Part shown: in pieces, positions 1 to 64,000 of the stretch | Layout of the letters: every line of letters begins with the position of its first letter | How positions within the stretch are numbered: position 1 is the first letter of the stretch | DNA from: a virus | Lineage: Duplodnaviria > Caudoviricetes | IMG/VR virus record: IMGVR_UViG_2595698868_000001 | Span: 160,001 to 224,000 of that record | Strand: one strand, 5' to 3' | DNA length: 64,000 nucleotides | Notes under the pieces: model-generated | The model's database searches: none | The model's input: only the letters and a program-made list of their open reading frames with translations | Told to the model about the DNA's origin: nothing | Program-made: the position numbers and the translations under genes

Positions 1-354
1 CAGGTTGTCGCGGACGACCTGTTCGGCGCGATCCTGGGCTTCGACCAGCGTCAGGTTGTGCAGCGTGAACTGCATGCTGATCTCGCCTTCCTTGGCGGCG
101 CCTTCTTCCTCGGTGAACGCGCGGAGATAGCTGCCGACCAGGGCGCCGGCGTCGTTGCGGGTGATGGTCAGCACGCCGCCCAGATAGTCAGCGGTCGCGG
201 ACTTGGCCTTGGTATCGACAGTCCAGGCCGACTGCGAGATGTGCGGCTTCTTGCTGTCGGTAGTCACAGTGGCCTTGCCGTGGATCGGCGCCGGCTTGGC
301 GATCGGCGCGGTTTCGACGGCGACCTCGGCCGCCTTGGTGTCATTGGTGCTCAT
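1..354 (-). CDS. hypothetical protein, runs off left edge
   Basis: ATG at 354 with GAGG RBS just after nadV stop; open to window edge (MSTNDTKAAEVAVET...). Confidence 0.7.
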   Translation of the reverse strand, partial: MSTNDTKAAEVAVETAPIAKPAPIHGKATVTTDSKKPHISQSAWTVDTKAKSATADYLGGVLTITRNDAGALVGSYLRAFTEEEGAAKEGEISMQFTLHNLTLVEAQDRAEQVVRDNL

Positions 355-365
355 GGAGTCCTCGC

Positions 366-1790
366 TTACAGTTGAGCCGCGACGCGTTCGCGGATTTGGT
401 TGAGAGTGTGGGCGTTGATGACCTCGGCGCCGTTATAGCGCGGCTCCAGAAGGTCAGCGATATCTTCGGCGTCATTGACGCGGTTGATGGTGTGGAACTC
501 ACCTTCCTCGTCACGCAGCAGGGCGAATCGGCCGCGCTTCGATTGCTTGCCGGGATCGGTGATCGGGTCCTTGTAGATGTCGACGCGCTCGCCGTTGATC
601 ACCATCTCCGAAGCCTTCATAGCCCAACGATTGGTATCGCGGTCCAGATCGGCGGTCATCAGCCCGCCGCCGGCGGCCGTGATGATGCTGTCCGGGGCGA
701 TGCCCAGCGAGTCGGCGATCTCGAACGGCAGCATGTGCGTGTGTTCGTTCATGCCGTCGCCTTGCAGCACCTTGGCGCCGTACCGAATGACCTCGCGGCC
801 CTTGCTGTTGCGGTCGGTGCCCAAGCCGTCGGCCAGGATTTGGATCACGCGCGGCAGGACGTCGCGCAGTTCGCCAGAGTCCGGACGAGCGACGAACGAG
901 ATGCCCTTGTTGATGATCTCGTTTTGGTGATTGTTGACGGCCTTCTTGACGAACTCGAAGATGTTCCAGGTATCGCCGACGAGGCTCAGGATCGCGCCGG
1001 GATCGGTCGCGGCGATCGAGTTGGCGATGTAGTCGTCATCATTGTCGCGGCCGAACGAGCACGAGATCGAGTGCTCCGACGCCATGACCGAGAAGGCCGA
1101 CATCGGGTGGAAGTAGTAGTAGTTGGCTTCGCGCACCGCCGGGACGTTGTCCGAACCCTGGAAGTGGAACAGGTGAGCAATGCCGCCGATGACCGAATGG
1201 TCGTAGCCCATCGTGCCGCGCGACGAGAAATCAAGCAGAGCGAACGGCGACATCGGATTGTCGCTGTACTTGATCCAGTTGGCGTTGATGCGGCCGGTCA
1301 TCTCGAAGATGCGCGTGGCGATCGTGCAGGCCGTCCACAGGTCACGCAGGATCATCGTTTCGAGATAGCTGGTCAGCCAGGGCAGGCGCGGGTCCAGGTT
1401 CTCGATCGAGAACAGGGCGTTCTTGACCGGCACCACGAGGCCTTCCGGAACCGCCTTGATCAGGACCGGCAACTTGCCGCCGTATTCGTTCAGGATGATC
1501 TCCCAACCATCGCGGTTGAACGGCAGGCCGTGCGCCGGGCAGAACTGCGCGATCTCTTCGATGTTGTCGCGGGTGATCGGCTGGCCCAGCTTGGAATAGA
1601 GCAGACGCTGGAGGCCCGCGAACATGACGCGGCCGTAGCGCCCTCCTCGACTCTCGATGTAGCTGTAGACGGTCGTGGTGCCTTCGCGATAAAGGCGCCA
1701 GTGGCCGAACTTGTAGCTGTCGGTGTCGGCGATCAGGTTATAGGCGAGCGGCGGCAGATAGCCGGGCAGATTATCGTGGTCGATGATCAT
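366..1790 (-). CDS. nadV: nicotinamide phosphoribosyltransferase (NAMPT)
   Basis: motifs DTDSYK, YIESRGG, DFSSRG, SEHS, RPDSG, QGDG, KDPITDPGKQSKRGR; 474 aa. Confidence 0.93.
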   Translation of the reverse strand: MIIDHDNLPGYLPPLAYNLIADTDSYKFGHWRLYREGTTTVYSYIESRGGRYGRVMFAGLQRLLYSKLGQPITRDNIEEIAQFCPAHGLPFNRDGWEIILNEYGGKLPVLIKAVPEGLVVPVKNALFSIENLDPRLPWLTSYLETMILRDLWTACTIATRIFEMTGRINANWIKYSDNPMSPFALLDFSSRGTMGYDHSVIGGIAHLFHFQGSDNVPAVREANYYYFHPMSAFSVMASEHSISCSFGRDNDDDYIANSIAATDPGAILSLVGDTWNIFEFVKKAVNNHQNEIINKGISFVARPDSGELRDVLPRVIQILADGLGTDRNSKGREVIRYGAKVLQGDGMNEHTHMLPFEIADSLGIAPDSIITAAGGGLMTADLDRDTNRWAMKASEMVINGERVDIYKDPITDPGKQSKRGRFALLRDEEGEFHTINRVNDAEDIADLLEPRYNGAEVINAHTLNQIRERVAAQL

Positions 1791-1799
1791 GGGAGACCC

Positions 1800-2972
1800 C
1801 TAGAAGCTGGCGTGATGGGTGAGCATGTAGTCGATGATGTGGGCGTGGTCCTCGAAGGTCTCCTGCGGACGGATTTCCGAAGTGGCCTTCCAGTATGCGT
1901 CCTTGGCGTCATCCATGCCCTGGACCGGCGGGAAGCCCAGGCCGACCGGCAGGTCGAACAAGTAGGCTTCAGTGATCAGGTGACCGCGACGCGAACGGTT
2001 CGGATCGTCGAAGCGCTCGCCTCGGCCCACGAGGTAGCCGATCAGCTTGCGGATCGCTTCGATCACGAAGTCAGGCATCTGAGGTTGCGGTAGGTTGTGC
2101 TGCTCCGCCTTCTTGCAAGCGGCGAGCCACGTGCGCAGGAAGCCCAGGTTCTCCGGCGTGATGAAGAGCCCGGTTTCCTCGATCACTTCGCGGGCCGCGC
2201 CCCACAGCGTCTTCTCGCCGGCGTTGAGGAAGCCGCCCGGCAGGCCGCACATCCCGGTGCCCTCGGGGCCGCCGCGTTCGATCATCAGGATATGGTCGCC
2301 GTAGCGCACGACGCCGTCGACGGTCTGGAACGGTCCCTCGCCCCACTTCTTGCGGTAGGCGATCTCGGCCGCCAACTGCTTCATCAGGTAGGCGTAGACC
2401 GGCTTGTCGCGGAACTTGCGCAGGAAGTCGACCGTGGGTCGCGGCACATCGCGCCAATCGACCTCGTCGCTCCACGAGTCGAAGTCGACGTGGCCCGAGA
2501 AGAAGGCGCGGCGAATAGCGGTCGCATTGGTGCCGCTGTCGGAGACCGGGATATAGTCGTACGCGGGAAACCACGTCAGGTACTCGCTGGTCGCATCGCG
2601 GATGTTGCCGACCAACGAGTAGCGAGGCCGCAGGGCGCTCGACGCCGAACGCATGACCATCTGGACTTGCTCGATCCAGGCCTTCTTGTTGTAAGGCGTG
2701 TCATCGAGCGGAGCGATGCGGATGCGGTGAGCCTCGTCCGGGAAGCGCTCAGCGATACATTGGCGCAGCACTTCCTCACGCTCTTCGAAGGTGAAGGGAT
2801 TGCGGGTGTCACGCGCCACGTTACGCGACCCGATCATCACCTGGACGATCTGCGCCTTCTCCAGACCCTTCTGGATGTTGCGCAAGTGTCCATCCTGGAC
2901 GCCCTGAAGGCGGCCGATGAACCCGGCGACGTCATATTTCATGTCGGTGGAACGGGGTTGAGCGGGCATCAT
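1800..2972 (-). CDS. bifunctional NMN adenylyltransferase / Nudix (ADP-ribose) hydrolase, NadM-Nudix type
   Basis: N-terminal FIGRLQxxxxGH, IGS, RNPFTFEER; Nudix box GGFLNAGEKTLWGAAREVIEETGL; C-terminal FEDHAHII; start 2972 (coupled to upstream stop) or 2942. Confidence 0.9.
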   Translation of the reverse strand: MMPAQPRSTDMKYDVAGFIGRLQGVQDGHLRNIQKGLEKAQIVQVMIGSRNVARDTRNPFTFEEREEVLRQCIAERFPDEAHRIRIAPLDDTPYNKKAWIEQVQMVMRSASSALRPRYSLVGNIRDATSEYLTWFPAYDYIPVSDSGTNATAIRRAFFSGHVDFDSWSDEVDWRDVPRPTVDFLRKFRDKPVYAYLMKQLAAEIAYRKKWGEGPFQTVDGVVRYGDHILMIERGGPEGTGMCGLPGGFLNAGEKTLWGAAREVIEETGLFITPENLGFLRTWLAACKKAEQHNLPQPQMPDFVIEAIRKLIGYLVGRGERFDDPNRSRRGHLITEAYLFDLPVGLGFPPVQGMDDAKDAYWKATSEIRPQETFEDHAHIIDYMLTHHASF

Positions 2973-3283
2973 TCGTCCGTGATTCGGCATTTGCGGCGAG
3001 GTGGTGAGCAGTGGTAGCCGTCGCGGCGACCTGTATAGCTGTAGCCGGTATCCCACTTGCAAAACCCGGCCAGAGTGATCTCAATCAGGCAATCCGCTTC
3101 TTCTTCGATCAGCGGCGAGCCTTCGCGCTTACTGCGGAGCACGGTGGTCAACTCGATCCCTTCACCCAGGACTGCACCATGGAACAGTTGCCGGCGCGCC
3201 CAGGCGATCGCTGCTCCGAAATGGGCGAAGCGCCGCGTACGTTCGTAATCTTCAATGCGTGCGACTTCCGAGGCATCTGCCAT
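2969..3283 (-). CDS. hypothetical protein
   Basis: ORF between promoter at 3427 and NMNAT gene; start uncertain. Confidence 0.55.
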   Translation of the reverse strand: MADASEVARIEDYERTRRFAHFGAAIAWARRQLFHGAVLGEGIELTTVLRSKREGSPLIEEEADCLIEITLAGFCKWDTGYSYTGRRDGYHCSPPRRKCRITDE

Positions 3284-3398
3284 CTGGGGGTCCAGCCACT
3301 TCAAATCGAAGACAGGCCCAAGGGCCTCTTGCTTCGATTGTGCTTTCGACTTCGCCAACGCGGCGTCCCCACTGACTAGGCTGGATAACTTGGAGCGG

Positions 3399-3427
3399 AA
3401 CCTAGATGGCTCGGCGCCGGCTGTCAA
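3399..3427 (-). promoter_or_regulatory. class A sigma70-type promoter
   Basis: GAGAG-TTGACA-17bp-TAGGTT on minus strand. Confidence 0.8.
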
Positions 3428-3476
3428 CTCTCGGCCTCGCCATTTTGGCCGGCATGTCAAAGTTGGTTGCATGATC

Positions 3477-3534
3477 GACCGGAGGTGGGCCGGCGGCAGC
3501 CGGTCACGAGCGCCGCCGAAGGCCAGCGAGTGAT
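3477..3534 (+). repeat. structured dispersed repeat, copy 1 of 3
   Basis: GACCGGAGGT..GCCGGCGGCAGCCGGTCACGAG..CGAGTGAT also at 50796 and 63280. Confidence 0.85.
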
Positions 3535-4301
3535 CACGCGTGATCGAAAACGCGTGCCTCGAAGTTGCTCTCGATCTTCAGCCCCGCCGCCATGGCAAGG
3601 TCGATGATCTCCTCGCTCATGTGACGAGGGAAGTCACGCGAAGCCTGCCTGATTTCCGCAACGGTTCCTGGTCCCACGATCTGGCGGATTTGCCGCTCCA
3701 TCCGATCGAGGTTCTCGAATGTCTCGCACAGGCGGACCATGGTGCGCTCCAGGACACGCTCGGGAGAGACCCAAGAAACACCGTTAGGCAATCGGGGCGA
3801 GTTCTGACCACTGCGCCCATAGACGATGCGTACGTGCCGTCGCGCTTCATTGACCTCGGCGCCGAGGTCTTCGAGCGAGTGGTCCAAGGCCGAGCCGAGA
3901 TGCCAATCGAAGATCATGTCTTCGAGGCGACAGCCGAACTGCCAGAGCATCGCCATCGAGACCAGAAGCGACTTCACATCGGCCTCAGGGAGAGGGCAGT
4001 CTGCTAGACTGAGCAGCGCTTCGGCGCGCTCGAAGGCCGCCGACGCCACTGAAAGCATCCGATTGATCGGGCGCTTCATAGGGTGCAGATCGTCCCAAGC
4101 GTCGTAATTGAAGGGCTTATTCTCCTCGGAACGCAGGTAGGTATCGAACATCTGTTCCTGGTCACGCTTCACTGCGGCGCCGATGATGGATTTGAACATG
4201 GCCGAGTTACCCCAGGCGGACATGGCCTGTGCCGAAATGGCGGCTGCGGTAGACATCGACCCTAAGGCCGCTATCATCTGAGCGTTCTTGGACGTTTTCA
4301 T
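3534..4301 (-). CDS. hypothetical protein
   Basis: 255 aa ORF, overlapping start/stop with upstream gene. Confidence 0.7.
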   Translation of the reverse strand: MKTSKNAQMIAALGSMSTAAAISAQAMSAWGNSAMFKSIIGAAVKRDQEQMFDTYLRSEENKPFNYDAWDDLHPMKRPINRMLSVASAAFERAEALLSLADCPLPEADVKSLLVSMAMLWQFGCRLEDMIFDWHLGSALDHSLEDLGAEVNEARRHVRIVYGRSGQNSPRLPNGVSWVSPERVLERTMVRLCETFENLDRMERQIRQIVGPGTVAEIRQASRDFPRHMSEEIIDLAMAAGLKIESNFEARVFDHA

Positions 4302-4558
4302 CGCACGGCGTGAAGCGGAAGGTTGTTGCTCAGTGGTAGGAAGAAGTCGACCTTGGGCGAAGCTCCACCGGCAATCGCCTTCGTCTCAGCGTCGAAGACC
4401 GAGGTCAGCGCCTCTTCCCGCGTCACGAAGACGCCGGCTGCATGCCCCTTGGCGCGGATCATCTCGGCGAGCAGTTCGCGCGCCATCACCAGCTTCTGAT
4501 CTTCCGTCATCCCCAACAACGTGCGGATATGGTGATCGCGGGCCGACAACTCAGACAT
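4298..4558 (-). CDS. hypothetical protein
   Basis: tiled ORF in minus-strand operon. Confidence 0.65.
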   Translation of the reverse strand: MSELSARDHHIRTLLGMTEDQKLVMARELLAEMIRAKGHAAGVFVTREEALTSVFDAETKAIAGGASPKVDFFLPLSNNLPLHAVR

Positions 4559-4895
4559 GGTGCTCTTTATCCTTGTAGATGATCAGGGCGCTGAGCGTGC
4601 TGTAGAGGCTCAGGAACTGGTCAAGGCTCTCCGTTTCGGCAACCCTGCACATGCCGCCGAAGAACTCGTCGGGTCGGCGTAACTCGGGCCACGTCTCCCA
4701 ATTGATCAGATCACTTTCGGTCACCCGAGAAGCGTCCAAGAAAATCTGGAAGATAGGATCGGTGAACCAGCAGTACGCGACCTGATCACCCTGCTGGATC
4801 GCCAGGATATTTCCGACACGCAAGATGCGGCCGTCCGCGCGCGTCATGTCGCAGCGGTATTCGGCTTCGTAGGAGGTGATCCTGAGGTGGCGCAC
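4551..4895 (-). CDS. hypothetical protein
   Basis: tiled ORF. Confidence 0.65.
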   Translation of the reverse strand: MRHLRITSYEAEYRCDMTRADGRILRVGNILAIQQGDQVAYCWFTDPIFQIFLDASRVTESDLINWETWPELRRPDEFFGGMCRVAETESLDQFLSLYSTLSALIIYKDKEHHV

Positions 4896-4900
4896 CCGAA

Positions 4901-5392
4901 CTAGGCCTTCTTCCAGTTTAGCAGGCGGTAGACGCTGTTGCGCGTGCGGATGATGCCCTTATCGTCGGGGCCAGCGAGGATGTAGCTGGTCGTGATGATC
5001 TCGCCGCGCCGGAAGCGCCCCTTGCGATCCTCGCTGACCAGGACGCCGCGCGCGATGTTGTACTTGTCGACCTTGAAGATCGTCGCGCGATCCAGTTCAC
5101 CGTCGACTTCCAGGGTGAGATCGACGACATGCGGACCCCAAAGGTCGCGCGACGTATAGATCGTCGCCTTGCGGTTCAGGTTGAGACGTTCGATGAACGT
5201 GGGCCACCAGGGTTGCAGGCTGTAGATGAAGTAGAGGTTGTTCACCTCCGTATCGGTCAGCGCGTCGCCCGGTGTGAAATCGATGGACACGTGGTGCCAC
5301 GCGATCGTGTTGTCCTCGTCCGAGAGGAAGGCGCGATATAGGGGCCGTTGGCGGTCGAACGCGGGCGCTTCGGGGCTGGTGTCGTAAGGCAT
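4901..5392 (-). CDS. hypothetical phage protein
   Basis: tiled ORF; C-terminal DRKGRF..G..ITTS...TRNSVYRL resembles a common phage motif. Confidence 0.7.
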   Translation of the reverse strand: MPYDTSPEAPAFDRQRPLYRAFLSDEDNTIAWHHVSIDFTPGDALTDTEVNNLYFIYSLQPWWPTFIERLNLNRKATIYTSRDLWGPHVVDLTLEVDGELDRATIFKVDKYNIARGVLVSEDRKGRFRRGEIITTSYILAGPDDKGIIRTRNSVYRLLNWKKA

Positions 5393-5404
5393 CTTGGTCT
5401 CGAT

Positions 5405-5647
5405 TTAAGGCTTGGGTTTGTACTCGTCCCAGAACTGCGAGGTGTCCATGAACAGGAATCCATGAAGCACCCGCAGCCAGTCATGGACTTCCGACGGCGG
5501 ACCACCTGGAGCCACACCGCCGTAATAGGCGCAGTAGCAAGGTCCGGGGCCTGCTCCGATACAATCCTCACAATCGTAGGATGGCCAGCCCAGCCGATCC
5601 AACCAAAGGAAGATTGCCCAGAAGAGGCGCGAGCGTCGGAAGCCCAT
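5405..5647 (-). CDS. small Cys-containing hypothetical protein
   Basis: CEDC..CYC motif, tiled ORF. Confidence 0.55.
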   Translation of the reverse strand: MGFRRSRLFWAIFLWLDRLGWPSYDCEDCIGAGPGPCYCAYYGGVAPGGPPSEVHDWLRVLHGFLFMDTSQFWDEYKPKP

Positions 5648-5653
5648 CTGCGG

Positions 5654-6076
5654 TTACTCAGGGGAGGCTTCGGCGGCCGGGGCTTCCGGAGCAGCTTCAG
5701 CCGCCTGGGCGCCGCGCCCACGCGGAGCCTTCGCAGCCGGGGCGGCTTCCGCAGCCGGCTTCACATCTTCGGCGACGCCGGCCTGGACTTGATCGACGGC
5801 TTCGATCGCCTCGAAGGCGACTTCGAACGCATCCGGCTTGACGACCGACAGGATGGCCGGCGAGAAGGTCTCGTCCAGCACCAGCCATTCGCCGGCTTCG
5901 GCGTTCTGGGTGACGCCCGACTTGGTCGGCACCAGGAGCACGCCTAGGCTGTCGACGACCGGCGTCTCCCCCGTCGGCGTGAAGACGCGGAACTCTTGCA
6001 GCCATTGGGGCTTCTGGGCGCCGGGCTGGTATTGCCACGCCTTCACGGGCGTGGACTTGCGGCGGTATTCGGTCAT
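5654..6076 (-). CDS. hypothetical phage protein with Ala/Pro-rich tail
   Basis: GGAG RBS; YRRKSTPVKAWQY...AEAGEWLV...VVKPDAFEVAFE. Confidence 0.75.
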   Translation of the reverse strand: MTEYRRKSTPVKAWQYQPGAQKPQWLQEFRVFTPTGETPVVDSLGVLLVPTKSGVTQNAEAGEWLVLDETFSPAILSVVKPDAFEVAFEAIEAVDQVQAGVAEDVKPAAEAAPAAKAPRGRGAQAAEAAPEAPAAEASPE

Positions 6077-6102
6077 GGGAACTCCGTTGTGACCTGAGTG
6101 GA

Positions 6103-7026
6103 TTAGGTAGCCAGAAGCGAAGGCGACTGGATCGTCTGGGCATAGCGTTCGATCGCGCCGGAGATGCGGTCACGAAGCTCCTGCGGTTCGAAACGCCGGG
6201 AGGGTCCGTGCATCTCCAGCAGGCGCATGGCGCCAGTGAGGAGACGCACCCGCATCGCCGCCGAGACGTAGATACCGACGTTGTCGTCGAAGTCGATGAT
6301 CTCGTCGAGGTACATCGGTCCCTGCGGCGAGTTGAATTCGATGCAAGCCTCGATGTTGGCGATGCGATCGGCGACCTTGACCGGCGCCGCCTTGGGCAGG
6401 TCTGCGATTTTCGCGTACTGCTGCTTATTGCGGGCCTTGCGGTTCTGCTTGACGCCGTCGATGTACATCTCGCCAGTGACGGCCCAGACCAAGTCTTCGA
6501 TCTCGTCACCATAGCGGGCGCGAACACGGACGCGGCGCGATACCATCGCTTCGTCTTCCCAGCAGTCCTCTTCCACGTCATGGAGCCAGCCCACGACGAG
6601 GTAGCGCCAGCCGGCATCGAAGTCGCGCAGCACTTGGACGACCTTGCCCAGGTGATAGCCGTGCCGCAACTTACGCGCCTCGTCGTACCATTGCTCACCG
6701 TGGTGCATGACGGCGAAACGGCGCGCGTCTTCGATGATGTGCGTACCGTCGGTGTGATACGTCTCCTGTTCGCCCGTATCCGGATCGATGAAGTACATCA
6801 TCGGCAGGCCGCTGAGACGAATCGGGTGATGCGTCTTGCCCGAGGCGATCGAGAACCAAACCTCGCCGGTACGTGCGACTTCAGCCGCCTCCTCGGGGGT
6901 CAGCTTCCAGCACGAGATGTTCTCGATACCGTTGCCGTGGACGTAGAGAGGCCGCACATGGTCCTCGGTGCCCGGCGCCGGATTGAGCACCTTGTTCCAG
7001 CCGCAGAAGTCGATGGGGTCCGCCAT
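6103..7026 (-). CDS. HD-domain (p)ppGpp hydrolase-like (SpoT/Mesh1 type) fused to an N-terminal ~90-aa phage domain
   Basis: HGEQ..YHL..V, WLHDVEED, VKVADRIAN motifs. Confidence 0.8.
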   Translation of the reverse strand: MADPIDFCGWNKVLNPAPGTEDHVRPLYVHGNGIENISCWKLTPEEAAEVARTGEVWFSIASGKTHHPIRLSGLPMMYFIDPDTGEQETYHTDGTHIIEDARRFAVMHHGEQWYDEARKLRHGYHLGKVVQVLRDFDAGWRYLVVGWLHDVEEDCWEDEAMVSRRVRVRARYGDEIEDLVWAVTGEMYIDGVKQNRKARNKQQYAKIADLPKAAPVKVADRIANIEACIEFNSPQGPMYLDEIIDFDDNVGIYVSAAMRVRLLTGAMRLLEMHGPSRRFEPQELRDRISGAIERYAQTIQSPSLLAT

Positions 7027-7577
7027 CAGAGCGCCTTTCGCATCGCCAGCACCTCGTCCAGGTGCAAAGGCGTGAAGTTAGTCTGCTCGACACAGACGTT
7101 GATGTAGCGTGGGTCCGTCTTGTTCATCAGACGGGGCCAGCGCGGGTGGGGCACCTTCTTGGCGTGGAGATGCCCGTGAACATTCCACCCGAAGCGGTCG
7201 ACTTCCGACGTGTGGATCGGCACGTGCGTCAGAGCCAGTCGGTGTTCTGGCATCACTCGGATGCCGTAGACCTCCTTAAAATACTCCAGGTATTCCGTGG
7301 TCTTGAAGACGTCGTGGTTGCCCCGGATCAGGCGCTTACTGCCGTTGAGGCGGCCGACCAGATGCAGGTTGCGTTTCGTGATGACGATGTCGCCCAGCAG
7401 GTACGCCTTGTCCTGTGGCTTCACCAGGGCGTTCCAGCGGGAGATGATCGCTTCGTTCATCTCATCGGCGTTCGCAAACGGCCGCAGCGGCGTAACGCCG
7501 TCGGGCATCTTGAACTCGGTACAGGTCTTCTCGTGACCCAGATGCAGGTCGGACAGGAACCAGATGTCAGCCGGCAT
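7026..7577 (-). CDS. calcineurin-like metallophosphoesterase
   Basis: SDLHLGH, LLGD, GNHD, THVP, HGHLH motifs. Confidence 0.9.
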   Translation of the reverse strand: MPADIWFLSDLHLGHEKTCTEFKMPDGVTPLRPFANADEMNEAIISRWNALVKPQDKAYLLGDIVITKRNLHLVGRLNGSKRLIRGNHDVFKTTEYLEYFKEVYGIRVMPEHRLALTHVPIHTSEVDRFGWNVHGHLHAKKVPHPRWPRLMNKTDPRYINVCVEQTNFTPLHLDEVLAMRKAL

Positions 7578-7840
7578 CAGTCACCTCCACCGCCGCCATC
7601 GCAGGCTCCGGCATCACCACCACCCGAGCAGGAACTGCCCGAATGACTACCGCCGGACCAGCCGCCATCGGCGAACATGTAGGCCCAGCCACCATCTCCG
7701 CCCGACGATGAGCCGCTTCCGCCACCACGGCGCGCGCCGCGCCGATCATGCTGGTCGTCGAGAGCCTGAAGCTTCGAGACGCCCCAGATGAGGAAAGCAG
7801 CGATCAACAAAACGCCGACAATGATCAAAGGCGTGGGCAT
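7577..7840 (-). CDS. small membrane protein with Gly-rich tail
   Basis: N-terminal hydrophobic helix, GGGGGD C-terminus, GGAG RBS. Confidence 0.7.
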   Translation of the reverse strand: MPTPLIIVGVLLIAAFLIWGVSKLQALDDQHDRRGARRGGGSGSSSGGDGGWAYMFADGGWSGGSHSGSSCSGGGDAGACDGGGGGD

Positions 7841-7854
7841 TGGTTCTCCTTGGG

Positions 7855-8244
7855 CTAGATCAGCCCGAACTTGATCTTTTCGTCGTCCTTGCGCCGGCAG
7901 GCGTCGGGGTCGAGTGCATGGATACGGTTGAGGGTGTCGGTCAGACAGGAGTCGACCGACAAGCCCAGGTTCTCCGCCAGGATCAGCAGACTGATCGCCA
8001 GATCACCCACTTCACCCCTGGTCTCACCGGCCTTCTTGGCGGAGACGTATGCGGCGACGAGGACGAAATCGGCTTCGGTCAAACCTTGGGTCTGGCCCAA
8101 CTCCATCGCCTCCTCTACGAGGCGAAGCGCCTGATAGCGGGAACCGAGGGCACGGTTCCCGTAAGTGTCCAGAGCCCACTGGTAGGCGGTCTCCTGACGC
8201 TTACGAAGCCGATCGTGAACGATCTGCGCTACACCCTCAGACAT
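7855..8244 (-). CDS. MazG-like NTP pyrophosphohydrolase
   Basis: RLVEEAMELGQ ... GEVGDL (EExxE / ExxD pattern). Confidence 0.65.
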   Translation of the reverse strand: MSEGVAQIVHDRLRKRQETAYQWALDTYGNRALGSRYQALRLVEEAMELGQTQGLTEADFVLVAAYVSAKKAGETRGEVGDLAISLLILAENLGLSVDSCLTDTLNRIHALDPDACRRKDDEKIKFGLI

Positions 8245-8268
8245 TACTTCGTCCCCCACAAACGGAGC

Positions 8269-9498
8269 CTAACCCTTGACGCACAACACCTGCTTGAGGG
8301 TGGCGACGATCTCCACCATTTCTTCCTGGGCCGCCATGACGAGTTCGATCGGCTTGTAAGCCTTCGGCGTCTCGTCGATCACGCCTTCGTCCTTGCGGCA
8401 CTCGACGCCCTTCGTGGCTTCGACGTGCTCGTCCAGGGAGACGAGCTTCTTCGCCGCCGAACGCGACATGACGCGGCCGGCGCCGTGGCTGCACGAGCAG
8501 AAGGCGTCAGCGTGGCCCTTGCCGCGCACGATGAACGACTTGGCGCCCATCGAACCCGGAATGATGCCGAGTTCGTCCTTCTGCGCCGACACCGCGCCCT
8601 TGCGGGTCACGAAGATGTCCTCGCCGAAGTGGCGTTCCTTGTTGACGTAGTTGTGGTGACAGTTCACCGCTTCCTTGTCGGTCTTGAACGCCGGCACGAA
8701 CTCCCGGATCGCCTTGAGCACGCGGACCATCATCATGTCGCGGTTCAGGCGCGCGAAGTCTTGCGCCCAGCCCACGGCTTCGATGTAGTCGTCGAAATCC
8801 TGCTCGCCCACTTCGAGCCACGCGAGGTTCTCGTCCTGCGGGCGCACATGGCGCTTTGCCAGGGCGTTCTTCGCCTTCTCGATGAAGTAGTTGCCGATCA
8901 CGTTGCCGACGCCGCGCGATCCCGAGTGCAGCATCACCCACACGTTCGGGTCCGTCGTCCCCTGATCGGTCTGGATGCAGATTTCGATGAAGTGGTTGCC
9001 GCCACCCAGCGACCCGAGTTGGGTCACGTTGTTCGACGTCTCCAAGATCGGATGCTTTTCGCACAGCTTCTTGAACCGCGCCTCCAGCCCAGAATCGATC
9101 CAGGCACGCATGATAGAGTTCGGGATGCCATGACGACCCGGTTCCTGCCACGAACCCTTCGCGCCCGGCCCGCCGTGCGGAACCGCACGTTCGATCGCCG
9201 AACGCATCGCCGCCAAGTTGTCCGGCAGTTGCGAAGCAGTCAGCGTGGTGCGCACAGCCATCATGCCGCAGCCGATGTCGACGCCGACCGCGTACGGGAT
9301 CACCGCATCCTTGGTCGGGATCACCGAACCAACGGCTGCGCCGTACCCGGCGTGGACGTCGGGCATCACCGCGACGTGCTTGAACACGAACGGCAGCCCG
9401 GCGACGTTGTGGGCCTGATCTTCGGCGCCGCGCTCGAAAGGCACACCGTCGACCCAAGCCTTGATTTGCCCGCCGTAGCGGCCGTCGATTTCGAGCAC
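8269..9498 (-). CDS. rtcB: RNA 3'-phosphate/5'-OH ligase RtcB
   Basis: MPDVHAG, VGVDIGCG, LGSLGGGNHFIE, HSGSRG, HHNY, PGSMG, SHGAGR, DETPKAYK. Confidence 0.96.
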   Translation of the reverse strand: MLEIDGRYGGQIKAWVDGVPFERGAEDQAHNVAGLPFVFKHVAVMPDVHAGYGAAVGSVIPTKDAVIPYAVGVDIGCGMMAVRTTLTASQLPDNLAAMRSAIERAVPHGGPGAKGSWQEPGRHGIPNSIMRAWIDSGLEARFKKLCEKHPILETSNNVTQLGSLGGGNHFIEICIQTDQGTTDPNVWVMLHSGSRGVGNVIGNYFIEKAKNALAKRHVRPQDENLAWLEVGEQDFDDYIEAVGWAQDFARLNRDMMMVRVLKAIREFVPAFKTDKEAVNCHHNYVNKERHFGEDIFVTRKGAVSAQKDELGIIPGSMGAKSFIVRGKGHADAFCSCSHGAGRVMSRSAAKKLVSLDEHVEATKGVECRKDEGVIDETPKAYKPIELVMAAQEEMVEIVATLKQVLCVKG

Positions 9499-9510
9499 CG
9501 TTCTCTCCTA

Positions 9511-9527
9511 TGCCAGTCAGACTGGCA
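9511..9527. promoter_or_regulatory. 17-bp palindromic operator (perfect copy) upstream of rtcB
   Basis: TGCCAGTC-A-GACTGGCA adjacent to rtcB RBS; related sites at other promoters. Confidence 0.65.
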
Positions 9528-9529
9528 CT

Positions 9530-9760
9530 TCAACCATGTCCGGGCTCATCCGTCAACACTTGGCCGTCATTCGCCAGCAGTTTGCGTATCGCTTCCGCCT
9601 GGAACTGAGCGTTCCGTTCCTCGATCGGGTTGACGCCGACGAGGTGCTCTAGAAACTCGGCGCTGTCGTCGAGCATCGCACGAAGTGTGGCGATCCGCTT
9701 GGTCAGTCGCTCCTCGACAGTCATGGCGCCTGGAAAGGCTTGAACGTTCGACATCTTCAA
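9530..9760 (-). CDS. hypothetical protein
   Basis: tiled ORF. Confidence 0.6.
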   Translation of the reverse strand: MKMSNVQAFPGAMTVEERLTKRIATLRAMLDDSAEFLEHLVGVNPIEERNAQFQAEAIRKLLANDGQVLTDEPGHG

Positions 9761-10839
9761 GCCTTAGACATGGCAAGCAGCCACTGAGGGATGGTGACGT
9801 TCAGGCGATCGTTGACCGCCGCCGCCTGGGTGGAGATCGTGTTCGCCAAGTCTCGGGCCGACTGCATGATCATCATGATCGTCTGCTGGCCCTGGACGAG
9901 ACTGCCCAGGCGCTGGCCCGCGATGATCTGCTGGTTCGGCACGGTCAGCGCGGTGGTCGCCACCTCCAGCACCAAGGTATCCAGCCGCAGCGTTTCCAGG
10001 CGAGGCTGCATCTCTTCGATCTGCCGATTGACCTCGGCATCCAGCTTCTGGAGGATATCGCGGGCCTGCTCCAGGCGCACACGATAGAACTCGGGCTTCG
10101 ATCGGGCGAAGCGATCCAGGAACGACGGCGGTCGCGAATAGGAGTGCTCGCACTCCTGCGCCCATTGCACGGCGTTTGCGGTCGACAGCTTCGAGGTGTG
10201 GTCCTTGTGACGCTGAGCTTGATCGGTCAGCGCACGCATTTCCTTCTCGCCCCAGGTGATCCACTCGGAGGGCGACTGCTTCAGAAACATCTCCAGACGG
10301 CCACGGAAACGTGGATCGTTCGCCAGCTTTGCGTCCTTTGCAACAGCCGCTTCCATCATGGCGGGCGCTCGGGGATCGCCGCCGATCACCTTGTTGCTGG
10401 GACCTTCGAATCGGCGCGGAGCACCGCCGCCCCCCGCACCCGACACAGGTCGAGCCTGAAGCGGGAGGGCAGCCGGGATGTGAACTTGTCGAGTCGGTTG
10501 ACCAATCTGGTGCAGGTCCAGTGTGGTGCCGCTGTCCCCGCGCGTACCGGGCGTGCCATTGCTCATGCTGGGTACATGACGTTCCCGACCGGCGTTGGCG
10601 ATAATATCGGCGGCTGGAAGACTCAAGGCGCGCGGCGGCGACGCATTTTCTGGACGCGAAGTCGTCTTGGACGGCGCGGCGGGGAGATTGCCGAAGTTCA
10701 AGGCCTTTGGGATCGCATCCTTTTCCATCGGCATGGTACGCGCTCGCTGTAGCTTAGAAAGGTCCAGCGGACGGGGTTCATCCCCGTCCGCCGGCTTGGC
10801 CGGGAACACGAGCGGCTTAGGCTCGTAGTCCCCCGCCAT
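9757..10839 (-). CDS. helical protein with disordered N-terminus, possibly TelA/KlaA-related
   Basis: Pro-rich N-half, coiled-coil C-half ending LNVTIPQW; in Ter/Tel cluster. Confidence 0.55.
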   Translation of the reverse strand: MAGDYEPKPLVFPAKPADGDEPRPLDLSKLQRARTMPMEKDAIPKALNFGNLPAAPSKTTSRPENASPPRALSLPAADIIANAGRERHVPSMSNGTPGTRGDSGTTLDLHQIGQPTRQVHIPAALPLQARPVSGAGGGGAPRRFEGPSNKVIGGDPRAPAMMEAAVAKDAKLANDPRFRGRLEMFLKQSPSEWITWGEKEMRALTDQAQRHKDHTSKLSTANAVQWAQECEHSYSRPPSFLDRFARSKPEFYRVRLEQARDILQKLDAEVNRQIEEMQPRLETLRLDTLVLEVATTALTVPNQQIIAGQRLGSLVQGQQTIMMIMQSARDLANTISTQAAAVNDRLNVTIPQWLLAMSKA

Positions 10840-11496
10840 TTACGAGACGGTGGTGCCGGCCGGGGCCAGCAGCTTCACGAAGTCCGCCAGCGACGCAGCG
10901 GCGGGCACGCCCAGCGCCTTGAAGCGGAATTCGCCGTCCTTCTTGTAGAACGTGCCGAACTGGAGAGCGGTGGCGCCGCCGGCGTCTTCTTCCAGGTCGT
11001 AGTTGGCGATGGCCAGGGCCTTGTAGTCGGCTTCGGTCATGCCCGGATTGGCGGCTTCGGCGGCGAGCAGAGCGGCTTCTTCGTAGACGCGCACGTAGGC
11101 GTTGCGGACCAGACCGAAGTTCTGGTTGCGGGCAGCGGCTTCGTGGATCGTCACGGCGACGATGATCTCGTCGACGGCCGGGTTCAGCAGGCTGGTGTCG
11201 ATGGTGATGCGCTCATCATCGCCAGCGCCGTCGCCGGTCAGGTTGTCGCCCGAGTGGACGATCGCGCCGTCGGCGGACTTCAGGTTGCCGTAGAACACGA
11301 AGCTTTGCGAGGCCGGCGACAGCAGCTTGGGATCACCGTTGGCGTCCTTGACGCACGGGAACGCCGAGGCGTCCAGGTCCGGCGGGTTCTGCGGGTTCGG
11401 GTTCCAGCCCAGGCCCACCACGAAGCGCGAGACGCCCGGCGCGGTCTTCGACAGGTTCACGTTCGAACCCTTGGTCAGATTGATGGTGTCGGTCAC
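10840..11496 (-). CDS. terD: TerD-family stress protein
   Basis: INLTKG, VGLGW, DLDASA, FVFYGNL, HSGDNLTGDGAGDDE, QNFG, FRFKALG. Confidence 0.92.
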   Translation of the reverse strand: MTDTINLTKGSNVNLSKTAPGVSRFVVGLGWNPNPQNPPDLDASAFPCVKDANGDPKLLSPASQSFVFYGNLKSADGAIVHSGDNLTGDGAGDDERITIDTSLLNPAVDEIIVAVTIHEAAARNQNFGLVRNAYVRVYEEAALLAAEAANPGMTEADYKALAIANYDLEEDAGGATALQFGTFYKKDGEFRFKALGVPAAASLADFVKLLAPAGTTVS

Positions 11497-11521
11497 GACA
11501 TCCTCTCCTTTTCGTCAGATC

Positions 11522-11553
11522 AGGGCGAAGGTTGACCCGACGGCGTTCGCCCT
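11522..11553. other. intergenic hairpin
   Basis: AGGGCGAA...TTCGCCCT inverted repeat between terC-like and terD. Confidence 0.45.
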
Positions 11554-11572
11554 TTCGCCGTCAGGTATAGTT

Positions 11573-12604
11573 TTACTCGCCCGCGACGGCTTGCTTCAAG
11601 GCGGCGCGGTTGGCGAGCAGCGAGGTGATGAAAGCCGCGCCGATGAAACCAGCGCCAGCGAGACCCTTGACGATCTCGGGCAGTTCGTAGATCGGACCGA
11701 TCAGCATCATGCCGGCGAGCGCCAGGATTGCCCAGAAGGCTCCCATCTCCAGGTGCGGGAACTCGGTCAGCGTGCCGCGATCAACCGCCAGCAGCGTCAG
11801 TTCCCGAACGGCCAGGGCGCCCACGCCGAGACCCACCATGATCCAGACGATGTTGCTCGTCAGTGCGAAGGCGCCGATGACGCCGTCAAACGAGAAGCTG
11901 GCGTCCAGGACTTCCAGGTAGATGAAGCCGCCGATGCCGGCGCGGATGACCTTGTCGGCGCCGCCGCCTGCGATCGTGCCGAGCGTCTTGGTGATCGAGA
12001 AGAGGACGATGCCGACGAGACCCGCCGTCAGGTAGCTGTAGCGGAGGGCTTCGGGAACGAACGGAGCGATCACGAGCAGGGCGATCACGGCGATGACGGC
12101 TTCAGCCATGGTCGCGAGGCCCAGCTTGTTGAACAGGGCTTCGATCGGGCCGAGCCAATGGCTTTCCTTTTCCTGGTTCAGGAAGTATTCCAGGCCGACC
12201 AGCAACAGGAACGTGCCGCCGAACGCCGCGACGATGTGATGCACGCCTTCCAGCGTGTGGCCGTATCGGTTCGGGTCTTGGAACGCCATCTCCAGCACGG
12301 CCGCCGGCGACATGTGCGCCGCGAAGGCGACGATCAGGATCGGGAAGATGAAGCGCATGCCGAACACGGCGATGATGATGCCGACGCCCAGGAAGAGCTT
12401 CTTCCACTTCTCGTCCCAATTCTGAAGAACGTGGGCGTTGACGACGGCGTTGTCGAACGACAGCGAGATTTCCAGGATCGCCAGAAAGCCGACCGTGTAG
12501 GCCAGCGTCAGGCCGCCCATGAAGCCGGCGACGCCGACCGCGAGAACGAAAGCGATCAGCGGGACCGCGAAGTAGCTCCAGATGGAGCGGTGTTGGGTGG
12601 GCAC
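11573..12604 (-). CDS. TerC-like integral membrane protein (DUF475 family)
   Basis: LEISLSFDNAVVNA, FGMR, YLEVLDASFSFDGVIGAFA; multiple TM helices. Confidence 0.88.
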   Translation of the reverse strand: MPTQHRSIWSYFAVPLIAFVLAVGVAGFMGGLTLAYTVGFLAILEISLSFDNAVVNAHVLQNWDEKWKKLFLGVGIIIAVFGMRFIFPILIVAFAAHMSPAAVLEMAFQDPNRYGHTLEGVHHIVAAFGGTFLLLVGLEYFLNQEKESHWLGPIEALFNKLGLATMAEAVIAVIALLVIAPFVPEALRYSYLTAGLVGIVLFSITKTLGTIAGGGADKVIRAGIGGFIYLEVLDASFSFDGVIGAFALTSNIVWIMVGLGVGALAVRELTLLAVDRGTLTEFPHLEMGAFWAILALAGMMLIGPIYELPEIVKGLAGAGFIGAAFITSLLANRAALKQAVAGE

Positions 12605-12635
12605 GAAGGTGAACTCCTATGCTTGAGGGCTGGAA

Positions 12636-12658
12636 GGGCGTCGGCTCGACCGACGCCC
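12636..12658. other. intergenic 9-bp hairpin (possible mRNA stabiliser or weak terminator)
   Basis: GGGCGTCGG-CTCGA-CCGACGCCC. Confidence 0.55.
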
Positions 12659-12666
12659 CAGCGGGA

Positions 12667-13371
12667 TCAGGCGGCGCCGTGCTTCTTCAGGAAGGCCAGG
12701 AACTCTTCCGTGGCGAGCGCGTCGTACATCTGCTCGTCGGTCATCTCGATCGAGCGCATGTGGATGAAGCCGCAGTTGTCGTAGTCGTCGGCCAGCTTCT
12801 TCAGGCCCTGGAAGGTCGCGCCGGTGCCGATACCGATCAGGTGGAAGTAGACGGGCTTGCCCGTCTTCTCGGCCTCGCCCAGCAGCTTGCCGGTCTCGTT
12901 CACGTCACGGTCGCTGGTGTCGCCGTCCGTGAAGAACAGCACCAGGGCGGGGTCCTTGGCCGAGGTGGCAGCCTTGGAGAAGATGTTGGCGAACGCGCCG
13001 GCCTTCGGGAAAAGCTTGGCGAGGTTCGCGGCCACAGTCGGAGCGTATTGGGTGCCACCGCCGACGAGACGCCGAACGTGGTTGCCGATGTAGGAGCCGA
13101 AATCCGAGGCGGTGGCGCCCGGCAGTTCATGCGGACGTTCGTCGAACGCGACCACTTCGATCTCGCCGTTGTCGTCGAAGGTCAGCGCGTAGCCGATCAG
13201 GCGCTTGAACACTTCTTCGACGACGCCGCGCGAATAGAGGCCGTTCATGGAGCCGGAGACGTCGAGGTCCGCGAGGACGCGCATCGTCGGCAGCTTAGTG
13301 AGGCCCTTCTTGGCGAGCGAGATGGTAACCTTCTCGGCCTTCTCTTTGGCCAGATTGATAACGTCGGACAT
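12667..13371 (-). CDS. von Willebrand factor A domain protein (Ter-associated)
   Basis: MIDAS DVSGSM, GGT, FFTDG, DNCGF. Confidence 0.85.
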   Translation of the reverse strand: MSDVINLAKEKAEKVTISLAKKGLTKLPTMRVLADLDVSGSMNGLYSRGVVEEVFKRLIGYALTFDDNGEIEVVAFDERPHELPGATASDFGSYIGNHVRRLVGGGTQYAPTVAANLAKLFPKAGAFANIFSKAATSAKDPALVLFFTDGDTSDRDVNETGKLLGEAEKTGKPVYFHLIGIGTGATFQGLKKLADDYDNCGFIHMRSIEMTDEQMYDALATEEFLAFLKKHGAA

Positions 13372-13407
13372 GGGTTCTCCCCTGGAAATGTTGATGTGAG
13401 GGTACGC

Positions 13408-14496
13408 TTACGCGGTCGCCGCCAGCTTGGCCGCGAGATCGCGGCTCATCTGTTCGACCAGAGGACGCTGCGTGGTGACGCGAGTGACCATGTCCTCTTG
13501 AATCTTCTTGGAGGCGTCCAGGGTGCGGAACAGTTCGTCGCGGACGATCTGGAGCGTCTGGATGTCGACCGAACCACGCGCCATCTGCTCCCGGATCAGG
13601 ACGGTGCCGGTGCCGAGTTGCTTGGCGTTCGCCTGGATGATCGCGTTGTTCATGTCCTTGACCTTCTTCGCGAACTCGGCGGTCTGGACCTGCTCCATAT
13701 TGATGATGTACTTCGCGAAGGCCATCTGGAGTTGCGGCAGCGTGGTCTCGCGGACCTCGCCCAGCGTCATCACGAGCATGGCGCCGTTCTGCTTGGCCGT
13801 GTCGAGTTCGACAGCCGACATCTCGCCCAGCAGAAGGCCGTCACGCAGGTCGCCGACGCGCTTCTTGGCGAAGGCGATCGTGGTGGTCCACGCATTGAGG
13901 CGCTGGGCCGCCAGGGCGTCGCCATCCGCCACCGTCGGCATGTTGGCCTCCATCCAGGCGATCCGGCGCTCGCCCTCGGCGATCTTGGCCTTGGTGGCTT
14001 CGTAGCGCTGGTTGTTCTCGACCGCCAGCGCGTCGATGTCCTTCTGGCGTTGCGTCATGCGCACCGCGTGCTTGTCGACGTCGGCGGCCAGGGTGTTGAC
14101 CTGCTTGTCGACCGAGGAGAAGTGCGATTCGAGTTGACGCTTCGATCGCTTCAGGAACCCGAAGATGCCGCCCTTGAACTTGCCGGGATCGTACTGCTGG
14201 GCGCCGATCACCAGAGCGTTCAGGGATTTCCCCATCTCACCCAGGTCGTTGGCGAGCATTGACTGGTTGATCTTCGAGACGATGTTGGTCTGAGCCATGG
14301 CTTCGGTGCGGCCGAAATCCATGACGCTGGTCATGTCGAAGGCTTGTTCGGGAGCCAGCGATGGCGTCAGCGCGGGCGCTCCGTAGTTAGCGCCCATCGC
14401 CATCGGTTGGACCTGCGGCGCGGCCGGGGCTGGGGAAATGGGAGCGGTCGGCGTCGCGACCGGCTTGCCCAGGTTGAGACCACGCGGTTCGGTCAT
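13408..14496 (-). CDS. toxic anion resistance protein (TelA/KlaA family)
   Basis: KGGIFGFLK..F.SV.KQV, KRVGDL, TTLP, NxxIxxNAxxL, VDIQTL. Confidence 0.8.
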   Translation of the reverse strand: MTEPRGLNLGKPVATPTAPISPAPAAPQVQPMAMGANYGAPALTPSLAPEQAFDMTSVMDFGRTEAMAQTNIVSKINQSMLANDLGEMGKSLNALVIGAQQYDPGKFKGGIFGFLKRSKRQLESHFSSVDKQVNTLAADVDKHAVRMTQRQKDIDALAVENNQRYEATKAKIAEGERRIAWMEANMPTVADGDALAAQRLNAWTTTIAFAKKRVGDLRDGLLLGEMSAVELDTAKQNGAMLVMTLGEVRETTLPQLQMAFAKYIINMEQVQTAEFAKKVKDMNNAIIQANAKQLGTGTVLIREQMARGSVDIQTLQIVRDELFRTLDASKKIQEDMVTRVTTQRPLVEQMSRDLAAKLAATA

Positions 14497-14508
14497 CGAT
14501 GAGGCTCC

Positions 14509-14772
14509 TTAAGCCTTGGGAAGGTAAGAGGTGACGATGCGCGCCGACGATTCGGCGGCGGCGGCGAACTGCGACAGCGCTTGGCGCAGTTCCTTGGGGT
14601 AGACATCGAGTTGCCCCAAGTCGGACGCTTCCTGCGTCAGGCCGGCGAGGCGGCGAAGCAGGCTGTCGACTTCAGCATAGGCTTCCGCCTTGATGCTGGC
14701 TTGGCGCTCGCGCAGCGTTTGGGCGGGCGACTTGTACGTTTCGGCGGGGGTCAGGGCAGGTGCGGCGCTCAA
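14509..14772 (-). CDS. hypothetical protein
   Basis: AGGAGACCC RBS then TTG at 14772; first gene after promoter. Confidence 0.7.
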   Translation of the reverse strand: MSAAPALTPAETYKSPAQTLRERQASIKAEAYAEVDSLLRRLAGLTQEASDLGQLDVYPKELRQALSQFAAAAESSARIVTSYLPKA

Positions 14773-14801
14773 TTGGGTCTCCTGTGTCAATCGTCTCGGC
14801 G

Positions 14802-14830
14802 GTCTTAGAGGGTGTTTTGCTGTCTGTCAA
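14802..14830 (-). promoter_or_regulatory. class A promoter
   Basis: GAGAG-TTGACA-17bp-TAAGAC, followed by GACGATT leader; -35 overlaps upstream stop. Confidence 0.8.
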
Positions 14831-15348
14831 CTCTCGGCTTCAAGACTGCGTCCGACCCAGATGCGCGCGCTTTCATCGTAGAACAAATTCTCGATCAAAA
14901 CCTTTGCGCGCATGCCCTTGAGGGACACGAGCACACCGGTCAACGAGTTCATCAGCGCCTGCCCCGAAAACACCGCGCGCGGCTGGCCGAGAAGGTGAGA
15001 GATGAAGCCCATCTGCCCGTCGATGAGCGCCGGTTCGCCGAAACGCGGAGAAAGTCCGCTGATCGGAAGAGTCGCCTTGTCGACCTGAGAGGCCGATTGG
15101 ATCACCTTCTGAGGCCAGTACACCCAGACACGTGACTTGGGCTTCCAGGTCATACGCTTGAAGTCGAGCGTGACCTTGGTGTGGCCGTTCTTATCCTTCG
15201 GCACCAACACCGTAACTCGCCCGCCCAGATAATGCTGAACCGTGCCGTTGACGTTCTCGTCCAAGAAGAGTGCCGCCTGGACCTTGTCACCGCGCCGAGG
15301 TAGGCGCAGCGGATGGGCATCACGCCCAGAAGCTTCTACTGCATTCAT
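14827..15348 (-). CDS. hypothetical protein
   Basis: first gene of minus-strand arm; ends ...AES* in promoter. Confidence 0.65.
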   Translation of the reverse strand: MNAVEASGRDAHPLRLPRRGDKVQAALFLDENVNGTVQHYLGGRVTVLVPKDKNGHTKVTLDFKRMTWKPKSRVWVYWPQKVIQSASQVDKATLPISGLSPRFGEPALIDGQMGFISHLLGQPRAVFSGQALMNSLTGVLVSLKGMRAKVLIENLFYDESARIWVGRSLEAES

Positions 15349-15391
15349 GTGGGAACAGGCCGCCTCCGAACGGCACTGGAAGGCGGCAAAA

Positions 15392-15408
15392 TGCCGGTCT
15401 TATTGACA
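15392..15408. promoter_or_regulatory. 17-bp palindromic operator
   Basis: TGCCGGTCTTATTGACA, 15/17 identical to site at 39710. Confidence 0.6.
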
Positions 15409-15426
15409 AGGCCACAGCCCCGGCGC

Positions 15427-15488
15427 CAGCGCAAGCGGAATCCTCTGTGCGTCAAGAGTTGACAAACGACAGCTTCACCAGCTAGGTG
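15427..15488. promoter_or_regulatory. back-to-back divergent promoters at the strand switch
   Basis: CGTCAA-GAG-TTGACA: TTGACG on minus (weak -10) and TTGACA..GCTAGG on plus. Confidence 0.6.
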
Positions 15489-15618
15489 CTCGCTTCCGCA
15501 ACAGCGCCTGGAGGTTCGATGTCCTTGCCTGAATGTCTCACTCGACCTTGGACGTTTCAGCGTTTCCTCATCATCCTCGGAAGCGGCGCCGGCGGCCTGT
15601 TCGCGGCACTCTATCTCC

Positions 15619-15804
15619 ATGGCCGCTTCTGATCTGACCCCTGAAGAGCGACGACTTGCCGCAGCGATCGATGCGATGGAGAAGCGGCGCGCTCTCGCCA
15701 AGACCGAAGGTGACATCGTGACCGACGCCGAGATCACGAACTGGTTTCGAGAGCATGCGGCGGTCATTCGCCCGCTGCGTGACAAGCTCGAAGGTGACTG
15801 GTGA
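15619..15804 (+). CDS. hypothetical protein
   Basis: short ORF between promoters. Confidence 0.6.
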   Translation: MAASDLTPEERRLAAAIDAMEKRRALAKTEGDIVTDAEITNWFREHAAVIRPLRDKLEGDW

Positions 15805-15813
15805 AAAAGGTGC

Positions 15814-15842
15814 TTGACGCCTGCTGAGTGTTTCTTTACAAA
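15814..15842 (+). promoter_or_regulatory. class B promoter
   Basis: TTGACG..GTTTCTTTACA then GACGAC and GGAGG. Confidence 0.8.
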
Positions 15843-15871
15843 CCACTCCGACGACAACGCCAGGAGGCACC

Positions 15872-16900
15872 ATGCAACCGACCGACTTCCCGCTTATCCG
15901 CGCCGCCATCTCGCCCCGTCGGGCCGCTCAATTCGACGCCGCGCTGGCGAACGTCAAGGCGTTCACCGAAGAGGGCGTCCTGATCAAAGCCGAGTGGAAC
16001 GACATCAAGGATACGTTCAGCCGCGCGATCGACGAAACCTGGAGCGCCTTCAAGGATGCGGAATACTATCCCCGCGCGCGCGCCGGCGAAACCGAAGAAG
16101 TTGGGAAGCTCTATTGGGGTCTCCTGAGCCCCTATCCGCATGTTCTGGCGAGCTACCTGAAAAAGGTCCAGGCCGCCAAGAACATCGAACCGGCCGTCCT
16201 GCGCGACTTCCCGATCGCTTTCTTCACCGAGGCGCTGCCGCTGAACGACATGCTCGTCGCGCTGAAGCCGCTGATCGGTAAGCGCGCTCCGAAGAAGACC
16301 AAAGTCCAGATCGAGCGCGAAGGCAAGGAGCGGACCTGTCAGGTCTGCGGGCGCGGCATCCTGGCCGAAAACGGCCGAATCGCCCACCATGGCTATCAGC
16401 GCCCCGGCATGGGCTATCAGACCGCCTCATGCTCGGGCGCCCTTCATGTCCCCTTCGAGATCAGCCGCGACGCCCTTGGCGACGACATCAAGAATCTGGA
16501 GCGCTACCGCGCCCGCCGTCAGGCTTATCGCGTCGAGGTCGAGACCGAGACGGTCAGCCTGCCGATCAACTACGAAGTCTCCGAGCAGGACCCGCGCCGA
16601 GCGCTGGGCTTCAAGCACGTCGTCAAGAAGATGATCCACGTCACCCGCGACGACTTCGACGCCCAGAAGGTCACGACGCCCGAGGCGTTCGCCGGCAAGT
16701 ACGGGCCGCGCAAGCCTGAAGGCTACGGCTGGATGCCGTTCGATTTCGACGCGCTCAAGACCCAAATCCTGGGTAGCATCGACAACGAGATCGACATCAT
16801 CACCAGCACGATCAATCGGCAACAGGCGCGCTACGACGGCTGGAAGCAGACGCTCGTGTTCGTCGACGGCGCCTATCAGGCTTTCACCGGGGAGAACTAA
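15872..16900 (+). CDS. hypothetical protein with putative Zn-binding motif
   Basis: GGAGG RBS; CQVC..IAHHGY..C.G. Confidence 0.85.
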   Translation: MQPTDFPLIRAAISPRRAAQFDAALANVKAFTEEGVLIKAEWNDIKDTFSRAIDETWSAFKDAEYYPRARAGETEEVGKLYWGLLSPYPHVLASYLKKVQAAKNIEPAVLRDFPIAFFTEALPLNDMLVALKPLIGKRAPKKTKVQIEREGKERTCQVCGRGILAENGRIAHHGYQRPGMGYQTASCSGALHVPFEISRDALGDDIKNLERYRARRQAYRVEVETETVSLPINYEVSEQDPRRALGFKHVVKKMIHVTRDDFDAQKVTTPEAFAGKYGPRKPEGYGWMPFDFDALKTQILGSIDNEIDIITSTINRQQARYDGWKQTLVFVDGAYQAFTGEN

Positions 16901-16903
16901 ATC

Positions 16904-17140
16904 ATGAACCAGCGCGCCAACTTCTACTGCCCGATCGGCGGCCAGCCTCTCGTGGCGATCCACAACGACGTCCTGAATGCGCTGACGATTAGAACCCTCC
17001 AGCATGAGCATTCGACCGAGGACACTCAACTCTGGCTCGCCAGCATCGGCTGGGGACTGGAACGCAATATCAGCCTCAAGGGGGCCAAGACGCTCCTGGC
17101 CATGGGCGGCGTGCGCGACATCGAGTTCGAGGGCATCTGA
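16904..17140 (+). CDS. hypothetical protein
   Basis: tiled ORF. Confidence 0.7.
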   Translation: MNQRANFYCPIGGQPLVAIHNDVLNALTIRTLQHEHSTEDTQLWLASIGWGLERNISLKGAKTLLAMGGVRDIEFEGI

Positions 17141-17493
17141 TGGCCTTCGTCAGCGACATCCAGCCCCTGTGCCGCTACTGCGGCTGCGGCATAGGCAAGC
17201 ATACGACGACGGTCTGGTTCGATTCGACCAACGGTCGCCTGAATTCAGGGTGGTTTTCCTACCGGCCCGAGAAGCCCACTTCGAAGGCCGAGGCGCAGGC
17301 GCTGCTGAACCAGCAGATCGTTTCGGTCCGCTGGGCCACGAAGTCGGCTTACCAATACGGTGACGATGAGGCCGGCGAACGCCTGTTCATCAATCAAGTC
17401 ACCATCTGGGACGGCGTATCCTATCGTGACGAGTTCTTCTGCAAGGATGAACACGCCAAGCTATTCGGCTACGCGGCGGCGCGGGGCGGGTAA
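17140..17493 (+). CDS. hypothetical Cys-containing protein, paralog of C-terminus of 33947-34753
   Basis: CxxC ... WDGxSxxDxxFC shared motif. Confidence 0.75.
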   Translation: MAFVSDIQPLCRYCGCGIGKHTTTVWFDSTNGRLNSGWFSYRPEKPTSKAEAQALLNQQIVSVRWATKSAYQYGDDEAGERLFINQVTIWDGVSYRDEFFCKDEHAKLFGYAAARGG

Positions 17494-17540
17494 GCCATGA
17501 GGGAATACAATGACGCGCTCGCGCGTCGTGGTTCCAAGAG

Positions 17541-17569
17541 TTGACAGACAACTCTTACTCGCCTATCAG
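17541..17569 (+). promoter_or_regulatory. class A promoter
   Basis: AAGAG-TTGACA-17bp-TATCAG. Confidence 0.7.
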
Positions 17570-17598
17570 GCTAACTTCATAGCAGAAGGACCCACTCC

Positions 17599-18201
17599 GT
17601 GACCGCACCGGTTACCTACATCGCCGATTTTATCCCGCCGGGCATCGTGAGCGCGCTGTTCGACAGCCTGCGCTCCGAACTGGCGTGGCAGCGGCGCGTG
17701 ATGCGTAATGTGCGTATCGTGGATGGCGTCGAGCACGTTACGGAACAACCGGTCCCTCGCGCCGAATATTGGACCAACACGTTCAATCGCCCGTACACCT
17801 ACGGACGCGGCGCCGGCATTCGGACGTATCAGCCCCAGCCTGATCACGAGATCATTGGGAACCTGCGCTCCGCGCTGGAAGCCCAACACAACTCGTATCT
17901 AGAGGGATGCTTCCTGAACATGTACGAGAACGGTCGCGATGCTTTGGGCTGGCACGCCGATGACGATCCAGGCATCGACCACTCCAAGCCGATCGCTGTG
18001 ATCACGCTCGGACAAGGTCGCGAACTCCGCTACAAGGCACAGGAGCCCGGCTCCCATCCTATCAGCATCTTCCTGGAGCCCGGCTCCCTGCTGCTGATGC
18101 ACGCGGGAATGCAGCAGACCCACTATCACATGATCCCGGCCGTGAAGGACCGCGAGATCGGCACCCGCATCTCTCTAACCTACAGGGGACTCATTCAATG
18201 A
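17599..18201 (+). CDS. AlkB-family 2OG-Fe(II) dioxygenase
   Basis: LNMYENGRDALGWHADD (HxD), GSLLLM, HYH, RISLTYR. Confidence 0.9.
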   Translation: MTAPVTYIADFIPPGIVSALFDSLRSELAWQRRVMRNVRIVDGVEHVTEQPVPRAEYWTNTFNRPYTYGRGAGIRTYQPQPDHEIIGNLRSALEAQHNSYLEGCFLNMYENGRDALGWHADDDPGIDHSKPIAVITLGQGRELRYKAQEPGSHPISIFLEPGSLLLMHAGMQQTHYHMIPAVKDREIGTRISLTYRGLIQ

Positions 18202-18320
18202 CCGAGCCGCACGTCATCGAGCACAAGCATACGGTGAAGTTGGAGATCAGCTTCGATCTGTTCGGAATGTTCTCCAGTCTCGTCGGCATCGGCGTCATCT
18301 GCTGGCTTTTCCTGAAGTAG
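18198..18320 (+). CDS. small membrane protein
   Basis: ATGA overlap; 40 aa with hydrophobic C-terminus. Confidence 0.5.
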   Translation: MTEPHVIEHKHTVKLEISFDLFGMFSSLVGIGVICWLFLK

Positions 18321-18321
18321 G

Positions 18322-18555
18322 ATGCCGGCCGACCGGTACGTCGTGGTGCATGCGCTCGAAGGGGAAGATGAACAAGAAGTCCCCTTCGAGCGCAAAGGCC
18401 TAGCCTTCGCTTACGCAAAGCGAAAGCTGAAGCTCATCGACACAATGGAACGTTGTGTCGCAGTTCAGTTCCAGGTGGAAGAGAAAGGCCGATGGGTTGC
18501 GCTCGACACCTGGAAGTTCTTCTACAACGGAGACATCGACCACATCGCCCACTAG
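18322..18555 (+). CDS. hypothetical protein
   Basis: tiled ORF. Confidence 0.65.
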   Translation: MPADRYVVVHALEGEDEQEVPFERKGLAFAYAKRKLKLIDTMERCVAVQFQVEEKGRWVALDTWKFFYNGDIDHIAH

Positions 18556-18569
18556 CTGAAGGAGTCCTC

Positions 18570-19049
18570 ATGAAACTCGCCATCCTGCTCGCCGCTACCT
18601 TGATCGCAACGCCCGCGCTGGCGCAGTGCCCCATCGGAGGCAACTGCATGAGCGATCCTCAAGCCTGGAAAAACATGTTCGGTGCGTCGCCGGCGCAGCG
18701 AGCCGAGCAATCCAGCGCACGCCGCGCAGCCGAATCGGTGATCCAGGACCGGCAGACGCAAGCCAATGCCGATCTGCTGGGCGACATGGGGCAGGTCGAG
18801 CGCTATCGCCTGACCTACTCGGTCGAGGATACCCTGACCAGACTCAGTGGAGCGCCTACCACTGTTCTGCGCGCTACCGTGCTGGCGCGGGGTGGTGGGT
18901 ATCTCTTCTGCGGTTCGGCGCTCTACGGCCAGAGCGACAACGGCATCTTCGTGCTGGACACTCGGCCCGGCGGGATCGCGACGCTCCACGCATCTAAGGA
19001 TGCGTTCATCGCCGCCGGCTGCGGACAACCTGCGACAATCTTGCGCTGA
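18570..19049 (+). CDS. secreted hypothetical protein
   Basis: AAGGAG RBS; signal peptide MKLAILLAATLIATPALA. Confidence 0.75.
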   Translation: MKLAILLAATLIATPALAQCPIGGNCMSDPQAWKNMFGASPAQRAEQSSARRAAESVIQDRQTQANADLLGDMGQVERYRLTYSVEDTLTRLSGAPTTVLRATVLARGGGYLFCGSALYGQSDNGIFVLDTRPGGIATLHASKDAFIAAGCGQPATILR

Positions 19050-19054
19050 GACTG

Positions 19055-19083
19055 TTGACAGGGTGTTCTAGTTTCTTTACATC
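19055..19083 (+). promoter_or_regulatory. class B promoter
   Basis: TTGACA..GTTTCTTTACA, GACGATC, GAGGAG. Confidence 0.82.
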
Positions 19084-19111
19084 GTCTCCTGACGATCAGA
19101 GGAGACTAGAC

Positions 19112-20587
19112 ATGTTCGCCGAAGCCATGACCGACGACAGCTACCTTGCCGCCCTGGAAGCCGATGCGCAAGACCAGGGCGCGCGCGTCGATGAAGCCGA
19201 ATGGGCCGCCGGCCTGATCGAAGACGTCGACCGTGAGGAGTGGGTCTGGAAGAATCCGCGCATCGGCGAGCGTCTCGACCTCGAAAGCGGTCGGCAGGTC
19301 TACACGATCCTGTGTGATGATGGTCAGGAGGAGGAGATCAAGGCCCTCATCCTGAAGCTCAACAAAAAGCTGAAGAAGTGGGACCAGACGATCAATATCC
19401 TCGCCGAGGATGAGGTCATCAAGGAACACTGGCTGCGGGGCCACCACGTGGGGGCCGAGGTCACGGACGCTGAACGCTCTTCTGACCAGAAGATGAAGTT
19501 CGATTACAACATCAACAGCATCGCCTATCGCGGCAAGGTCCGTCAGGTGCTGTTGACGATCGACAGCCCCGCCGTGGCGGGCAAGAAGACCAAGGTGATC
19601 GGGTCGTTCGAACTGGCTGAGGATGGCGTCGAGGTCTATCGCCACGCCCTGAACGGCGCGTCCCAGGCCGATATCGAGCCCTTCATCAGCCGGTGGCGCG
19701 ATTGCGATCACTGTGGCTATGTGCGTAATCGACGCGCTTCGTTCGTCTGCGAAGACGCCGAGGGCAATCGCTCGATCATCGGCCGACAGTGCTCGCGTGA
19801 CTTCCTGGGCCTGGATGCGGCCGAACTCCTGGCCCGTGAAGCGATCCGGAAAGTCCTGTCGAACGGTGGTGAAGAGGATGAGGACCGCGTCGGTGGAGGC
19901 GGCCCGGTCTACATTCACGTCGAGACCCTGGTGCAGCGCGCCTATCTGGTGGCGAAGCGCATGGGCGGTTACTCCAAGGACCAGCGCGACACTTTCCTGG
20001 ACCACCTCGCGGCGCTGGAAGGCGCGCGGGACTACGGCCGCAGCGACCACTACGCGACCCTGCGGGCCGAGTACAAGGAATGGGTGGCGAAGGCCAAGCC
20101 GGAACCGCTGAATTTCATGAAGTTCGCCGACTACGTATTTTCAGCGTCGGGCGACTTCGGCCATAACCTGCAAATCGCGTTCTCGTTGGAGTGGGCCAAG
20201 CAGAAACGCCGGACCCTTCTGGCCGCCGGCGTCGGCCTCTATATCGGCCGACTGCTGAAGCTGGAGAAGGAAAAGGCGGCGCAGGATCGTTTGCCGGCGA
20301 AGCATCTCGACGCGGTCGAAGGCAAGCGCGTCGACTTCAACGGCACGGTGGAGCGCACCATTCCCTTGTCCTCGGACTACGGCCTCAAGACCCTGGTGTC
20401 GATCGTCTGTCCGGATGGCTCGCGCTGCGTTCATTTCTGCACCAGCCATGTCGTTCCCGAGGCCGGCAAGACCTACGCGATCCGTGCGACCGTGAAGGAA
20501 CACAAGACCAACAAGCGCTTCGGTACGCCGGAAACGGTGATCTCCCGCGCTATCTACGAAATCGCAAATCAACCCGCACTACTGTAA
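19112..20587 (+). CDS. phage protein with CxxC/Zn motif and C-terminal OB-fold-like domain
   Basis: CDHC..RNR..IGRQC; C-terminal GKRVDF..SDYG..IRATVKEH..TVISR. Confidence 0.8.
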   Translation: MFAEAMTDDSYLAALEADAQDQGARVDEAEWAAGLIEDVDREEWVWKNPRIGERLDLESGRQVYTILCDDGQEEEIKALILKLNKKLKKWDQTINILAEDEVIKEHWLRGHHVGAEVTDAERSSDQKMKFDYNINSIAYRGKVRQVLLTIDSPAVAGKKTKVIGSFELAEDGVEVYRHALNGASQADIEPFISRWRDCDHCGYVRNRRASFVCEDAEGNRSIIGRQCSRDFLGLDAAELLAREAIRKVLSNGGEEDEDRVGGGGPVYIHVETLVQRAYLVAKRMGGYSKDQRDTFLDHLAALEGARDYGRSDHYATLRAEYKEWVAKAKPEPLNFMKFADYVFSASGDFGHNLQIAFSLEWAKQKRRTLLAAGVGLYIGRLLKLEKEKAAQDRLPAKHLDAVEGKRVDFNGTVERTIPLSSDYGLKTLVSIVCPDGSRCVHFCTSHVVPEAGKTYAIRATVKEHKTNKRFGTPETVISRAIYEIANQPALL

Positions 20588-20600
20588 GGAGAACGCGTAC

Positions 20601-20948
20601 ATGCCCCGACCCAGGACCATCGATCCGCAGGAGGTCGTCACCAAGATGCGTGACGGCACGTTCGCCTATGCGGCCGAGGCGGCGCGCTACTTCAAGTGCT
20701 CGCGGGTGCGTATCCAGCAAATTCTGGACGAACACGCGCCCGACCTCCGCGCCGGCAAGGTATCCAGCACGCTGGCTACGCCGAAGGAGCGCAAGGCGCG
20801 CGAAGCCGCTCTCCGCAAGGAGACCCAGGCGGCGCTGAAGTCGACCAAGTCGATCAACGAGGCCGCCGCCGCCCTGAAGCTGACTCGCTCGGGCCTCTAC
20901 AGCCGTATGCGACGTCTCGGCATCGAATACGGTCGCCAGCCTGCTTGA
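20601..20948 (+). CDS. double HTH DNA-binding protein (Fis-like C-terminus)
   Basis: YAAEAARYFKCSRVRIQQIL; SINEAAAALKLTRSGLYSRMRRLGI. Confidence 0.75.
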   Translation: MPRPRTIDPQEVVTKMRDGTFAYAAEAARYFKCSRVRIQQILDEHAPDLRAGKVSSTLATPKERKAREAALRKETQAALKSTKSINEAAAALKLTRSGLYSRMRRLGIEYGRQPA

Positions 20949-20974
20949 CACCATTGTGCCAGTTTGGTTAACAC
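20945..20974 (+). promoter_or_regulatory. promoter containing 17-bp operator (20957-20973)
   Basis: TTGACA overlapping upstream TGA; TGCCAGTTTGGTTAACA across spacer and -10. Confidence 0.65.
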
Positions 20975-21001
20975 TCGGGGCCTCACAGCCCCGAGTGATT
21001 C

Positions 21002-22228
21002 ATGTACGATCAGCTTCTCCGCCTCTTCCAAGGCAACCCGATTCTAGCCGGCGGCGCCGGCATGGCAATCATCGGCTGGCTCCTCGTGCAGGCGCGGACC
21101 GTACCCGTCAAAGTCTTCCGACTGATCCGCGATCAGTTCGTGACGACCATGACGGTCTACACCGAAGACGTGATCTTCCGCCGCTTGGATTACTGGCTGA
21201 GCCGTCACCCCAGCACGGAGCACTCGCGTCGTTTTGGGGTTACGCATTGGCACAATCGTCGTACCGATGCGGATGACTTCCTCCTGACCCCCGGTTCGGG
21301 CTCGCACTTGATCAAAGAAGTCGGCCGCTACTTCCTGGTCCACCGCCACGTCGAGGATAAGACGACCCAGGAAGACTTCGCCAAGATTCGTCGCCAGACG
21401 ATCACGATCGCGACCTACGGCCGATCCACCGCACCTCTGAAGAACTTGATTTCCAAGGTGCAGCACATCGACGAAGACCGCACGGCCATTCCGATTTTGA
21501 ACTGGCAGGGCCACGGCTTTGCCCGAGTTGAGCGCCGCACCAAGCGTCCGCTAGACACGGTCTACATCAACGCTGCGATCAAGCAGCATATCATCGACGA
21601 CCTGACGAAGTTCTTTGCGCAGCGCGCCGACTATCATGCACGAGGCATCCCCTACCGCCGGGGGTACATGTTGGAAGGTCCGCCCGGAACCGGTAAGTCG
21701 ACGCTGATCTTCGTTCTCGCCTGCCTGTTCGATCGTCCGGTCTACATCATCAATTTGGCGAGCATCAGCAACGATTCTGAACTGCTGCGCGCCATCAACG
21801 AAGCTGGCCGCAACTTCGTCGTCATCGAAGATATCGACGCGATCAAGGTCGCCGAAGAGCGCGAGGGCAAGGACTCCAGCTTGGAAGTGCGCGTCGGTGA
21901 TGCGTCTCGACAAGGCATCACGACTTCGGGCTTGCTGAACGCCATCGACGGGATCGCCTCGGCCGAGGGCCGAGTGCTCTTCATCACCTCGAACCGGCCG
22001 GATGTGCTGGATTCTGCCCTCATCCGTCCTGGCCGCATCGACGTGCGCTATCGCATCGACTATGCCAAGATGCCCGAGGCCCTGGCGATGTACCGCAAGT
22101 TCTTTCCGGAGGCCTCTGCCGAGGCGCAGGCGGCGTTCGCGAAGGAAATCGCGCCGCTGCTTCCGATTTCGCCGGCCGCGCTTCAAAATCGCCTGTTGGG
22201 CGAGTCCATGGAAGTGGTGATGTCGTGA
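21002..22228 (+). CDS. BCS1-like membrane-anchored AAA+ ATPase
   Basis: N-terminal TM; KRPLDTV, GIPYRRGYMLEGPPGTGKS, VIEDID, SGLLNAIDG, LDSALIRPGRID. Confidence 0.88.
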   Translation: MYDQLLRLFQGNPILAGGAGMAIIGWLLVQARTVPVKVFRLIRDQFVTTMTVYTEDVIFRRLDYWLSRHPSTEHSRRFGVTHWHNRRTDADDFLLTPGSGSHLIKEVGRYFLVHRHVEDKTTQEDFAKIRRQTITIATYGRSTAPLKNLISKVQHIDEDRTAIPILNWQGHGFARVERRTKRPLDTVYINAAIKQHIIDDLTKFFAQRADYHARGIPYRRGYMLEGPPGTGKSTLIFVLACLFDRPVYIINLASISNDSELLRAINEAGRNFVVIEDIDAIKVAEEREGKDSSLEVRVGDASRQGITTSGLLNAIDGIASAEGRVLFITSNRPDVLDSALIRPGRIDVRYRIDYAKMPEALAMYRKFFPEASAEAQAAFAKEIAPLLPISPAALQNRLLGESMEVVMS

Positions 22229-22229
22229 G

Positions 22230-22273
22230 TTGACAGCCGACATTCGGGCTGCTTAGTGTCAACCTAACTGGCA
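22230..22273 (+). promoter_or_regulatory. class A promoter with 17-bp operator (22257-22273)
   Basis: GAG-TTGACAGCCG..CTTAGT; TGTCAACCTAACTGGCA. Confidence 0.72.
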
Positions 22274-22286
22274 AGCGGAACCATTC

Positions 22287-22694
22287 ATGCCACTCTCCGA
22301 AGACGAAGCCCTCCTCCTCCGCGACGGTGATATCGTGCTCGTGCCTATCAAGGTGGTGCGCTCGAACAATCACTTTGATCGCGATGGCGTCTCGCTTCGA
22401 GTTCAGTCCCCGCAGATTCTTCACGGCCGGGATGAGATCGAGAAGGGGCAGCCGGAATTCAGCATCAAATCCTCGCAGGTCCACAGCATTGCTGTGATGC
22501 CCCTGCGCCTGAAGGATCACGTGAAGTGGGATGCGTCCGGTCCGGGCGCCGATTACATGCCGGAGACCGGCGTGGTCGTCCACATCGATGGCGACGACAT
22601 CACCGTGAAGCAGGACAAGGAACGCACGCCGCGAAACCGAGTGATCCTCCGCAGTGCCCTCACCCGTTACAACCCTAAGCCCAAAGAGGCCTGA
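22287..22694 (+). CDS. hypothetical protein
   Basis: ORF after promoter. Confidence 0.7.
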   Translation: MPLSEDEALLLRDGDIVLVPIKVVRSNNHFDRDGVSLRVQSPQILHGRDEIEKGQPEFSIKSSQVHSIAVMPLRLKDHVKWDASGPGADYMPETGVVVHIDGDDITVKQDKERTPRNRVILRSALTRYNPKPKEA

Positions 22695-23278
22695 TGACCT
22701 CCCCGCAATCCTCGACGCACCGCGTCATTCGTATCCTCAGCCGCGTGATCTTTGAGACTCGGTGGCTGCTGGTCCCGATCTATCTGGCGATGATCATCGC
22801 CATCGCGGCCTATGTGATCCTGTTCACGAAGCAGGCCATCGATATGGGCCTGGGCGTATGGCATTGGGATGCGGAGCACTTGCTGCTCGCCTCCCTCGCG
22901 CTCGTCGACATGTCGATGGTCGCCAACCTGATCGTCATGATCCTGGCCGGCGGTTTCTCAACCTTCGTCGCCGAGTTCGATCAGAGTCTGTTCCCGAATC
23001 GCCCGCGCTGGATGAACGGACTCGACAGCACCACGCTGAAGATTCAGATGGGTAAGTCGCTCATCGGCGTCACGTCGGTTCACCTTCTCCAGACGTTCAT
23101 GCGCCTGCATGACATTCTGAAGGAAGAGAACGGCAAGTTCCTCGTCGCTACCGAGATCATCATCCACATGGTCTTCATCATCACGACGGTCGCCTACTGC
23201 TACATCTCCAAGCTCACCCACGGCCACAAGGTCGCGCCGGCAGCCCTGCCGACGCCGGCCTCTGCGGAAGGACACTAA
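22694..23278 (+). CDS. YqhA / UPF0114 membrane protein
   Basis: RWLLVPIYL, LVDMSMVANLIVM..GG..FV, LKI...SVHLL..FM. Confidence 0.85.
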   Translation: MTSPQSSTHRVIRILSRVIFETRWLLVPIYLAMIIAIAAYVILFTKQAIDMGLGVWHWDAEHLLLASLALVDMSMVANLIVMILAGGFSTFVAEFDQSLFPNRPRWMNGLDSTTLKIQMGKSLIGVTSVHLLQTFMRLHDILKEENGKFLVATEIIIHMVFIITTVAYCYISKLTHGHKVAPAALPTPASAEGH

Positions 23279-23280
23279 AC

Positions 23281-23793
23281 ATGAAGCTCCTGCGAGCTAT
23301 CCTCCTCGGCGCGACCGCCGGCCTGCTGGTCGCCGGCCCGCTCGCCCTCTCGGGCTGTACGGACCCCGTCGCCCGTCACCACGTCGTGCGTGGCAAGCAC
23401 AAGGTCCACAAGCTCTCAGACGGCCGCTATGCCTTCCAAGGCGACAACGGCGTCTGGTACTGGTACATCTACAGCGCCAACAACTCGGCGCGGCTGGAAG
23501 ACGGCACGCTCGCCATGCCGGGCGCCTGGACCGCCGGCGGCGAGCCTGACGCCAGCGACCTCGCGGCTGGGTTCGACTTCGACTTCGACATCCCGACCCT
23601 GGACGGCGGAGCCCCGATCTCCGAATCGCAAGCGGCTTCGATCGAGAGCGGCGCCGCTGAAGCGACGTCGGAAGCTGGCGGCGGTATGTCGGACACTTCG
23701 TCGGGTCCCTCGGACTCGTCCCCGTCGGTCGACTCCAGCGTCGATTCGGGCGGCGGCGGCGACTCCGGTGGTGGCGGGGGCGACGGAGGCTGA
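23281..23793 (+). CDS. putative lipoprotein with Ser/Gly/Asp-rich tail
   Basis: LSGC lipobox; DSGGGGDSGGGGGDGG end. Confidence 0.75.
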   Translation: MKLLRAILLGATAGLLVAGPLALSGCTDPVARHHVVRGKHKVHKLSDGRYAFQGDNGVWYWYIYSANNSARLEDGTLAMPGAWTAGGEPDASDLAAGFDFDFDIPTLDGGAPISESQAASIESGAAEATSEAGGGMSDTSSGPSDSSPSVDSSVDSGGGGDSGGGGGDGG

Positions 23794-23795
23794 TC

Positions 23796-24356
23796 ATGGG
23801 TCAGTACATCTGGCATGATCTGCCGCTCGACGAGCGGCTTAGCAAGCCCAAGATCGATGATCGCCCTGGAGCCCGGTTGAAGGCGGAGGATGCCCGAGGG
23901 CTCCTTCATTTCCCGGACCGTCTTGGCGATCTCCTGACCCTCAAGAGCTGCCTCGCCGGCGCCAAGATCGTTTTCAGTGGAAACGGTTATGCGCCGTCGG
24001 TGACGGCCTGGGGCTGGACACCGCGCGACCAAGAGGTCATCGAAGACTACGTCAAGCGTCGCGTCGAGAAGCACATGAGCAGTCTGACCGAACGTCAGGG
24101 CCTCGTACTCCTCGCTGTACGTAATGACGGCAGCGTCGATGTTGCGACCTGGGGCAAGTCGTCCCAGGACTGCAAGGTGCTCGGTGACCTTGGCAGCAAG
24201 GAATTGGGCGCACTGCCGTCGTGTCCTTTCCAGACTTGGTGGGGCTGGGGCAATGGAGGCGTGCCCAAGCGTTTCCCTGCGCAGACCCTCAAGACGCTGT
24301 CGGAGAACGCCCAGGCCTACGTCAAGAAGAACACGCATCCTGGCGCGGTAGGCTGA
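23796..24356 (+). CDS. hypothetical protein
   Basis: GGAGG RBS, tiled ORF. Confidence 0.7.
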   Translation: MGQYIWHDLPLDERLSKPKIDDRPGARLKAEDARGLLHFPDRLGDLLTLKSCLAGAKIVFSGNGYAPSVTAWGWTPRDQEVIEDYVKRRVEKHMSSLTERQGLVLLAVRNDGSVDVATWGKSSQDCKVLGDLGSKELGALPSCPFQTWWGWGNGGVPKRFPAQTLKTLSENAQAYVKKNTHPGAVG

Positions 24357-24718
24357 TGGAGGGTACCTCCTACTGTTGCCCAGACTGTGGTGAGGGTTTT
24401 CCCAGCCGCTACAGTCTGGGCCAGCATATGAAGGCAGCGCATCCGGTCGTGCCTCAGGTCTTGAACATCCGCGACTACCCTGATGGCCTGCCGCCTAACT
24501 CGACTTATGTCGGGCGGGGCACGTTCGCTGGAAATCCCTATCGCATTGGAATCGATGGGACGCGAGATGAGGTCATCAACCATTATGAGGACACGCGCGA
24601 ACTGGATGAAGCCTTCGTAGCCAGGGTGCGCAAAGAACTGCGCGGCCGGCATCTCGTATGTCACTGCGCGCCAGAGCGATGTCATGCCGACTGGCTGCTC
24701 AGGATCGCCAACAGCTAA
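24356..24718 (+). CDS. DUF4326 protein with N-terminal C2H2 zinc finger
   Basis: CPDC..F..L.QHMKAAH; YVGRG..GNPY, LRGRHLVCHCAPERCHAD. Confidence 0.8.
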   Translation: MEGTSYCCPDCGEGFPSRYSLGQHMKAAHPVVPQVLNIRDYPDGLPPNSTYVGRGTFAGNPYRIGIDGTRDEVINHYEDTRELDEAFVARVRKELRGRHLVCHCAPERCHADWLLRIANS

Positions 24719-24744
24719 GCCCTTGCTTTCGCGAGAAATCATCG

Positions 24745-24796
24745 TTATCCATGTGGCGAGTTTGGGGCCAGATTAGGGCTTCATTAACCATGTGGC
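24745..24796 (+). promoter_or_regulatory. CtrA-like box / direct repeat upstream of hfa-like operon
   Basis: TTAG-N7-TTAACCAT at 24773-24791; TTA(T/A)CCATGTGGC repeated at 24745 and 24784. Confidence 0.5.
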
Positions 24797-24901
24797 TGAA
24801 AAATAACGATAAATCTTGAACCCGAAAGTTGACAAACGCCGTAATCTCGAAGATGAAGGCGTCAAGTTCAACTTCAAACGCGAAAGGGGAGTCCTCACCA
24901 C

Positions 24902-25393
24902 ATGAAGCTCAAGATCATCGCCATGGCCGGCATGCTCGCTGGCGTCGCTATCGCCGGCGCGGCCTGTGCCCAAGCGGTCGGGGAGGACTCCACCTGGAAA
25001 TTCCGCACCCCGTCCGAGAACGTCATCCTCCAGCAGAACCTGGACAAGATCGACCTCCAGAAGGCCGGCTACTACGACAAGCTGAAGAACGGCGCCTATG
25101 GCCTGGGCGGCAGCGCCGGCGCGGCCGGCGGGCTGCTCGGAGGCGGAGCCTCGACCATCAGCAACTACTACTCGATCACGAACCAGACCACGAACAACTG
25201 CTCGTCGTCTGGTTCGGTCGGTTCGCCGATCTCCTGCGGCTCGGGCTCGATCACGAGCAGCGGCGTCTCGCAGTCGACGGTCGGCTCGTCCCTGGACTCC
25301 AACACCGCGCTGACGGGCAACACCGTCACCAGTACGGGGAACAAGACCCAGGTCGGCGGCACCATCAACAACAATCAGCAGCCGCAGCAGTAG
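24902..25393 (+). CDS. secreted G/S/N/T-rich protein, HfaA/curlin-like
   Basis: signal peptide; low-complexity polar beta-prone C-terminus; first gene before HfaB/CsgG homolog. Confidence 0.6.
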   Translation: MKLKIIAMAGMLAGVAIAGAACAQAVGEDSTWKFRTPSENVILQQNLDKIDLQKAGYYDKLKNGAYGLGGSAGAAGGLLGGGASTISNYYSITNQTTNNCSSSGSVGSPISCGSGSITSSGVSQSTVGSSLDSNTALTGNTVTSTGNKTQVGGTINNNQQPQQ

Positions 25394-25402
25394 GGGGCGA
25401 AC

Positions 25403-26248
25403 TTGAACCGCAAGGTCTACATCCGCGCCGCCCTCGCGGTGGCGCTGCTGGCTTCGGCCGCCGCTATGCCGGCCCAAGCCGCTTCCAAGAAGAAGCCGAT
25501 CGCCACGAACCTCGGCAGCACGCCGACGGTCAACGCCGATCCGCTGGCCGCAGGCTTTGCCTGCACGAGCCAACTCACGGCCCAGGCTGCGCATCCGCTG
25601 CGTATCGCCGTCGGCAAGGTCGGTGACTTCACCGGCAAATTCTCGAACGAAGCCTCCGAAGGCGGCTTCCGCGTGACGCAGGGCGGCGCCCTGATGATCT
25701 CCAGCGCCCTGGGCAAGCTGGCCAACGTCGACCAAGTCGAGCGTCTGGACACGCAGGTCGCCGACATCGACACGCTGCTGGCGAAGTCTCAACTGCTTCG
25801 CGACGGTGACGCCCTGCGCGGCCTGACCGCCGGCCAGTATGACGGCTCCGACTACTACATCATCGGCGGCATCACCGAGGTGAACTACAACATCCGCTCG
25901 GGCGGCGGCAAGGTCGGCGTCTCGAACATCTACGGCGGCAAGCGTACGTACACGATGAACGTCGCGGCCGATCTGAAGATCGTCGAAACCAAGTCGCTGA
26001 AGGTCGTCAAGACCATCAGCGTCCAGAAGCAAATCACGGGCTACGAGAACACGTTCGGCCTGTTCACCTTCAAGGGCGACTACCTCTTCGACCTGGACTT
26101 CGGGTCGAAGGGGCAGGAGCCGCTCCAACTCGGGGTTCGCTCCGTCCTGGAGTACGGTACCCTGGAACTCGTCTCGGCGGTGGCTCCGAATCGTGACTAC
26201 TATGTCGCGACGTGCCGCCCCTACGCCGAGGCGATGTTCGGGAAGTAA
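25403..26248 (+). CDS. HfaB/CsgG-family secretion/anchor protein
   Basis: IAVGKVGDFTGK, GFRVTQGGALMISSAL, VERLD, IIGGITEVNYNIRSGG, MNVAADL, SVQKQITGYE, QEPLQLGVR. Confidence 0.88.
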   Translation: MNRKVYIRAALAVALLASAAAMPAQAASKKKPIATNLGSTPTVNADPLAAGFACTSQLTAQAAHPLRIAVGKVGDFTGKFSNEASEGGFRVTQGGALMISSALGKLANVDQVERLDTQVADIDTLLAKSQLLRDGDALRGLTAGQYDGSDYYIIGGITEVNYNIRSGGGKVGVSNIYGGKRTYTMNVAADLKIVETKSLKVVKTISVQKQITGYENTFGLFTFKGDYLFDLDFGSKGQEPLQLGVRSVLEYGTLELVSAVAPNRDYYVATCRPYAEAMFGK

Positions 26249-26336
26249 AGGGGAGGGGCAACCCAACCTGACAGCGTTTGGTGCGGACGCTGGTTTCTCC
26301 CCGCACTTTTCCCTGAAACAAACGACGAAGGACCCT

Positions 26337-27266
26337 ATGCGCAAGCTCATCCTCGCTTCCGCCGCCCTGGCGGCCCTCTTCGCGGCGCCCGCCGCGTTTG
26401 CCGGCAACATCACGACCGGCGTGAATGGCTTCAACCAGAACAACACCACCCCGCAACTGTCGGGGACCCTGCTGACCAACATCAAGGTCGGCGACAAGAT
26501 CGACGCCTCGGCCGCCGCTGTCGGCAACAACCTGAGCCTCGAAGCCAACGGCAACATCACGATCTCGGCCGGCAACCTGGACCAGCAGAACAGCGGCCTG
26601 CAAGTCGGCGCCCTGATCGTGAACGACTCGAAGCTGAACAAGGGCTCGCTGGAAGCCAAGGCCATCGGCAACTCGATCTCCCTGAAGGCCGGCGGCACCG
26701 TCGACGGCGGCAACAACGGCATCGAGCAGATCAACAGCGGCCCGCAGATCGGCGCCCTGGTCGTGAACGACGTGAAGGCCTCGGGCAACATCGACGCTTC
26801 GGCCGTGGCCGTCGGCAACGCTGTCTCGGTCAATGCCGGCACCGACTTCTCGGTCTACGGTGGTGGCTTCGATCGTCAGACCAACTCGGCCCTGCAAGTC
26901 GGCGTCGCGCTGGTGAACGACTCGAAGTTCGGCGGCAAGCTGGACGTCCTGGCCCAAGCCGTCGGCAACAGCCTGTCGACCGACACCTCGTCCACGACCC
27001 TGCAATGGTCGCAGCGCAACACCGCGCCGCAGTTCGCCCTGGCCGCCATCACCGACGTCAAGGCCTCGGGCAACACCTCGATCTCGTCCGTCGCCGCCGG
27101 CAACCTGATCAACGTCTCGACCAACAACATCGGCCAGACCGCGATCTTCCAGACCAACTTCGCGCCGCAAGTCGCCGCCACGTACATCGCCGGCAGCAAC
27201 TTCTCGGCCGACCTGACCGCCGGCTCGACCGCGATCGGCAACTCGGTCAGCGTCAAGGCCCACTAA
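26337..27266 (+). CDS. HfaD-like secreted repeat protein (amyloid/beta-solenoid-prone)
   Basis: signal peptide; about six repeats of QxNxxxQ(V/I)xA ... A(V/I)GN(S/N)xS. Confidence 0.72.
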   Translation: MRKLILASAALAALFAAPAAFAGNITTGVNGFNQNNTTPQLSGTLLTNIKVGDKIDASAAAVGNNLSLEANGNITISAGNLDQQNSGLQVGALIVNDSKLNKGSLEAKAIGNSISLKAGGTVDGGNNGIEQINSGPQIGALVVNDVKASGNIDASAVAVGNAVSVNAGTDFSVYGGGFDRQTNSALQVGVALVNDSKFGGKLDVLAQAVGNSLSTDTSSTTLQWSQRNTAPQFALAAITDVKASGNTSISSVAAGNLINVSTNNIGQTAIFQTNFAPQVAATYIAGSNFSADLTAGSTAIGNSVSVKAH

Positions 27267-27300
27267 GCCTTCGATCTGAACTGAGATACTGGACTACGGA

Positions 27301-27330
27301 AAGCCCGGCGCGAGCGCCGGGCTTTTCTTT
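27301..27330 (+). terminator. intrinsic terminator of hfa-like operon
   Basis: AAGCCCGGCGC-GA-GCGCCGGGCTT followed by TTCTTT. Confidence 0.9.
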
Positions 27331-27346
27331 CGGCTGACACCGAGTG

Positions 27347-27376
27347 TTGACAGCCGGCGCCGGGGCAGTCTAAAAC
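27347..27376 (+). promoter_or_regulatory. class A promoter
   Basis: TTGACAGCCGGCGC..TCTAAAAC. Confidence 0.78.
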
Positions 27377-27402
27377 CGACATCTGATCTGACAGGAGACC
27401 TC

Positions 27403-28086
27403 GTGACCAAGAAGAGCCGATACATCGCTCCGACGCTTGCCAAGGACGTGCTCGAAAACAGCCGTTTCTTCGGCTCGGACTCGGTCTTCAATGGTAAGCT
27501 CTTCGAAGGCGACGAGCGCCTCGTGGTCATCGTTGGCGAGAATGCGTCGGGCAAGAGCCTGCTCTTCCGTTCAATGGCGGCCTGGGTCAAGAAGGACTAT
27601 AAAGTCACCGGTATCACGATCTCGATTCGAGAGCGCACGGACAGTACGGTCCCGTTCCGCCGCTCGTTCATGTTCGGCGAAGAGTCCGAGAAGTCGACCG
27701 GCGCCAATTCCTTCCAAGTGATCGAGGCTGGACTCAGAAATGCCGAGGGCGGCGGCCACGGTCAGACCCTACTGATGCTGGATGAGCCGGAGATCGGCCT
27801 GTCCGACGGCTACGCGCGAGCGCTCGGTGAGTACCTGGGCCAACGCGCCTTGACCCTAACCGACGCCTGTCAAGGCCTAGTGGTTGTGACCCATAGCCAC
27901 AGTCTCGTACGAGGTGCTGTGGAAGGCCTCAAGACGGCCCCGACCTTCGTTCACGTGGGCAGCCAGCCGAAGCCTTTGGACGAATGGCTCGGGACCACTG
28001 AATACCGCACTGTCGAAGACCTCTCGAAACTCGGCGATCTCGCCCTGGAGCGCTGGCGTGCGATCCAGAAACTCATGAAAGACTGA
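27403..28086 (+). CDS. stand-alone ABC-type ATPase
   Basis: Walker A GENASGKS, Walker B LMLDEPE, H-loop VVVTHS. Confidence 0.82.
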   Translation: MTKKSRYIAPTLAKDVLENSRFFGSDSVFNGKLFEGDERLVVIVGENASGKSLLFRSMAAWVKKDYKVTGITISIRERTDSTVPFRRSFMFGEESEKSTGANSFQVIEAGLRNAEGGGHGQTLLMLDEPEIGLSDGYARALGEYLGQRALTLTDACQGLVVVTHSHSLVRGAVEGLKTAPTFVHVGSQPKPLDEWLGTTEYRTVEDLSKLGDLALERWRAIQKLMKD

Positions 28087-28088
28087 CC

Positions 28089-28400
28089 ATGAAGCGCCTG
28101 TTCCTAGCGGCTGCGGCCGTCCTGTCCTTGACAGCCTGCACCAAGGGCGACCTGCTCGTTTCCAATCAGGAGGCAGTAGCCGCCGTGCGCCTGTTCGGTG
28201 TCAAGGACGTCGTGCTCGAACGGCCGGAGTTCAATTGCGATGCCTACGGCGATCAGCCGCGCGTCTCGCCGACACCAGGGGCCTCGTACCTTCAGAACGG
28301 CTACTTCTTCCGTGGCACCCAGAATGGCAAGCCCGTGAAGGGCGCAGTCTGCGTAGGCTACGGCCGCACGCCACGTGTCCAGATCAACGGCATCCAATGA
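28089..28400 (+). CDS. putative lipoprotein
   Basis: LTAC lipobox. Confidence 0.72.
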   Translation: MKRLFLAAAAVLSLTACTKGDLLVSNQEAVAAVRLFGVKDVVLERPEFNCDAYGDQPRVSPTPGASYLQNGYFFRGTQNGKPVKGAVCVGYGRTPRVQINGIQ

Positions 28401-28858
28401 CGAACGATCGCCTGAAGCGGTCGATCGAATTCGACCTGACCGATGCTCCTATGCTGATGCACGCCATGAGCATCGCGGCCTGCACTGCCATGATGTGCGG
28501 GCAGCCGGGCGCCGACAAGAAGCTGCGCGCCTATAAGGCCGTGTTTCAGGCTTTCGTGCCGCCTGAAGCTGCTGGCTTCGTGGAAGAGCGTTGGGCCGAG
28601 ATGGGCATGGCCTTGATGACGGCTAAGACGTTCCATGTCACGGTTCTGCCCCGTTCGTGGGAAAGCTCAAAGACGTGGTGGTCGGAAGGCTACCTGACCG
28701 TCATCCTCGATGGTAAGCCCTACCACGCTGACCGGGGCGTGAGTCCCTACGTCAAGCGAGGCGATGATGCCGCGCCTCAGGCTCTGCATCGCTATCTTCA
28801 AGATATCGCGCCGATGGATTGCATCGGTACCTGGGACAATGGAAGGGTCCAAGAATGA
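28397..28858 (+). CDS. hypothetical protein
   Basis: ATGA overlap. Confidence 0.7.
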   Translation: MTNDRLKRSIEFDLTDAPMLMHAMSIAACTAMMCGQPGADKKLRAYKAVFQAFVPPEAAGFVEERWAEMGMALMTAKTFHVTVLPRSWESSKTWWSEGYLTVILDGKPYHADRGVSPYVKRGDDAAPQALHRYLQDIAPMDCIGTWDNGRVQE

Positions 28859-29151
28859 GCGTCGGCCGTATCGCCTCTTACATCCACAGCGACAAGATCA
28901 CGCCGAACAAGGGCGCAGCCGTCATCAAGGTGACGTGTCAAACCGACTTCGCCGCCAAGACCGACGAGTTCATCGCGTTCGCAGACAAGGCCGCGAAGTT
29001 CAGCTTCGCCTCGCTGGTCGTCGCCAACGAAGTCTCGGACTGGTCTCAGGTCATCGAGAGCTTCCCGGACCTGGAAGAGGAACGAGAGGCCCTCAGTAAG
29101 AAGCTCAAGGAAGTGGTCACGGTCGAAGAGATCGTGATCCTCACGCTGTGA
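28855..29151 (+). CDS. hypothetical protein
   Basis: ATGA overlap. Confidence 0.7.
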   Translation: MSVGRIASYIHSDKITPNKGAAVIKVTCQTDFAAKTDEFIAFADKAAKFSFASLVVANEVSDWSQVIESFPDLEEEREALSKKLKEVVTVEEIVILTL

Positions 29152-29273
29152 ACCGGTTCAAGGGCGCCTGGACGTCTTTGCGCCTCGGCCCGCTGCTTAT
29201 CCAGCGGGTCGATGGCCGCTTCCAATGGCGTCTATCGTCCTCCGCTCGCTGGCGGTCGCTCTGGTTCTAAGAG

Positions 29274-29319
29274 TTGACAGCCGGCGCATAGCCCACTAAG
29301 CGTGTCAGTCTAGACCACA
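29274..29319 (+). promoter_or_regulatory. class A promoter with degenerate 17-bp operator (29303-29319)
   Basis: AAGAG-TTGACA-17bp-TAAGCG; TGTCAGTCTAGACCACA. Confidence 0.75.
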
Positions 29320-29331
29320 TCGGAGGGCCGT

Positions 29332-29982
29332 ATGACCAAACACGCCGACAAACGCTCCGTCCATACGGACGCTCTCGAAACCCTCGGCACGATCATCGGT
29401 CCCGAGGAAAAGCGCGACGCTATTCACATCGCCGTCGAGAACGTGGTCGCCGCCGGCATCCTGCGCCCTGGTGAAGACGTCGGCTTCCTGCCCGACGGCA
29501 CCGTCTCTTCGAAGGCGGCGAAGCTGGTCGGCATCGTCGATCCCTTCCTGAAAGACTATGTCGAGAAGGGTCAGCGTTTCTGGCTGTTAGTCTATCCGCG
29601 TCAGATCAAGTCGCTGCGTCACGTCTGGACCCATCCGGATTTCCCTGATGAGCCCCAAGCGGTCGCTCAGCCTGTTCGCGTTTCGCGCGCCAGGACGGTA
29701 CCGGCGCCGCCTCCTCCGCCTCCTCCGGAACCCGAGCCTAATCCGGAACCTGTTTCTGGACGAGAATGGATCGAGCAGTTTGCCGATCGCATCGGCCAAA
29801 CGTACGACGACCTGATGGAGGCTGCTGATCGTTGGGCGAAGCACGGCAGCTACACCTACGATAACGCCGAGGGCTATAAGAGCCATTGGGACGAGTTCCA
29901 GGAATTCTGGACCCACTGGTCCCTGGTTACCGGCCGTGAAAAGCCCGAGGACGACTCCAGCTTCTTCACCTGCTCGTGCTGA
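29332..29982 (+). CDS. hypothetical phage protein with Pro-rich linker
   Basis: RDAIHIAV, GIVDPFL, FWLLVYP..I.SLRHVWTHP, ends FTCSC. Confidence 0.85.
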   Translation: MTKHADKRSVHTDALETLGTIIGPEEKRDAIHIAVENVVAAGILRPGEDVGFLPDGTVSSKAAKLVGIVDPFLKDYVEKGQRFWLLVYPRQIKSLRHVWTHPDFPDEPQAVAQPVRVSRARTVPAPPPPPPPEPEPNPEPVSGREWIEQFADRIGQTYDDLMEAADRWAKHGSYTYDNAEGYKSHWDEFQEFWTHWSLVTGREKPEDDSSFFTCSC

Positions 29983-29984
29983 TC

Positions 29985-30548
29985 ATGAACAACTACGGCA
30001 CAGGTTTCGCGGGCTTCCAGACCTGCATCGATATCGTCACCGAGGGCATGGGCGGCGCGCCTTACACGCGGCGCGCCGTGGCTTCGGTATTCAAGCAGTT
30101 CCTCACCTGGGAAATGGACAAGAAGCCGCGCGTGGATTTCCGCGCCCCTGACTGGACCGAAACGACCGATGAGGCCTTCGACGCCGCCTGTCTCAAGGGC
30201 ATGGCGTATTTCGAACGCAACGACCCGGCGCCCGTCTTGGCGACCGCGATCTGGAACGGTCTGCAACTTCAGTTGCGCGCCGATGATTGCAGCCTGCACG
30301 GAACGATCTATGGCATGGGCGTCGGTCTCGTGGGTGCGCCCACCAGTACCTATGACTCCCGCAAGCGGACCTCCATCCTGAAGTGGTCGCCGGGGCTGAT
30401 CGACACCGGCTGCCTCGTGGTGCATGGCAGCGAATACAGCCGCGACGGCAATAAAAGCGTCTCGGTTCAATCAGCAGAAGCCGCCACCACGGCGCTACGG
30501 AAGTTGGTCGAGCGCCATTTCAAGGTCACGTTCGAGGACGTCGCATGA
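29985..30548 (+). CDS. hypothetical protein
   Basis: tiled ORF. Confidence 0.7.
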   Translation: MNNYGTGFAGFQTCIDIVTEGMGGAPYTRRAVASVFKQFLTWEMDKKPRVDFRAPDWTETTDEAFDAACLKGMAYFERNDPAPVLATAIWNGLQLQLRADDCSLHGTIYGMGVGLVGAPTSTYDSRKRTSILKWSPGLIDTGCLVVHGSEYSRDGNKSVSVQSAEAATTALRKLVERHFKVTFEDVA

Positions 30549-31018
30549 AGACCCGTCGTCCCCTGAAAGGTCTCGCCGACATCAAGGCAGCCGCGCGCCT
30601 GTCGCGTACCTATCCCATCACTCCGCCGCGATCCTCAGATCGCGTGGCGCGCGAGGCTGCGGCGCGCCGCAAACGTGAAGTCGAAACTTGGCTTCGCGAG
30701 GCTGAGGAGAAGGCAGCCGCCCGCGAACTCGCCGCGACAACGTCGCCACTCACGGCGCGGGCGGCCGAGGTCGGCTATCGCGGACCAAACATGCCCGACA
30801 AGGGCAAGCGCGACGGCTCCTGCAACGTCACGGCCTGCCAGATGCCGCTGCTCGGCAAGCCGCAGTTCATCATGCGGGAGCCCTGGTGCGCCGGCGAACT
30901 CTACTACTGCAAGCGCTGCAACGACGGCTTCCGCCGGTGGGACGAGATCGATCGTCCCGGCACCTATCGCTGCGAGCCCGATCCGCGCAATGCGGACCTG
31001 GAGGATGAGTTCGCCTGA
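30545..31018 (+). CDS. hypothetical Cys-rich protein
   Basis: KG..DGSCNVTACQ..YYCKRC. Confidence 0.75.
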   Translation: MKTRRPLKGLADIKAAARLSRTYPITPPRSSDRVAREAAARRKREVETWLREAEEKAAARELAATTSPLTARAAEVGYRGPNMPDKGKRDGSCNVTACQMPLLGKPQFIMREPWCAGELYYCKRCNDGFRRWDEIDRPGTYRCEPDPRNADLEDEFA

Positions 31019-31782
31019 TGGGGCGCGGCATCCATACGCACCTTGAGGTCGGTCGCGAGACCCAGCCGGTGAACGAAGGGCTATTTGAACAGCCCAAAGA
31101 GGACCGTTGGGTCGATCGCGAGTTCGTCCTGACGAAGTGCAATGACCGGCTCCGCGCGGACTACCGCTGGTATCGGACTACGACTAAAGAGTCGCATGTT
31201 GATTGCCCGAAGTGCCTCACGAAGCTCTCGAAAGAACGTCTTAAGGCTCGCGTGGGCGGTCCCCGCCTGCGCCTGGAGAAGAGCGAAGAGCGCATCTTCG
31301 CGGCCCGCCATGGAACGACCAACGCCGTCTACGTCGATGACGTCCTGGTCGGCTACGTCGCCAAGGCGGATAAACAGTGGCGCGTCTATCCCCTCATCCC
31401 CGATGGCGACCAAGTCATCGTTTCCGGACGGCCGCTCGCTGAGGTAGGTACCGCGCCGATCGACTCGTACGGCCGCTATGACCGCGAGGCGTTAGGCTAC
31501 AAGACCAAAGATGACGCGCTCCTGGCCTGCGAGGAACTGCGGAGTTCCCGCCGCTTGAAGGCGGCCGAAGAAGTGATCGCTGATCGCAAGGCGGCGGAAC
31601 AGCGCTGGGAGGATCGTGAGGCCAAGCGTAAGGCAGAAGCCCTGACGGCAGCGCATCGGCGCCGAGAAACGCTAGAGGCGCTTCAGGACATCCTCGCTAC
31701 CCATCCGCTGACCAACTATCAGCGACAGGGTCTCGTCACTGCAATCGAGCATTTCTCAATTCCGGGTGACGACGAGAGTTGA
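31018..31782 (+). CDS. hypothetical protein, paralog of 39978-40643
   Basis: shared VDDVLxGY and ETLExLxxILAxxxLTN(Y/F)xR motifs. Confidence 0.75.
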   Translation: MGRGIHTHLEVGRETQPVNEGLFEQPKEDRWVDREFVLTKCNDRLRADYRWYRTTTKESHVDCPKCLTKLSKERLKARVGGPRLRLEKSEERIFAARHGTTNAVYVDDVLVGYVAKADKQWRVYPLIPDGDQVIVSGRPLAEVGTAPIDSYGRYDREALGYKTKDDALLACEELRSSRRLKAAEEVIADRKAAEQRWEDREAKRKAEALTAAHRRRETLEALQDILATHPLTNYQRQGLVTAIEHFSIPGDDES

Positions 31783-31807
31783 CAGCCGGCCGGCTCCCGC
31801 CTAAGGC
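31779..31807 (+). promoter_or_regulatory. class A promoter
   Basis: GAGAG-TTGACA-17bp-TAAGGC; -35 contains upstream TGA. Confidence 0.8.
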
Positions 31808-31860
31808 TAAGGCTTCTGATTTTGCCACCTCACGTGGCGCACAACAGAGGAGTTTGTCCC

Positions 31861-32286
31861 ATGAAAATTGTGTCTCAGCCCAACGTCGACAGCGAGGGCC
31901 GTCGTCCCGATCCGGTCGACATCCATGTGGGCAAGCGCATCCGCATGCGTCGCAAGACTCTCGGCGTCAGCCAGGAACAACTCGCCAGCGCGCTGGGTCT
32001 GACCTTCCAGCAGGTGCAGAAGTACGAGAAGGGCGGCAATCGCGTCAGCGCGAGCAAGCTGCACGGCATCGGCAAATTCCTGGGCGTTCCGGTCGCCTTT
32101 TTCTTCGAAGGCCTGGAAGAAGCCGCCGACGGTCAAGTCACCACGAACGTCCAGACCCTGTTCGAAGTCGAGGGCGGCGCCGATCTGGCGGCCGACTTCC
32201 TGGCCCTGACGCCGTTCGAGCGTCAGATGATCACCAACCTGACCCGCGACATGTCGGCGCAGCGTCAGCGCGGCAAGGCGGCCTGA
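31861..32286 (+). CDS. XRE-family HTH transcription factor (alphaproteobacterial type)
   Basis: PDPVDIHVGKRIRMRR..GVSQEQLA..LGLTFQQVQKYEKGGNRVSASKL..FFFEGL. Confidence 0.92.
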   Translation: MKIVSQPNVDSEGRRPDPVDIHVGKRIRMRRKTLGVSQEQLASALGLTFQQVQKYEKGGNRVSASKLHGIGKFLGVPVAFFFEGLEEAADGQVTTNVQTLFEVEGGADLAADFLALTPFERQMITNLTRDMSAQRQRGKAA

Positions 32287-32447
32287 TGAACGACCGCGTC
32301 CTGGTCCCTATGTGCCTGCTCGCCGGCGTGCTCGTGATCAACGGCACGCGAGGCGTCGGCTGGATCGCGCATTACGTCATGCCCGGCCTCGCGCTGGGCG
32401 TGGTGTTCTACGTCCTGGTCAAGGTGCTCATGGCGGTGAAGCACTAA
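32286..32447 (+). CDS. small membrane protein
   Basis: two hydrophobic segments, TGATG coupling. Confidence 0.6.
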   Translation: MNDRVLVPMCLLAGVLVINGTRGVGWIAHYVMPGLALGVVFYVLVKVLMAVKH

Positions 32448-32666
32448 TTGAGCACCCCCGTCTCCATCTTCGATTCTGACGACTTGCCCGGCGCTGTCGA
32501 AGGCTACGAGGTTCAGATCGCGCGCCTGCCCAATGGTGAGATTGAGGCCGTCGCCTTTATCGACCACGAACAGGCCGACATGGTCGAAGTTCCGCCGCAG
32601 ATCGCAATCGAGTTCGCGCGAGCGATCTTGGCGGCGGTTCGCGATCCGTCCGCAACCTTGAACTGA
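32448..32666 (+). CDS. hypothetical protein
   Basis: tiled ORF. Confidence 0.65.
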   Translation: MSTPVSIFDSDDLPGAVEGYEVQIARLPNGEIEAVAFIDHEQADMVEVPPQIAIEFARAILAAVRDPSATLN

Positions 32667-32678
32667 GGAGTCTAGCTC

Positions 32679-33155
32679 TTGACCCGCGACGAAGTGCAAC
32701 AAGCCAACAAGCAAGCGGCAACCAACCGCATCATTCGCCTGTCCATCACGGGCGTCGTGCTCGCCCTCCTGGCCGGCGGCGGCATCCTGGTTGGGTGCCC
32801 TGCCGCTAACGTCTATTACAAGCAGATGGACGGTAAGGCCGCCTACGAGAAGGCCGTCCAGGATCGCCGCATCAAGGTGCTGGAAGCCCAGGCTGCGCGC
32901 GATTCCGCCAAGCTCTACGCCGAAGCTGAGATCGAGCGCGCCAAGGGCACCGAGAAGGCCAACGAGATCATGCAGAACGGCCTGGGCGGTCCGGAGAACT
33001 ATCTGCGCTGGTCCTACATCCACATGCTGGAAGAAACCGCCGGCAAGGGCGATCGCCAGATCATCTATATCCCGACCGAGGGCGCCATGCCCGTGATCGA
33101 AGCCGGCCGCGCCGTCACGCCCACGGTCCGCGTCGCCGTTCCTCCGAAGGACTAA
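32679..33155 (+). CDS. membrane protein with SPFH/band-7-like coiled-coil tail
   Basis: TM helix; AEAEIERAKG..KANEI..L..ENYLRW..IIYIPTE. Confidence 0.7.
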   Translation: MTRDEVQQANKQAATNRIIRLSITGVVLALLAGGGILVGCPAANVYYKQMDGKAAYEKAVQDRRIKVLEAQAARDSAKLYAEAEIERAKGTEKANEIMQNGLGGPENYLRWSYIHMLEETAGKGDRQIIYIPTEGAMPVIEAGRAVTPTVRVAVPPKD

Positions 33156-33158
33156 GCC

Positions 33159-33701
33159 ATGTCGCCCGAAGACCGCAGTTTTACGATCGCGTGGTGGGAA
33201 CGGCTCCTCGCCGATGACGAGAAGATGGTCCGGTGGCTCCAAAAGCTGCAAGCCACCGAGTTTTCGGGCTACCAGGACAATCGTGACGCCGCCGCTCGTT
33301 GGGGCGGCGGCAATATCGCCGTCGAGAACGTCTTCATCCAGACCGGGGACGACGAGATGCGGCACAGCGATCTTCTCATCACCCTTTTGAGGGGACGAGG
33401 CGCATGGCCGGTCGAGACGCCGCCTCCAGAGTCCGCCTATTGGTTGGAGATGGAAGCGGTCACCGACAGCCTCGAAGCCTGCGCCGCTGTCTTTCACCTG
33501 GGCGAACGTTTGGCGACCGACCGCTTTTCGGTGATGTACAACCACGTCGACACGCCAGACGACATTCTGCTGTTCCTCGGTCACGCCTTGCCTGACGAGC
33601 GCCATCACGCTCGCGTCTTCCGTAAGCTGACCAGCGACGCCACTCTCGCCCGCATCACGCTGGCGCATAACGAGGCTGTCGAGCGCTTGAAGGGCTCTTG
33701 A
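33159..33701 (+). CDS. ferritin-like diiron protein
   Basis: TE..., DEMRH, GE, DERHH (two ExxH motifs). Confidence 0.75.
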   Translation: MSPEDRSFTIAWWERLLADDEKMVRWLQKLQATEFSGYQDNRDAAARWGGGNIAVENVFIQTGDDEMRHSDLLITLLRGRGAWPVETPPPESAYWLEMEAVTDSLEACAAVFHLGERLATDRFSVMYNHVDTPDDILLFLGHALPDERHHARVFRKLTSDATLARITLAHNEAVERLKGS

Positions 33702-33726
33702 CGTCAGGAGGTTGTTTCTTTACAAC
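33698..33726 (+). promoter_or_regulatory. class B promoter
   Basis: TTGACG..GTTTCTTTACA, GACGATC, AAGGAG; -35 contains upstream TGA. Confidence 0.82.
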
Positions 33727-33753
33727 CGACCATGACGATCTTAAGGAGACCCT

Positions 33754-33954
33754 ATGGCTGAACTGCGCCCGACTAGCTGGACCTTCTCGACTTCGAATGA
33801 CGAGATGGTGTTGATCCTCAAGGCTTTGGGCGGTCGTCTGACCCCCAAGGAAGCTGAGAAGGCGAAAGCTCTCGGCGATCAATTGACGCGTCAGCGTGCG
33901 CGGCAATTGGAAATCACGATCTCTCAGTTGCGGGAGGCCGTGGGCGATGCCTGA
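33754..33954 (+). CDS. hypothetical protein
   Basis: strong RBS after promoter. Confidence 0.75.
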   Translation: MAELRPTSWTFSTSNDEMVLILKALGGRLTPKEAEKAKALGDQLTRQRARQLEITISQLREAVGDA

Positions 33955-34753
33955 GATCACCTTTGTCGATAAGGAAAACGCTGACGGTTTGATCGCCGGC
34001 TCGCAGTATAACTCCAGCGTGCGCATCATGGCACGCTCTCCTTCGGGCGTCGTCTTCAACGCCCTGGGGGTTCGCTATTGGAACCGCAAAGACGGCTCCA
34101 GCTTCCAGGACGTCAAGATCGTAGTGAGAGATCGCCCCACCAAGGCGGGCTTCGTCGCGGCCCGCGACGCGATCGACCGCTTCATGGGCGCCGGTGTCGG
34201 CGATGCCGTGATCCAGGCCTGGAAGGAAGGTAAGACCGTATTGGTCGACGGCGGCGGCGAGAAGCTGCGTCTCCCGCGCACCGAGCAGCGCATCATCGAC
34301 GCCCAAGCTTTGGCGGCAGTTTCGATCAACAAGTCGATCTCGATCGAGGATCGGGTACCGACGTGCAAGCAGTGTGCAAAGCCTCTGCAACCGAAATTTA
34401 CGGTCCATCGGATGGGTAGAGACATCCTGCCGGATCATCCTCGCTCGTGGGAAGACTGCCAACGCATGTCGAACTTCGAGGTGGTCGCGATCCGAGGTTA
34501 TAAAGTAACCGAAGGGCCTAAGGTCGGTTTCGTGGAGTCGTTCGACACCTGGGACGGCCAGAGCACTTTCGACCCACACTTCTGCGGCGATACCTGCGCG
34601 GCGAGCTACGGGCGGCGCGCGGCGGAAGCGCATCCACCTCTCGGCCCGAGCGATCCTGTCCCGAAACCCGGCTGGCGTCATGACTCTGTTGATCACTTCG
34701 AGCCCGCGCCTGCGCGAGAGATGATCCTGGACGGAAAGGTGTTCAAATTTTGA
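33947..34753 (+). CDS. hypothetical protein, C-terminal domain paralogous to 17140-17493
   Basis: GGAGG RBS; CKQC..WDGQSTFDPHFC. Confidence 0.75.
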   Translation: MPEITFVDKENADGLIAGSQYNSSVRIMARSPSGVVFNALGVRYWNRKDGSSFQDVKIVVRDRPTKAGFVAARDAIDRFMGAGVGDAVIQAWKEGKTVLVDGGGEKLRLPRTEQRIIDAQALAAVSINKSISIEDRVPTCKQCAKPLQPKFTVHRMGRDILPDHPRSWEDCQRMSNFEVVAIRGYKVTEGPKVGFVESFDTWDGQSTFDPHFCGDTCAASYGRRAAEAHPPLGPSDPVPKPGWRHDSVDHFEPAPAREMILDGKVFKF

Positions 34754-35031
34754 TCCAGATCAAGCCTTCGGACACCGTGATCCATGTCAATCGCGGCCAA
34801 ATCGACAGCAATCGCATCGCCCTGAAGGCCGATCCAGCCGCCGAGGCCAAGCCGGTTCTGAAGGCACAGAAGGGTAAGACGGGCAAGAGCGACTACGGGA
34901 ATGCGATCGACGTCCTCGATGCCAATGGCGAGGTCGTGGGGACGTTCGTTTATGATCCAGCCGGCATTCTGGCATGCGGCGCCAAAGCCGTTTTCATCGC
35001 CAAGTACGGAGCGCGCGTACGTCATGACTGA
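34750..35031 (+). CDS. hypothetical phage protein
   Basis: IHVNR..I..N..K; LACGAK. Confidence 0.7.
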   Translation: MIQIKPSDTVIHVNRGQIDSNRIALKADPAAEAKPVLKAQKGKTGKSDYGNAIDVLDANGEVVGTFVYDPAGILACGAKAVFIAKYGARVRHD

Positions 35032-35290
35032 TGCACCATCGGCGCGCATGTTGATCGCTCAGGCCTATGCACGCCAGTTCGGTACCCAGGTCGAGCGGGT
35101 GCCGCATGATCGGCGACATCCCGCCGGCAAGCGATTTTACCGCATCAACACCCGAGGCTTTGTGATCGAGGTCCACGCGCCAACCTATATCGTCGTCGCC
35201 CAGGTCGTTTGCCGCTCGAAGGCAGAAGCCGATGAGTCTATCAACATTCTCTTGGGCCAAAGAGTTGACAGACGGCAACGCACGGGCTAG
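35024..35290 (+). CDS. hypothetical protein
   Basis: tiled ORF reading into promoter. Confidence 0.55.
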   Translation: MTDAPSARMLIAQAYARQFGTQVERVPHDRRHPAGKRFYRINTRGFVIEVHAPTYIVVAQVVCRSKAEADESINILLGQRVDRRQRTG

Positions 35291-35293
35291 TAG
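35265..35293 (+). promoter_or_regulatory. class A promoter
   Basis: AAGAG-TTGACA-17bp-TAGTAG, GACGATC, GGAGG. Confidence 0.8.
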
Positions 35294-35321
35294 CATCTCC
35301 GACGATCACACGGAGGCAATC

Positions 35322-36032
35322 ATGTCCAAAACCATCTACACCTACATCGTGGAAGGCCCCAAGTACGGCGAATTTCCGCTGGACATGCTCCGCCGCGATC
35401 AATCCCAGGCGGCTACCGCCGCTGATCAAGCCCTGATCGATCGCCTCGCGGCCTTCGGCGTCGACAAGAAAGACCTGCCCAAGCGCGTCCGCGTCAAGCT
35501 GACCATGTCCAGCGACCGCTATCCGCCCAATGTCGAACGCTGGGAATCGTTCGGCTGGCAGGTCATCGCCAGCAATCACCCACGCAACTACGGCCTGCCG
35601 TTCACCATGGACGAGATCGCCGAGCAGGAACGCTCCGGCGAGGTCCCGGCGGCGCCCGTGAAGAAGTCGCGGCGCGAGACGCTGCGCGACCTCAAGGATG
35701 CCGTCGTCCGCCTGGAACCCTACGTCTACATGGCGAAGCCGACCTTCCAGGCCATTCGTGAGGCTTATGAAGCCTGTGAGTACGATCCCGAAGAGCGCCA
35801 GCATGCCTTGGGGATGCTCGACGGCGTCCGCACCGTGCTGAAGACGGGCAAGACCGCCGGCTTCATCGACGGCGCCGATGTTCGTGTGCTGATCACCGCG
35901 CTCGATCTGGCCTACGACCTGCTCACCTACCAGGACACCGACTACATCCGCAGTTTCCTCGGCGATCGCCCCGACACGGTCCTGGCCGACCTGAAGAAGC
36001 TGCTCACGATGTTCAAGGGGATCGCCGCATGA
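35322..36032 (+). CDS. hypothetical protein
   Basis: FPLDMLRRD..RWESFGWQV motif; GGAGG RBS. Confidence 0.82.
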   Translation: MSKTIYTYIVEGPKYGEFPLDMLRRDQSQAATAADQALIDRLAAFGVDKKDLPKRVRVKLTMSSDRYPPNVERWESFGWQVIASNHPRNYGLPFTMDEIAEQERSGEVPAAPVKKSRRETLRDLKDAVVRLEPYVYMAKPTFQAIREAYEACEYDPEERQHALGMLDGVRTVLKTGKTAGFIDGADVRVLITALDLAYDLLTYQDTDYIRSFLGDRPDTVLADLKKLLTMFKGIAA

Positions 36033-36292
36033 GCCGGTACGACTACCTCACCATCAACAAGCGCGACGCCGACTGCTACGACGTCACCGACGGCGATCGC
36101 CGCGTCGCGGCCCTGCGCTCGGCCTTCACGGAGGACGAGAAGGGTAAGCGCACCATGATCCCTGGTACGTGGCGCATTCGCTGGGAAGGTCCGGACTTCA
36201 GGCACGACGCCGGGCTGATCGTGCTTGAAGCTCTGCGCTTCAATACCGCCCATGAGGCGTTCGCGTTCTTCTGCGGGCAGTGCCTGAAATGA
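36029..36292 (+). CDS. hypothetical protein
   Basis: ATGA overlap. Confidence 0.7.
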   Translation: MSRYDYLTINKRDADCYDVTDGDRRVAALRSAFTEDEKGKRTMIPGTWRIRWEGPDFRHDAGLIVLEALRFNTAHEAFAFFCGQCLK

Positions 36293-36558
36293 AGTACGTC
36301 TGGACCGCCCCTGAGGGCCTGCACCAAGTCGCCTATTCGGTGGCCGAACGCCCTGACCTACACCGGGACATCAGTGCGCCGTTCGAGAGCACCATGGCTC
36401 AACACGTCAGCGATTTCCTGACGCCCGAGGGTAGTGGAATCCTGAAGGCGCTCCACTCCCTGGATTCCCGCGTCACCACCCTGACATTCGCCGACGCCCG
36501 CAGCGCCATTCGTTTCGTCGAACACTTCGCGCCGGCGAAGTTCGTGCTGGAGGGCTGA
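36289..36558 (+). CDS. hypothetical protein
   Basis: ATGA overlap. Confidence 0.65.
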   Translation: MKYVWTAPEGLHQVAYSVAERPDLHRDISAPFESTMAQHVSDFLTPEGSGILKALHSLDSRVTTLTFADARSAIRFVEHFAPAKFVLEG

Positions 36559-36560
36559 GC

Positions 36561-36953
36561 ATGGAAAGCAAGCCATACGTTCCACTCGCCGACGTCCTGC
36601 ACCGCCTGAAGATCGCGCATCTCTACGGCAACGAGACGGTGCAGGTCTCGACCGCCGATCTCGGCCGCGCTGTCGAGGCCCTGGAGACCGCGTACGGTCA
36701 GGGGTCCTATGAAGTTGGTAACTGCTTGCGTGGTTACCACCACGGCACGTTCACGAGCGCGGACGAGGCCTGGGAGGCGCTCTCCGAACGGTTTAACCGG
36801 TCCTATCCTTCGCGTGAAGGACGGCAGGTAGAGATGCGCCGCTCGATCCATCTCGGCTTCACGGCTGGCGGCAACGAGACCGAAAGGGATCGTCTTCTGC
36901 GTGAAAAGTTGGCTGAGGTGCTCAAAAAAGAGAAAGCCGAAACTAGCGCTTGA
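36561..36953 (+). CDS. hypothetical protein
   Basis: GGAGG RBS; stop in next promoter. Confidence 0.7.
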   Translation: MESKPYVPLADVLHRLKIAHLYGNETVQVSTADLGRAVEALETAYGQGSYEVGNCLRGYHHGTFTSADEAWEALSERFNRSYPSREGRQVEMRRSIHLGFTAGGNETERDRLLREKLAEVLKKEKAETSA

Positions 36954-36978
36954 CGAGGTCCGGGAGTTTCTTTACATC
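36950..36978 (+). promoter_or_regulatory. class B promoter
   Basis: TTGACG..GTTTCTTTACA, GACGATC, GAGGAGG. Confidence 0.82.
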
Positions 36979-37007
36979 CTCGTTCGACGATCACTGAGGA
37001 GGTCCCG

Positions 37008-37532
37008 ATGACCGATTTCAATTCGCGCGTTCCGGAAGGCCAACTGATGCCACGCCCGTGGTTCCGCGCCAACAACACCGCTGGACCGCTCTTCGGCATC
37101 TACAAGGCCGGCAATGGCTGGGCACGCTCCGCGCCGCTGACTGAAGGCGAGCGCATGCTGGGTGATTTCGTGCTGCCCTGGTTCCAACGTCCGCCCGTCT
37201 GGACCCTGGACCAGAAGGTCCGCCTGATCGAATCGATCTGGAACGGCCTGCCCATCGGGGCCTACGTGGTCAATCGCGTCCTGAACAGTCCGTACGACAA
37301 CTGGCTGCTAGACGGTCAACAGCGGATCACCGCGATCCTGGAATACGTCGCTGACGCGTTCCCGGTCATGGGCTATCGCTTCAGCGAACTCACCGTAACC
37401 GATCAACGCCAGTTCGCGATGATCCCGATGTCTTGCCTGGAAACCCAGATCACCGATCTGGCGGAACTGGAGGAGGTCTACAACCGGCTGGCCTATGGCG
37501 GTACGGCCCACGAGCCGAAGGTGGTCGCGTGA
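37008..37532 (+). CDS. stand-alone DUF262 (GmrSD N-terminal / ParB-like) protein
   Basis: LPWFQRPPVW, LIESIWNGLPIG, LLDGQQRITAI, EVYNRL. Confidence 0.85.
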   Translation: MTDFNSRVPEGQLMPRPWFRANNTAGPLFGIYKAGNGWARSAPLTEGERMLGDFVLPWFQRPPVWTLDQKVRLIESIWNGLPIGAYVVNRVLNSPYDNWLLDGQQRITAILEYVADAFPVMGYRFSELTVTDQRQFAMIPMSCLETQITDLAELEEVYNRLAYGGTAHEPKVVA

Positions 37533-37819
37533 TGGAAGCTCGGATCGAACGCGTCCCCGCCCGCTACGACACCTATACCTCCCGTCTCGTGACGCGTGAT
37601 GGTGAGCACGTCACCGACGGCGGCCTCGTCGTCATCAACGGTGTGGACCGCCAAGGCAATCCGCTGGAGGACAACGGCTGCATCGGGGTGCTGGACATCC
37701 AACCCGGCTACCAGACCCTGAACATCAAGCTGGGCTGCGTCCATGTCCGGGTCAATCCGGATCAAGTGCGCGCGCTGAAGCTCGGCGAACGCGTCGCCAG
37801 CCCGGAAGGAGGTCGCTGA
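37532..37819 (+). CDS. hypothetical protein
   Basis: TGATG coupling. Confidence 0.7.
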   Translation: MEARIERVPARYDTYTSRLVTRDGEHVTDGGLVVINGVDRQGNPLEDNGCIGVLDIQPGYQTLNIKLGCVHVRVNPDQVRALKLGERVASPEGGR

Positions 37820-38142
37820 TGGACATCGAACTGCGCAAGATCGACAACAGCGGTGAGCGCGAGGAAGTCTTCGGCCGCCGCAAACGACAACGCCGGCGCC
37901 TGAACGCCTACGACATCATCCACGATGGTGTCGTCATCGGACGCGTCAGCGAGCGTCTCGTCACCTTCGAGAATCGCTCGCCGGGCAGGATGTACGTCAA
38001 CTATCGCTGGCAGAACGTGCGCTGGTTCGCCGAACGCCTGGGTCAGAATCCGCGCTATCGGGGCGGCTCCGAAACCCGCAAGTTGGAAGTCGAAGGCTTC
38101 CTGCGCGACTGGACCCGTGAACAGAAGGAGGCTTCCGCATGA
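37819..38142 (+). CDS. hypothetical protein
   Basis: TGATG coupling, GGAGG. Confidence 0.72.
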   Translation: MDIELRKIDNSGEREEVFGRRKRQRRRLNAYDIIHDGVVIGRVSERLVTFENRSPGRMYVNYRWQNVRWFAERLGQNPRYRGGSETRKLEVEGFLRDWTREQKEASA

Positions 38143-38813
38143 ACGACATCAAGCACGTCTCTTTCGACGTCTGGAAAACGCTGATCGACCCGAGCCCGGA
38201 TTTCGGCGCCGCTCGCCGGCAACTGCTGATCGACACGTTCGATCTGCCCCCGAAGCAGGTCGAGACCGCGTACCGCTGGGTCAAGGACTCCTCGGATGGG
38301 GATGCTGAAGCCGCTGGAATTGGCTACACCAGCGCTCAGGTCTACGAGAAGCTGATGGAGGCGCTCGGCTTGCCCGCTGACGATTGGTGGGCGCTGCGCT
38401 CCAAGATCGAGGCCCTGTTCGCCAAGCATCCGCCGATCGTGCGGCCGGGCGTGACCGAGACGTTGCAGGCGCTGCAAACCGCCGGCTACGGCCTGTCGAT
38501 CTCCAGCAACACCAACTTCATCGCCGGAGCCTGTCTGCGAGAGGTTGTCTTGGATCATCTCGGTATCGAGTGGTCCTTCGCCCTGTTCTCGGACCAGATG
38601 GCGGTCGCCAAGCCGAACCCCCTCATGTGGCATGCCGTGAAGTCGCTCGCGGCGCTCCACTCGAACGCCGAGCCGCATCAAGTCCTGCACGTGGGCGACA
38701 ACCTCATCTGCGACGGCAGGTGCGTCGACCACGGGCTCCAGTTCCATCCCATCAACCAACCGGCGGACTTCCCCGCCCTGACCGGAGTCCTTCTGAATGC
38801 CCAAGCAGCGTAG
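38139..38813 (+). CDS. HAD-superfamily hydrolase
   Basis: SFDVWKTL, SSNT, KPNP, LHVGDNLICDG. Confidence 0.85.
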   Translation: MNDIKHVSFDVWKTLIDPSPDFGAARRQLLIDTFDLPPKQVETAYRWVKDSSDGDAEAAGIGYTSAQVYEKLMEALGLPADDWWALRSKIEALFAKHPPIVRPGVTETLQALQTAGYGLSISSNTNFIAGACLREVVLDHLGIEWSFALFSDQMAVAKPNPLMWHAVKSLAALHSNAEPHQVLHVGDNLICDGRCVDHGLQFHPINQPADFPALTGVLLNAQAA

Positions 38814-39672
38814 TCCGTTCGCGCAGTTCGTCGTCCACAGCTTCGACGACCTGGAAAACCCGTCCTTCTGTCCGCGCGACTACTCGCGGCTGAAGTTCGG
38901 CTCCGACATCGTCGCCCGTCGGTTCGGCGACGAGATGGCCGAGGCCTTCTATGCGCAGCACCATGATCTGTTGATCACCGATCGCTGCGTCGTCGTGCCG
39001 TCCGCCTTCAACGTCGTCGAGATCGCCGCGACCATCCTGGCGCGCCACTTCATGAACCGCCTGAACGACCTGCTGACGCGGGAAGGCCATCGCGGCGTCG
39101 AGTGGACCATCATGCACCGCACGATGAGCTACGTCGCCGACTACTCCTTCATGCCGAAGGAGGAGCGCGCCGCGATGCTGAAGGCCGACAAGTTGTTCAT
39201 CAACCGCGACTTCATCGAAGGCAAGGTGCTGCTGTTCGTCGACGACGTCACCATCACCGGCGCCCACGAGCACAAAATCGTCGACTTCCTGGACGGCCTG
39301 GGGCTGAAGAATCCGCGCATCTTCTGCTACTACGCGCGGTACAACGGCGAACGCGCTGATATCGAAGCCGCGCTCAACCAGTCGAGCATCAAGGGCGCCG
39401 ACGAGTACGTCGAACTGATCCGCGAACCGGGGCATCAACTCGTAGTTCGGGCCGTCCGCTTCCTGCTGGACCTACCGACGTCGGAACTCGCCACGGTCCT
39501 GCGATTCGTCGATGGGCTGTTCATCGACAAGCTGTACCATGCCTGCCTCGCCAAGGAGTACGACAAGCAGGAGAAGTACCGCCAGGGCTTCGAGATGATC
39601 CGGGCGCGCCACGACAAGGGCTCGGCCTGGGGCACGCCGCCGGCGCAGGTCGTCAACATCGCGGCGGCGTGA
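38797..39672 (+). CDS. phosphoribosyltransferase-fold protein (Ter-associated, ComF-like type)
   Basis: DYSRLKFG, PRPP-binding loop LLFVDDVTITGAHE. Confidence 0.75.
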   Translation: MPKQRSPFAQFVVHSFDDLENPSFCPRDYSRLKFGSDIVARRFGDEMAEAFYAQHHDLLITDRCVVVPSAFNVVEIAATILARHFMNRLNDLLTREGHRGVEWTIMHRTMSYVADYSFMPKEERAAMLKADKLFINRDFIEGKVLLFVDDVTITGAHEHKIVDFLDGLGLKNPRIFCYYARYNGERADIEAALNQSSIKGADEYVELIREPGHQLVVRAVRFLLDLPTSELATVLRFVDGLFIDKLYHACLAKEYDKQEKYRQGFEMIRARHDKGSAWGTPPAQVVNIAAA

Positions 39673-39680
39673 TCCAATAG

Positions 39681-39726
39681 TTGACAGCCGGCAGCCTTCT
39701 CCGTAAGGCTGCCGGTCTAACTGACA
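39681..39726 (+). promoter_or_regulatory. class A promoter with 11-bp inverted repeat and 17-bp operator (39710-39726)
   Basis: TTGACA-17bp-TAAGGC; CCGGCAGCCTT/AAGGCTGCCGG; TGCCGGTCTAACTGACA. Confidence 0.8.
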
Positions 39727-39735
39727 GGTAAAACC

Positions 39736-39981
39736 ATGGGTTTCGCGGACAACATGAACGATTTTCAGCGCACCGAGATGCAGTCGATCAAGTCGCGCAA
39801 CATGGGCGGCGGCGGCTGGACGCTGAAGGAATTCGGGCATCGGGTCGAGGCTGGCAGGGTCATCGTCCATTGCAAGCGGGTGAACATCGAGAAGAAGTCC
39901 GAGCACGTCCTGGAATACGAGATCGACACCAGGGGCTTCTCCAAGGTCACGCTCGACGCCCAGGGCTCGATTACGCTGTGA
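39736..39981 (+). CDS. hypothetical protein
   Basis: ORF after promoter. Confidence 0.72.
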   Translation: MGFADNMNDFQRTEMQSIKSRNMGGGGWTLKEFGHRVEAGRVIVHCKRVNIEKKSEHVLEYEIDTRGFSKVTLDAQGSITL

Positions 39982-40643
39982 CGAAGCAGGTCACCCGCAT
40001 GGAAGTCGACGGCTCGGTCGTTCTTATCGAGCCGATGGAGCGCGAGGTCTCCTATCGCTACAGCGATGGCAGCGTAGGCGCCTATCGCCAGCGATCGCTC
40101 TACAAGGTGCTGGTCGATGACGTATTGCGAGGCTACCTGTCGTTTCCGATGGGCTACGGTGGTAGATGGTCCGTCGTAACGCTGCGCCCAAAACACCGCT
40201 ACAGCAACGTCTGGCGGCATCTGTATAGCGATCGCACCGAGCACGGCTTGTTCGAATACTACCGTTCTGTCTCGCCCGGCGTGCTGAATGAAACGGAGAA
40301 TTGGGGCGAGCACGCGAAGTTCTGGGAGGACCGTAACGCCATCCTGGCCGCCTTCCCCAAGATGATCGCGCTCGGTCGCGCTCCTTCGCCGGAAGAGGAA
40401 GAAGCAAACCTCATCCAGATGAAGGCGGACTATGAGGAGTCCGTGCGTCAAGACGCCGCCAACAAGGAGCGTTGGGCGCGAGAACGTGCCGAACGTGAGG
40501 CTCAGCAGGCCGAGGCCGCGCGCATCGCCGAGGAAAAGCGTCTGGAGACCCTCGAAGGCCTGAACTCCATCTTGGCCCGCGAGACCCTGACCAACTTCGA
40601 GCGCGACTGCCTGATGACGGCGATCGCACGGTTCTCGAACTAG
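39978..40643 (+). CDS. hypothetical protein, paralog of 31018-31782
   Basis: GTGA overlap; shared motifs. Confidence 0.75.
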   Translation: MTKQVTRMEVDGSVVLIEPMEREVSYRYSDGSVGAYRQRSLYKVLVDDVLRGYLSFPMGYGGRWSVVTLRPKHRYSNVWRHLYSDRTEHGLFEYYRSVSPGVLNETENWGEHAKFWEDRNAILAAFPKMIALGRAPSPEEEEANLIQMKADYEESVRQDAANKERWARERAEREAQQAEAARIAEEKRLETLEGLNSILARETLTNFERDCLMTAIARFSN

Positions 40644-40647
40644 AGAG

Positions 40648-40677
40648 TTGACAGCCGACTGAGGGCGCCACTAAAAC
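40648..40677 (+). promoter_or_regulatory. class A promoter
   Basis: GAGAG-TTGACAGCCG..ACTAAAAC. Confidence 0.8.
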
Positions 40678-40704
40678 TGTCACGACCCTTTCAGGATAAC
40701 CGGC

Positions 40705-41298
40705 ATGAACATCACCCTCCGCAAAGCCTCTCAGTTTTCCAAAGCGCTGATCGAGGCAGGCCGCAAGACCACGATCAATCGCCTCATCTCGGTGTCGGTC
40801 TACGAAGACTCCGTGGAAAAGCCCGCGCAAGCCCTGGTCGAACTGGCCCAAGAGGCTGCGCGGGAGAAGCTGACCCAAGCGCTCCACATGATCACGGGTG
40901 GCTACGAACTGCGCGGTCAGATCGCCAAGGCCAACGCCGACGTCGGCATCAACCTCCTGCTCACCGAGCAAGCCAACCTCTCGGCGCACGAGGCCCTCAT
41001 TTCGACGGTATGCGGCATCGAGTACACCTACGATGACTCGGTGGAGCCGCAGTACGCCGACGCAAAGCTGACGACGCTGAAGAAGAAGCGCGAGACCGAG
41101 ACCGTCATGCACCATGACGATCACCTGAACGTGCGCGTCATCACTGACGAGATCAAGGTGCCGCTGAAGGACTCGATCGCGGTGATCCGCCGGCGCAAGG
41201 CGGAGATCGCCGATGAACTAACCTATCTGAACGCCAGCACTCGTATCGAGGTGTCGGAGAACGTCCAGAGCCTGCTGAAGGCCCTGAAGCTGATCTAA
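40705..41298 (+). CDS. long helical-hairpin/coiled-coil protein (resembles DIP1984-like family) preceding a structured RNA
   Basis: MNITLRKA start, ELRGQIAKANA, RKAEIADELTYLNASTRIEV end. Confidence 0.8.
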   Translation: MNITLRKASQFSKALIEAGRKTTINRLISVSVYEDSVEKPAQALVELAQEAAREKLTQALHMITGGYELRGQIAKANADVGINLLLTEQANLSAHEALISTVCGIEYTYDDSVEPQYADAKLTTLKKKRETETVMHHDDHLNVRVITDEIKVPLKDSIAVIRRRKAEIADELTYLNASTRIEVSENVQSLLKALKLI

Positions 41299-41302
41299 CG
41301 AG

Positions 41303-41563
41303 CTTGGACGTGCTGCCTTTCCTGCGGGACTGGCAACGTCCGAGGGGTGGAAGCGGAGAAGAGGAACGCAACAGCAAAGATGAGGCTCCGGCCTTCATCA
41401 TGGAACCCACCGCTTACGCGGACATCTCTTTGCTAACCGGAATTACTCTACGGAGTGCCCTTATGGGCTTGTTGTTTGTTCCGGACTGTAGAGATTTGTG
41501 GGTTGCGCGTTGTCCGTTGTAGCTTGCCCTTTGTCCAGCGCCCTTTATCACCGCTTCCACTCT
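41303..41563 (+). ncRNA. putative ~260-nt structured non-coding RNA
   Basis: closing helix 41347-41356/41551-41560; nested helices; C-UGCG-G, C-UCCG-G and C-UACG-G tetraloops; G-U pairs consistent with plus strand. Confidence 0.75.
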
Positions 41564-41582
41564 ACCAATTCACGGAGTCCTC

Positions 41583-41828
41583 ATGCGTAAGACCTTCTTC
41601 GGTGAACTGATCTTCCAACCCGGCGACGATTTCTTCGCTGAATGGAACATGAACTTCCAGGAAGACCCGGACGGAGAAATCGCCCGGTTCATCGAGCATG
41701 ATCCTGAAACCGGTTGGGGCTGCGAGATCACCGATAACAACGACCGCACCGCCCACGCCGCCGACTTCGAGAGCCGCGAGGCCCTGGTCGAGTGGTTGAC
41801 CCAGAACAAGATCGAGGTCGAGGTCTAG
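41583..41828 (+). CDS. acidic hypothetical protein
   Basis: GGAG RBS. Confidence 0.75.
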   Translation: MRKTFFGELIFQPGDDFFAEWNMNFQEDPDGEIARFIEHDPETGWGCEITDNNDRTAHAADFESREALVEWLTQNKIEVEV

Positions 41829-41831
41829 GCC

Positions 41832-42431
41832 ATGAACCGTCGTGAAATCCTCCTGGGCGCCGCCGCCATGGCAGGTGCTTCGGCCGTCGGTCTTCCCGCG
41901 CTCGCCACCGTTCGCGTTCGTGGTGCATGGGAAGACCTCGACAGCGATAAGGCCCATGCCTTCGTCTTCTGGTCGGCGGAAGCGAACGCGAGTCCGCACC
42001 GCAAGGTGGTCCGCGACTGGATCAAGGAAGTGGTCGATACGGGCATCCTGTACTGCGCCGGCGACGGCTTCATCGGTGATCGCACAGTGCGCGTCGAGAA
42101 CCTCCGGTTCGACGTTGCCTGGGGCAAGCCAGTGTTCAACTACATGTCCGGCTACACCGATGAGATTGGTCCGTCGATCACGATCACCGAGCACATGCCG
42201 GACGGCAGGGATGCCGTTTTCGCGCCGGTTGGCCTCGCCTCGACCCACGGATCGACGCACGTTCGCGCCGAGTATCGGGACGTCTACTTGGTTCGCAAGC
42301 CGCTGCTTCGTTACGAGGAGGAGCGAGAACTGCGGTACGTCCTCGGCGACACTAACGGCTACAGCCCCAATTCGCGCATCGGCTATGACATGCGCTGGCT
42401 GGACGACTTCAAGCTGAAGGGTTCGGTCTGA
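41832..42431 (+). CDS. hypothetical protein with Tat-like signal
   Basis: MNRREILLGAAAMAG. Confidence 0.72.
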   Translation: MNRREILLGAAAMAGASAVGLPALATVRVRGAWEDLDSDKAHAFVFWSAEANASPHRKVVRDWIKEVVDTGILYCAGDGFIGDRTVRVENLRFDVAWGKPVFNYMSGYTDEIGPSITITEHMPDGRDAVFAPVGLASTHGSTHVRAEYRDVYLVRKPLLRYEEERELRYVLGDTNGYSPNSRIGYDMRWLDDFKLKGSV

Positions 42432-42838
42432 TGGTCCAGCCGCGCCGGTCCTTCGAATCGATCCGTGAAGTGGTCGCGGCCTGTTCGTACCCAGGCTTGG
42501 ACTTCAAGCTCGCGACGCATCCAGGCACGGATAAGCCATATCTCCAGATCGTCTGCGAGGATGGCGTTGACACGAAGACCGGTGAGGCTGCCTCCTGGAA
42601 AGGGCGTAAGTGGGACCTGTCCTACTACGCGACCGACACCGAGATCGTTCAGACCGCTTGGGCCGCCGTCCAGCGAGCCTTGATCCACGAGGCGAGCGAG
42701 ATGTTCAAGTTCAAGGACGCGGCCATCTATGATCGCCACATCAGCGTCCATCGACTGGTCGACCTGATCGCGGGCGCCGATCCCTACGACAGCCGCGAAG
42801 ACGCGATGAACGGCCTTGGAGAAGACAGTGCTGCGTAG
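42431..42838 (+). CDS. hypothetical phage protein
   Basis: GRKWDLS..TDTEIVQTA..A..HEA.E.F.F. Confidence 0.8.
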   Translation: MVQPRRSFESIREVVAACSYPGLDFKLATHPGTDKPYLQIVCEDGVDTKTGEAASWKGRKWDLSYYATDTEIVQTAWAAVQRALIHEASEMFKFKDAAIYDRHISVHRLVDLIAGADPYDSREDAMNGLGEDSAA

Positions 42839-43562
42839 TCAGGCCATCGTAATCGACCTAGGCGACACCCAGACCTATCACGATCTCGACGGCGTCCACG
42901 CCGACTACGCTGCCGGCATGCGCAAGCTGGGCTACGACGTCAGCCAGGAACTGCGCAAGAAGTTCTTGTCGCCCGGTACCGGACATCCGCTGAAGCGTGA
43001 GATGTACGAAAAGATTAAGGGCACCGATTTCTTCCGATATCTACCGATCATGCCCGGCTCGGTCGAGATGTATCGTGCCCTGAAGAGCACGAACGAGCCG
43101 GTCATCCTGACCGCTTCACCGCTGTTCGGTGCGACCGAGGACAACTACTATCTCAATCCGTACTGGCAAGGCGCCAAGTATCACAAGCGTGGATGGGTTG
43201 AGCATGTCTTTCTGCCGCAGACCCAGCCTTACGAAGATTTCGCCTTCGGTATGCGTCGCGTTCACTACTCCGATCACATCGCGATCGCGGATGAGAACTT
43301 CATCTGCACGACCAGTAAGCGCAAGCACGAGTTCCTTCACCACAAGCACTCCCAGCGCCAACTGCTGATCGACGACAAGATTGAGAACGTCACCGCTTGG
43401 GCCGAGGCCGGCGGTCTGGGCATCCTTCATCTCGATCCCCATACCACGATGCGGGCGGCAGCCCTCCTGTCGGGTCAGGATTTCGGTTTCGAAGGTCCCG
43501 GCGAATGGAAGCGCTGCGGCTCCAACGGGGGCTACCTGTTTGATGCGCGGGTGCCTGAATGA
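42828..43562 (+). CDS. 5'(3')-deoxyribonucleotidase-like HAD phosphatase
   Basis: DLDGVHADY, ILTASP, KRGWV, LLIDDK..N..W..AGG.GILH. Confidence 0.8.
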   Translation: MLRSQAIVIDLGDTQTYHDLDGVHADYAAGMRKLGYDVSQELRKKFLSPGTGHPLKREMYEKIKGTDFFRYLPIMPGSVEMYRALKSTNEPVILTASPLFGATEDNYYLNPYWQGAKYHKRGWVEHVFLPQTQPYEDFAFGMRRVHYSDHIAIADENFICTTSKRKHEFLHHKHSQRQLLIDDKIENVTAWAEAGGLGILHLDPHTTMRAAALLSGQDFGFEGPGEWKRCGSNGGYLFDARVPE

Positions 43563-44251
43563 TCGAGGTTCCAGGCATCCGCGCCTTCGGATTCGTCCCC
43601 GGCTACGAGCGCAAGGGCCTCTATTCGATCGAGGAGGTTCACGCCCACATCGGTCCCGAGCCACGAGAGTTCGACGGCGACATGGTTCCAATGGCGTCGC
43701 AGCGTTACGTGCTGTTCGCACGCGCACATGCCTGCGTGCGTTGTGGCCTCGTAGGCGCCTTCTACGCCAAAGAGCGTAGCGCTCGGTACGTGAAGTCGAC
43801 GGGCGAATACCGACCAACGACGAACTCCTGGCACTTCAATCTCTACGCCCTAACCGATGGTCCGAGCCCCCGCGCGGTTCTGATGACCAAGGACCACATT
43901 GTGCCCAGGGCGCGCGGCGGGGCCGACGTCGATGAGAACTATCAACCGATGTGCTCGCCGTGCAATACGCGCAAAGGCCACCGCATCGAAGGCGAGTCTG
44001 ACGAGGAATTCCAAGCTTCGCCGGCGGAGGTGGCCCGACGCCGCACGATCGAAGAGGCCCGCGCGCGCAAGCGGGATCGCCACACCGAGGCGCGTCACCT
44101 CCTGATCCAACAGGTCAAGCGCCTGTGTAAAGAGGTGGGTTTGGAGCCGCCAACCGACAACGAGTTCTGTCGGATCGCTAATCGCAAACTGTCAGCGCGG
44201 ATCAGTGATCTGCTTCTGATCAAGAACCAGACGGTGGTGGCCTATGCCTGA
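43559..44251 (+). CDS. HNH endonuclease-domain protein
   Basis: CVRC, MTKDHIVPRARGG, NYQPMCSPCNTRKG. Confidence 0.85.
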   Translation: MIEVPGIRAFGFVPGYERKGLYSIEEVHAHIGPEPREFDGDMVPMASQRYVLFARAHACVRCGLVGAFYAKERSARYVKSTGEYRPTTNSWHFNLYALTDGPSPRAVLMTKDHIVPRARGGADVDENYQPMCSPCNTRKGHRIEGESDEEFQASPAEVARRRTIEEARARKRDRHTEARHLLIQQVKRLCKEVGLEPPTDNEFCRIANRKLSARISDLLLIKNQTVVAYA

Positions 44252-44618
44252 TACTCCGAGCATCGAACTCCTGGAGCATCGGATTGATCTCCTCAGTCAA
44301 GCACTCCTGAAGGTGCTCCAGACTGAAGGAATGATCCGGCAGGATATCGAGGAACTGACCGGGCCGGAACTCCTCCACATGGCGGACAGCTACTGCATCG
44401 CCATGAAGGAAAGCCGCACCGGCGGCATCACCCTTGAGCCGGGCGCGGCCATTCAACGTGATGATGGCCGCTTCTATGTGCCGTTGAGCCGCATACCTCC
44501 CCGCGCCGGCGTCTCCAACATCGTCGCGCGCGTGGCTTCAGATGCTTTCGAGGAGCCGGAGGTGGAAGCGCAACTGTTTGCGCTCGAACTAGCGGCCCGC
44601 TGGAATAAGGGAGCCTAA
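44244..44618 (+). CDS. hypothetical protein
   Basis: tiled ORF. Confidence 0.7.
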   Translation: MPDTPSIELLEHRIDLLSQALLKVLQTEGMIRQDIEELTGPELLHMADSYCIAMKESRTGGITLEPGAAIQRDDGRFYVPLSRIPPRAGVSNIVARVASDAFEEPEVEAQLFALELAARWNKGA

Positions 44619-44620
44619 CC

Positions 44621-45121
44621 TTGGGTACTCACCGGCGTCTCTTCTCGACAGGCTCGTCGTCTTATCGCTCCCATTCGCCAGGGTCTGGCCCCAAACCTAT
44701 TCGAGCGCACTCGCCCGGCTCATCGGAGCGTTTTGAGCCTGTCCGTCGCTCGCATTCTCCCGGCTCGCCGGCCCGTTCTTTGCCGCGCTCTTCCAGCTAT
44801 TCGTCGCCGGCGGTCACCCAAGGCCTGTCGCCGATGACGCTGGAGCCCGGCAACCCGGACCCGATGCGCTGGACTCTGCTGCGTGGCCAGAAGGTCGGGC
44901 GCGGCTTCGTCGCCGAAATCCATTACCCGGACTGCACCAACTACGAGGGCAAGAAGATTCTCGTCTTCCGGGCCGCGAGCCTGGACGCCATCGTCAAGCA
45001 GAACAAGGGAATGCTCGACCCTCACTTCACCGACGATAGCAAGATGGTTGCGCCGGTGGCTCGCTTCGAACCCACCGAGCGCGGTTGGGAACTGGCCCTG
45101 TTGATCGCGGCGAACCTCTGA
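44621..45121 (+). CDS. hypothetical phage protein with N-terminal (S/A)HSPGS repeats
   Basis: NPDP..YPDCTNYEGKKILV..LDPHF..PVARFEPT..GW. Confidence 0.75.
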   Translation: MGTHRRLFSTGSSSYRSHSPGSGPKPIRAHSPGSSERFEPVRRSHSPGSPARSLPRSSSYSSPAVTQGLSPMTLEPGNPDPMRWTLLRGQKVGRGFVAEIHYPDCTNYEGKKILVFRAASLDAIVKQNKGMLDPHFTDDSKMVAPVARFEPTERGWELALLIAANL

Positions 45122-45318
45122 TGTCGATCGTCGCCTACCATACGACGCCGTCGATCAAATACTACGCCAAACGGCGCAAGTCGGACATCATCTTCTCGAT
45201 CCACATGATGTGCGATCAATTGAAGATTGAACGCCCGCCGACCGCCGAGTTGGAGAAGAAGACCAACTACGAACTGGCTTGGCAGGCCCTGCGTCTCCAC
45301 GCCCAATTTCCCGAATAG
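45121..45318 (+). CDS. hypothetical protein
   Basis: TGATG coupling. Confidence 0.65.
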   Translation: MSIVAYHTTPSIKYYAKRRKSDIIFSIHMMCDQLKIERPPTAELEKKTNYELAWQALRLHAQFPE

Positions 45319-45327
45319 GAGTCTGTT

Positions 45328-45705
45328 GTGACCCGTCGATCCTCGTCTTCCTCAAACGTCGCCTTGTGGCTGGGCGGCGCTGTTATACTGCTCATCGTGG
45401 GCGTCATCGTCTATGCGATCGCCGATCGCGCCGGCACGCCAACGAAGAGTGGCCTCGCCCGGATCGATGAGATTCGCTACCGACCCGCCTACACCTCGAC
45501 GTCCGGATCGGGCTCGGAGAAGAAGACGACGCATCATCAAGCCGAGTGGAAGGTCGATGTCGTCACGCTGGACGGCCGCGACACCGTGACCCGTACGTGG
45601 TCGCCGCCGGCGTGGATGGCTGAAGACGGCTTCGTCAAGGCTTCGTACAGCGTCGGCCGTTTCTCGCACTCTGTCTCGATCAGCAAGCTCGAACCGATCA
45701 AGTAG
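45328..45705 (+). CDS. membrane-anchored hypothetical protein
   Basis: AGGAG RBS, N-terminal TM. Confidence 0.72.
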   Translation: MTRRSSSSSNVALWLGGAVILLIVGVIVYAIADRAGTPTKSGLARIDEIRYRPAYTSTSGSGSEKKTTHHQAEWKVDVVTLDGRDTVTRTWSPPAWMAEDGFVKASYSVGRFSHSVSISKLEPIK

Positions 45706-45709
45706 CGCC

Positions 45710-45928
45710 ATGAGCCTCACCCTCACCTTCATTTCTGTCCTGGTCGCTACCGCGTTTGGCCTTTGGCTCGCGGACGATGTCATTCCGGCATACCTCAATC
45801 GGGTGACCGATACGAAAGCGTATCGGGAAATGGCGACCTATCAGGGCTGGTTGAGGGGCGTCAGCTATTTGGGTGGGGCGTGGCTTCTGGTCATGGGCAT
45901 CATGCTTTGGGTGGACGGCTACCAGTGA
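45710..45928 (+). CDS. small membrane protein
   Basis: two TM segments. Confidence 0.65.
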   Translation: MSLTLTFISVLVATAFGLWLADDVIPAYLNRVTDTKAYREMATYQGWLRGVSYLGGAWLLVMGIMLWVDGYQ

Positions 45929-46830
45929 TCCTCGATTTCACCGCACACGCCTCGGTCCTGGATCAAAGCGTCAACTTCGTGGCGCCGGCGGCTGACGGTA
46001 TGTTCGAGGCTCGCTATGTCCGGCGCGTCCGCGATTACTTCATTGCCTACCTGTCCAGCCACACGGGCTGTGACCAGTCCTGCCGCATGTGTCATCTGAC
46101 GCAGACCCGGCAGAGGTCTATGGTCCATGCCTCGCGCCAGGACTATCTCGCGCAGGCCGATCGCGTCCTCGCCCACTACGACGGGCTGGATGAACCCGCG
46201 AACTTAGTCCACTTCAACTTCATGGCGCGCGGCGAACCTCTGTTGAACACGGGTGTCCGGCGTGATTGGCCCCGCCTCCATCGGGACCTCACCGCCAAGG
46301 CCCAGGAACGGGGTCTGGAGGCCCTGTTCAATATCTCGACGATCATGCCTTCCCAGGCGATCCTGAACCGCCTCACGGACGTTTTTCGAGACACCCAGGG
46401 CGTGCGGCTCTACTACTCGCTCTACTCGATGCGGCCTGAATTCCGCCGACGCTGGTTGCCGTACGCGATGAACCCTGAACGCGCACTCGACAAGCTGGCG
46501 GACTGGCAGGTCGCAACCGGCGGCGCCGTGGTCCTTCATTGGTCCTTCATCGAAGGCGAGAACGACGACTTCGGCACGGTCGACGAGATCATCGAAGCCG
46601 TTCGGCGTCGCGGACTGAAGACGCGCTTCAATCTGGTCCGGTACAATCCGTACTCGCCGGCCCAGGGCAAGGAGCCCAACGTGACCCTGTTGGCCGAACT
46701 CTTCAATCACCTCGCCTTCCACCTCGACAACGATCGCAGCGAGTTGCTGCAACGCATCGACCTATCCCGCATCGTTCCCCGCGTCGGGTTCGACGTGAAG
46801 GCGTCGTGCGGCATGTTCATGGAGGCGTGA
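45925..46830 (+). CDS. RlmN/Cfr-like radical SAM enzyme
   Basis: LSSHTGCDQSCRMC (CxxxCxxC), FMARGEPLLN, NLVRYNP, C-terminal DVKASCGMF. Confidence 0.82.
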   Translation: MILDFTAHASVLDQSVNFVAPAADGMFEARYVRRVRDYFIAYLSSHTGCDQSCRMCHLTQTRQRSMVHASRQDYLAQADRVLAHYDGLDEPANLVHFNFMARGEPLLNTGVRRDWPRLHRDLTAKAQERGLEALFNISTIMPSQAILNRLTDVFRDTQGVRLYYSLYSMRPEFRRRWLPYAMNPERALDKLADWQVATGGAVVLHWSFIEGENDDFGTVDEIIEAVRRRGLKTRFNLVRYNPYSPAQGKEPNVTLLAELFNHLAFHLDNDRSELLQRIDLSRIVPRVGFDVKASCGMFMEA

Positions 46831-47051
46831 TGATCAACATCGCTCATCACTTCGACGACATCGAGCGCCATTCAACGGCGATTGAATGCGAGTGTCACGG
46901 CTATGCTGCGCGGGAGGAGGCTTCACCTTCGCGCGAAGAAGATCTCGCAGCCGGTGGCTGTGGGCGCCCAGGCTGCTGCACCGCAGCTTTCACCTGCCGC
47001 CTCTGCGGTAAACGCTGGATCGCGGCGCTGCCGGCGCCTGAGATGGAATAG
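46830..47051 (+). CDS. small Cys-rich protein
   Basis: CEC, CGRPGCC, CRLC. Confidence 0.65.
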   Translation: MINIAHHFDDIERHSTAIECECHGYAAREEASPSREEDLAAGGCGRPGCCTAAFTCRLCGKRWIAALPAPEME

Positions 47052-47055
47052 AACC

Positions 47056-47463
47056 ATGGGCATGTACACCGAACTCGTGTTGTCGACGCAGATCGTCGAC
47101 AACCCAGACGTGATCGCCATTCTGAACTACATGCGTGAGGGCGCCGAGGGTGAGCCTCCGGTTCCATTGCCGGACCACCCCCTGTTCCAGACGCCGCGAT
47201 GGTCGTCGCTGTTCTGCTGTTGCAGCTACTATTTTACGCCCACGACCGTCTTCAAGCTGGAGTACGACAAGATCGCCAAGGCGTGGTCTCTGGTCTCGCG
47301 CTCTGATCTGAAGAACTACCACGATGAGATCGAGAAGTTCGTCGACTGGATCAGTCCATACCTCGACGATCACTTCGGTCAGATGATCGGGTACAAGCGC
47401 TACGAGGAATCGCGAGAACCTACGATCCTGTACGCGCCTGGAGGTGAAGATGATCCAAGCTGA
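47056..47463 (+). CDS. hypothetical phage protein
   Basis: MGMYTEL, HPLF..RW, LKNY..EIEKF.DWI.PY. Confidence 0.8.
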   Translation: MGMYTELVLSTQIVDNPDVIAILNYMREGAEGEPPVPLPDHPLFQTPRWSSLFCCCSYYFTPTTVFKLEYDKIAKAWSLVSRSDLKNYHDEIEKFVDWISPYLDDHFGQMIGYKRYEESREPTILYAPGGEDDPS

Positions 47464-47833
47464 CCTCCCCTTCACCGATCACGACCCGGCCGACATCATC
47501 GAAGGCCCGCGTATCAGCCTGCGTTACGGATCAGCGCCTACCGAAATCTGCGTCGGCGCGCGTGAGTGGCGACGCACTGATCGGGGTGATCGGTTCACCT
47601 ATCAGGGGCGGTGGCGCTCGATCGATGACTACACGGACGAGGACTGCGTCGCGGGAAAGCGGGTGCGGGTGAAGTGGCGCGACGGGTTCCGTGAGGGGAT
47701 CGCTGAGATGGATGAGGAGGGCTTCATCCTAGTCGGAGGCATCCCCTATCACGCAAAGTCGGTCGAGGTGGTGCCCGACCCGACTTGCCTCAACATGTTC
47801 GAACGCGCGATCGCCGCGCACCGGGGAGAATAG
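47450..47833 (+). CDS. hypothetical protein
   Basis: GGAGG RBS. Confidence 0.68.
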   Translation: MIQADLPFTDHDPADIIEGPRISLRYGSAPTEICVGAREWRRTDRGDRFTYQGRWRSIDDYTDEDCVAGKRVRVKWRDGFREGIAEMDEEGFILVGGIPYHAKSVEVVPDPTCLNMFERAIAAHRGE

Positions 47834-47835
47834 AA

Positions 47836-48174
47836 ATGGGCATGGATGTTAGCGCCCTCGCGGGCTGGGGTATCATCACGACCTTCGGACCCGATGAGGT
47901 CGAAGGCTGGTGGGATATCGACAAGCCGGACTGGCTGAAGTGGCAGCACGTAGGGGCGTACGAAGGTGGTAGCTATTTCCTGGGCGCTGTCTACGAGCAC
48001 GACTGGCGTCGCAACGTGTCGGGGGTCCCGATCAAGGATGTGCCCGACCTGTCGCTGATCCAGGTCGAGATCGCCTCCAGCTTGGAACGCGTGAAGCGTG
48101 ACGACGGCGAACCGATCGGCGATGTTCTCACGGCTGAGACCTTCGGCTTCCACGTCTACACCCACGTCAGCTAG
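47836..48174 (+). CDS. hypothetical protein
   Basis: tiled ORF. Confidence 0.68.
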   Translation: MGMDVSALAGWGIITTFGPDEVEGWWDIDKPDWLKWQHVGAYEGGSYFLGAVYEHDWRRNVSGVPIKDVPDLSLIQVEIASSLERVKRDDGEPIGDVLTAETFGFHVYTHVS

Positions 48175-48183
48175 GAGGGCGCC

Positions 48184-48519
48184 ATGCTCTACGAGAACAT
48201 CTCTATCCGAGGTCCGGTCGGTGACGCTCGCGATGAGCGCGTCGGCAAGTCGGCCGATGCTGAGCGTTACGTCTATGAGCCCAGCCCAAATCTGAAGGCC
48301 TTCATCACTGAGATGTACCACACGCGTGGAAGCACTCTGGACAAGATCGGCGATCTGGCGGCCAAGATCGAGCGCGGCGACGCCTCAGGAAGCGAAGAAG
48401 AATCGCTTCAGGTCTACGACGCCCTGCCCGTCCTCTACGCCTGCATCGAAGACCTCGTCGACATGTGCCGCCGGCGCGAACAAGCGCTCTGGGACAATCA
48501 CATCGCCTTTGGTCGCTAG
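48184..48519 (+). CDS. hypothetical protein
   Basis: GGAGG RBS. Confidence 0.72.
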   Translation: MLYENISIRGPVGDARDERVGKSADAERYVYEPSPNLKAFITEMYHTRGSTLDKIGDLAAKIERGDASGSEEESLQVYDALPVLYACIEDLVDMCRRREQALWDNHIAFGR

Positions 48520-48545
48520 ACAACGGCCAGCCAAACTGGCAGGTT
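48517..48545 (+). promoter_or_regulatory. weak promoter with 17-bp operator (48525-48541) upstream of CCA-adding enzyme
   Basis: TAGACA overlapping upstream TAG; GGCCAGCCAAACTGGCA. Confidence 0.5.
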
Positions 48546-48551
48546 GGCGGG

Positions 48552-49706
48552 ATGAGAGAGTTGACGATCAACATCCCGGCGCCGGTCCTGCGCCTTCGCG
48601 AAAGCTTCCGCGCTGCTGGATTCGATATCCGCAGCGTGGGCGGCATCATCCGCAACAAGCTGGCCGGCGTCGATGATCTGTCGGACCATGACTTCGCGAC
48701 CGACGCCACACCAGATGAACAGATCGCCATCTACGAGGCCCTGGGCATCCGCTACATCCTCACGGGCTACGACTACGGCACGATCACAATCGTTCTCGAA
48801 GGCATCAACTACGAGATCACCACGTTGCGCCTGGACGTAGCGACCGACGGACGCCGCGCCGCCGTCGCCTATACACGTGACTGGATCGCCGACCTCCTGC
48901 GTCGCGATCTGACCTACAACGCCATCGAGTTGACCTTCGACGGCGATCTGGTCGACCCCTACGGCGGTCGAGAAGACCTCGCGGCGGGACGCACGCGATT
49001 TGTGGGCTCGGCCCTAGCGCGTATCCAAGAGGACTACCTGCGCCTGCTGCGGTTTGTCCGCTTCCACGCAAGGTTCTCAGGCCTTGCGCCGTTCGATGAT
49101 GAGGTGATGGCTGCACTGCCGCATGTCGTCGGCGGACTGCGAATGCTCTCGAAAGAGCGTATCTGGTCCGAACTGAAGAAGATTGCAGTAGGGCCGCACG
49201 CGCCGGCGATGTTCGCCCGCATGTCGGCGACCGGCATCTTGCAAAACGCCGGCCTGCCTCCCCTGGTCCATCTCTGGGCTTTCGAGGACGCCTACCGCTA
49301 CACCCAGAATCCCATCACCCTGATGACGGTTCTCCTGGGCGACCGTGCGCTCGAAGTCGGCGCTTCGTTGCGCTGGACGAAGGAAGACCTCGCCCTGGCG
49401 GCGTTCCTTCTGAAGCATCGCAACGAACCTGTGCGCGAGAAGGCCTTGAAGCGCCTGCTCGCGGTCAAGAAGGCTCCCCTGGATCATGTCCTCGAACTGG
49501 CGCTCTCGCAAGGGCAGGTCAAGTCGGCCAATGCGGTAGAGTATTGGGACATGCCGATGTTTCCGGTGACGGGCGATGATCTGGTCGAGTTCATCGCACC
49601 CGGTCCAGGCATGGGCGCCGCGTTGAAGCGTATGAAGGAGAATTGGGCCGAGACCAACTTCACCGCGACGAAACAGCAGTTGATCGTGATGGAGGAATGG
49701 ACTTGA
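48552..49706 (+). CDS. cca: class II CCA tRNA nucleotidyltransferase
   Basis: VGG.IRN, DHDFATD, EITTLR.D, DLLRRDLTYNA, EDYLRLLRFVRF, SKERIWSE. Confidence 0.9.
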   Translation: MRELTINIPAPVLRLRESFRAAGFDIRSVGGIIRNKLAGVDDLSDHDFATDATPDEQIAIYEALGIRYILTGYDYGTITIVLEGINYEITTLRLDVATDGRRAAVAYTRDWIADLLRRDLTYNAIELTFDGDLVDPYGGREDLAAGRTRFVGSALARIQEDYLRLLRFVRFHARFSGLAPFDDEVMAALPHVVGGLRMLSKERIWSELKKIAVGPHAPAMFARMSATGILQNAGLPPLVHLWAFEDAYRYTQNPITLMTVLLGDRALEVGASLRWTKEDLALAAFLLKHRNEPVREKALKRLLAVKKAPLDHVLELALSQGQVKSANAVEYWDMPMFPVTGDDLVEFIAPGPGMGAALKRMKENWAETNFTATKQQLIVMEEWT

Positions 49707-50005
49707 TCCGTCCTGGCGATCTCGTCCTGATCGGCGACATTACCGATCTGACGATGAAGACAGGCCGTGTGGTGATCGCCACCGATCTGGGCATCAAGAT
49801 CGAGCCATACAAGCACACCAGCGGCCAAGTCCTCGGCGATCATGCGTTGCTTCTGTTCGAGGAGAGCAAGCCCGTGCGGGTCATCCCGACGCTCGACGCC
49901 GCGCGCTATCTCTATCACATGCGCCGCGAATGGCTCGCCGAAGTGGCGCGCTTGAATAAGTCCTTCGACGCTCGCGTCGACGCCTGGATTGGAGCCGCCA
50001 GATGA
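49697..50005 (+). CDS. hypothetical protein
   Basis: tiled ORF. Confidence 0.65.
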   Translation: MDLIRPGDLVLIGDITDLTMKTGRVVIATDLGIKIEPYKHTSGQVLGDHALLLFEESKPVRVIPTLDAARYLYHMRREWLAEVARLNKSFDARVDAWIGAAR

Positions 50006-50847
50006 GCGATGAAAAGACCGCAGCGTTCTGTGAGCAGTTTGGCGAAGACATGCTTCAGAATATCGTCGAGGCCGTCTGGGCGGGCAAGAAAGAGGGCGAT
50101 CGGTTCTCGATCTTCGAGATCGTCAAACACGACGCCATCAACTGCACCATCTATGGCTTCATCGACGATGAGATCGGCTTTCAGATCGATGATGGTGATT
50201 GGGCCGGAACTGACGTGCGGAAGTTTGGCCCCGAGGTCAGCGCAATCCCACCGGCCGGCTGGTACAGCCGCCATTTCGATGTCGGGATGGGCCTGCGCGG
50301 CAACCGCGATCCCCGCGCGCAGATGCGTCTTCTCGCCCTGTATGTGGGCTGGGTGCGGGGAACCGTAGGCGGCGTCGGAGATCACGTCCGCAAGGCCGAG
50401 CAAGGCTATGCCTACGATGCTCACTTCGCTCCCGGACACAAGACGACGGAGCACTATCGCAAGATCGCCGAGTCGCACGGTCTGATCCTCAGCAGTGGTT
50501 CGGTCGGCGCTGAAGGCGACCCGCCGCGACTGGAGTACGACAAAGAAGTCAAGCCGCTCGAAGGCGCGCTTCACTTCGCGGTCAAGACGGGCGCCGATGC
50601 CTTGAAATGCGCCGCCTATTCGACCAAGCTTTCGGCATGGCTCAACGGTGAGGCCCGCACTGGCGCCGCCGAGGTCGCCCGCATGAACGCTGAGACCTGG
50701 ACCTCTTACGCTCCGCTGCTCGACACGGGCGAGACGATCGATTCGCTCGTGGCGGCCGATGCCGCTCGGCTCCAGGCCATCATCTCCGCCATGGAGACCG
50801 GAGGTGCGCCGGCGGCAGCCGGTCACGAGGCGCGGAGCGGCGAGTGA
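50002..50847 (+). CDS. hypothetical protein
   Basis: ATGA overlap; 3' end formed by repeat copy 2. Confidence 0.72.
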   Translation: MSDEKTAAFCEQFGEDMLQNIVEAVWAGKKEGDRFSIFEIVKHDAINCTIYGFIDDEIGFQIDDGDWAGTDVRKFGPEVSAIPPAGWYSRHFDVGMGLRGNRDPRAQMRLLALYVGWVRGTVGGVGDHVRKAEQGYAYDAHFAPGHKTTEHYRKIAESHGLILSSGSVGAEGDPPRLEYDKEVKPLEGALHFAVKTGADALKCAAYSTKLSAWLNGEARTGAAEVARMNAETWTSYAPLLDTGETIDSLVAADAARLQAIISAMETGGAPAAAGHEARSGE

Positions 50848-50848
50848 T
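50796..50848 (+). repeat. structured dispersed repeat, copy 2 of 3
   Basis: same core as 3477 and 63280. Confidence 0.85.
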
Positions 50849-51104
50849 GGGAACGGATGAGGACTTCTTCCTCCACGGCTACGCCTACGGCAAGACGACG
50901 GAGATTCCGCGTAAGAAGTGCTGCGAGACCTGTGCCTTCAACCCGACAGGCCCCACGGTCCGGCCGGCGGACGTTACGATCGAACAACTGACGAGGTGGT
51001 CCGCCGATTACGATGGGTTCGTCTGCCATACGACGGATGAGAAGGGCGTCAATCCCCGCTGCGCCGCATGGCACGCGCTGCACGGTCGTGACATCAGGAG
51101 TTGA
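50844..51104 (+). CDS. small Cys/His-rich protein
   Basis: CCETCAF, FVCH, CAAW. Confidence 0.7.
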   Translation: MMGTDEDFFLHGYAYGKTTEIPRKKCCETCAFNPTGPTVRPADVTIEQLTRWSADYDGFVCHTTDEKGVNPRCAAWHALHGRDIRS

Positions 51105-51130
51105 CAGACGGCTTTGAGGTGTTTTAGGGA
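51101..51130 (+). promoter_or_regulatory. class A promoter
   Basis: GAG-TTGACAGACGG..TTAGGGAT, GACGATA, GGAGG; -35 contains upstream TGA. Confidence 0.78.
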
Positions 51131-51159
51131 TGAGGGTGACGATAAACCTGGAGGCCTTC

Positions 51160-51825
51160 ATGTCCCTGTTCAAGATCACCCAAACGACCAAGACCGTGAG
51201 CTATCCGTCGGGGATCGACGGCCAGTGCTTCAGCACGGAAGAGGGCGCGCAGGCGCATCGTGCCGAAGCCGGCGCCGTCAAAGCCCTCGGTCGGGCGATT
51301 TTCGATGATACGCGCACGATGTGGTGCTTCACCACGCTCCGCAATATGACGGAGATGCCTGTCGCCGATCTCGTTATCCTGCGCGACCTGATGGATCAGT
51401 ACCTGATCAACGTCCTCCCGGCGTTCATGGCGCTGGAAGGTCCCTTCGGCTACGGCCTGGGCAAGAAGCAGATCGAAACCTCGGACGGCCGCTCGTTCGA
51501 TAACCGTCACGAAGCGGCCCTCCACACCCTGGAGATGCGCTTTGCCGCGCTGTTCAAGTCTCCGCTCTTCTCGGACGTCGGGCGGCGGGCGATCTGCAAC
51601 ATCAGTAAGTACAGCGACATCACCGCGCCGCACATCGCCAAGGAACTGACGGTGTGGCACTTCACCCGGCGGCTGATGGACTTCTTCAAGCGTCGCACGG
51701 AAGCCGGTAACCCCATGAAGGGCTACGAGCAGCGCTTCCGCGATGCGCTCGACGCCATGGTCGTCGCCCGCACTACGCCGATCGAGCCCATCGTGCGCAC
51801 TGTCAAGCCGAAGAAGGCGGCCTGA
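51160..51825 (+). CDS. hypothetical protein
   Basis: GGAGG RBS; two DGxxF motifs. Confidence 0.8.
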   Translation: MSLFKITQTTKTVSYPSGIDGQCFSTEEGAQAHRAEAGAVKALGRAIFDDTRTMWCFTTLRNMTEMPVADLVILRDLMDQYLINVLPAFMALEGPFGYGLGKKQIETSDGRSFDNRHEAALHTLEMRFAALFKSPLFSDVGRRAICNISKYSDITAPHIAKELTVWHFTRRLMDFFKRRTEAGNPMKGYEQRFRDALDAMVVARTTPIEPIVRTVKPKKAA

Positions 51826-52451
51826 TGACCATACCGACGATCGGTGAATCCCACTTCTCCGATGAGAAGGCGATGGACTACCCGGACCTGATCTTCAAGG
51901 TGCAGAAGGGGGCCGTGCGGACGTACTGGCATGACCTGAGCGTCCTCAAGTTCGATCAGTTCACGTCGCGCGTCCAGCCGATCCTGGTCAAACGCCTGAT
52001 CGCGCAGTTCGACGAGGCGCTGACGGCTACTGAAAAGGCTTCGGGCCTGCGCCGCCCGAGCCGTGATGTCGGTCACTGCATCTTCGATGACGAAATCGTC
52101 CCGGTCGAGATCACGCTGTGCGAAGTGGAGCAGCAGGCGCTTCGGCGGCTGACCCACATCGTGCGCCGGCGCAACGAAGAAGACTGGCAGGCAGTCTACC
52201 ATGTCCTCTCCGACCATATCGTCCTCAACGGCGGTCACGACCACTCTCAGTCGCTGGAGAATTCGACTTGGCTTCATGCCGAATCGAAAAAGGTGCAGGA
52301 CTATCTCGCCAAGCACCGCCATCCGGTCCTCAAGGTGAAACCTTACGAGGATAAGGAGTTCGAGGTACTGCCCTTCGAGCCCTCGGGCTGGCAGAAGTTC
52401 GTCGCGGCTGTGAAGCGCTGGCTCGGTCCTGGGCCGGACTGCACCGCATGA
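51825..52451 (+). CDS. hypothetical protein
   Basis: TGATG coupling. Confidence 0.72.
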   Translation: MTIPTIGESHFSDEKAMDYPDLIFKVQKGAVRTYWHDLSVLKFDQFTSRVQPILVKRLIAQFDEALTATEKASGLRRPSRDVGHCIFDDEIVPVEITLCEVEQQALRRLTHIVRRRNEEDWQAVYHVLSDHIVLNGGHDHSQSLENSTWLHAESKKVQDYLAKHRHPVLKVKPYEDKEFEVLPFEPSGWQKFVAAVKRWLGPGPDCTA

Positions 52452-52930
52452 CCCGCGTCGTCTCGCCCCAAATCATCCATGTCCTCGAACTCGCCGAGAA
52501 GGGTCGAGATATCTGGTGGGTGCCTTTGGTCGACGGGAAGGGTTCGCAATCGCGCACCGTAGGTCGCCAGAACACCATCTACACGGCGCAGCGTCATGGC
52601 TGGCTCGACAAGGATGACAAGCTGACGCCGGCCGGCAAGACCGTGCTGGAGGAGCAGCAAGCCCGTTCCCTCCAGCAGGATCGGTTCTTTGAGCGCCAAG
52701 CCCGTCTCAAAGGGACCCATTGGGAGCGAGGATATCGTGTCCACGGGTTCTGGCGTGGTGCTGAACGCCTGGGCTATGTCAGTCTCGGGCCGCCTTCGTT
52801 GTGGGACGGCGTATATTCCTGGGCCGTCGACAATCACGGTCCCTCGGGGACGGCAACGAAGTTGGCTGATGCGAAGCGCTTGGTGGAGGACGCGATCGCC
52901 TTCCCTGATGAGCGTGCTGCAAAGAGTTGA
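52448..52930 (+). CDS. hypothetical protein (possible N-terminal winged helix)
   Basis: GWL..KLTPAG. Confidence 0.7.
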   Translation: MTRVVSPQIIHVLELAEKGRDIWWVPLVDGKGSQSRTVGRQNTIYTAQRHGWLDKDDKLTPAGKTVLEEQQARSLQQDRFFERQARLKGTHWERGYRVHGFWRGAERLGYVSLGPPSLWDGVYSWAVDNHGPSGTATKLADAKRLVEDAIAFPDERAAKS

Positions 52931-52956
52931 CAGACGGCTTTCTCCCCTCGTACATC
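52927..52956 (+). promoter_or_regulatory. class A/B hybrid promoter
   Basis: AAGAG-TTGACAGACGG..TACATC, GACGATC. Confidence 0.78.
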
Positions 52957-52982
52957 TAATGACGATCTCAAAGGAAGGCCCT

Positions 52983-53594
52983 GTGCTCCAGACCCTCATC
53001 GACCATCACAAGAAACAGCTTGCCGCCGCGCAATCCGTGCTGGACACCGATGGCAACCTGTTTTCGCACGAGATGCGTGAGCGCGCGCGAGTTGACGCGG
53101 CTCGTGAGCGCGACTTCATCCGTACCCTGGAGACGGCCAGCGCTCAACTCGACCGGGGCGACAAATATCGCCATCTGAAACGAGGCTCAACCTACAATGT
53201 GTTGGGTCAGGGTATCGCGCAATGCGAAACGCCTATCCAGGACAACGACGCGCTCGTCTTCTACCGCGACGGTCAAGGCCGCTTCTTCGCCCGTCACGTG
53301 GACGAGTTTCACGATGGGCGATTTGAGAAGGTGTCCGCCGAGCCGCCACGCGAATACGTGTTCGTGGTCGGCGGCCAGGAGGCTCCGTGCGAGCAGCTTT
53401 CGTTCGATGCGTTTCACGCGCTCTGCATGCTTGGTGAAATCATCTTCACCGATGAGCAGGACTATGGCTCTGGACTGCGCGGCCGGTACCTGATGCTGGG
53501 CGCCGAGTGGAGCGACCAACAGCGCACGCGTTTGATCCTGCGCCGACTGAATGACACCGCGTCGGCCTGGAGCAGCGGAGCGGAGGAAGCATGA
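52983..53594 (+). CDS. hypothetical protein with DUF1653-like domain
   Basis: KYRHLKRGSTYNVL..LVFYRD..FFARHVDEF.DGRF. Confidence 0.72.
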   Translation: MLQTLIDHHKKQLAAAQSVLDTDGNLFSHEMRERARVDAARERDFIRTLETASAQLDRGDKYRHLKRGSTYNVLGQGIAQCETPIQDNDALVFYRDGQGRFFARHVDEFHDGRFEKVSAEPPREYVFVVGGQEAPCEQLSFDAFHALCMLGEIIFTDEQDYGSGLRGRYLMLGAEWSDQQRTRLILRRLNDTASAWSSGAEEA

Positions 53595-54955
53595 CGCAAG
53601 CTTTCGAGATCGAGAGCCGGCAATACGGCGATACGGGCGCAAAGCGGCCCTTCATCATCGCGCACTGCTCTGGCTGTGACGCTGAGGAAGCGATCGCCGA
53701 TCCAAAAGGTTCCGGCGCCGTTCCTCTGCAATACGCGCAGAAGCTCTTCACCCGCAAAGGGTGGGAACTAGGCAGCGTGCGGGCGAAAGACCTATGTCCC
53801 TCGTGTGTGCGCAGTAAGCGCGGACGCAAGGCCGAGGCGCCGAAGCAAGTCCTAAAGGGCGTGGATGGTCCGATCCCTGCCGATCCTTCGAAGGCCGACA
53901 CCATGCTCGGCGCAAAGCTGATCGAGGCGGCGCGTCTACTGACCGAGGCCCCTAAAGTTTCCCCAGCACCTGTCGCTCAAATTCGTGAGCCTCATATGCC
54001 TGCTCCTATAGCCCAAATTCGAGAACCTCATGCGCCTCCGGCCGTCAACCCTACGGTCGAAGCACCTAAGGGAATAGACCTTCGATCCGAAGAGCGCCTT
54101 GCGGCTTCGCGTAAGGGCGGACACAACCGCATCGCACAACTCACTCCGGAAGAGCGCAGCGCGCTCGCCCGCAAAGGCGCTGCGGCCTTGAATAGCAGAT
54201 CGCCCGAGGAACGCGCCGCCTCTGCCCAGAAGGCTGCCCAGACCCGTCGTGAACGGGCTGCCGAACGTGCGGAAATCAAGCGTCTGGCTGATGAGCAGGC
54301 AGCCGAAGCCCGCCGCGAGAAGATGGGACGCGGCATCAAGGGGTTCTGGGCAGGGCTCACCAAGGAGCAGCGCAGCGAACGCGGACGGGTCGCGGCAGCC
54401 ACTCGCGCCGCAAAACTCGCCGCCGAGAAGGCCGGAGTGCCTTTCATTCACCCCAAGCGGGTTACCCCGCAAGAACTCGCCCAAGCCAAGGTCAAGATCG
54501 CCCGCGCCACGAGCGCCGCCAAAAAGCCCCAGGAGTCCGCCATGCCCGCCGCCGCCACCATCAATCCCGCTCCGACCTCGATGGCTGATCAACCGCGTCA
54601 GGCCACGCGCGAGCAGAACCAGAAGATTCTGGAAAAGCTGCACGAGGTCTACGACACCTCCGATCCCACGAATCCTCACTACGTCAAGACCTACACCGAC
54701 AAACAGGTCGCCGAGGAGCTTCACTATCCGGCCGCATGGATCGCCGCCGTGCGCGATCAGTTCTTCGGCCCGGAGAAGAACGAGGCCGCCGAGGTCTTCA
54801 TCAAGGACGTCAAGGAACTCAAGACCAAGCAAGCCGACCTCAAGGCCCGCTTCACGAAGCACTTTGATGACCTGACGAAAATGGAAGACGAGATGCGTCG
54901 CCTGGAAGACGCCATCGCCCAGGCCTGTCGCCGAGCCGGCGTACCCGTCAACTAG
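53591..54955 (+). CDS. multi-domain basic protein: Zn-ribbon, low-complexity and KGG-like repeats, C-terminal HTH/coiled coil
   Basis: CSGC..CPSC; LTPEERSALARKG repeats; TDKQVAEEL.YP..WI..VR..FFG. Confidence 0.8.
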   Translation: MTQAFEIESRQYGDTGAKRPFIIAHCSGCDAEEAIADPKGSGAVPLQYAQKLFTRKGWELGSVRAKDLCPSCVRSKRGRKAEAPKQVLKGVDGPIPADPSKADTMLGAKLIEAARLLTEAPKVSPAPVAQIREPHMPAPIAQIREPHAPPAVNPTVEAPKGIDLRSEERLAASRKGGHNRIAQLTPEERSALARKGAAALNSRSPEERAASAQKAAQTRRERAAERAEIKRLADEQAAEARREKMGRGIKGFWAGLTKEQRSERGRVAAATRAAKLAAEKAGVPFIHPKRVTPQELAQAKVKIARATSAAKKPQESAMPAAATINPAPTSMADQPRQATREQNQKILEKLHEVYDTSDPTNPHYVKTYTDKQVAEELHYPAAWIAAVRDQFFGPEKNEAAEVFIKDVKELKTKQADLKARFTKHFDDLTKMEDEMRRLEDAIAQACRRAGVPVN

Positions 54956-54959
54956 GCTG

Positions 54960-54987
54960 TTGACATCGTCGTTGGTTTCTTTACAAG
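54960..54987 (+). promoter_or_regulatory. class B promoter
   Basis: TTGACA..GTTTCTTTACA, GACGATC, AAGGAGG. Confidence 0.82.
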
Positions 54988-55017
54988 GCCCTTGACGATC
55001 AATCAGAAGGAGGTCCC

Positions 55018-55713
55018 ATGGAAGTCACCATCAACACCCTGGCTCTGGCGACGGTTACGACCGGACACGGCTTGGTGAGCGACATCGAAGACATCTTCGT
55101 GGCGCTGGAGGCTCTGTGGGGCAGCCGCCCGTCCGTGCTGCACGTCACCATGGCTGCTCAGATCGCGGCCCGGCATGTGCAAGGCGCGCTGCCTGACTTC
55201 CCCAATGAAGACGACGCTGAAGCGTTCGGCACGTGGCCCGATTGTGTGGACGCCTACGCGTCGTATCTGATCGCCAAGTACGGCGACACCGTGACGCTCT
55301 CGCCGATTCATCAAGAACCCACCTACGAAGATCGGCCGCTCGAAGACCTATTCGAGGCCACTTACGTCGAGAACGACGTCGTGGTCCGCGCCGGCAACGA
55401 CCTGACGTTCTCGATCCGGCCTCTTCAGGCTGGCGTCATGGTCGACGGCGTCGCCCGCAACGCCGAATATCCGGACACCTTCCAAATCCCCTCGGAATAC
55501 GAGCGCGAGAACCTTAAGCTCGGCGCGGCTGTGAAGGTCTGCATTGAGGTGGACGCCGGCGGTGGTGAGCGTTTCTGGACGGATGTTGTCGCTCGCCTGG
55601 ACGACGGGGACTACCTCGTCAAGGTCGACAACTATCTGGTCAACTCGATCTATCACGGTGTGCGCGTGAACGACATTCTGCGCGTCGCGCCCAAGCACAT
55701 CCTGACCACCTGA
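55018..55713 (+). CDS. hypothetical two-domain protein
   Basis: strong RBS; C-terminal ERFW..V..VDN..HI. Confidence 0.8.
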   Translation: MEVTINTLALATVTTGHGLVSDIEDIFVALEALWGSRPSVLHVTMAAQIAARHVQGALPDFPNEDDAEAFGTWPDCVDAYASYLIAKYGDTVTLSPIHQEPTYEDRPLEDLFEATYVENDVVVRAGNDLTFSIRPLQAGVMVDGVARNAEYPDTFQIPSEYERENLKLGAAVKVCIEVDAGGGERFWTDVVARLDDGDYLVKVDNYLVNSIYHGVRVNDILRVAPKHILTT

Positions 55714-55737
55714 TCCGGCGCCGACGAAAGGACACCA

Positions 55738-55950
55738 ATGACGCTGCCGCCTACCTGCGAGGCCCTGGTTACCGGGCTCACCGATCGCTCCCAGGAGCGG
55801 GACATCACGGCCGCCATCCGCGCCGTCGTCAAGGACGTGCCGCCTGAGCAGCACGACAAGGCGTTCGACCGCGTGCGTCGTGCCTGCCACATGAACCGTG
55901 GCACGTTCAAGCGTCTGATGAAGCACGCCACCTCGCGGGTGGACGCCTGA
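55738..55950 (+). CDS. hypothetical protein
   Basis: AAGGA RBS. Confidence 0.65.
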   Translation: MTLPPTCEALVTGLTDRSQERDITAAIRAVVKDVPPEQHDKAFDRVRRACHMNRGTFKRLMKHATSRVDA

Positions 55951-56789
55951 TGGCGAGCAAGGACGACCTCGGCGATCGTATGAAGGAATACGAGTTCCAC
56001 GAAACGGGACGTCGTTTCCTTTCCATGCTGCCGGTCTACGCCCGCATCGACGGGCGTGGCTTCTCGAAGTTCACGCGCGGTATGGCCAAGCCGTTCGATC
56101 CGCGCATGTCGGCCGCAATGATCGAGACGACCAAGTACCTCGTTCAGCACACCGGCGCCCTGATCGGCTATACGCAATCCGATGAGATCAGCCTTGTCTG
56201 GAAGGCGCCGGACTACAAGTCGTCGATCTTCTTCAATGGCAAGATCACCAAGATGACCAGCGTCCTCGCCGGTCTCGCCACGGCCGCCTTCGGTAAGGAA
56301 ATTCGTGGCTGGACGCCTTACGAGGATCGCCTGCCGTGCTTCGATGCCCGCGTACTGCAACTGCCGCAGGACTACGAAGCCGCCAACATGCTGCTCTGGC
56401 GCACGCTGGACGCCGAGCGGAACGCAGTCAGCATGCTGGCCCAGGCCCACTTCTCGCACAAGGAACTGCAACACAAGACGCAGCGACAAATGCACGAGAT
56501 GCTCGACGCCAAGGGCATCAAGCTGACGGACTTCCCCGAAGGCGTTCAGCGCGGCACATTCGTGCGTCGCGTGACCTACGACCATCCGACCATGATGATC
56601 GACATCGAGACCATTCCCGGCCCGACGTTCGTGCCCAGCACGGTCAAGCGTTCCAAGGTCGACGTCATTCCGATGCCCTCGTTCCGTTACGTCCGGAACC
56701 GCACCGAGGTGGTGTTCGACGCCGCCGCGCCCGACCATCTGGAAACCCTGGAGCGCTGGGAACGCATGACAGGTGAAGCCGATGATTGA
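55950..56789 (+). CDS. Thg1-like tRNA(His) guanylyltransferase / 3'-5' polymerase
   Basis: LGDRMKEYE, RIDGRGFSKFT, YTQSDEISL, FDARV, WR.LDA.RN, HFSHKEL. Confidence 0.92.
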   Translation: MASKDDLGDRMKEYEFHETGRRFLSMLPVYARIDGRGFSKFTRGMAKPFDPRMSAAMIETTKYLVQHTGALIGYTQSDEISLVWKAPDYKSSIFFNGKITKMTSVLAGLATAAFGKEIRGWTPYEDRLPCFDARVLQLPQDYEAANMLLWRTLDAERNAVSMLAQAHFSHKELQHKTQRQMHEMLDAKGIKLTDFPEGVQRGTFVRRVTYDHPTMMIDIETIPGPTFVPSTVKRSKVDVIPMPSFRYVRNRTEVVFDAAAPDHLETLERWERMTGEADD

Positions 56790-57174
56790 ACTCACGCCCA
56801 CGAGCCGCAACTTCCTGCGCGGAGATTTCCTGGACGCGAACAACATTAGCTGCTCGATCCAAGAGTCTTCGGTCGCCACGGATAATCTGCTTTGGCTCGG
56901 TTGCGACGGGTCGCGCATGCACCTGACCCAGGGCATGGCCGCCGACCTGCTGCCGCATCTTCAGCGTTTCGTAGCGACGGGTGAACTCACCGACAGCCCT
57001 GTCCCCGCCGGCGAGGAACCGCCGCTGGACCTGCTGGAGGCGCGTGTCGCCGAGATGGTGCAGCGTATGTGTCCGCCCGGCTGCCTGCCAACGCGAGGCC
57101 AGGAGCGAGATGCTTCGACGCTGGCTGCTCTCATCCGCATGGCGCGTCGCGGCGCCTCAGCCCCAAACTTGTAG
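56782..57174 (+). CDS. hypothetical phage protein
   Basis: F.D...CSIQESS.A..LWLG..RMHL. Confidence 0.75.
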   Translation: MIELTPTSRNFLRGDFLDANNISCSIQESSVATDNLLWLGCDGSRMHLTQGMAADLLPHLQRFVATGELTDSPVPAGEEPPLDLLEARVAEMVQRMCPPGCLPTRGQERDASTLAALIRMARRGASAPNL

Positions 57175-57183
57175 GAGGTCCAG

Positions 57184-57537
57184 ATGAACCAGTCCGACCC
57201 GCAGACGACGATCCACGAGGCCTGCGCCCGCGCGATCGCCTGGATGGCCCGAGGGCATGTCGCTCATGAACACCTCTTCCTGGATTCGGTGGTCGAGCGC
57301 ATCCGGGCCGTTCCGCGCCAGGAGAAGGCGTACGAAGTCTACACGGCCGTGCTGACCGAACTGACCCGCATGAACGCCGTGCTGGAGGCCGAAGGCCCCA
57401 GCAGCGCGAACAAGGCGCGTCTGGTCGCCGTCTCGATGGAACGCATCATGGAAGAAGTCGGGCCGCGCCTGGATGACCCCATGATCATCTATTCGGACCA
57501 CCACAAGTGGTGGCCGATGGTCGAGGCCGCCGCATGA
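57184..57537 (+). CDS. hypothetical protein
   Basis: AGGAGG RBS. Confidence 0.75.
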   Translation: MNQSDPQTTIHEACARAIAWMARGHVAHEHLFLDSVVERIRAVPRQEKAYEVYTAVLTELTRMNAVLEAEGPSSANKARLVAVSMERIMEEVGPRLDDPMIIYSDHHKWWPMVEAAA

Positions 57538-58085
57538 GGTTCCACAACCTCCACCTAGGTATCGACTATGACGATGCCTACCGCGCCGTGACCGTCACGC
57601 TACGCGACGGCACCGAGGTGCGATTCGAATCGGGAGACCCGCCGGCTGACTTCGCCAAAGCGGTCGAGTATGCCCGAGGGGAATGCGTCCGCATCGGCTG
57701 CAACGTGATGACGTCCTCGTCGCTCGATAGTTTCGTGTTCGATGTTCCGGGGTGGAAGTACAACAACGAAGATATGCTGATCCGCGATCCGCGCGACCAC
57801 ATCGCCTCCGTCGCCGAAGTCATGTCGGGCTGTCCCATGGAGTGGGAGGGCTTGCTTGAAGACGGCACTCACTTCTATGCCCGATATCGCGATGGTCGGT
57901 TCCGGGTGGGCTTTGGTGAAACGAACATCCAGGCCGTGGATCATGCGGTCAGCAACGACAAGGGCTACACCGCACAGATCGGTGAGCATCTGGAAGGTCA
58001 CCTGACCTGGGCCGAGGCCCTGCCACACTTCAACCAAGCCCTCCTGAAGCGTGCGGGCTATGCCGTGGATCAAGACGACGAATGA
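57534..58085 (+). CDS. hypothetical protein
   Basis: ATGA overlap; CPMEWEG..FYARYR. Confidence 0.72.
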   Translation: MRFHNLHLGIDYDDAYRAVTVTLRDGTEVRFESGDPPADFAKAVEYARGECVRIGCNVMTSSSLDSFVFDVPGWKYNNEDMLIRDPRDHIASVAEVMSGCPMEWEGLLEDGTHFYARYRDGRFRVGFGETNIQAVDHAVSNDKGYTAQIGEHLEGHLTWAEALPHFNQALLKRAGYAVDQDDE

Positions 58086-58492
58086 CCCCGATCCCTACCG
58101 ACCTGACCTGCTTCCAACTGGTCCGTATCGACCTCGCCAGCCTGAACCCCGGCAAGGGCATGGCGCAGACCAACCACGTCGGCTCCAAGCTGGTCTACGA
58201 CTCTCGCAAGTGGGACCCAATGCAGACCGCCTGGGTCGAGATGTGGCTGGAGGAGGCCGACGGGTTCGGTACCGTCTTCACGTACGGCGCTACCCTGGAG
58301 CAAATGCGTGCGGCGGTGATGCTGGGTAAGGCTGTCGGCACTCCGGCCGCGATCATCAACGACCCTACCTATCCGTTGCGCGACGGAGCTACCCTGCATT
58401 CGCTATCGCTGGAGACCGCTGCCTACGTGTTTGGTTCGCGTGCGGTCATCATGCCTCTCATGAAGCTGCTGGGCCTGGAGTGGCATCCGTAG
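58082..58492 (+). CDS. PTH2-like peptidyl-tRNA hydrolase
   Basis: LVRIDLASLNPGKGMAQTNHV resembles PTH2 VRxDLxMxxGKxAAQxxH; IIND. Confidence 0.65.
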   Translation: MTPIPTDLTCFQLVRIDLASLNPGKGMAQTNHVGSKLVYDSRKWDPMQTAWVEMWLEEADGFGTVFTYGATLEQMRAAVMLGKAVGTPAAIINDPTYPLRDGATLHSLSLETAAYVFGSRAVIMPLMKLLGLEWHP

Positions 58493-58791
58493 TGATCCGC
58501 TTCAAACACGCTGATTTCACTGACTGCGAACTCGTCTCGTTCGGCGAGGGGCGCGGTCGGCTGCAAGGTTTGGCAGGCTTTGCGAACTGCCGTACGACGG
58601 CCGGCGTCGAATTTCAGGCGATGATCCGAGCGCCGGAGAAGCTTCGCAAGCGTCTATTAGGCCCCGATGGCGCCCTCGTGAAACGTGTTCAGGTCCAACA
58701 CATGGGCCTGAATATCTGGGGGAAACCTCGTCTGGGCATGGTGATCAAGTTCATGGACGCCGACGGCGTCGATCTAGAGTTCGAGAGTTGA
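58492..58791 (+). CDS. hypothetical protein (resembles DNA ligase OB domain fragment)
   Basis: RFK..D..EGRGRLQG..GF; KPR; ends ...FES* in promoter. Confidence 0.55.
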   Translation: MIRFKHADFTDCELVSFGEGRGRLQGLAGFANCRTTAGVEFQAMIRAPEKLRKRLLGPDGALVKRVQVQHMGLNIWGKPRLGMVIKFMDADGVDLEFES

Positions 58792-58817
58792 CAGACGGCG
58801 CAAGGCTAGGATACCTG
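58788..58817 (+). promoter_or_regulatory. class A promoter
   Basis: GAGAG-TTGACAGACGG, GACGAC, AAGGAGG; -35 contains upstream TGA. Confidence 0.75.
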
Positions 58818-58844
58818 TGTCGCTACTGACGACAAGGAGGCCCC

Positions 58845-59033
58845 ATGAAACTGTCCAAAGCTCAGGAAGCGTTCCTGCGTGAACTCCCTACGACCGCCGC
58901 CGAAGGCTATCAGCCGGCGAGCAAGCTAGTCGAACTCGGTCTGGCGACCAAGGAAGCGCAGAAGTACGGCTCCGACCGCTATACGCGCACGCCCGCCGGC
59001 GACGCCTGGATCGCCAAGAAGGACGCCGCCTGA
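58845..59033 (+). CDS. small winged-helix-like protein
   Basis: KLSKAQ..L..LVELGLA..RTPAG. Confidence 0.72.
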   Translation: MKLSKAQEAFLRELPTTAAEGYQPASKLVELGLATKEAQKYGSDRYTRTPAGDAWIAKKDAA

Positions 59034-60010
59034 TGGGCCGCGAACTCCGCCGTGTGCCGCTCGACTTCGACTGGCCGATCAACGAGACCTGGGAAGGGTT
59101 CCTGAATCCGCACTACACGGCGACGCCGTGTCCCATCTGCGTCGACAATTCGGGACATTCAACGGGCTACTCGCCCTACGCCCAGAAGGTGATGGATCAG
59201 TGGTACGGTCATCGCGGCGGCATCAAGGAAGTGCCTGCCTACAGCCAGCCGCACCTGCCCACGGACGATCACGTCGTCGCGTACGCCCAGCGCCAACTCA
59301 ACCATAGCCCCGGCTACTACGGCCGAGGTCCGGAAGCCCTAGCGCGCGAAGCGCTGCGCCTGAGCAACCTCTGGAACGGTTCGCTGTGCCACCACATCGA
59401 CCAGGATGACGTGCAGGCCCTGATCAACGCCGGGCGCCTGAACGACTTCACCCATGTCTGGCGCGATGGCCCGGAGGGGCGTCGCTGGTATCCCAAGGAA
59501 CCAGCGGTGGTTCCGACGGCGCGCGAAGTCAACATCTGGTCCTGTAGCAGCATGGGTCACGACAGCATCAATATGTCGATCGTGATCCGCAGTCGCTGCG
59601 AACGCGCTGGGCAGCCGACGACCTGCACGCACTGCGGAGGGCACGGAGATATCTGGGCCTCCAAGGAGGACGAGGCGCGCTACAACGCCTGGAAGCCGAC
59701 ACCTCCGCCCGAAGGTGAAGGCTGGCAAATCTGGGAGACCGTCTCCGAGGGCTCGCCGATCACGCCCGTCTTCCGTACGCCGGAAGAACTGGCCCGCTAC
59801 AAGGCCCGCCATCCCTACGGCACGGACAAGGCCAGCTACGAATCGTGGATGAAGTTCCTCCTCGGCGACGGCTGGGCGCCTTCAGCTATCGGTTTCGCCG
59901 GCGGCGGCATCATGAACGGCGTCGAAGGGCTCGCGCGGCTTAAGGCCCAAACGTCCGACGACTACGATCCGGATGAGTACGCCGACATCGGCGTGGAGGA
60001 ACGCTTTTAA
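59033..60010 (+). CDS. hypothetical phage protein with CxxC motifs
   Basis: MGRELRRVP, CPIC, CTHCGGHG, PPEGEGWQIWETVSEGSPITPVF. Confidence 0.85.
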   Translation: MGRELRRVPLDFDWPINETWEGFLNPHYTATPCPICVDNSGHSTGYSPYAQKVMDQWYGHRGGIKEVPAYSQPHLPTDDHVVAYAQRQLNHSPGYYGRGPEALAREALRLSNLWNGSLCHHIDQDDVQALINAGRLNDFTHVWRDGPEGRRWYPKEPAVVPTAREVNIWSCSSMGHDSINMSIVIRSRCERAGQPTTCTHCGGHGDIWASKEDEARYNAWKPTPPPEGEGWQIWETVSEGSPITPVFRTPEELARYKARHPYGTDKASYESWMKFLLGDGWAPSAIGFAGGGIMNGVEGLARLKAQTSDDYDPDEYADIGVEERF

Positions 60011-60726
60011 TGTCGGTCTTCGACGAGGGCCTCAACCAACTCGCGTTGGACCCCGGCGACACGCCGCCGGGAGTCTTCTCGATCATCGCCGACCGCCTAG
60101 AAGAAGCGATCTGCGGCGACGAGCAAGAACTGCGTTTGCTCGCCGAGAAGCTGGATACGATCTTGCGGGCGGGGCTTCGGAACAATGGCGCGATCGCTCC
60201 GGCGATCTTGGGCCAGGAGCCAGACTCGAAGATCGAGACTGCGTACGCCCTCGGTCGCCTGTCCTTCGCTCTGGAACTCGCGCAGCGTACTCTGAGCCGT
60301 CGACCGCCCGAAGGCTTCTACACGATGCTCGACGACTACGGCTGGAGCGGCTTCTACAAGGCGCTGCTCAAGCAAGGTCGGGTCTCGCTGTCGTCGCGCC
60401 TTGGCGAGAAGGCGACGAAAAAGCGACGCAAGGAGGAACTCGAACGCTTCCAGGTGCTCGTGAATTCGGGCGTCGTCGACTTCGTCGAGGAGAACGGCGA
60501 CACCCTGTTCATGCTGACGCCGGCGGCTCGTTCCTATCTGGAGAACAAGCCGCCTCTGACCCTGGGCCTGCCCGAAGAACTGCTGGCCGGATGGGGCGAC
60601 CTCGACAGCGCGATCAACCGCGTCATCACCTCGCTGCCGGCGCAGATTTCGGCCAACATGGAAGACCTGGAGGGCCGCAAGCGGACTTTCCGTGAACTGA
60701 TCCACAAGCTGGCGATGGGGCGCTGA
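60010..60726 (+). CDS. hypothetical protein
   Basis: TAATG coupling. Confidence 0.75.
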   Translation: MSVFDEGLNQLALDPGDTPPGVFSIIADRLEEAICGDEQELRLLAEKLDTILRAGLRNNGAIAPAILGQEPDSKIETAYALGRLSFALELAQRTLSRRPPEGFYTMLDDYGWSGFYKALLKQGRVSLSSRLGEKATKKRRKEELERFQVLVNSGVVDFVEENGDTLFMLTPAARSYLENKPPLTLGLPEELLAGWGDLDSAINRVITSLPAQISANMEDLEGRKRTFRELIHKLAMGR

Positions 60727-61097
60727 TGACCGACCTCGAAGAGCGTCTCGATCCACAGACGCTCGCCGACCTCATCTACCGTCACTTCTACAACGGGCCG
60801 GTCGGCGGCGCCCGTCATCGACTCGCGCGTATCATCCGCAACCACGTGATGGGCCTGCCGATCATGTACTTCCAGGAAGTTCTGGACGAGTACCTGACGT
60901 CGGCCCTGGCGCTGAACGACAGCACGGACCCAGCAATCCGCGCCGAGAACCAGAAGGCCCTCGCGGAAGCGCGCGCCTTGTTCTGGAAGGGGCTGAACGG
61001 CGTGGCCGATCCGGTCCACGTCGACGGATTGATCGCCTATGCCGCCGCCAAGGAACTGACGCCCTGCATCGCCGATACGATCGCACGGAGACGCTGA
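60726..61097 (+). CDS. hypothetical protein
   Basis: TGATG coupling. Confidence 0.72.
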   Translation: MTDLEERLDPQTLADLIYRHFYNGPVGGARHRLARIIRNHVMGLPIMYFQEVLDEYLTSALALNDSTDPAIRAENQKALAEARALFWKGLNGVADPVHVDGLIAYAAAKELTPCIADTIARRR

Positions 61098-61555
61098 TGT
61101 ATCCCATTTCGGTGCCGCATCTCCAGCAAATCGCCGACCCTTTCGAGAACGTGGTCTGGCACCTCGATATCGACTCCCCGATCACTCGGCAGGAGGTCCA
61201 TGATGCGATCGCTCAAGGACGCTACAGCGGCCACATCTCCACTGCGCTTTATTCGCGCAATTGGAACGATCCGACGGAACGCCGTCGGACCCATGCCGAA
61301 CGCATCGCCCATCTCGTAACTTTCGGATGGCATGACGCCATCATGATCGACGTCGGTATCCCGAGCTACTTCTTCGGCGCCCGCCCGCCATATTGGCCCG
61401 TCACGGACGGCAACCATCGGCTGGCGGCGGCGATCTACCGCTGTGATCCCTATATCGCGGGCGACGTCGTCGGCTGCGTCGAAGAAGCCTGCCGCCTGGG
61501 CCTGGGTCCGCCCGGTCAAGTGCGTCCTCCGCTCCCCATGGTGATCAATGGCTAA
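61097..61555 (+). CDS. ParB/Srx-like N-terminal domain protein
   Basis: HAERIAHL..I.IDVG..VTDGNHRLAAAIYR. Confidence 0.72.
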   Translation: MYPISVPHLQQIADPFENVVWHLDIDSPITRQEVHDAIAQGRYSGHISTALYSRNWNDPTERRRTHAERIAHLVTFGWHDAIMIDVGIPSYFFGARPPYWPVTDGNHRLAAAIYRCDPYIAGDVVGCVEEACRLGLGPPGQVRPPLPMVING

Positions 61556-61781
61556 GCACCCTCCCATCCCGCAGGACTGCCGCACCTGTCCGTCACTTTG
61601 GACCCAAGGTCGCAAGGATGGGCAGCACGACCGCTGGTGCTGCCACTTCGGAGCGCCGGCGCCCCGAATGATCGGTCACTGTAAGACGACCGGCTACTTC
61701 GGCAGCGCTGCCCACGAGAAACATAAGGGCGACTTCCCCCGACCTGCCCACGTCAAACCGAAGGACCGCGTCAGCCTGTGA
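61548..61781 (+). CDS. small Cys-containing protein
   Basis: CRTC..WCC..GHC. Confidence 0.62.
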   Translation: MAKHPPIPQDCRTCPSLWTQGRKDGQHDRWCCHFGAPAPRMIGHCKTTGYFGSAAHEKHKGDFPRPAHVKPKDRVSL

Positions 61782-62281
61782 ACCGTCCGATCCTGTTCCT
61801 GGACTGCGACGGCGTCGTCAATACGACGTCGACCGAGCCGCTGCCTTACGACAAGCGACGGCCGGCGTGGCGCAAATATGCCCACCTCTCCGAGCCGGCG
61901 ATCGTCGCGCGGCTCAAGACCTTCGTGCAGGCCCACAACATGATTGTGGTGGTGTCGAGCACGTGGCGTAAGCTGAACACGCGCGCGTAGTTCATCTCCT
62001 ACCTCGGCGATTGGCTCCAGAATCACATACCGCGCTCGAAGCATTGGCGGACGGTCTCGACCAACAAGGGCTTTCGAGGCGAAGAAGTGCGTATCTGGTT
62101 CCGCGCTAACCCTCGCCACGGCGCCGCACCCTACGTGATCTTCGATGACGATAGCGACTTCTATCCTGACCAACCCCACGTCAAGACGCACTATGATCAC
62201 GGCCTGACCGACGCCGATATCGAGCGCGCTTCGCAATTACTGGCAGACCAGCAGTGTTCGACTCTTTCGTCTACCACCTGA
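61778..62281 (+). pseudogene. HAD domain of the Swiss-army-knife RNA-repair type interrupted by in-frame TAG at 61988-61990
   Basis: LFLDCDGVVN, VVSSTWR | RGEEV, YVIFDD, GLT all in one frame across a single amber codon. Confidence 0.75.
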
Positions 62282-62712
62282 ACGCTTATCGTCAGCGCAA
62301 GGGCAAGTACCGGGTCTTCCGCTACATGGGACGCGAGGACGGTAACCCGCTGCGTATCGTCTACACTCGCAACTTCGGCCCGTCGCTCAACGGAGAGACA
62401 CGGTTCACGCTGGTGCTGGGCATCGATACCAAGCTGTTCAGCTACTCGCTGATGATCAACCGCTACAGCGAGCGTTATGTCCTCAATCCCCACACTGACG
62501 GCATCGACCACAACGAAATCCTGCTCCTGGAACTGATCCGGGCCAGGGCCGGCGGCGTCTTCTCGGCCGGCGCGGGAGCCCGCTCCTGGCTGAACGGTCG
62601 CATCTGGCGGCTCGACGGCGGTCAGGTTGAGCATGGCTTCACGAAGATCGAGAAGGGATCGCGCCTGACCTTGATCTTCCAACGTGGACAGCATGGCGGC
62701 CGATGTCCATGA
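62254..62712 (+). CDS. hypothetical protein, possible 2OG-Fe(II) oxygenase-like fold
   Basis: NPHTD (HxD), GG.F, VEHG..I.KGSR. Confidence 0.55.
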   Translation: MFDSFVYHLNAYRQRKGKYRVFRYMGREDGNPLRIVYTRNFGPSLNGETRFTLVLGIDTKLFSYSLMINRYSERYVLNPHTDGIDHNEILLLELIRARAGGVFSAGAGARSWLNGRIWRLDGGQVEHGFTKIEKGSRLTLIFQRGQHGGRCP

Positions 62713-62957
62713 TCTTGCTTCGGCCGCCAGTATGCTTTGCCAAGGACGTGCATATCTCACTTCGCGCGTCTGCTCCTCTGCATCCTGCCGCCGCTGAATG
62801 GATCGCCGGAGTAAGCTGTCCGCCTCATGTCGTGCCCAGGGTGATCGCTTGCCTGGAAAACAGTGGACGTTACGACTGCTGCGTGTCGGAGGCCGCTTAT
62901 GCGGCTTCTTGCGTCGACTTGCCCGAGGTGGGTATCGAAGTGCTAGTGCTCACTTGA
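62703..62957 (+). CDS. hypothetical protein
   Basis: tiled ORF ending in next promoter. Confidence 0.5.
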   Translation: MSMILLRPPVCFAKDVHISLRASAPLHPAAAEWIAGVSCPPHVVPRVIACLENSGRYDCCVSEAAYAASCVDLPEVGIEVLVLT

Positions 62958-62986
62958 CCATGGGTATATCGTTCTTGTAAAGAAAC
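62954..62986 (+). promoter_or_regulatory. promoter with inverted class B box
   Basis: TTGACC; TGTAAAGAAAC (62976-62986) is the reverse complement of GTTTCTTTACA. Confidence 0.55.
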
Positions 62987-63007
62987 ATAAACATGAAGGG
63001 AGCCCAC

Positions 63008-63148
63008 ATGATCGAGATGCTAAAGGAGCTTCAGCGCCGGTTCGAGCACGAGATCAAAACGAACAATGCGTTCTTCTGGTACATCGTGGCGACGGGCGCC
63101 GTGAACGTCGTGATCTTCGTCTGGCTGATGGGCGTGATCTTTGGCTAA
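63008..63148 (+). CDS. small single-TM protein (46 aa)
   Basis: GGGAG RBS; MIEMLKELQRRFEHEIKTNNAFFWYIVATGAVNVVIFVWLMGVIFG. Confidence 0.7.
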   Translation: MIEMLKELQRRFEHEIKTNNAFFWYIVATGAVNVVIFVWLMGVIFG

Positions 63149-63279
63149 CTGTCCAGATATGGCCGACAACCGCCGTTTATCGGTCGGATTTGGCCACCCG
63201 TGGACAATTGCGTAACCGCCCGTATGTGAGCCATTAAGGGCCTATTTCTCGGCTAACAGCCCACACATGACACTTTATC

Positions 63280-63333
63280 GACCGGAGGTCCCGCCGGCGG
63301 CAGCCGGTCACGAGGGCCGAAGGCGCGAGTGAT
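63280..63333 (+). repeat. structured dispersed repeat, copy 3 of 3
   Basis: same core as 3477 and 50796. Confidence 0.85.
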
Positions 63334-63365
63334 TCCTTGACGCAGGGATCGAGATCAGCGAGAGT

Positions 63366-63459
63366 GAGATTCTTAGTAGGGGTGGTAGCCTGCTGGGTCT
63401 CCTTAGGGATGATGTTTGATGGAAACGGGAGGGCGGTCTTCGGGCCGCCCTCTTCGTTT
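63366..63459 (+). ncRNA. candidate small RNA
   Basis: TTGACG at 63337, G-U-containing hairpin 63366-63401, no ORF, ends in terminator. Confidence 0.4.
63429..63459 (+). terminator. intrinsic terminator
   Basis: GAGGGCGGTC-TTCG-GGCCGCCCTC then TTCGTTT. Confidence 0.8.
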
Positions 63460-63469
63460 GAGCCAAGAG

Positions 63470-63499
63470 TTGACAGCCGGCGCCGGTCTCGCTTATCCA
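63470..63499 (+). promoter_or_regulatory. class A promoter (probably leaderless mRNA)
   Basis: AAGAG-TTGACAGCCGGCGC..TTATCC; ATG a few nt downstream, no SD. Confidence 0.75.
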
Positions 63500-63505
63500 A
63501 GAGCC

Positions 63506-63895
63506 ATGCCGCACTCGCTCGACGCCATCGCCAATCGTGTCCGTATGGCGGACCCGAATCTCCTGCATCTGAGCCTGGAGGCGGACCTGCTCCACACGCT
63601 CTTGCTTCAGTCGGAGTGGCCACCCGAGTGGCATCATGTCACGCGCTTCAATCCGCTCGATCGCCTGGAATCGGCGATCAGCCTGATCGAGCGTTTCTTC
63701 CCCGGCTGGGACTTCGGAGTCCAGTACCGATTCGACGACAAGACGGATGAGAAGTACGCCAGCGCGGTGCTCTCCACCCCAAACGGCTCAACGGTCTATT
63801 CGGAAGAGGTGCGTGGAGGTTGCATCGCTATGCCAAAGGCGACTTGCCTTGTGCTCCTGCGGGGGTTGAAGGATCAGCTTTCGCACGCAGCTTGA
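63506..63895 (+). CDS. hypothetical protein
   Basis: ORF between two promoters; stop in next -35. Confidence 0.7.
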   Translation: MPHSLDAIANRVRMADPNLLHLSLEADLLHTLLLQSEWPPEWHHVTRFNPLDRLESAISLIERFFPGWDFGVQYRFDDKTDEKYASAVLSTPNGSTVYSEEVRGGCIAMPKATCLVLLRGLKDQLSHAA

Positions 63896-63920
63896 CGATC
63901 GACTTCCATTTCTTTACATG
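63892..63920 (+). promoter_or_regulatory. class B promoter
   Basis: TTGACG..ATTTCTTTACA, GACGATC, GAGGAG. Confidence 0.8.
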
Positions 63921-63950
63921 GGTCCTGACGATCAATCAGAGGAGACCCAC

Positions 63951-64000
63951 ATGCAGATCGGCACCATGGATGACGTCAGCAGGGACAATGACCTGCTCGA
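63951..64000 (+). CDS. start of a gene running off right edge
   Basis: AGGAGACCC RBS and ATG at 63951. Confidence 0.65.
   Translation, partial: MQIGTMDDVSRDNDLL

Follow-up and report, generated by a model that had tools for sequence, protein, structure and literature searches.

In Caulobacter crescentus, the holdfast anchor comprises HfaB, a CsgG-like lipoprotein, and the surface multimers HfaA and HfaD, while the curli of Escherichia coli are built from curlin, the repeat of which has a length of about 22 residues. CsgG-like pores are also known from marine myophages, where they occur without a substrate, and where their role is a puzzle. The description of HfaB as a lipoprotein is found in bioRxiv 10.1101/2022.07.20.500906.

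The locus considered here lies in a window of 64,000 nucleotides (positions 160,001 to 224,000 of the IMG/VR record IMGVR_UViG_2595698868_000001), which is part of a 279,967-bp virus record with a CheckV completeness of 96%. Three genes and the non-coding elements around them form a unit that is probably an accessory cassette by which the phage encodes a secretion system of the Hfa-like (type VIII-like) kind. Going by its sequence relationships, the cassette belongs to a sister subfamily, rather than being copied from the host hfaABD operon. Its features are as follows:

24719..24901, + strand: upstream non-coding leader, with a -35-like box TTGACA at 24829-24834
24902..25393, + strand: gene 1, 163 aa, ATG start, predicted secreted G/S/T/N-rich protein of an unnamed family
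25403..26248, + strand: gene 2, 281 aa, TTG start, predicted outer-membrane channel protein of the CsgG/HfaB family
26250..26302, + strand: stem-loop between genes 2 and 3, with an inner hairpin at 26272-26292 (9 pairs, 3-nt loop)
26337..27266, + strand: gene 3, 309 aa, predicted secreted protein of the HfaD family (full open reading frame 26193-27266, with the ATG at 26337 as the likely start)
27298..27335, + strand: intrinsic terminator, with a GC-rich 13-pair stem, a 4-nt loop, and a T-run

The window is syntenic with CcrPW, a jumbo phage of Caulobacter, with a nucleotide identity of 95.9% over 2,601 nt and 90.7% over 8 kb. The virus record and this synteny uphold the claim of the sequence-only reading that the genes are phage-encoded rather than derived from the host. 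The annotation of CcrPW has the same three genes as gp250-252, and in its GenBank record, gp251 is named 'putative transcription activator protein hfaB'. The trio is also found in five Brevundimonas jumbo phages and in one 500-kb IMG/VR contig. For genes 1 and 3, CcrPW was the sole match of tblastn searches among 50,697 phage records, and the Brevundimonas homologues of these two genes surfaced only through direct BLASTP of the neighbouring open reading frames, while word-based protein searches recovered seven relatives of gene 1 and two of gene 3. The sister subfamily to which the cassette belongs is also found in bacteria outside the Caulobacterales, and among very large phages, at least three lineages carry it. 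Full-text searches yielded no paper describing the trio in phages, although the description of CcrPW (Wilson and Ely 2019, cited in PMC9437464) may mention it.

One explanation for the unit, and a very improbable one, is that the cassette is a passenger, that is, bacterial DNA acquired recently which plays no role in the phage life cycle. The GC3 of the three genes (0.92, 0.86, and 0.93, in order) compared with that of 20 neighbouring genes (0.61-0.89) is consistent with such an origin, as are the flanks of the cassette, which are not alike in the Caulobacter and Brevundimonas phages, and the fact that it was undetected by tblastn (E <= 1e-3) in CcrBL9, CcrSC, and the Bertelyvirus phages. The phage channels, however, form a single clade that spans 55% protein identity, and the reading frames are intact in all of the inspected phages. 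Strong purifying selection acts on each of the three genes, with dN/dS ratios in the range of 0.01-0.15 (0.014 for gene 1, 0.031 for gene 2, and 0.149 for gene 3, in relation to CcrPW).

The conservation of the non-coding parts also argues against a passenger. The leader differs from that of CcrPW at 2 of 183 bases, compared with 82 of 756 third codon positions, and the spacer between genes 2 and 3 differs at 2 of 89 columns, while the leader and spacer together are changed at 5 of 281 positions, a rate well below that of the third codon positions (Fisher p 2e-7). The perfect TTGACA at 24829 is embedded in a motif, (A/G)AGTTGACA, which recurs before many of the + strand genes of the window. 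The unit had been credited with its own promoter, and of this, the conserved -35 box stands, whereas no sigma-70 site on the + strand ahead of gene 1 emerged from a consensus scan, and the -10 region that follows the box departs from the other copies of the recurrent phage motif. The CtrA box TTAA-N7-TTAA has no match within the window, and an Rfam scan of 24600-27450 returned two matches, both under their gathering scores. Among the listed sequencing runs that contain the stretch, none is of RNA, and all match a small share of the sampled words.

A hairpin had also been pointed out near 26272, and it is indeed present and conserved in sequence, but its folding energy is unexceptional (z -0.22), given that 65 of 200 shuffles folded equally well or better. 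The strong terminator assigned to the end of the unit is borne out, by contrast, with the hairpin at 27298-27327 and its T-run folding at -33.9 kcal/mol (z -3.69), a value matched by none of 200 shuffles. This terminator is absent from the listing of a simple consensus scan.

Gene 2 matches the Pfam CsgG profile PF03783 at 51.3 bits (cut-off 20.8), with residues 58-259 placed on positions 2-200 of the 210 in the profile, and the PDB structure of CsgG (4uv3) with an E value of 9e-6 over residues 66-258, in agreement with its first identification as a CsgG/HfaB homologue. In relation to the NCBIfam HfaB profile NF037935, it scores 206.9 bits, which is under the equivalog cut-off of 300, compared with 363-416 bits for the canonical HfaB of 14 genomes. 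In the phylogenetic tree, the phage channels form one clade (support 100/98), sister to the bacterial channel L004 (99/93), from a Stellaceae MAG, and this pair groups with the OmpA-fused forms (97/91) as the sister of the canonical HfaB clade (99/96). An AU test of the arrangement in which the phages and canonical HfaB form one group, a group named after the tree had been seen, gave a marginal p of 0.0475. On the evidence of the tree, gene 2 falls in a sister subfamily, outside the canonical HfaB clade, and its nearest relative is the non-Caulobacterales bacterial trio.

These relationships bear on the possibility, which is an unlikely one, that the cassette is a copy of the host hfaA-hfaB-hfaD genes that either complements the host anchor or poisons it so that the cell detaches. 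The order of a small secreted protein, an HfaB-like protein, and an HfaD-like protein mirrors that of the host genes, both the Caulobacter and the Brevundimonas hosts make holdfast, and the targeting of HfaA and HfaD requires HfaB, according to PMC6707917. The channel, however, is closer to the Stellaceae homologue (54% identity) than to the 14 canonical HfaB sequences (38-44%), the relation of gene 1 to HfaA is undetectable, and the identity of gene 3 to true HfaD is just 22-25%, which makes the poisoning of the host anchor less likely. Each of the 14 canonical-HfaB genomes also holds a single HfaB-family match, and the relatives of the hosts therefore seem to be without this second type of channel. 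The view of the channel as HfaB proper, or as the host copy, is supported neither by its position outside the canonical clade nor by its score against the HfaB profile, and the idea of an hfaA-hfaB-hfaD operon captured from the host is only partly right, because the phage channels group with a bacterial trio outside that clade.

The N-terminus of gene 2, by reading, is MNRKVYIRAALAVALLASAAAMPAQA followed by AS, a type-I-like signal peptide (…AQA/AS) with no cysteine in it or after it, which is consistent with the earlier remark that the signal cleavage site has no obvious lipobox. A lipobox, …(G/A)C, was recognized, also by reading, in the inspected bacterial homologues and in Kabachok, and the lipid-anchor cysteine that gene 2 lacks is present in all of the canonical HfaB sequences looked at. 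The cysteine is also missing in 7 of the 14 fetched relatives of gene 2, so that its loss recurs in intact genes, and the insertion of gene 2 in the outer membrane is not assured, because the lipid anchor would be missing.

A non-lipidated channel is unusual, and may be in keeping with an alternative in which gene 2 is mainly a pore that alters the permeability of the outer membrane or times lysis, with genes 1 and 3 as accessories of the pore. Pelagimyophages and the Methylophilales phage Melnitz have distant CsgG homologues, with 25% identity, and a gated pore with a role in the timing of lysis is proposed for the CsgG/CsgF of these phages in PMC9004378. The same paper, however, describes these phages as being without fibre or substrate genes, while the cassette keeps a secreted, HfaD-like protein of 309 aa beside its channel, under purifying selection. 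No lysis genes were noticed among the ten scanned neighbours of the cassette, and the pore, overall, is an improbable account of the unit.

The mature product of gene 1 is composed of 15.8% G, 15.8% S, 10.8% T, and 9.4% N, and this composition, together with a signal-peptide-like N-terminus, accords with its original description as a secreted G/S/N/T-rich protein. Its family combines a WxFR motif past the signal peptide with a helix, a linker rich in Gly, and a pair of cysteines, and the mature sequence starts with GEDxxW(Q/K)FRxP, directly after the signal peptide. The structural model, which has low confidence (pLDDT 45.5), is mostly disordered, with one helix at residues 37-54. The best score in the protein atlas was 0.87, for unnamed clusters, which is at most a lead, and a sequence search of the PDB with the gene 1 profile returned only chance or low-complexity matches.

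The hfaA-hfaB-hfaD order attributed to the unit fails at this gene. Gene 1 has no match to the NCBIfam HfaA profile NF037934 at E <= 1 (cut-off 50 bits), and its family profile aligned with 11 HfaA sequences at an hhalign probability of 2.4%, while the single weak HfaA match in the phage genome (15.8 bits) lies elsewhere than in the cassette. The motifs PHPASQV, CNERSLLR, and DGGVG, which are given for HfaE in bioRxiv 10.1101/2022.07.20.500906, are absent, by reading, from gene 1 and from the 33 aligned members of its family.

Gene 1 might, although this is unlikely, be analogous to CsgF in function, as a cap or adaptor with a mature N-terminus that plugs into the barrel of the channel, rather than a fibre subunit. 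The GEDxxW(Q/K)FRxP start of the family recalls that of E. coli CsgF, GTMTFQFRNP (from the annotated K-12 record), and hhalign aligned exactly these N-terminal stretches. The position of gene 1 directly upstream of the channel gene, at a distance of 9 nt, and its predicted disorder with a single helix would also fit a role of this kind. The hhalign probability, however, is 10% in relation to E. coli CsgF and 9.6% in relation to a 23-sequence CsgF alignment, with a match that is mostly signal peptide, and gene 1 has no match to the Pfam CsgF profile PF10614, nor does it contain the NPxFGGNP motif, which is seen in 22 of the 23 CsgF sequences. As a component of the proposed secretion cassette, gene 1 may be described as a small, mostly disordered protein, according to its model, which would act as a co-substrate or an adaptor.

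In a survey of 112 loci, which took in the CcrPW locus and left out the window itself, an open reading frame of the gene 1 family precedes the channel gene in 33 loci and HfaA does so in 16, and the two occur together in none. Members of the gene 1 family always lie ahead of a channel gene of this subfamily. In 6 of the 33 loci (the CcrPW locus, Kabachok, L004, L070, L072, and L073), the trio is completed by an HfaD-like gene that follows the channel gene, and wherever the flanks of a phage or bacterial member of the subfamily are available, an HfaD-like repeat protein lies beside the channel.

Gene 3 contains six repeats of about 48 residues, QxN…AxGNxxS, with the QxN motif at residues 34, 83, 131, 181, 226, and 272, and AxGN at residues 61, 109, 158, 208, 253, and 299, so that the AxGN and QxN repeats which had been read from the sequence are confirmed. 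Its match to the NCBIfam HfaD profile NF037936 (23.3 bits, E 3.5e-5) is under the equivalog cut-off of 100. A profile of gene 3, when aligned with the HfaD proteins encoded beside canonical hfaB, gave an hhalign probability of 96.1% (E 3.1e-9) over 349 columns, with a score of 72.5, compared with a maximum of 14.0 in 30 column shuffles and 12.1 for the reversed profile. The QxN and AxGN columns are common to gene 3 and HfaD. The nearest neighbours of gene 3 in the protein atlas are clusters of the HfaD family (score 0.92, 193 shared features), and Pfam PF27277 (HfaD family) is borne by 52-70% of the members of these neighbours, although this is a lead only. On the strength of the profile alignment and its composition controls, gene 3 is classed as homologous to HfaD and as a member of this family in the broad sense, as had been proposed.

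The gene 3 product is modelled as a parallel beta-helix, or beta-solenoid, in an all-beta structure with a pLDDT of 86.5 and a pTM of 0.85. The best structural matches in VIA were the FHA secretion domain (Z 9.7, rmsd 3.0, 132 aligned residues), followed by HMW1 (Z 8.9) and EtpA (Z 8.4), all of them beta-helices, although Z values of 8-10 are barely over the usual background of 7-8. Most of the 50 matches listed are presumably beta-helix proteins, going by their titles and folds. Foldseek found no match to the model in the PDB at E <= 0.001, and the gene 3 profile recovered only chance or low-complexity matches among the PDB sequences. The unit had also been called curli-like, a description that does not hold for the substrates. 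Nothing in the phage genome matches the curlin profile (Pfam PF07012) at E <= 1, and the probability of the HfaD/gene 3 profile in relation to E. coli CsgA is 0.2%.

If the cassette is an Hfa-like secretion system, it would be transcribed from a phage promoter of the host sigma-70 type, with transcription ending at the strong terminator, and Sec signal peptides would take all three products into the periplasm. The channel would then export gene 3, the repeat protein of the HfaD family modelled as a beta-helix, for display on the cell surface, while gene 1 would accompany the channel as a co-substrate or adaptor. The family assignments, the position in the tree, the conservation, the purifying selection, the signal-peptide-like N-termini, and the beta-helix model are direct results, whereas the assembly of the channel, the export, the display on the surface, and any advantage for the phage are inferred. 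Given that the cassette is related to the host holdfast-anchor genes, rather than copied from them, infected cells probably display phage-made surface proteins, and the most likely benefit to the phage would be that the infected cell acquires a coat or adhesin, which masks its receptors or makes it sticky.

A broader and more tentative proposal is that very large phages of the Caulobacterales, together with at least one uncultured phage of approximately 500 kb, may carry a complete fibre or adhesin secretion system (channel, adaptor, and beta-helical substrate), which would build a phage-specified coat or glue on the infected cell. Were this so, the coat could shield the polar receptors from superinfecting phages, or bind the infected cell to susceptible cells nearby ('sibling capture'). 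Among phage-encoded type VIII-like systems, the cassette would then be the first to bring its own substrate, while the lipid anchor, lost repeatedly, would point to a variant channel with a different assembly. The cassette differs from the substrate-free pores of marine myophages in ways that make it a useful subject. Its channel is accompanied by a conserved, HfaD-like protein, modelled as a beta-helix, and by another predicted secreted protein, it is under clear purifying selection, and it is found in cultured phages whose host is genetically tractable (C. crescentus CB15, in the case of CcrPW). It also defines a sister branch of the holdfast anchor, in which HfaA is replaced by a different small protein, and which may help to work out the roles of HfaB and HfaD on their own.

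The known systems resemble the cassette to different degrees. The curli of E. coli share the fold family of the channel, and in both systems the secreted proteins are built of repeats with motifs rich in Q/N. The substrates are also alike in their predicted beta-solenoid architecture, although the match between the gene 3 model and CsgA (Z 7.6-7.9) has an rmsd of 8-9. The cassette differs in the absence of the curlin repeat, in the length of its own repeats (about 48 residues, compared with about 22), and in the residues of gene 2 opposite the …YPASNF… loop of CsgG in the alignment with 4uv3; this loop lines the pore of CsgG. The pelagimyophage HTVC008M and Melnitz also encode channels of the CsgG family, but these phages have CsgF and lack any gene for a fibre or substrate (PMC9004378), while the cassette has a putative substrate and no CsgF.

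The OmpA-fused proteins of the CsgG/HfaB family, which are found in diverse Pseudomonadota, group with the phage channel in one larger clade, and ahead of their channel gene there is in every case a relative of gene 1 that is longer than gene 1 itself. In NCBI, they are named either 'CsgG/HfaB family protein' or 'OmpA family protein'. These channels are longer, with 415-535 aa and a C-terminal extension that often contains an OmpA domain, and the next gene encodes a non-repeat protein of about 400 aa, followed, where the flanks reach, by repeat proteins of more than 860 aa. Roughly 45 channel homologues are of the short type.

The hfaA-hfaB-hfaD genes of C. crescentus encode a small secreted protein, a CsgG/HfaB channel, and a repeat protein of the HfaD family in the same order as the cassette, and their HfaB and HfaD are homologous to its channel and third protein. 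The cassette, however, is phage-encoded, its first gene belongs to another family, rather than to that of the curlin-like HfaA, its channel lies in the sister clade, with 207 bits where the HfaB profile requires 300, and no lipobox cysteine, and its third protein is only distantly similar to HfaD. The trio of the Stellaceae MAG (L004, 2183-4848) lies on a bacterial contig, next to open reading frames that are taken, from their translations, to be ethanolamine ammonia-lyase-like. Its channel has a lipobox (…LGLGAC) and its HfaD-like protein, with 433 aa, is longer than gene 3. This trio, with its close relatives L073 and L072, nevertheless agrees with the cassette in its three families and in their order, and its channel is the sister of the phage clade.

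The window spans bases 160,001-224,000 of a virus record that is 279,967 bp long and 96% complete by CheckV, and the region of the window from 24,800 to 27,400 is 95.9% identical to the Caulobacter phage CcrPW, a 308-kb member of the genus Colossusvirus with C. vibrioides CB15 as its host, while the 8-kb stretch around the trio is collinear with CcrPW at 90.7% identity. Given this, the trio is phage DNA and not host DNA, and the phage-encoded unit that was proposed by the sequence-only reading stands, with a host-derived region ruled out. The three genes are co-directional:

24902-25393, + strand: gene 1, 163 aa
25403-26248, + strand: gene 2, 281 aa, starting with TTG at 9 nt past the gene 1 stop
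26337-27266, + strand: gene 3, 309 aa, the ATG at 26337 being the most likely start

In CcrPW, these genes are annotated as gp250-252, of which gp251 already bears the HfaB name ('putative transcription activator protein hfaB') and the other two are hypothetical; in the Brevundimonas phage Kabachok, the record reads 'curli production assembly protein'. The product of the gene directly upstream of the cassette (24353-24718) is a fusion of a C2H2 zinc finger with DUF4326. Envelope-directed neighbours are found at 21002-22228, 22694-23278, 23281-23793 and 28089-28400, comprising a BCS1-like AAA ATPase, a UPF0114 membrane protein and two small proteins with lipobox-like N-termini (…LSGC and …LTAC, the second being phrog_902).

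The strong terminator proposed for the unit is present 3' of gene 3, with a 13-pair stem and a T-run folding at -33.9 kcal/mol (z -3.69, 0/200 shuffles as good), and it is not among the sites listed by a simple consensus scan. The promoter claimed for the unit is less clear. In the consensus scan, the + strand upstream of gene 1 gave no site, and the -10 region of the candidate is deviant, but its TTGACA, at 24829, is part of a recurrent motif, (A/G)AGTTGACA followed by G(C/A)CGGC and, approximately 17 nt past it, a CTAA-like -10 element:

15459, 17541, 22230, 24829, 27347, 29274, 31779, 35265, 39681, 40648, 51101, 52927, 58788, 63470, + strand: promoter-like motif, preceding many genes of the window

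The window contains 30 TTGACA sites (20 of them on the + strand) against 18.5 ± 4.8 expected, and the motif has the appearance of a family of host sigma-70-type promoters that the phage makes use of. No CtrA box was found in the window. The hairpin noted between genes 2 and 3 is present, but folds no better than shuffled sequence (z -0.22; 65/200 shuffles fold as well). Relative to CcrPW, the leader (24719-24901, 2/183 positions different) and the gene 2-3 spacer (26249-26336, 2/89) are approximately five to ten times better conserved than the third codon positions (82/756), and the leader and both spacers pooled give 5/281 (Fisher p 2e-7). The conserved leader and gene 2-3 spacer probably carry regulatory information, to judge from the nucleotide comparison; an Rfam scan around the trio identified no family.

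Gene 2 was correctly recognized as a CsgG/HfaB homologue, matching Pfam CsgG at 51.3 bits (cut-off 20.8) and aligning over residues 66-258 to the solved E. coli CsgG structure (E 9e-6), with C54 and C271 invariant in a 15-sequence alignment. Its score against NCBIfam HfaB is 206.9 bits, under the equivalog cut-off of 300. Among 401 genomes sampled from one class, HfaB above this cut-off (canonical HfaB) is found in 14, in a single copy each, at 363-416 bits, while five matches lie at 216-234 bits and all others at or below 179 bits. In a maximum likelihood tree of 43 channel domains, with duplicate genomic places (L015-L033 and L003) left out, the channels of the window phage, CcrPW and Kabachok form one clade (100/98), which is sister to a homologue from a Stellaceae MAG contig, L004 (99/93). 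These are nested among mostly OmpA-fused 'CsgG/HfaB family' proteins (97/91), and the canonical HfaB clade (99/96) is sister to all of them together. Forcing the phages to group with canonical HfaB costs 12.8 log-likelihood units, with an AU p of 0.0475, which is marginal, and the group was named after the tree was seen. The evidence goes against the explanation that the cassette acts on the host's own anchor.

By reading, a lipobox cysteine is found in every canonical and bacterial homologue inspected, and also in Kabachok (…LSTAAC), while the N-terminus of gene 2 in the window phage and CcrPW reads …LLASAAAMPAQA|AS at the cleavage site, with no lipobox, as had been noticed from the sequence. 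Among the 14 close short-type relatives fetched (within P0046-P0086), the cysteine is kept in seven, including one that is 92% identical, and absent in seven, so the lipid anchor has been lost recurrently in this subfamily, in genes that are intact. This pattern in the sequences suggests that the channel has switched repeatedly between a lipidated and a non-lipidated form.

Gene 3 is, as described from the sequence alone, a secreted repeat protein, in which a signal peptide is followed by six repeats of approximately 48 residues that each span QxN to AxGNxxS. It scores 23.3 bits against NCBIfam HfaD (cut-off 100), and has no match in the Pfam scan because HfaD (PF27277) is absent from the Pfam copy searched. 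The relation to HfaD is carried by a comparison of profiles, one from gene 3 and three relatives, and the other from seven HfaD proteins encoded beside canonical hfaB (the neighbour search captured an HfaD gene in 7/14 canonical loci). The match has a probability of 96.1% (E 3.1e-9, score 72.5, 349 columns), against scores of at most 14.0 in 30 column shuffles and 12.1 for the reversed profile, and the QxN and AxGN columns are common to both profiles. Independently, the nearest neighbours of gene 3 in a protein atlas are clusters with Pfam HfaD (score 0.92). Gene 3 is not curlin, and the earlier curli-like label does not hold for it, with no curlin repeat found and a probability of 0.2% against E. 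coli CsgA. The AlphaFold2 model is confident and all-beta (pLDDT 86.5, pTM 0.85), and a Foldseek search with it found no significant match. In an exhaustive structural alignment, the matches were mainly beta-helix proteins, by reading of the entry titles, the best being the secretion domain of filamentous haemagglutinin (Z 9.7, with 132 residues aligned at an rmsd of 3.0), SufD-type helices, HMW1 (Z 8.9) and EtpA (Z 8.4), while CsgA aligned only at an rmsd of 8-9. A beta-helix, and nothing more specific, is the probable architecture predicted by the model, at Z values barely above background.

Gene 1 has the expected signal peptide and a mature part rich in G, S, T and N, and no family match in Pfam, NCBIfam or PHROG. 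It is not the hfaA that had been placed first in the operon, given the absence of a match to NF037934 and an hhalign probability of 2.4% against 11 HfaA sequences. HfaE was also rejected, as its three published motifs are absent from the family alignment. The only HfaA-model match in the phage genome is weak (15.8 bits) and lies outside the window (G000:C1:52587-52739), within an open frame of 2,751 aa whose product is probably structural and rich in repeats. HMMER, run exhaustively over 1.84 billion representatives, recovered 29 relatives of gene 1 at E <= 1e-3, all of 94-200 aa and none informatively named. Directly past the signal peptide, the family has a GEDxxW(Q/K)FRxP motif, and this is followed by a helix, a linker rich in glycine, two cysteines in TNNC…(S/T)CG and a tail rich in T and N; the model of the monomer has low confidence (pLDDT 45.5) and shows a single helix, at residues 37-54. 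Mature E. coli CsgF begins with GTMTFQFRNP, which is similar to the N-terminal motif of the family, and hhalign pairs exactly these stretches. The probabilities are low (10% against E. coli CsgF and 9.6% against 23 CsgF sequences) and the CsgF motif NPxFGGNP is missing, and membership of the CsgF family is therefore rejected. A CsgF-like adaptor role is a possibility.

Gene 2 has matches in 13/50,697 phage records at E <= 1e-3. Two of these are copies of the CcrPW record, five are jumbo phages of Brevundimonas pondensis, at 55% identity, and the others, at 25% identity, are four records of Melnitz and two of HTVC008M. CsgG pores that come without a substrate are already described from phages in PMC9004378, where a pore role in lysis timing is proposed for Melnitz; the evidence here is against a gene 2 that serves as a pore only. 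In Kabachok, the order of the trio is kept among different neighbours, while CcrBL9, CcrSC and the Bertelyvirus phages have the downstream ATPase-like gene and no trio. The dN/dS values between the window phage and CcrPW are 0.014, 0.031 and 0.149 for genes 1, 2 and 3, respectively, and the evidence is likewise against a passenger without function. The dS of the trio (0.09-0.21) is below that of four flanking genes (0.35-1.14), and its GC3 is 0.86-0.93, compared with 0.61-0.89 in 20 neighbouring genes, which would fit either later acquisition or exchange, perhaps recent and between the two phages, or strong codon selection.

The family assignments and the conservation of the trio are established, and the export sequence proposed here is drawn from the established workings of CsgG and HfaB. 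The trio proteins would be exported by Sec in infected cells, gene 2 would form an outer-membrane channel, and gene 3 would pass through it to be displayed as a beta-helical surface protein or polymer, with gene 1 as a putative co-substrate or adaptor. The benefit to the phage that is favoured would be a receptor-masking coat on the surface, or the aggregation of cells by an adhesin.

An ORF scan with purpose-built HMMs covered 112 loci (81 from IMG/VR and metagenomes, 11 MAG contigs, 18 genome stretches and two phage records). A gene 1-family ORF lies directly 5' of the channel gene in 33 loci and HfaA in 16, with both in none; in five other loci, weak HfaA-model matches (17-24 bits) lie downstream of more distant CsgG-like genes. 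The trio is complete, with an HfaD-like gene downstream, in six of the 33: CcrPW, Kabachok, L004, its near relative L073, L072 and L070. The last lies on a 499,572-bp IMG/VR contig classed as viral (trio at 2490-5405), with an HfaD-like protein of 475 aa, a channel that also lacks the cysteine, and flanks unlike those of the window phage. L004 is considered bacterial because its adjoining ORFs, by reading, are what we take to be ethanolamine ammonia-lyase-like and LarA-like genes. In other bacterial loci (L005-L013 and L059-L062), a gene 1-like protein of approximately 230 aa precedes an HfaB-like channel that is extended at its C-terminus, the extension being an OmpA domain in many database relatives; in most, a protein of approximately 400 aa follows and then, where the flanks permit, AxGN-type repeat proteins of >860 to 1,270 aa.

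A full-text literature search did not find the trio described as a unit, which may be mentioned in the CcrPW genome paper, nor the HfaD homology of the phage third gene, the substitution of a different family for HfaA, a phage channel outside the host-type clade, or the unit in several huge-phage lineages, each of which may also have an earlier mention. Of the hfaA-hfaB-hfaD operon first proposed, the CsgG/HfaB channel and the HfaD homologue are retained, but gene 1 is not HfaA and the channel falls outside the canonical HfaB clade. From the locus scan, the cassette is a distinct variant of the Hfa system, in which a member of the gene 1 family is combined with an HfaB-like channel and an HfaD-like protein, and which, on the sequences compared, is common to some bacteria outside the group with canonical HfaB and to at least three lineages of very large phages.
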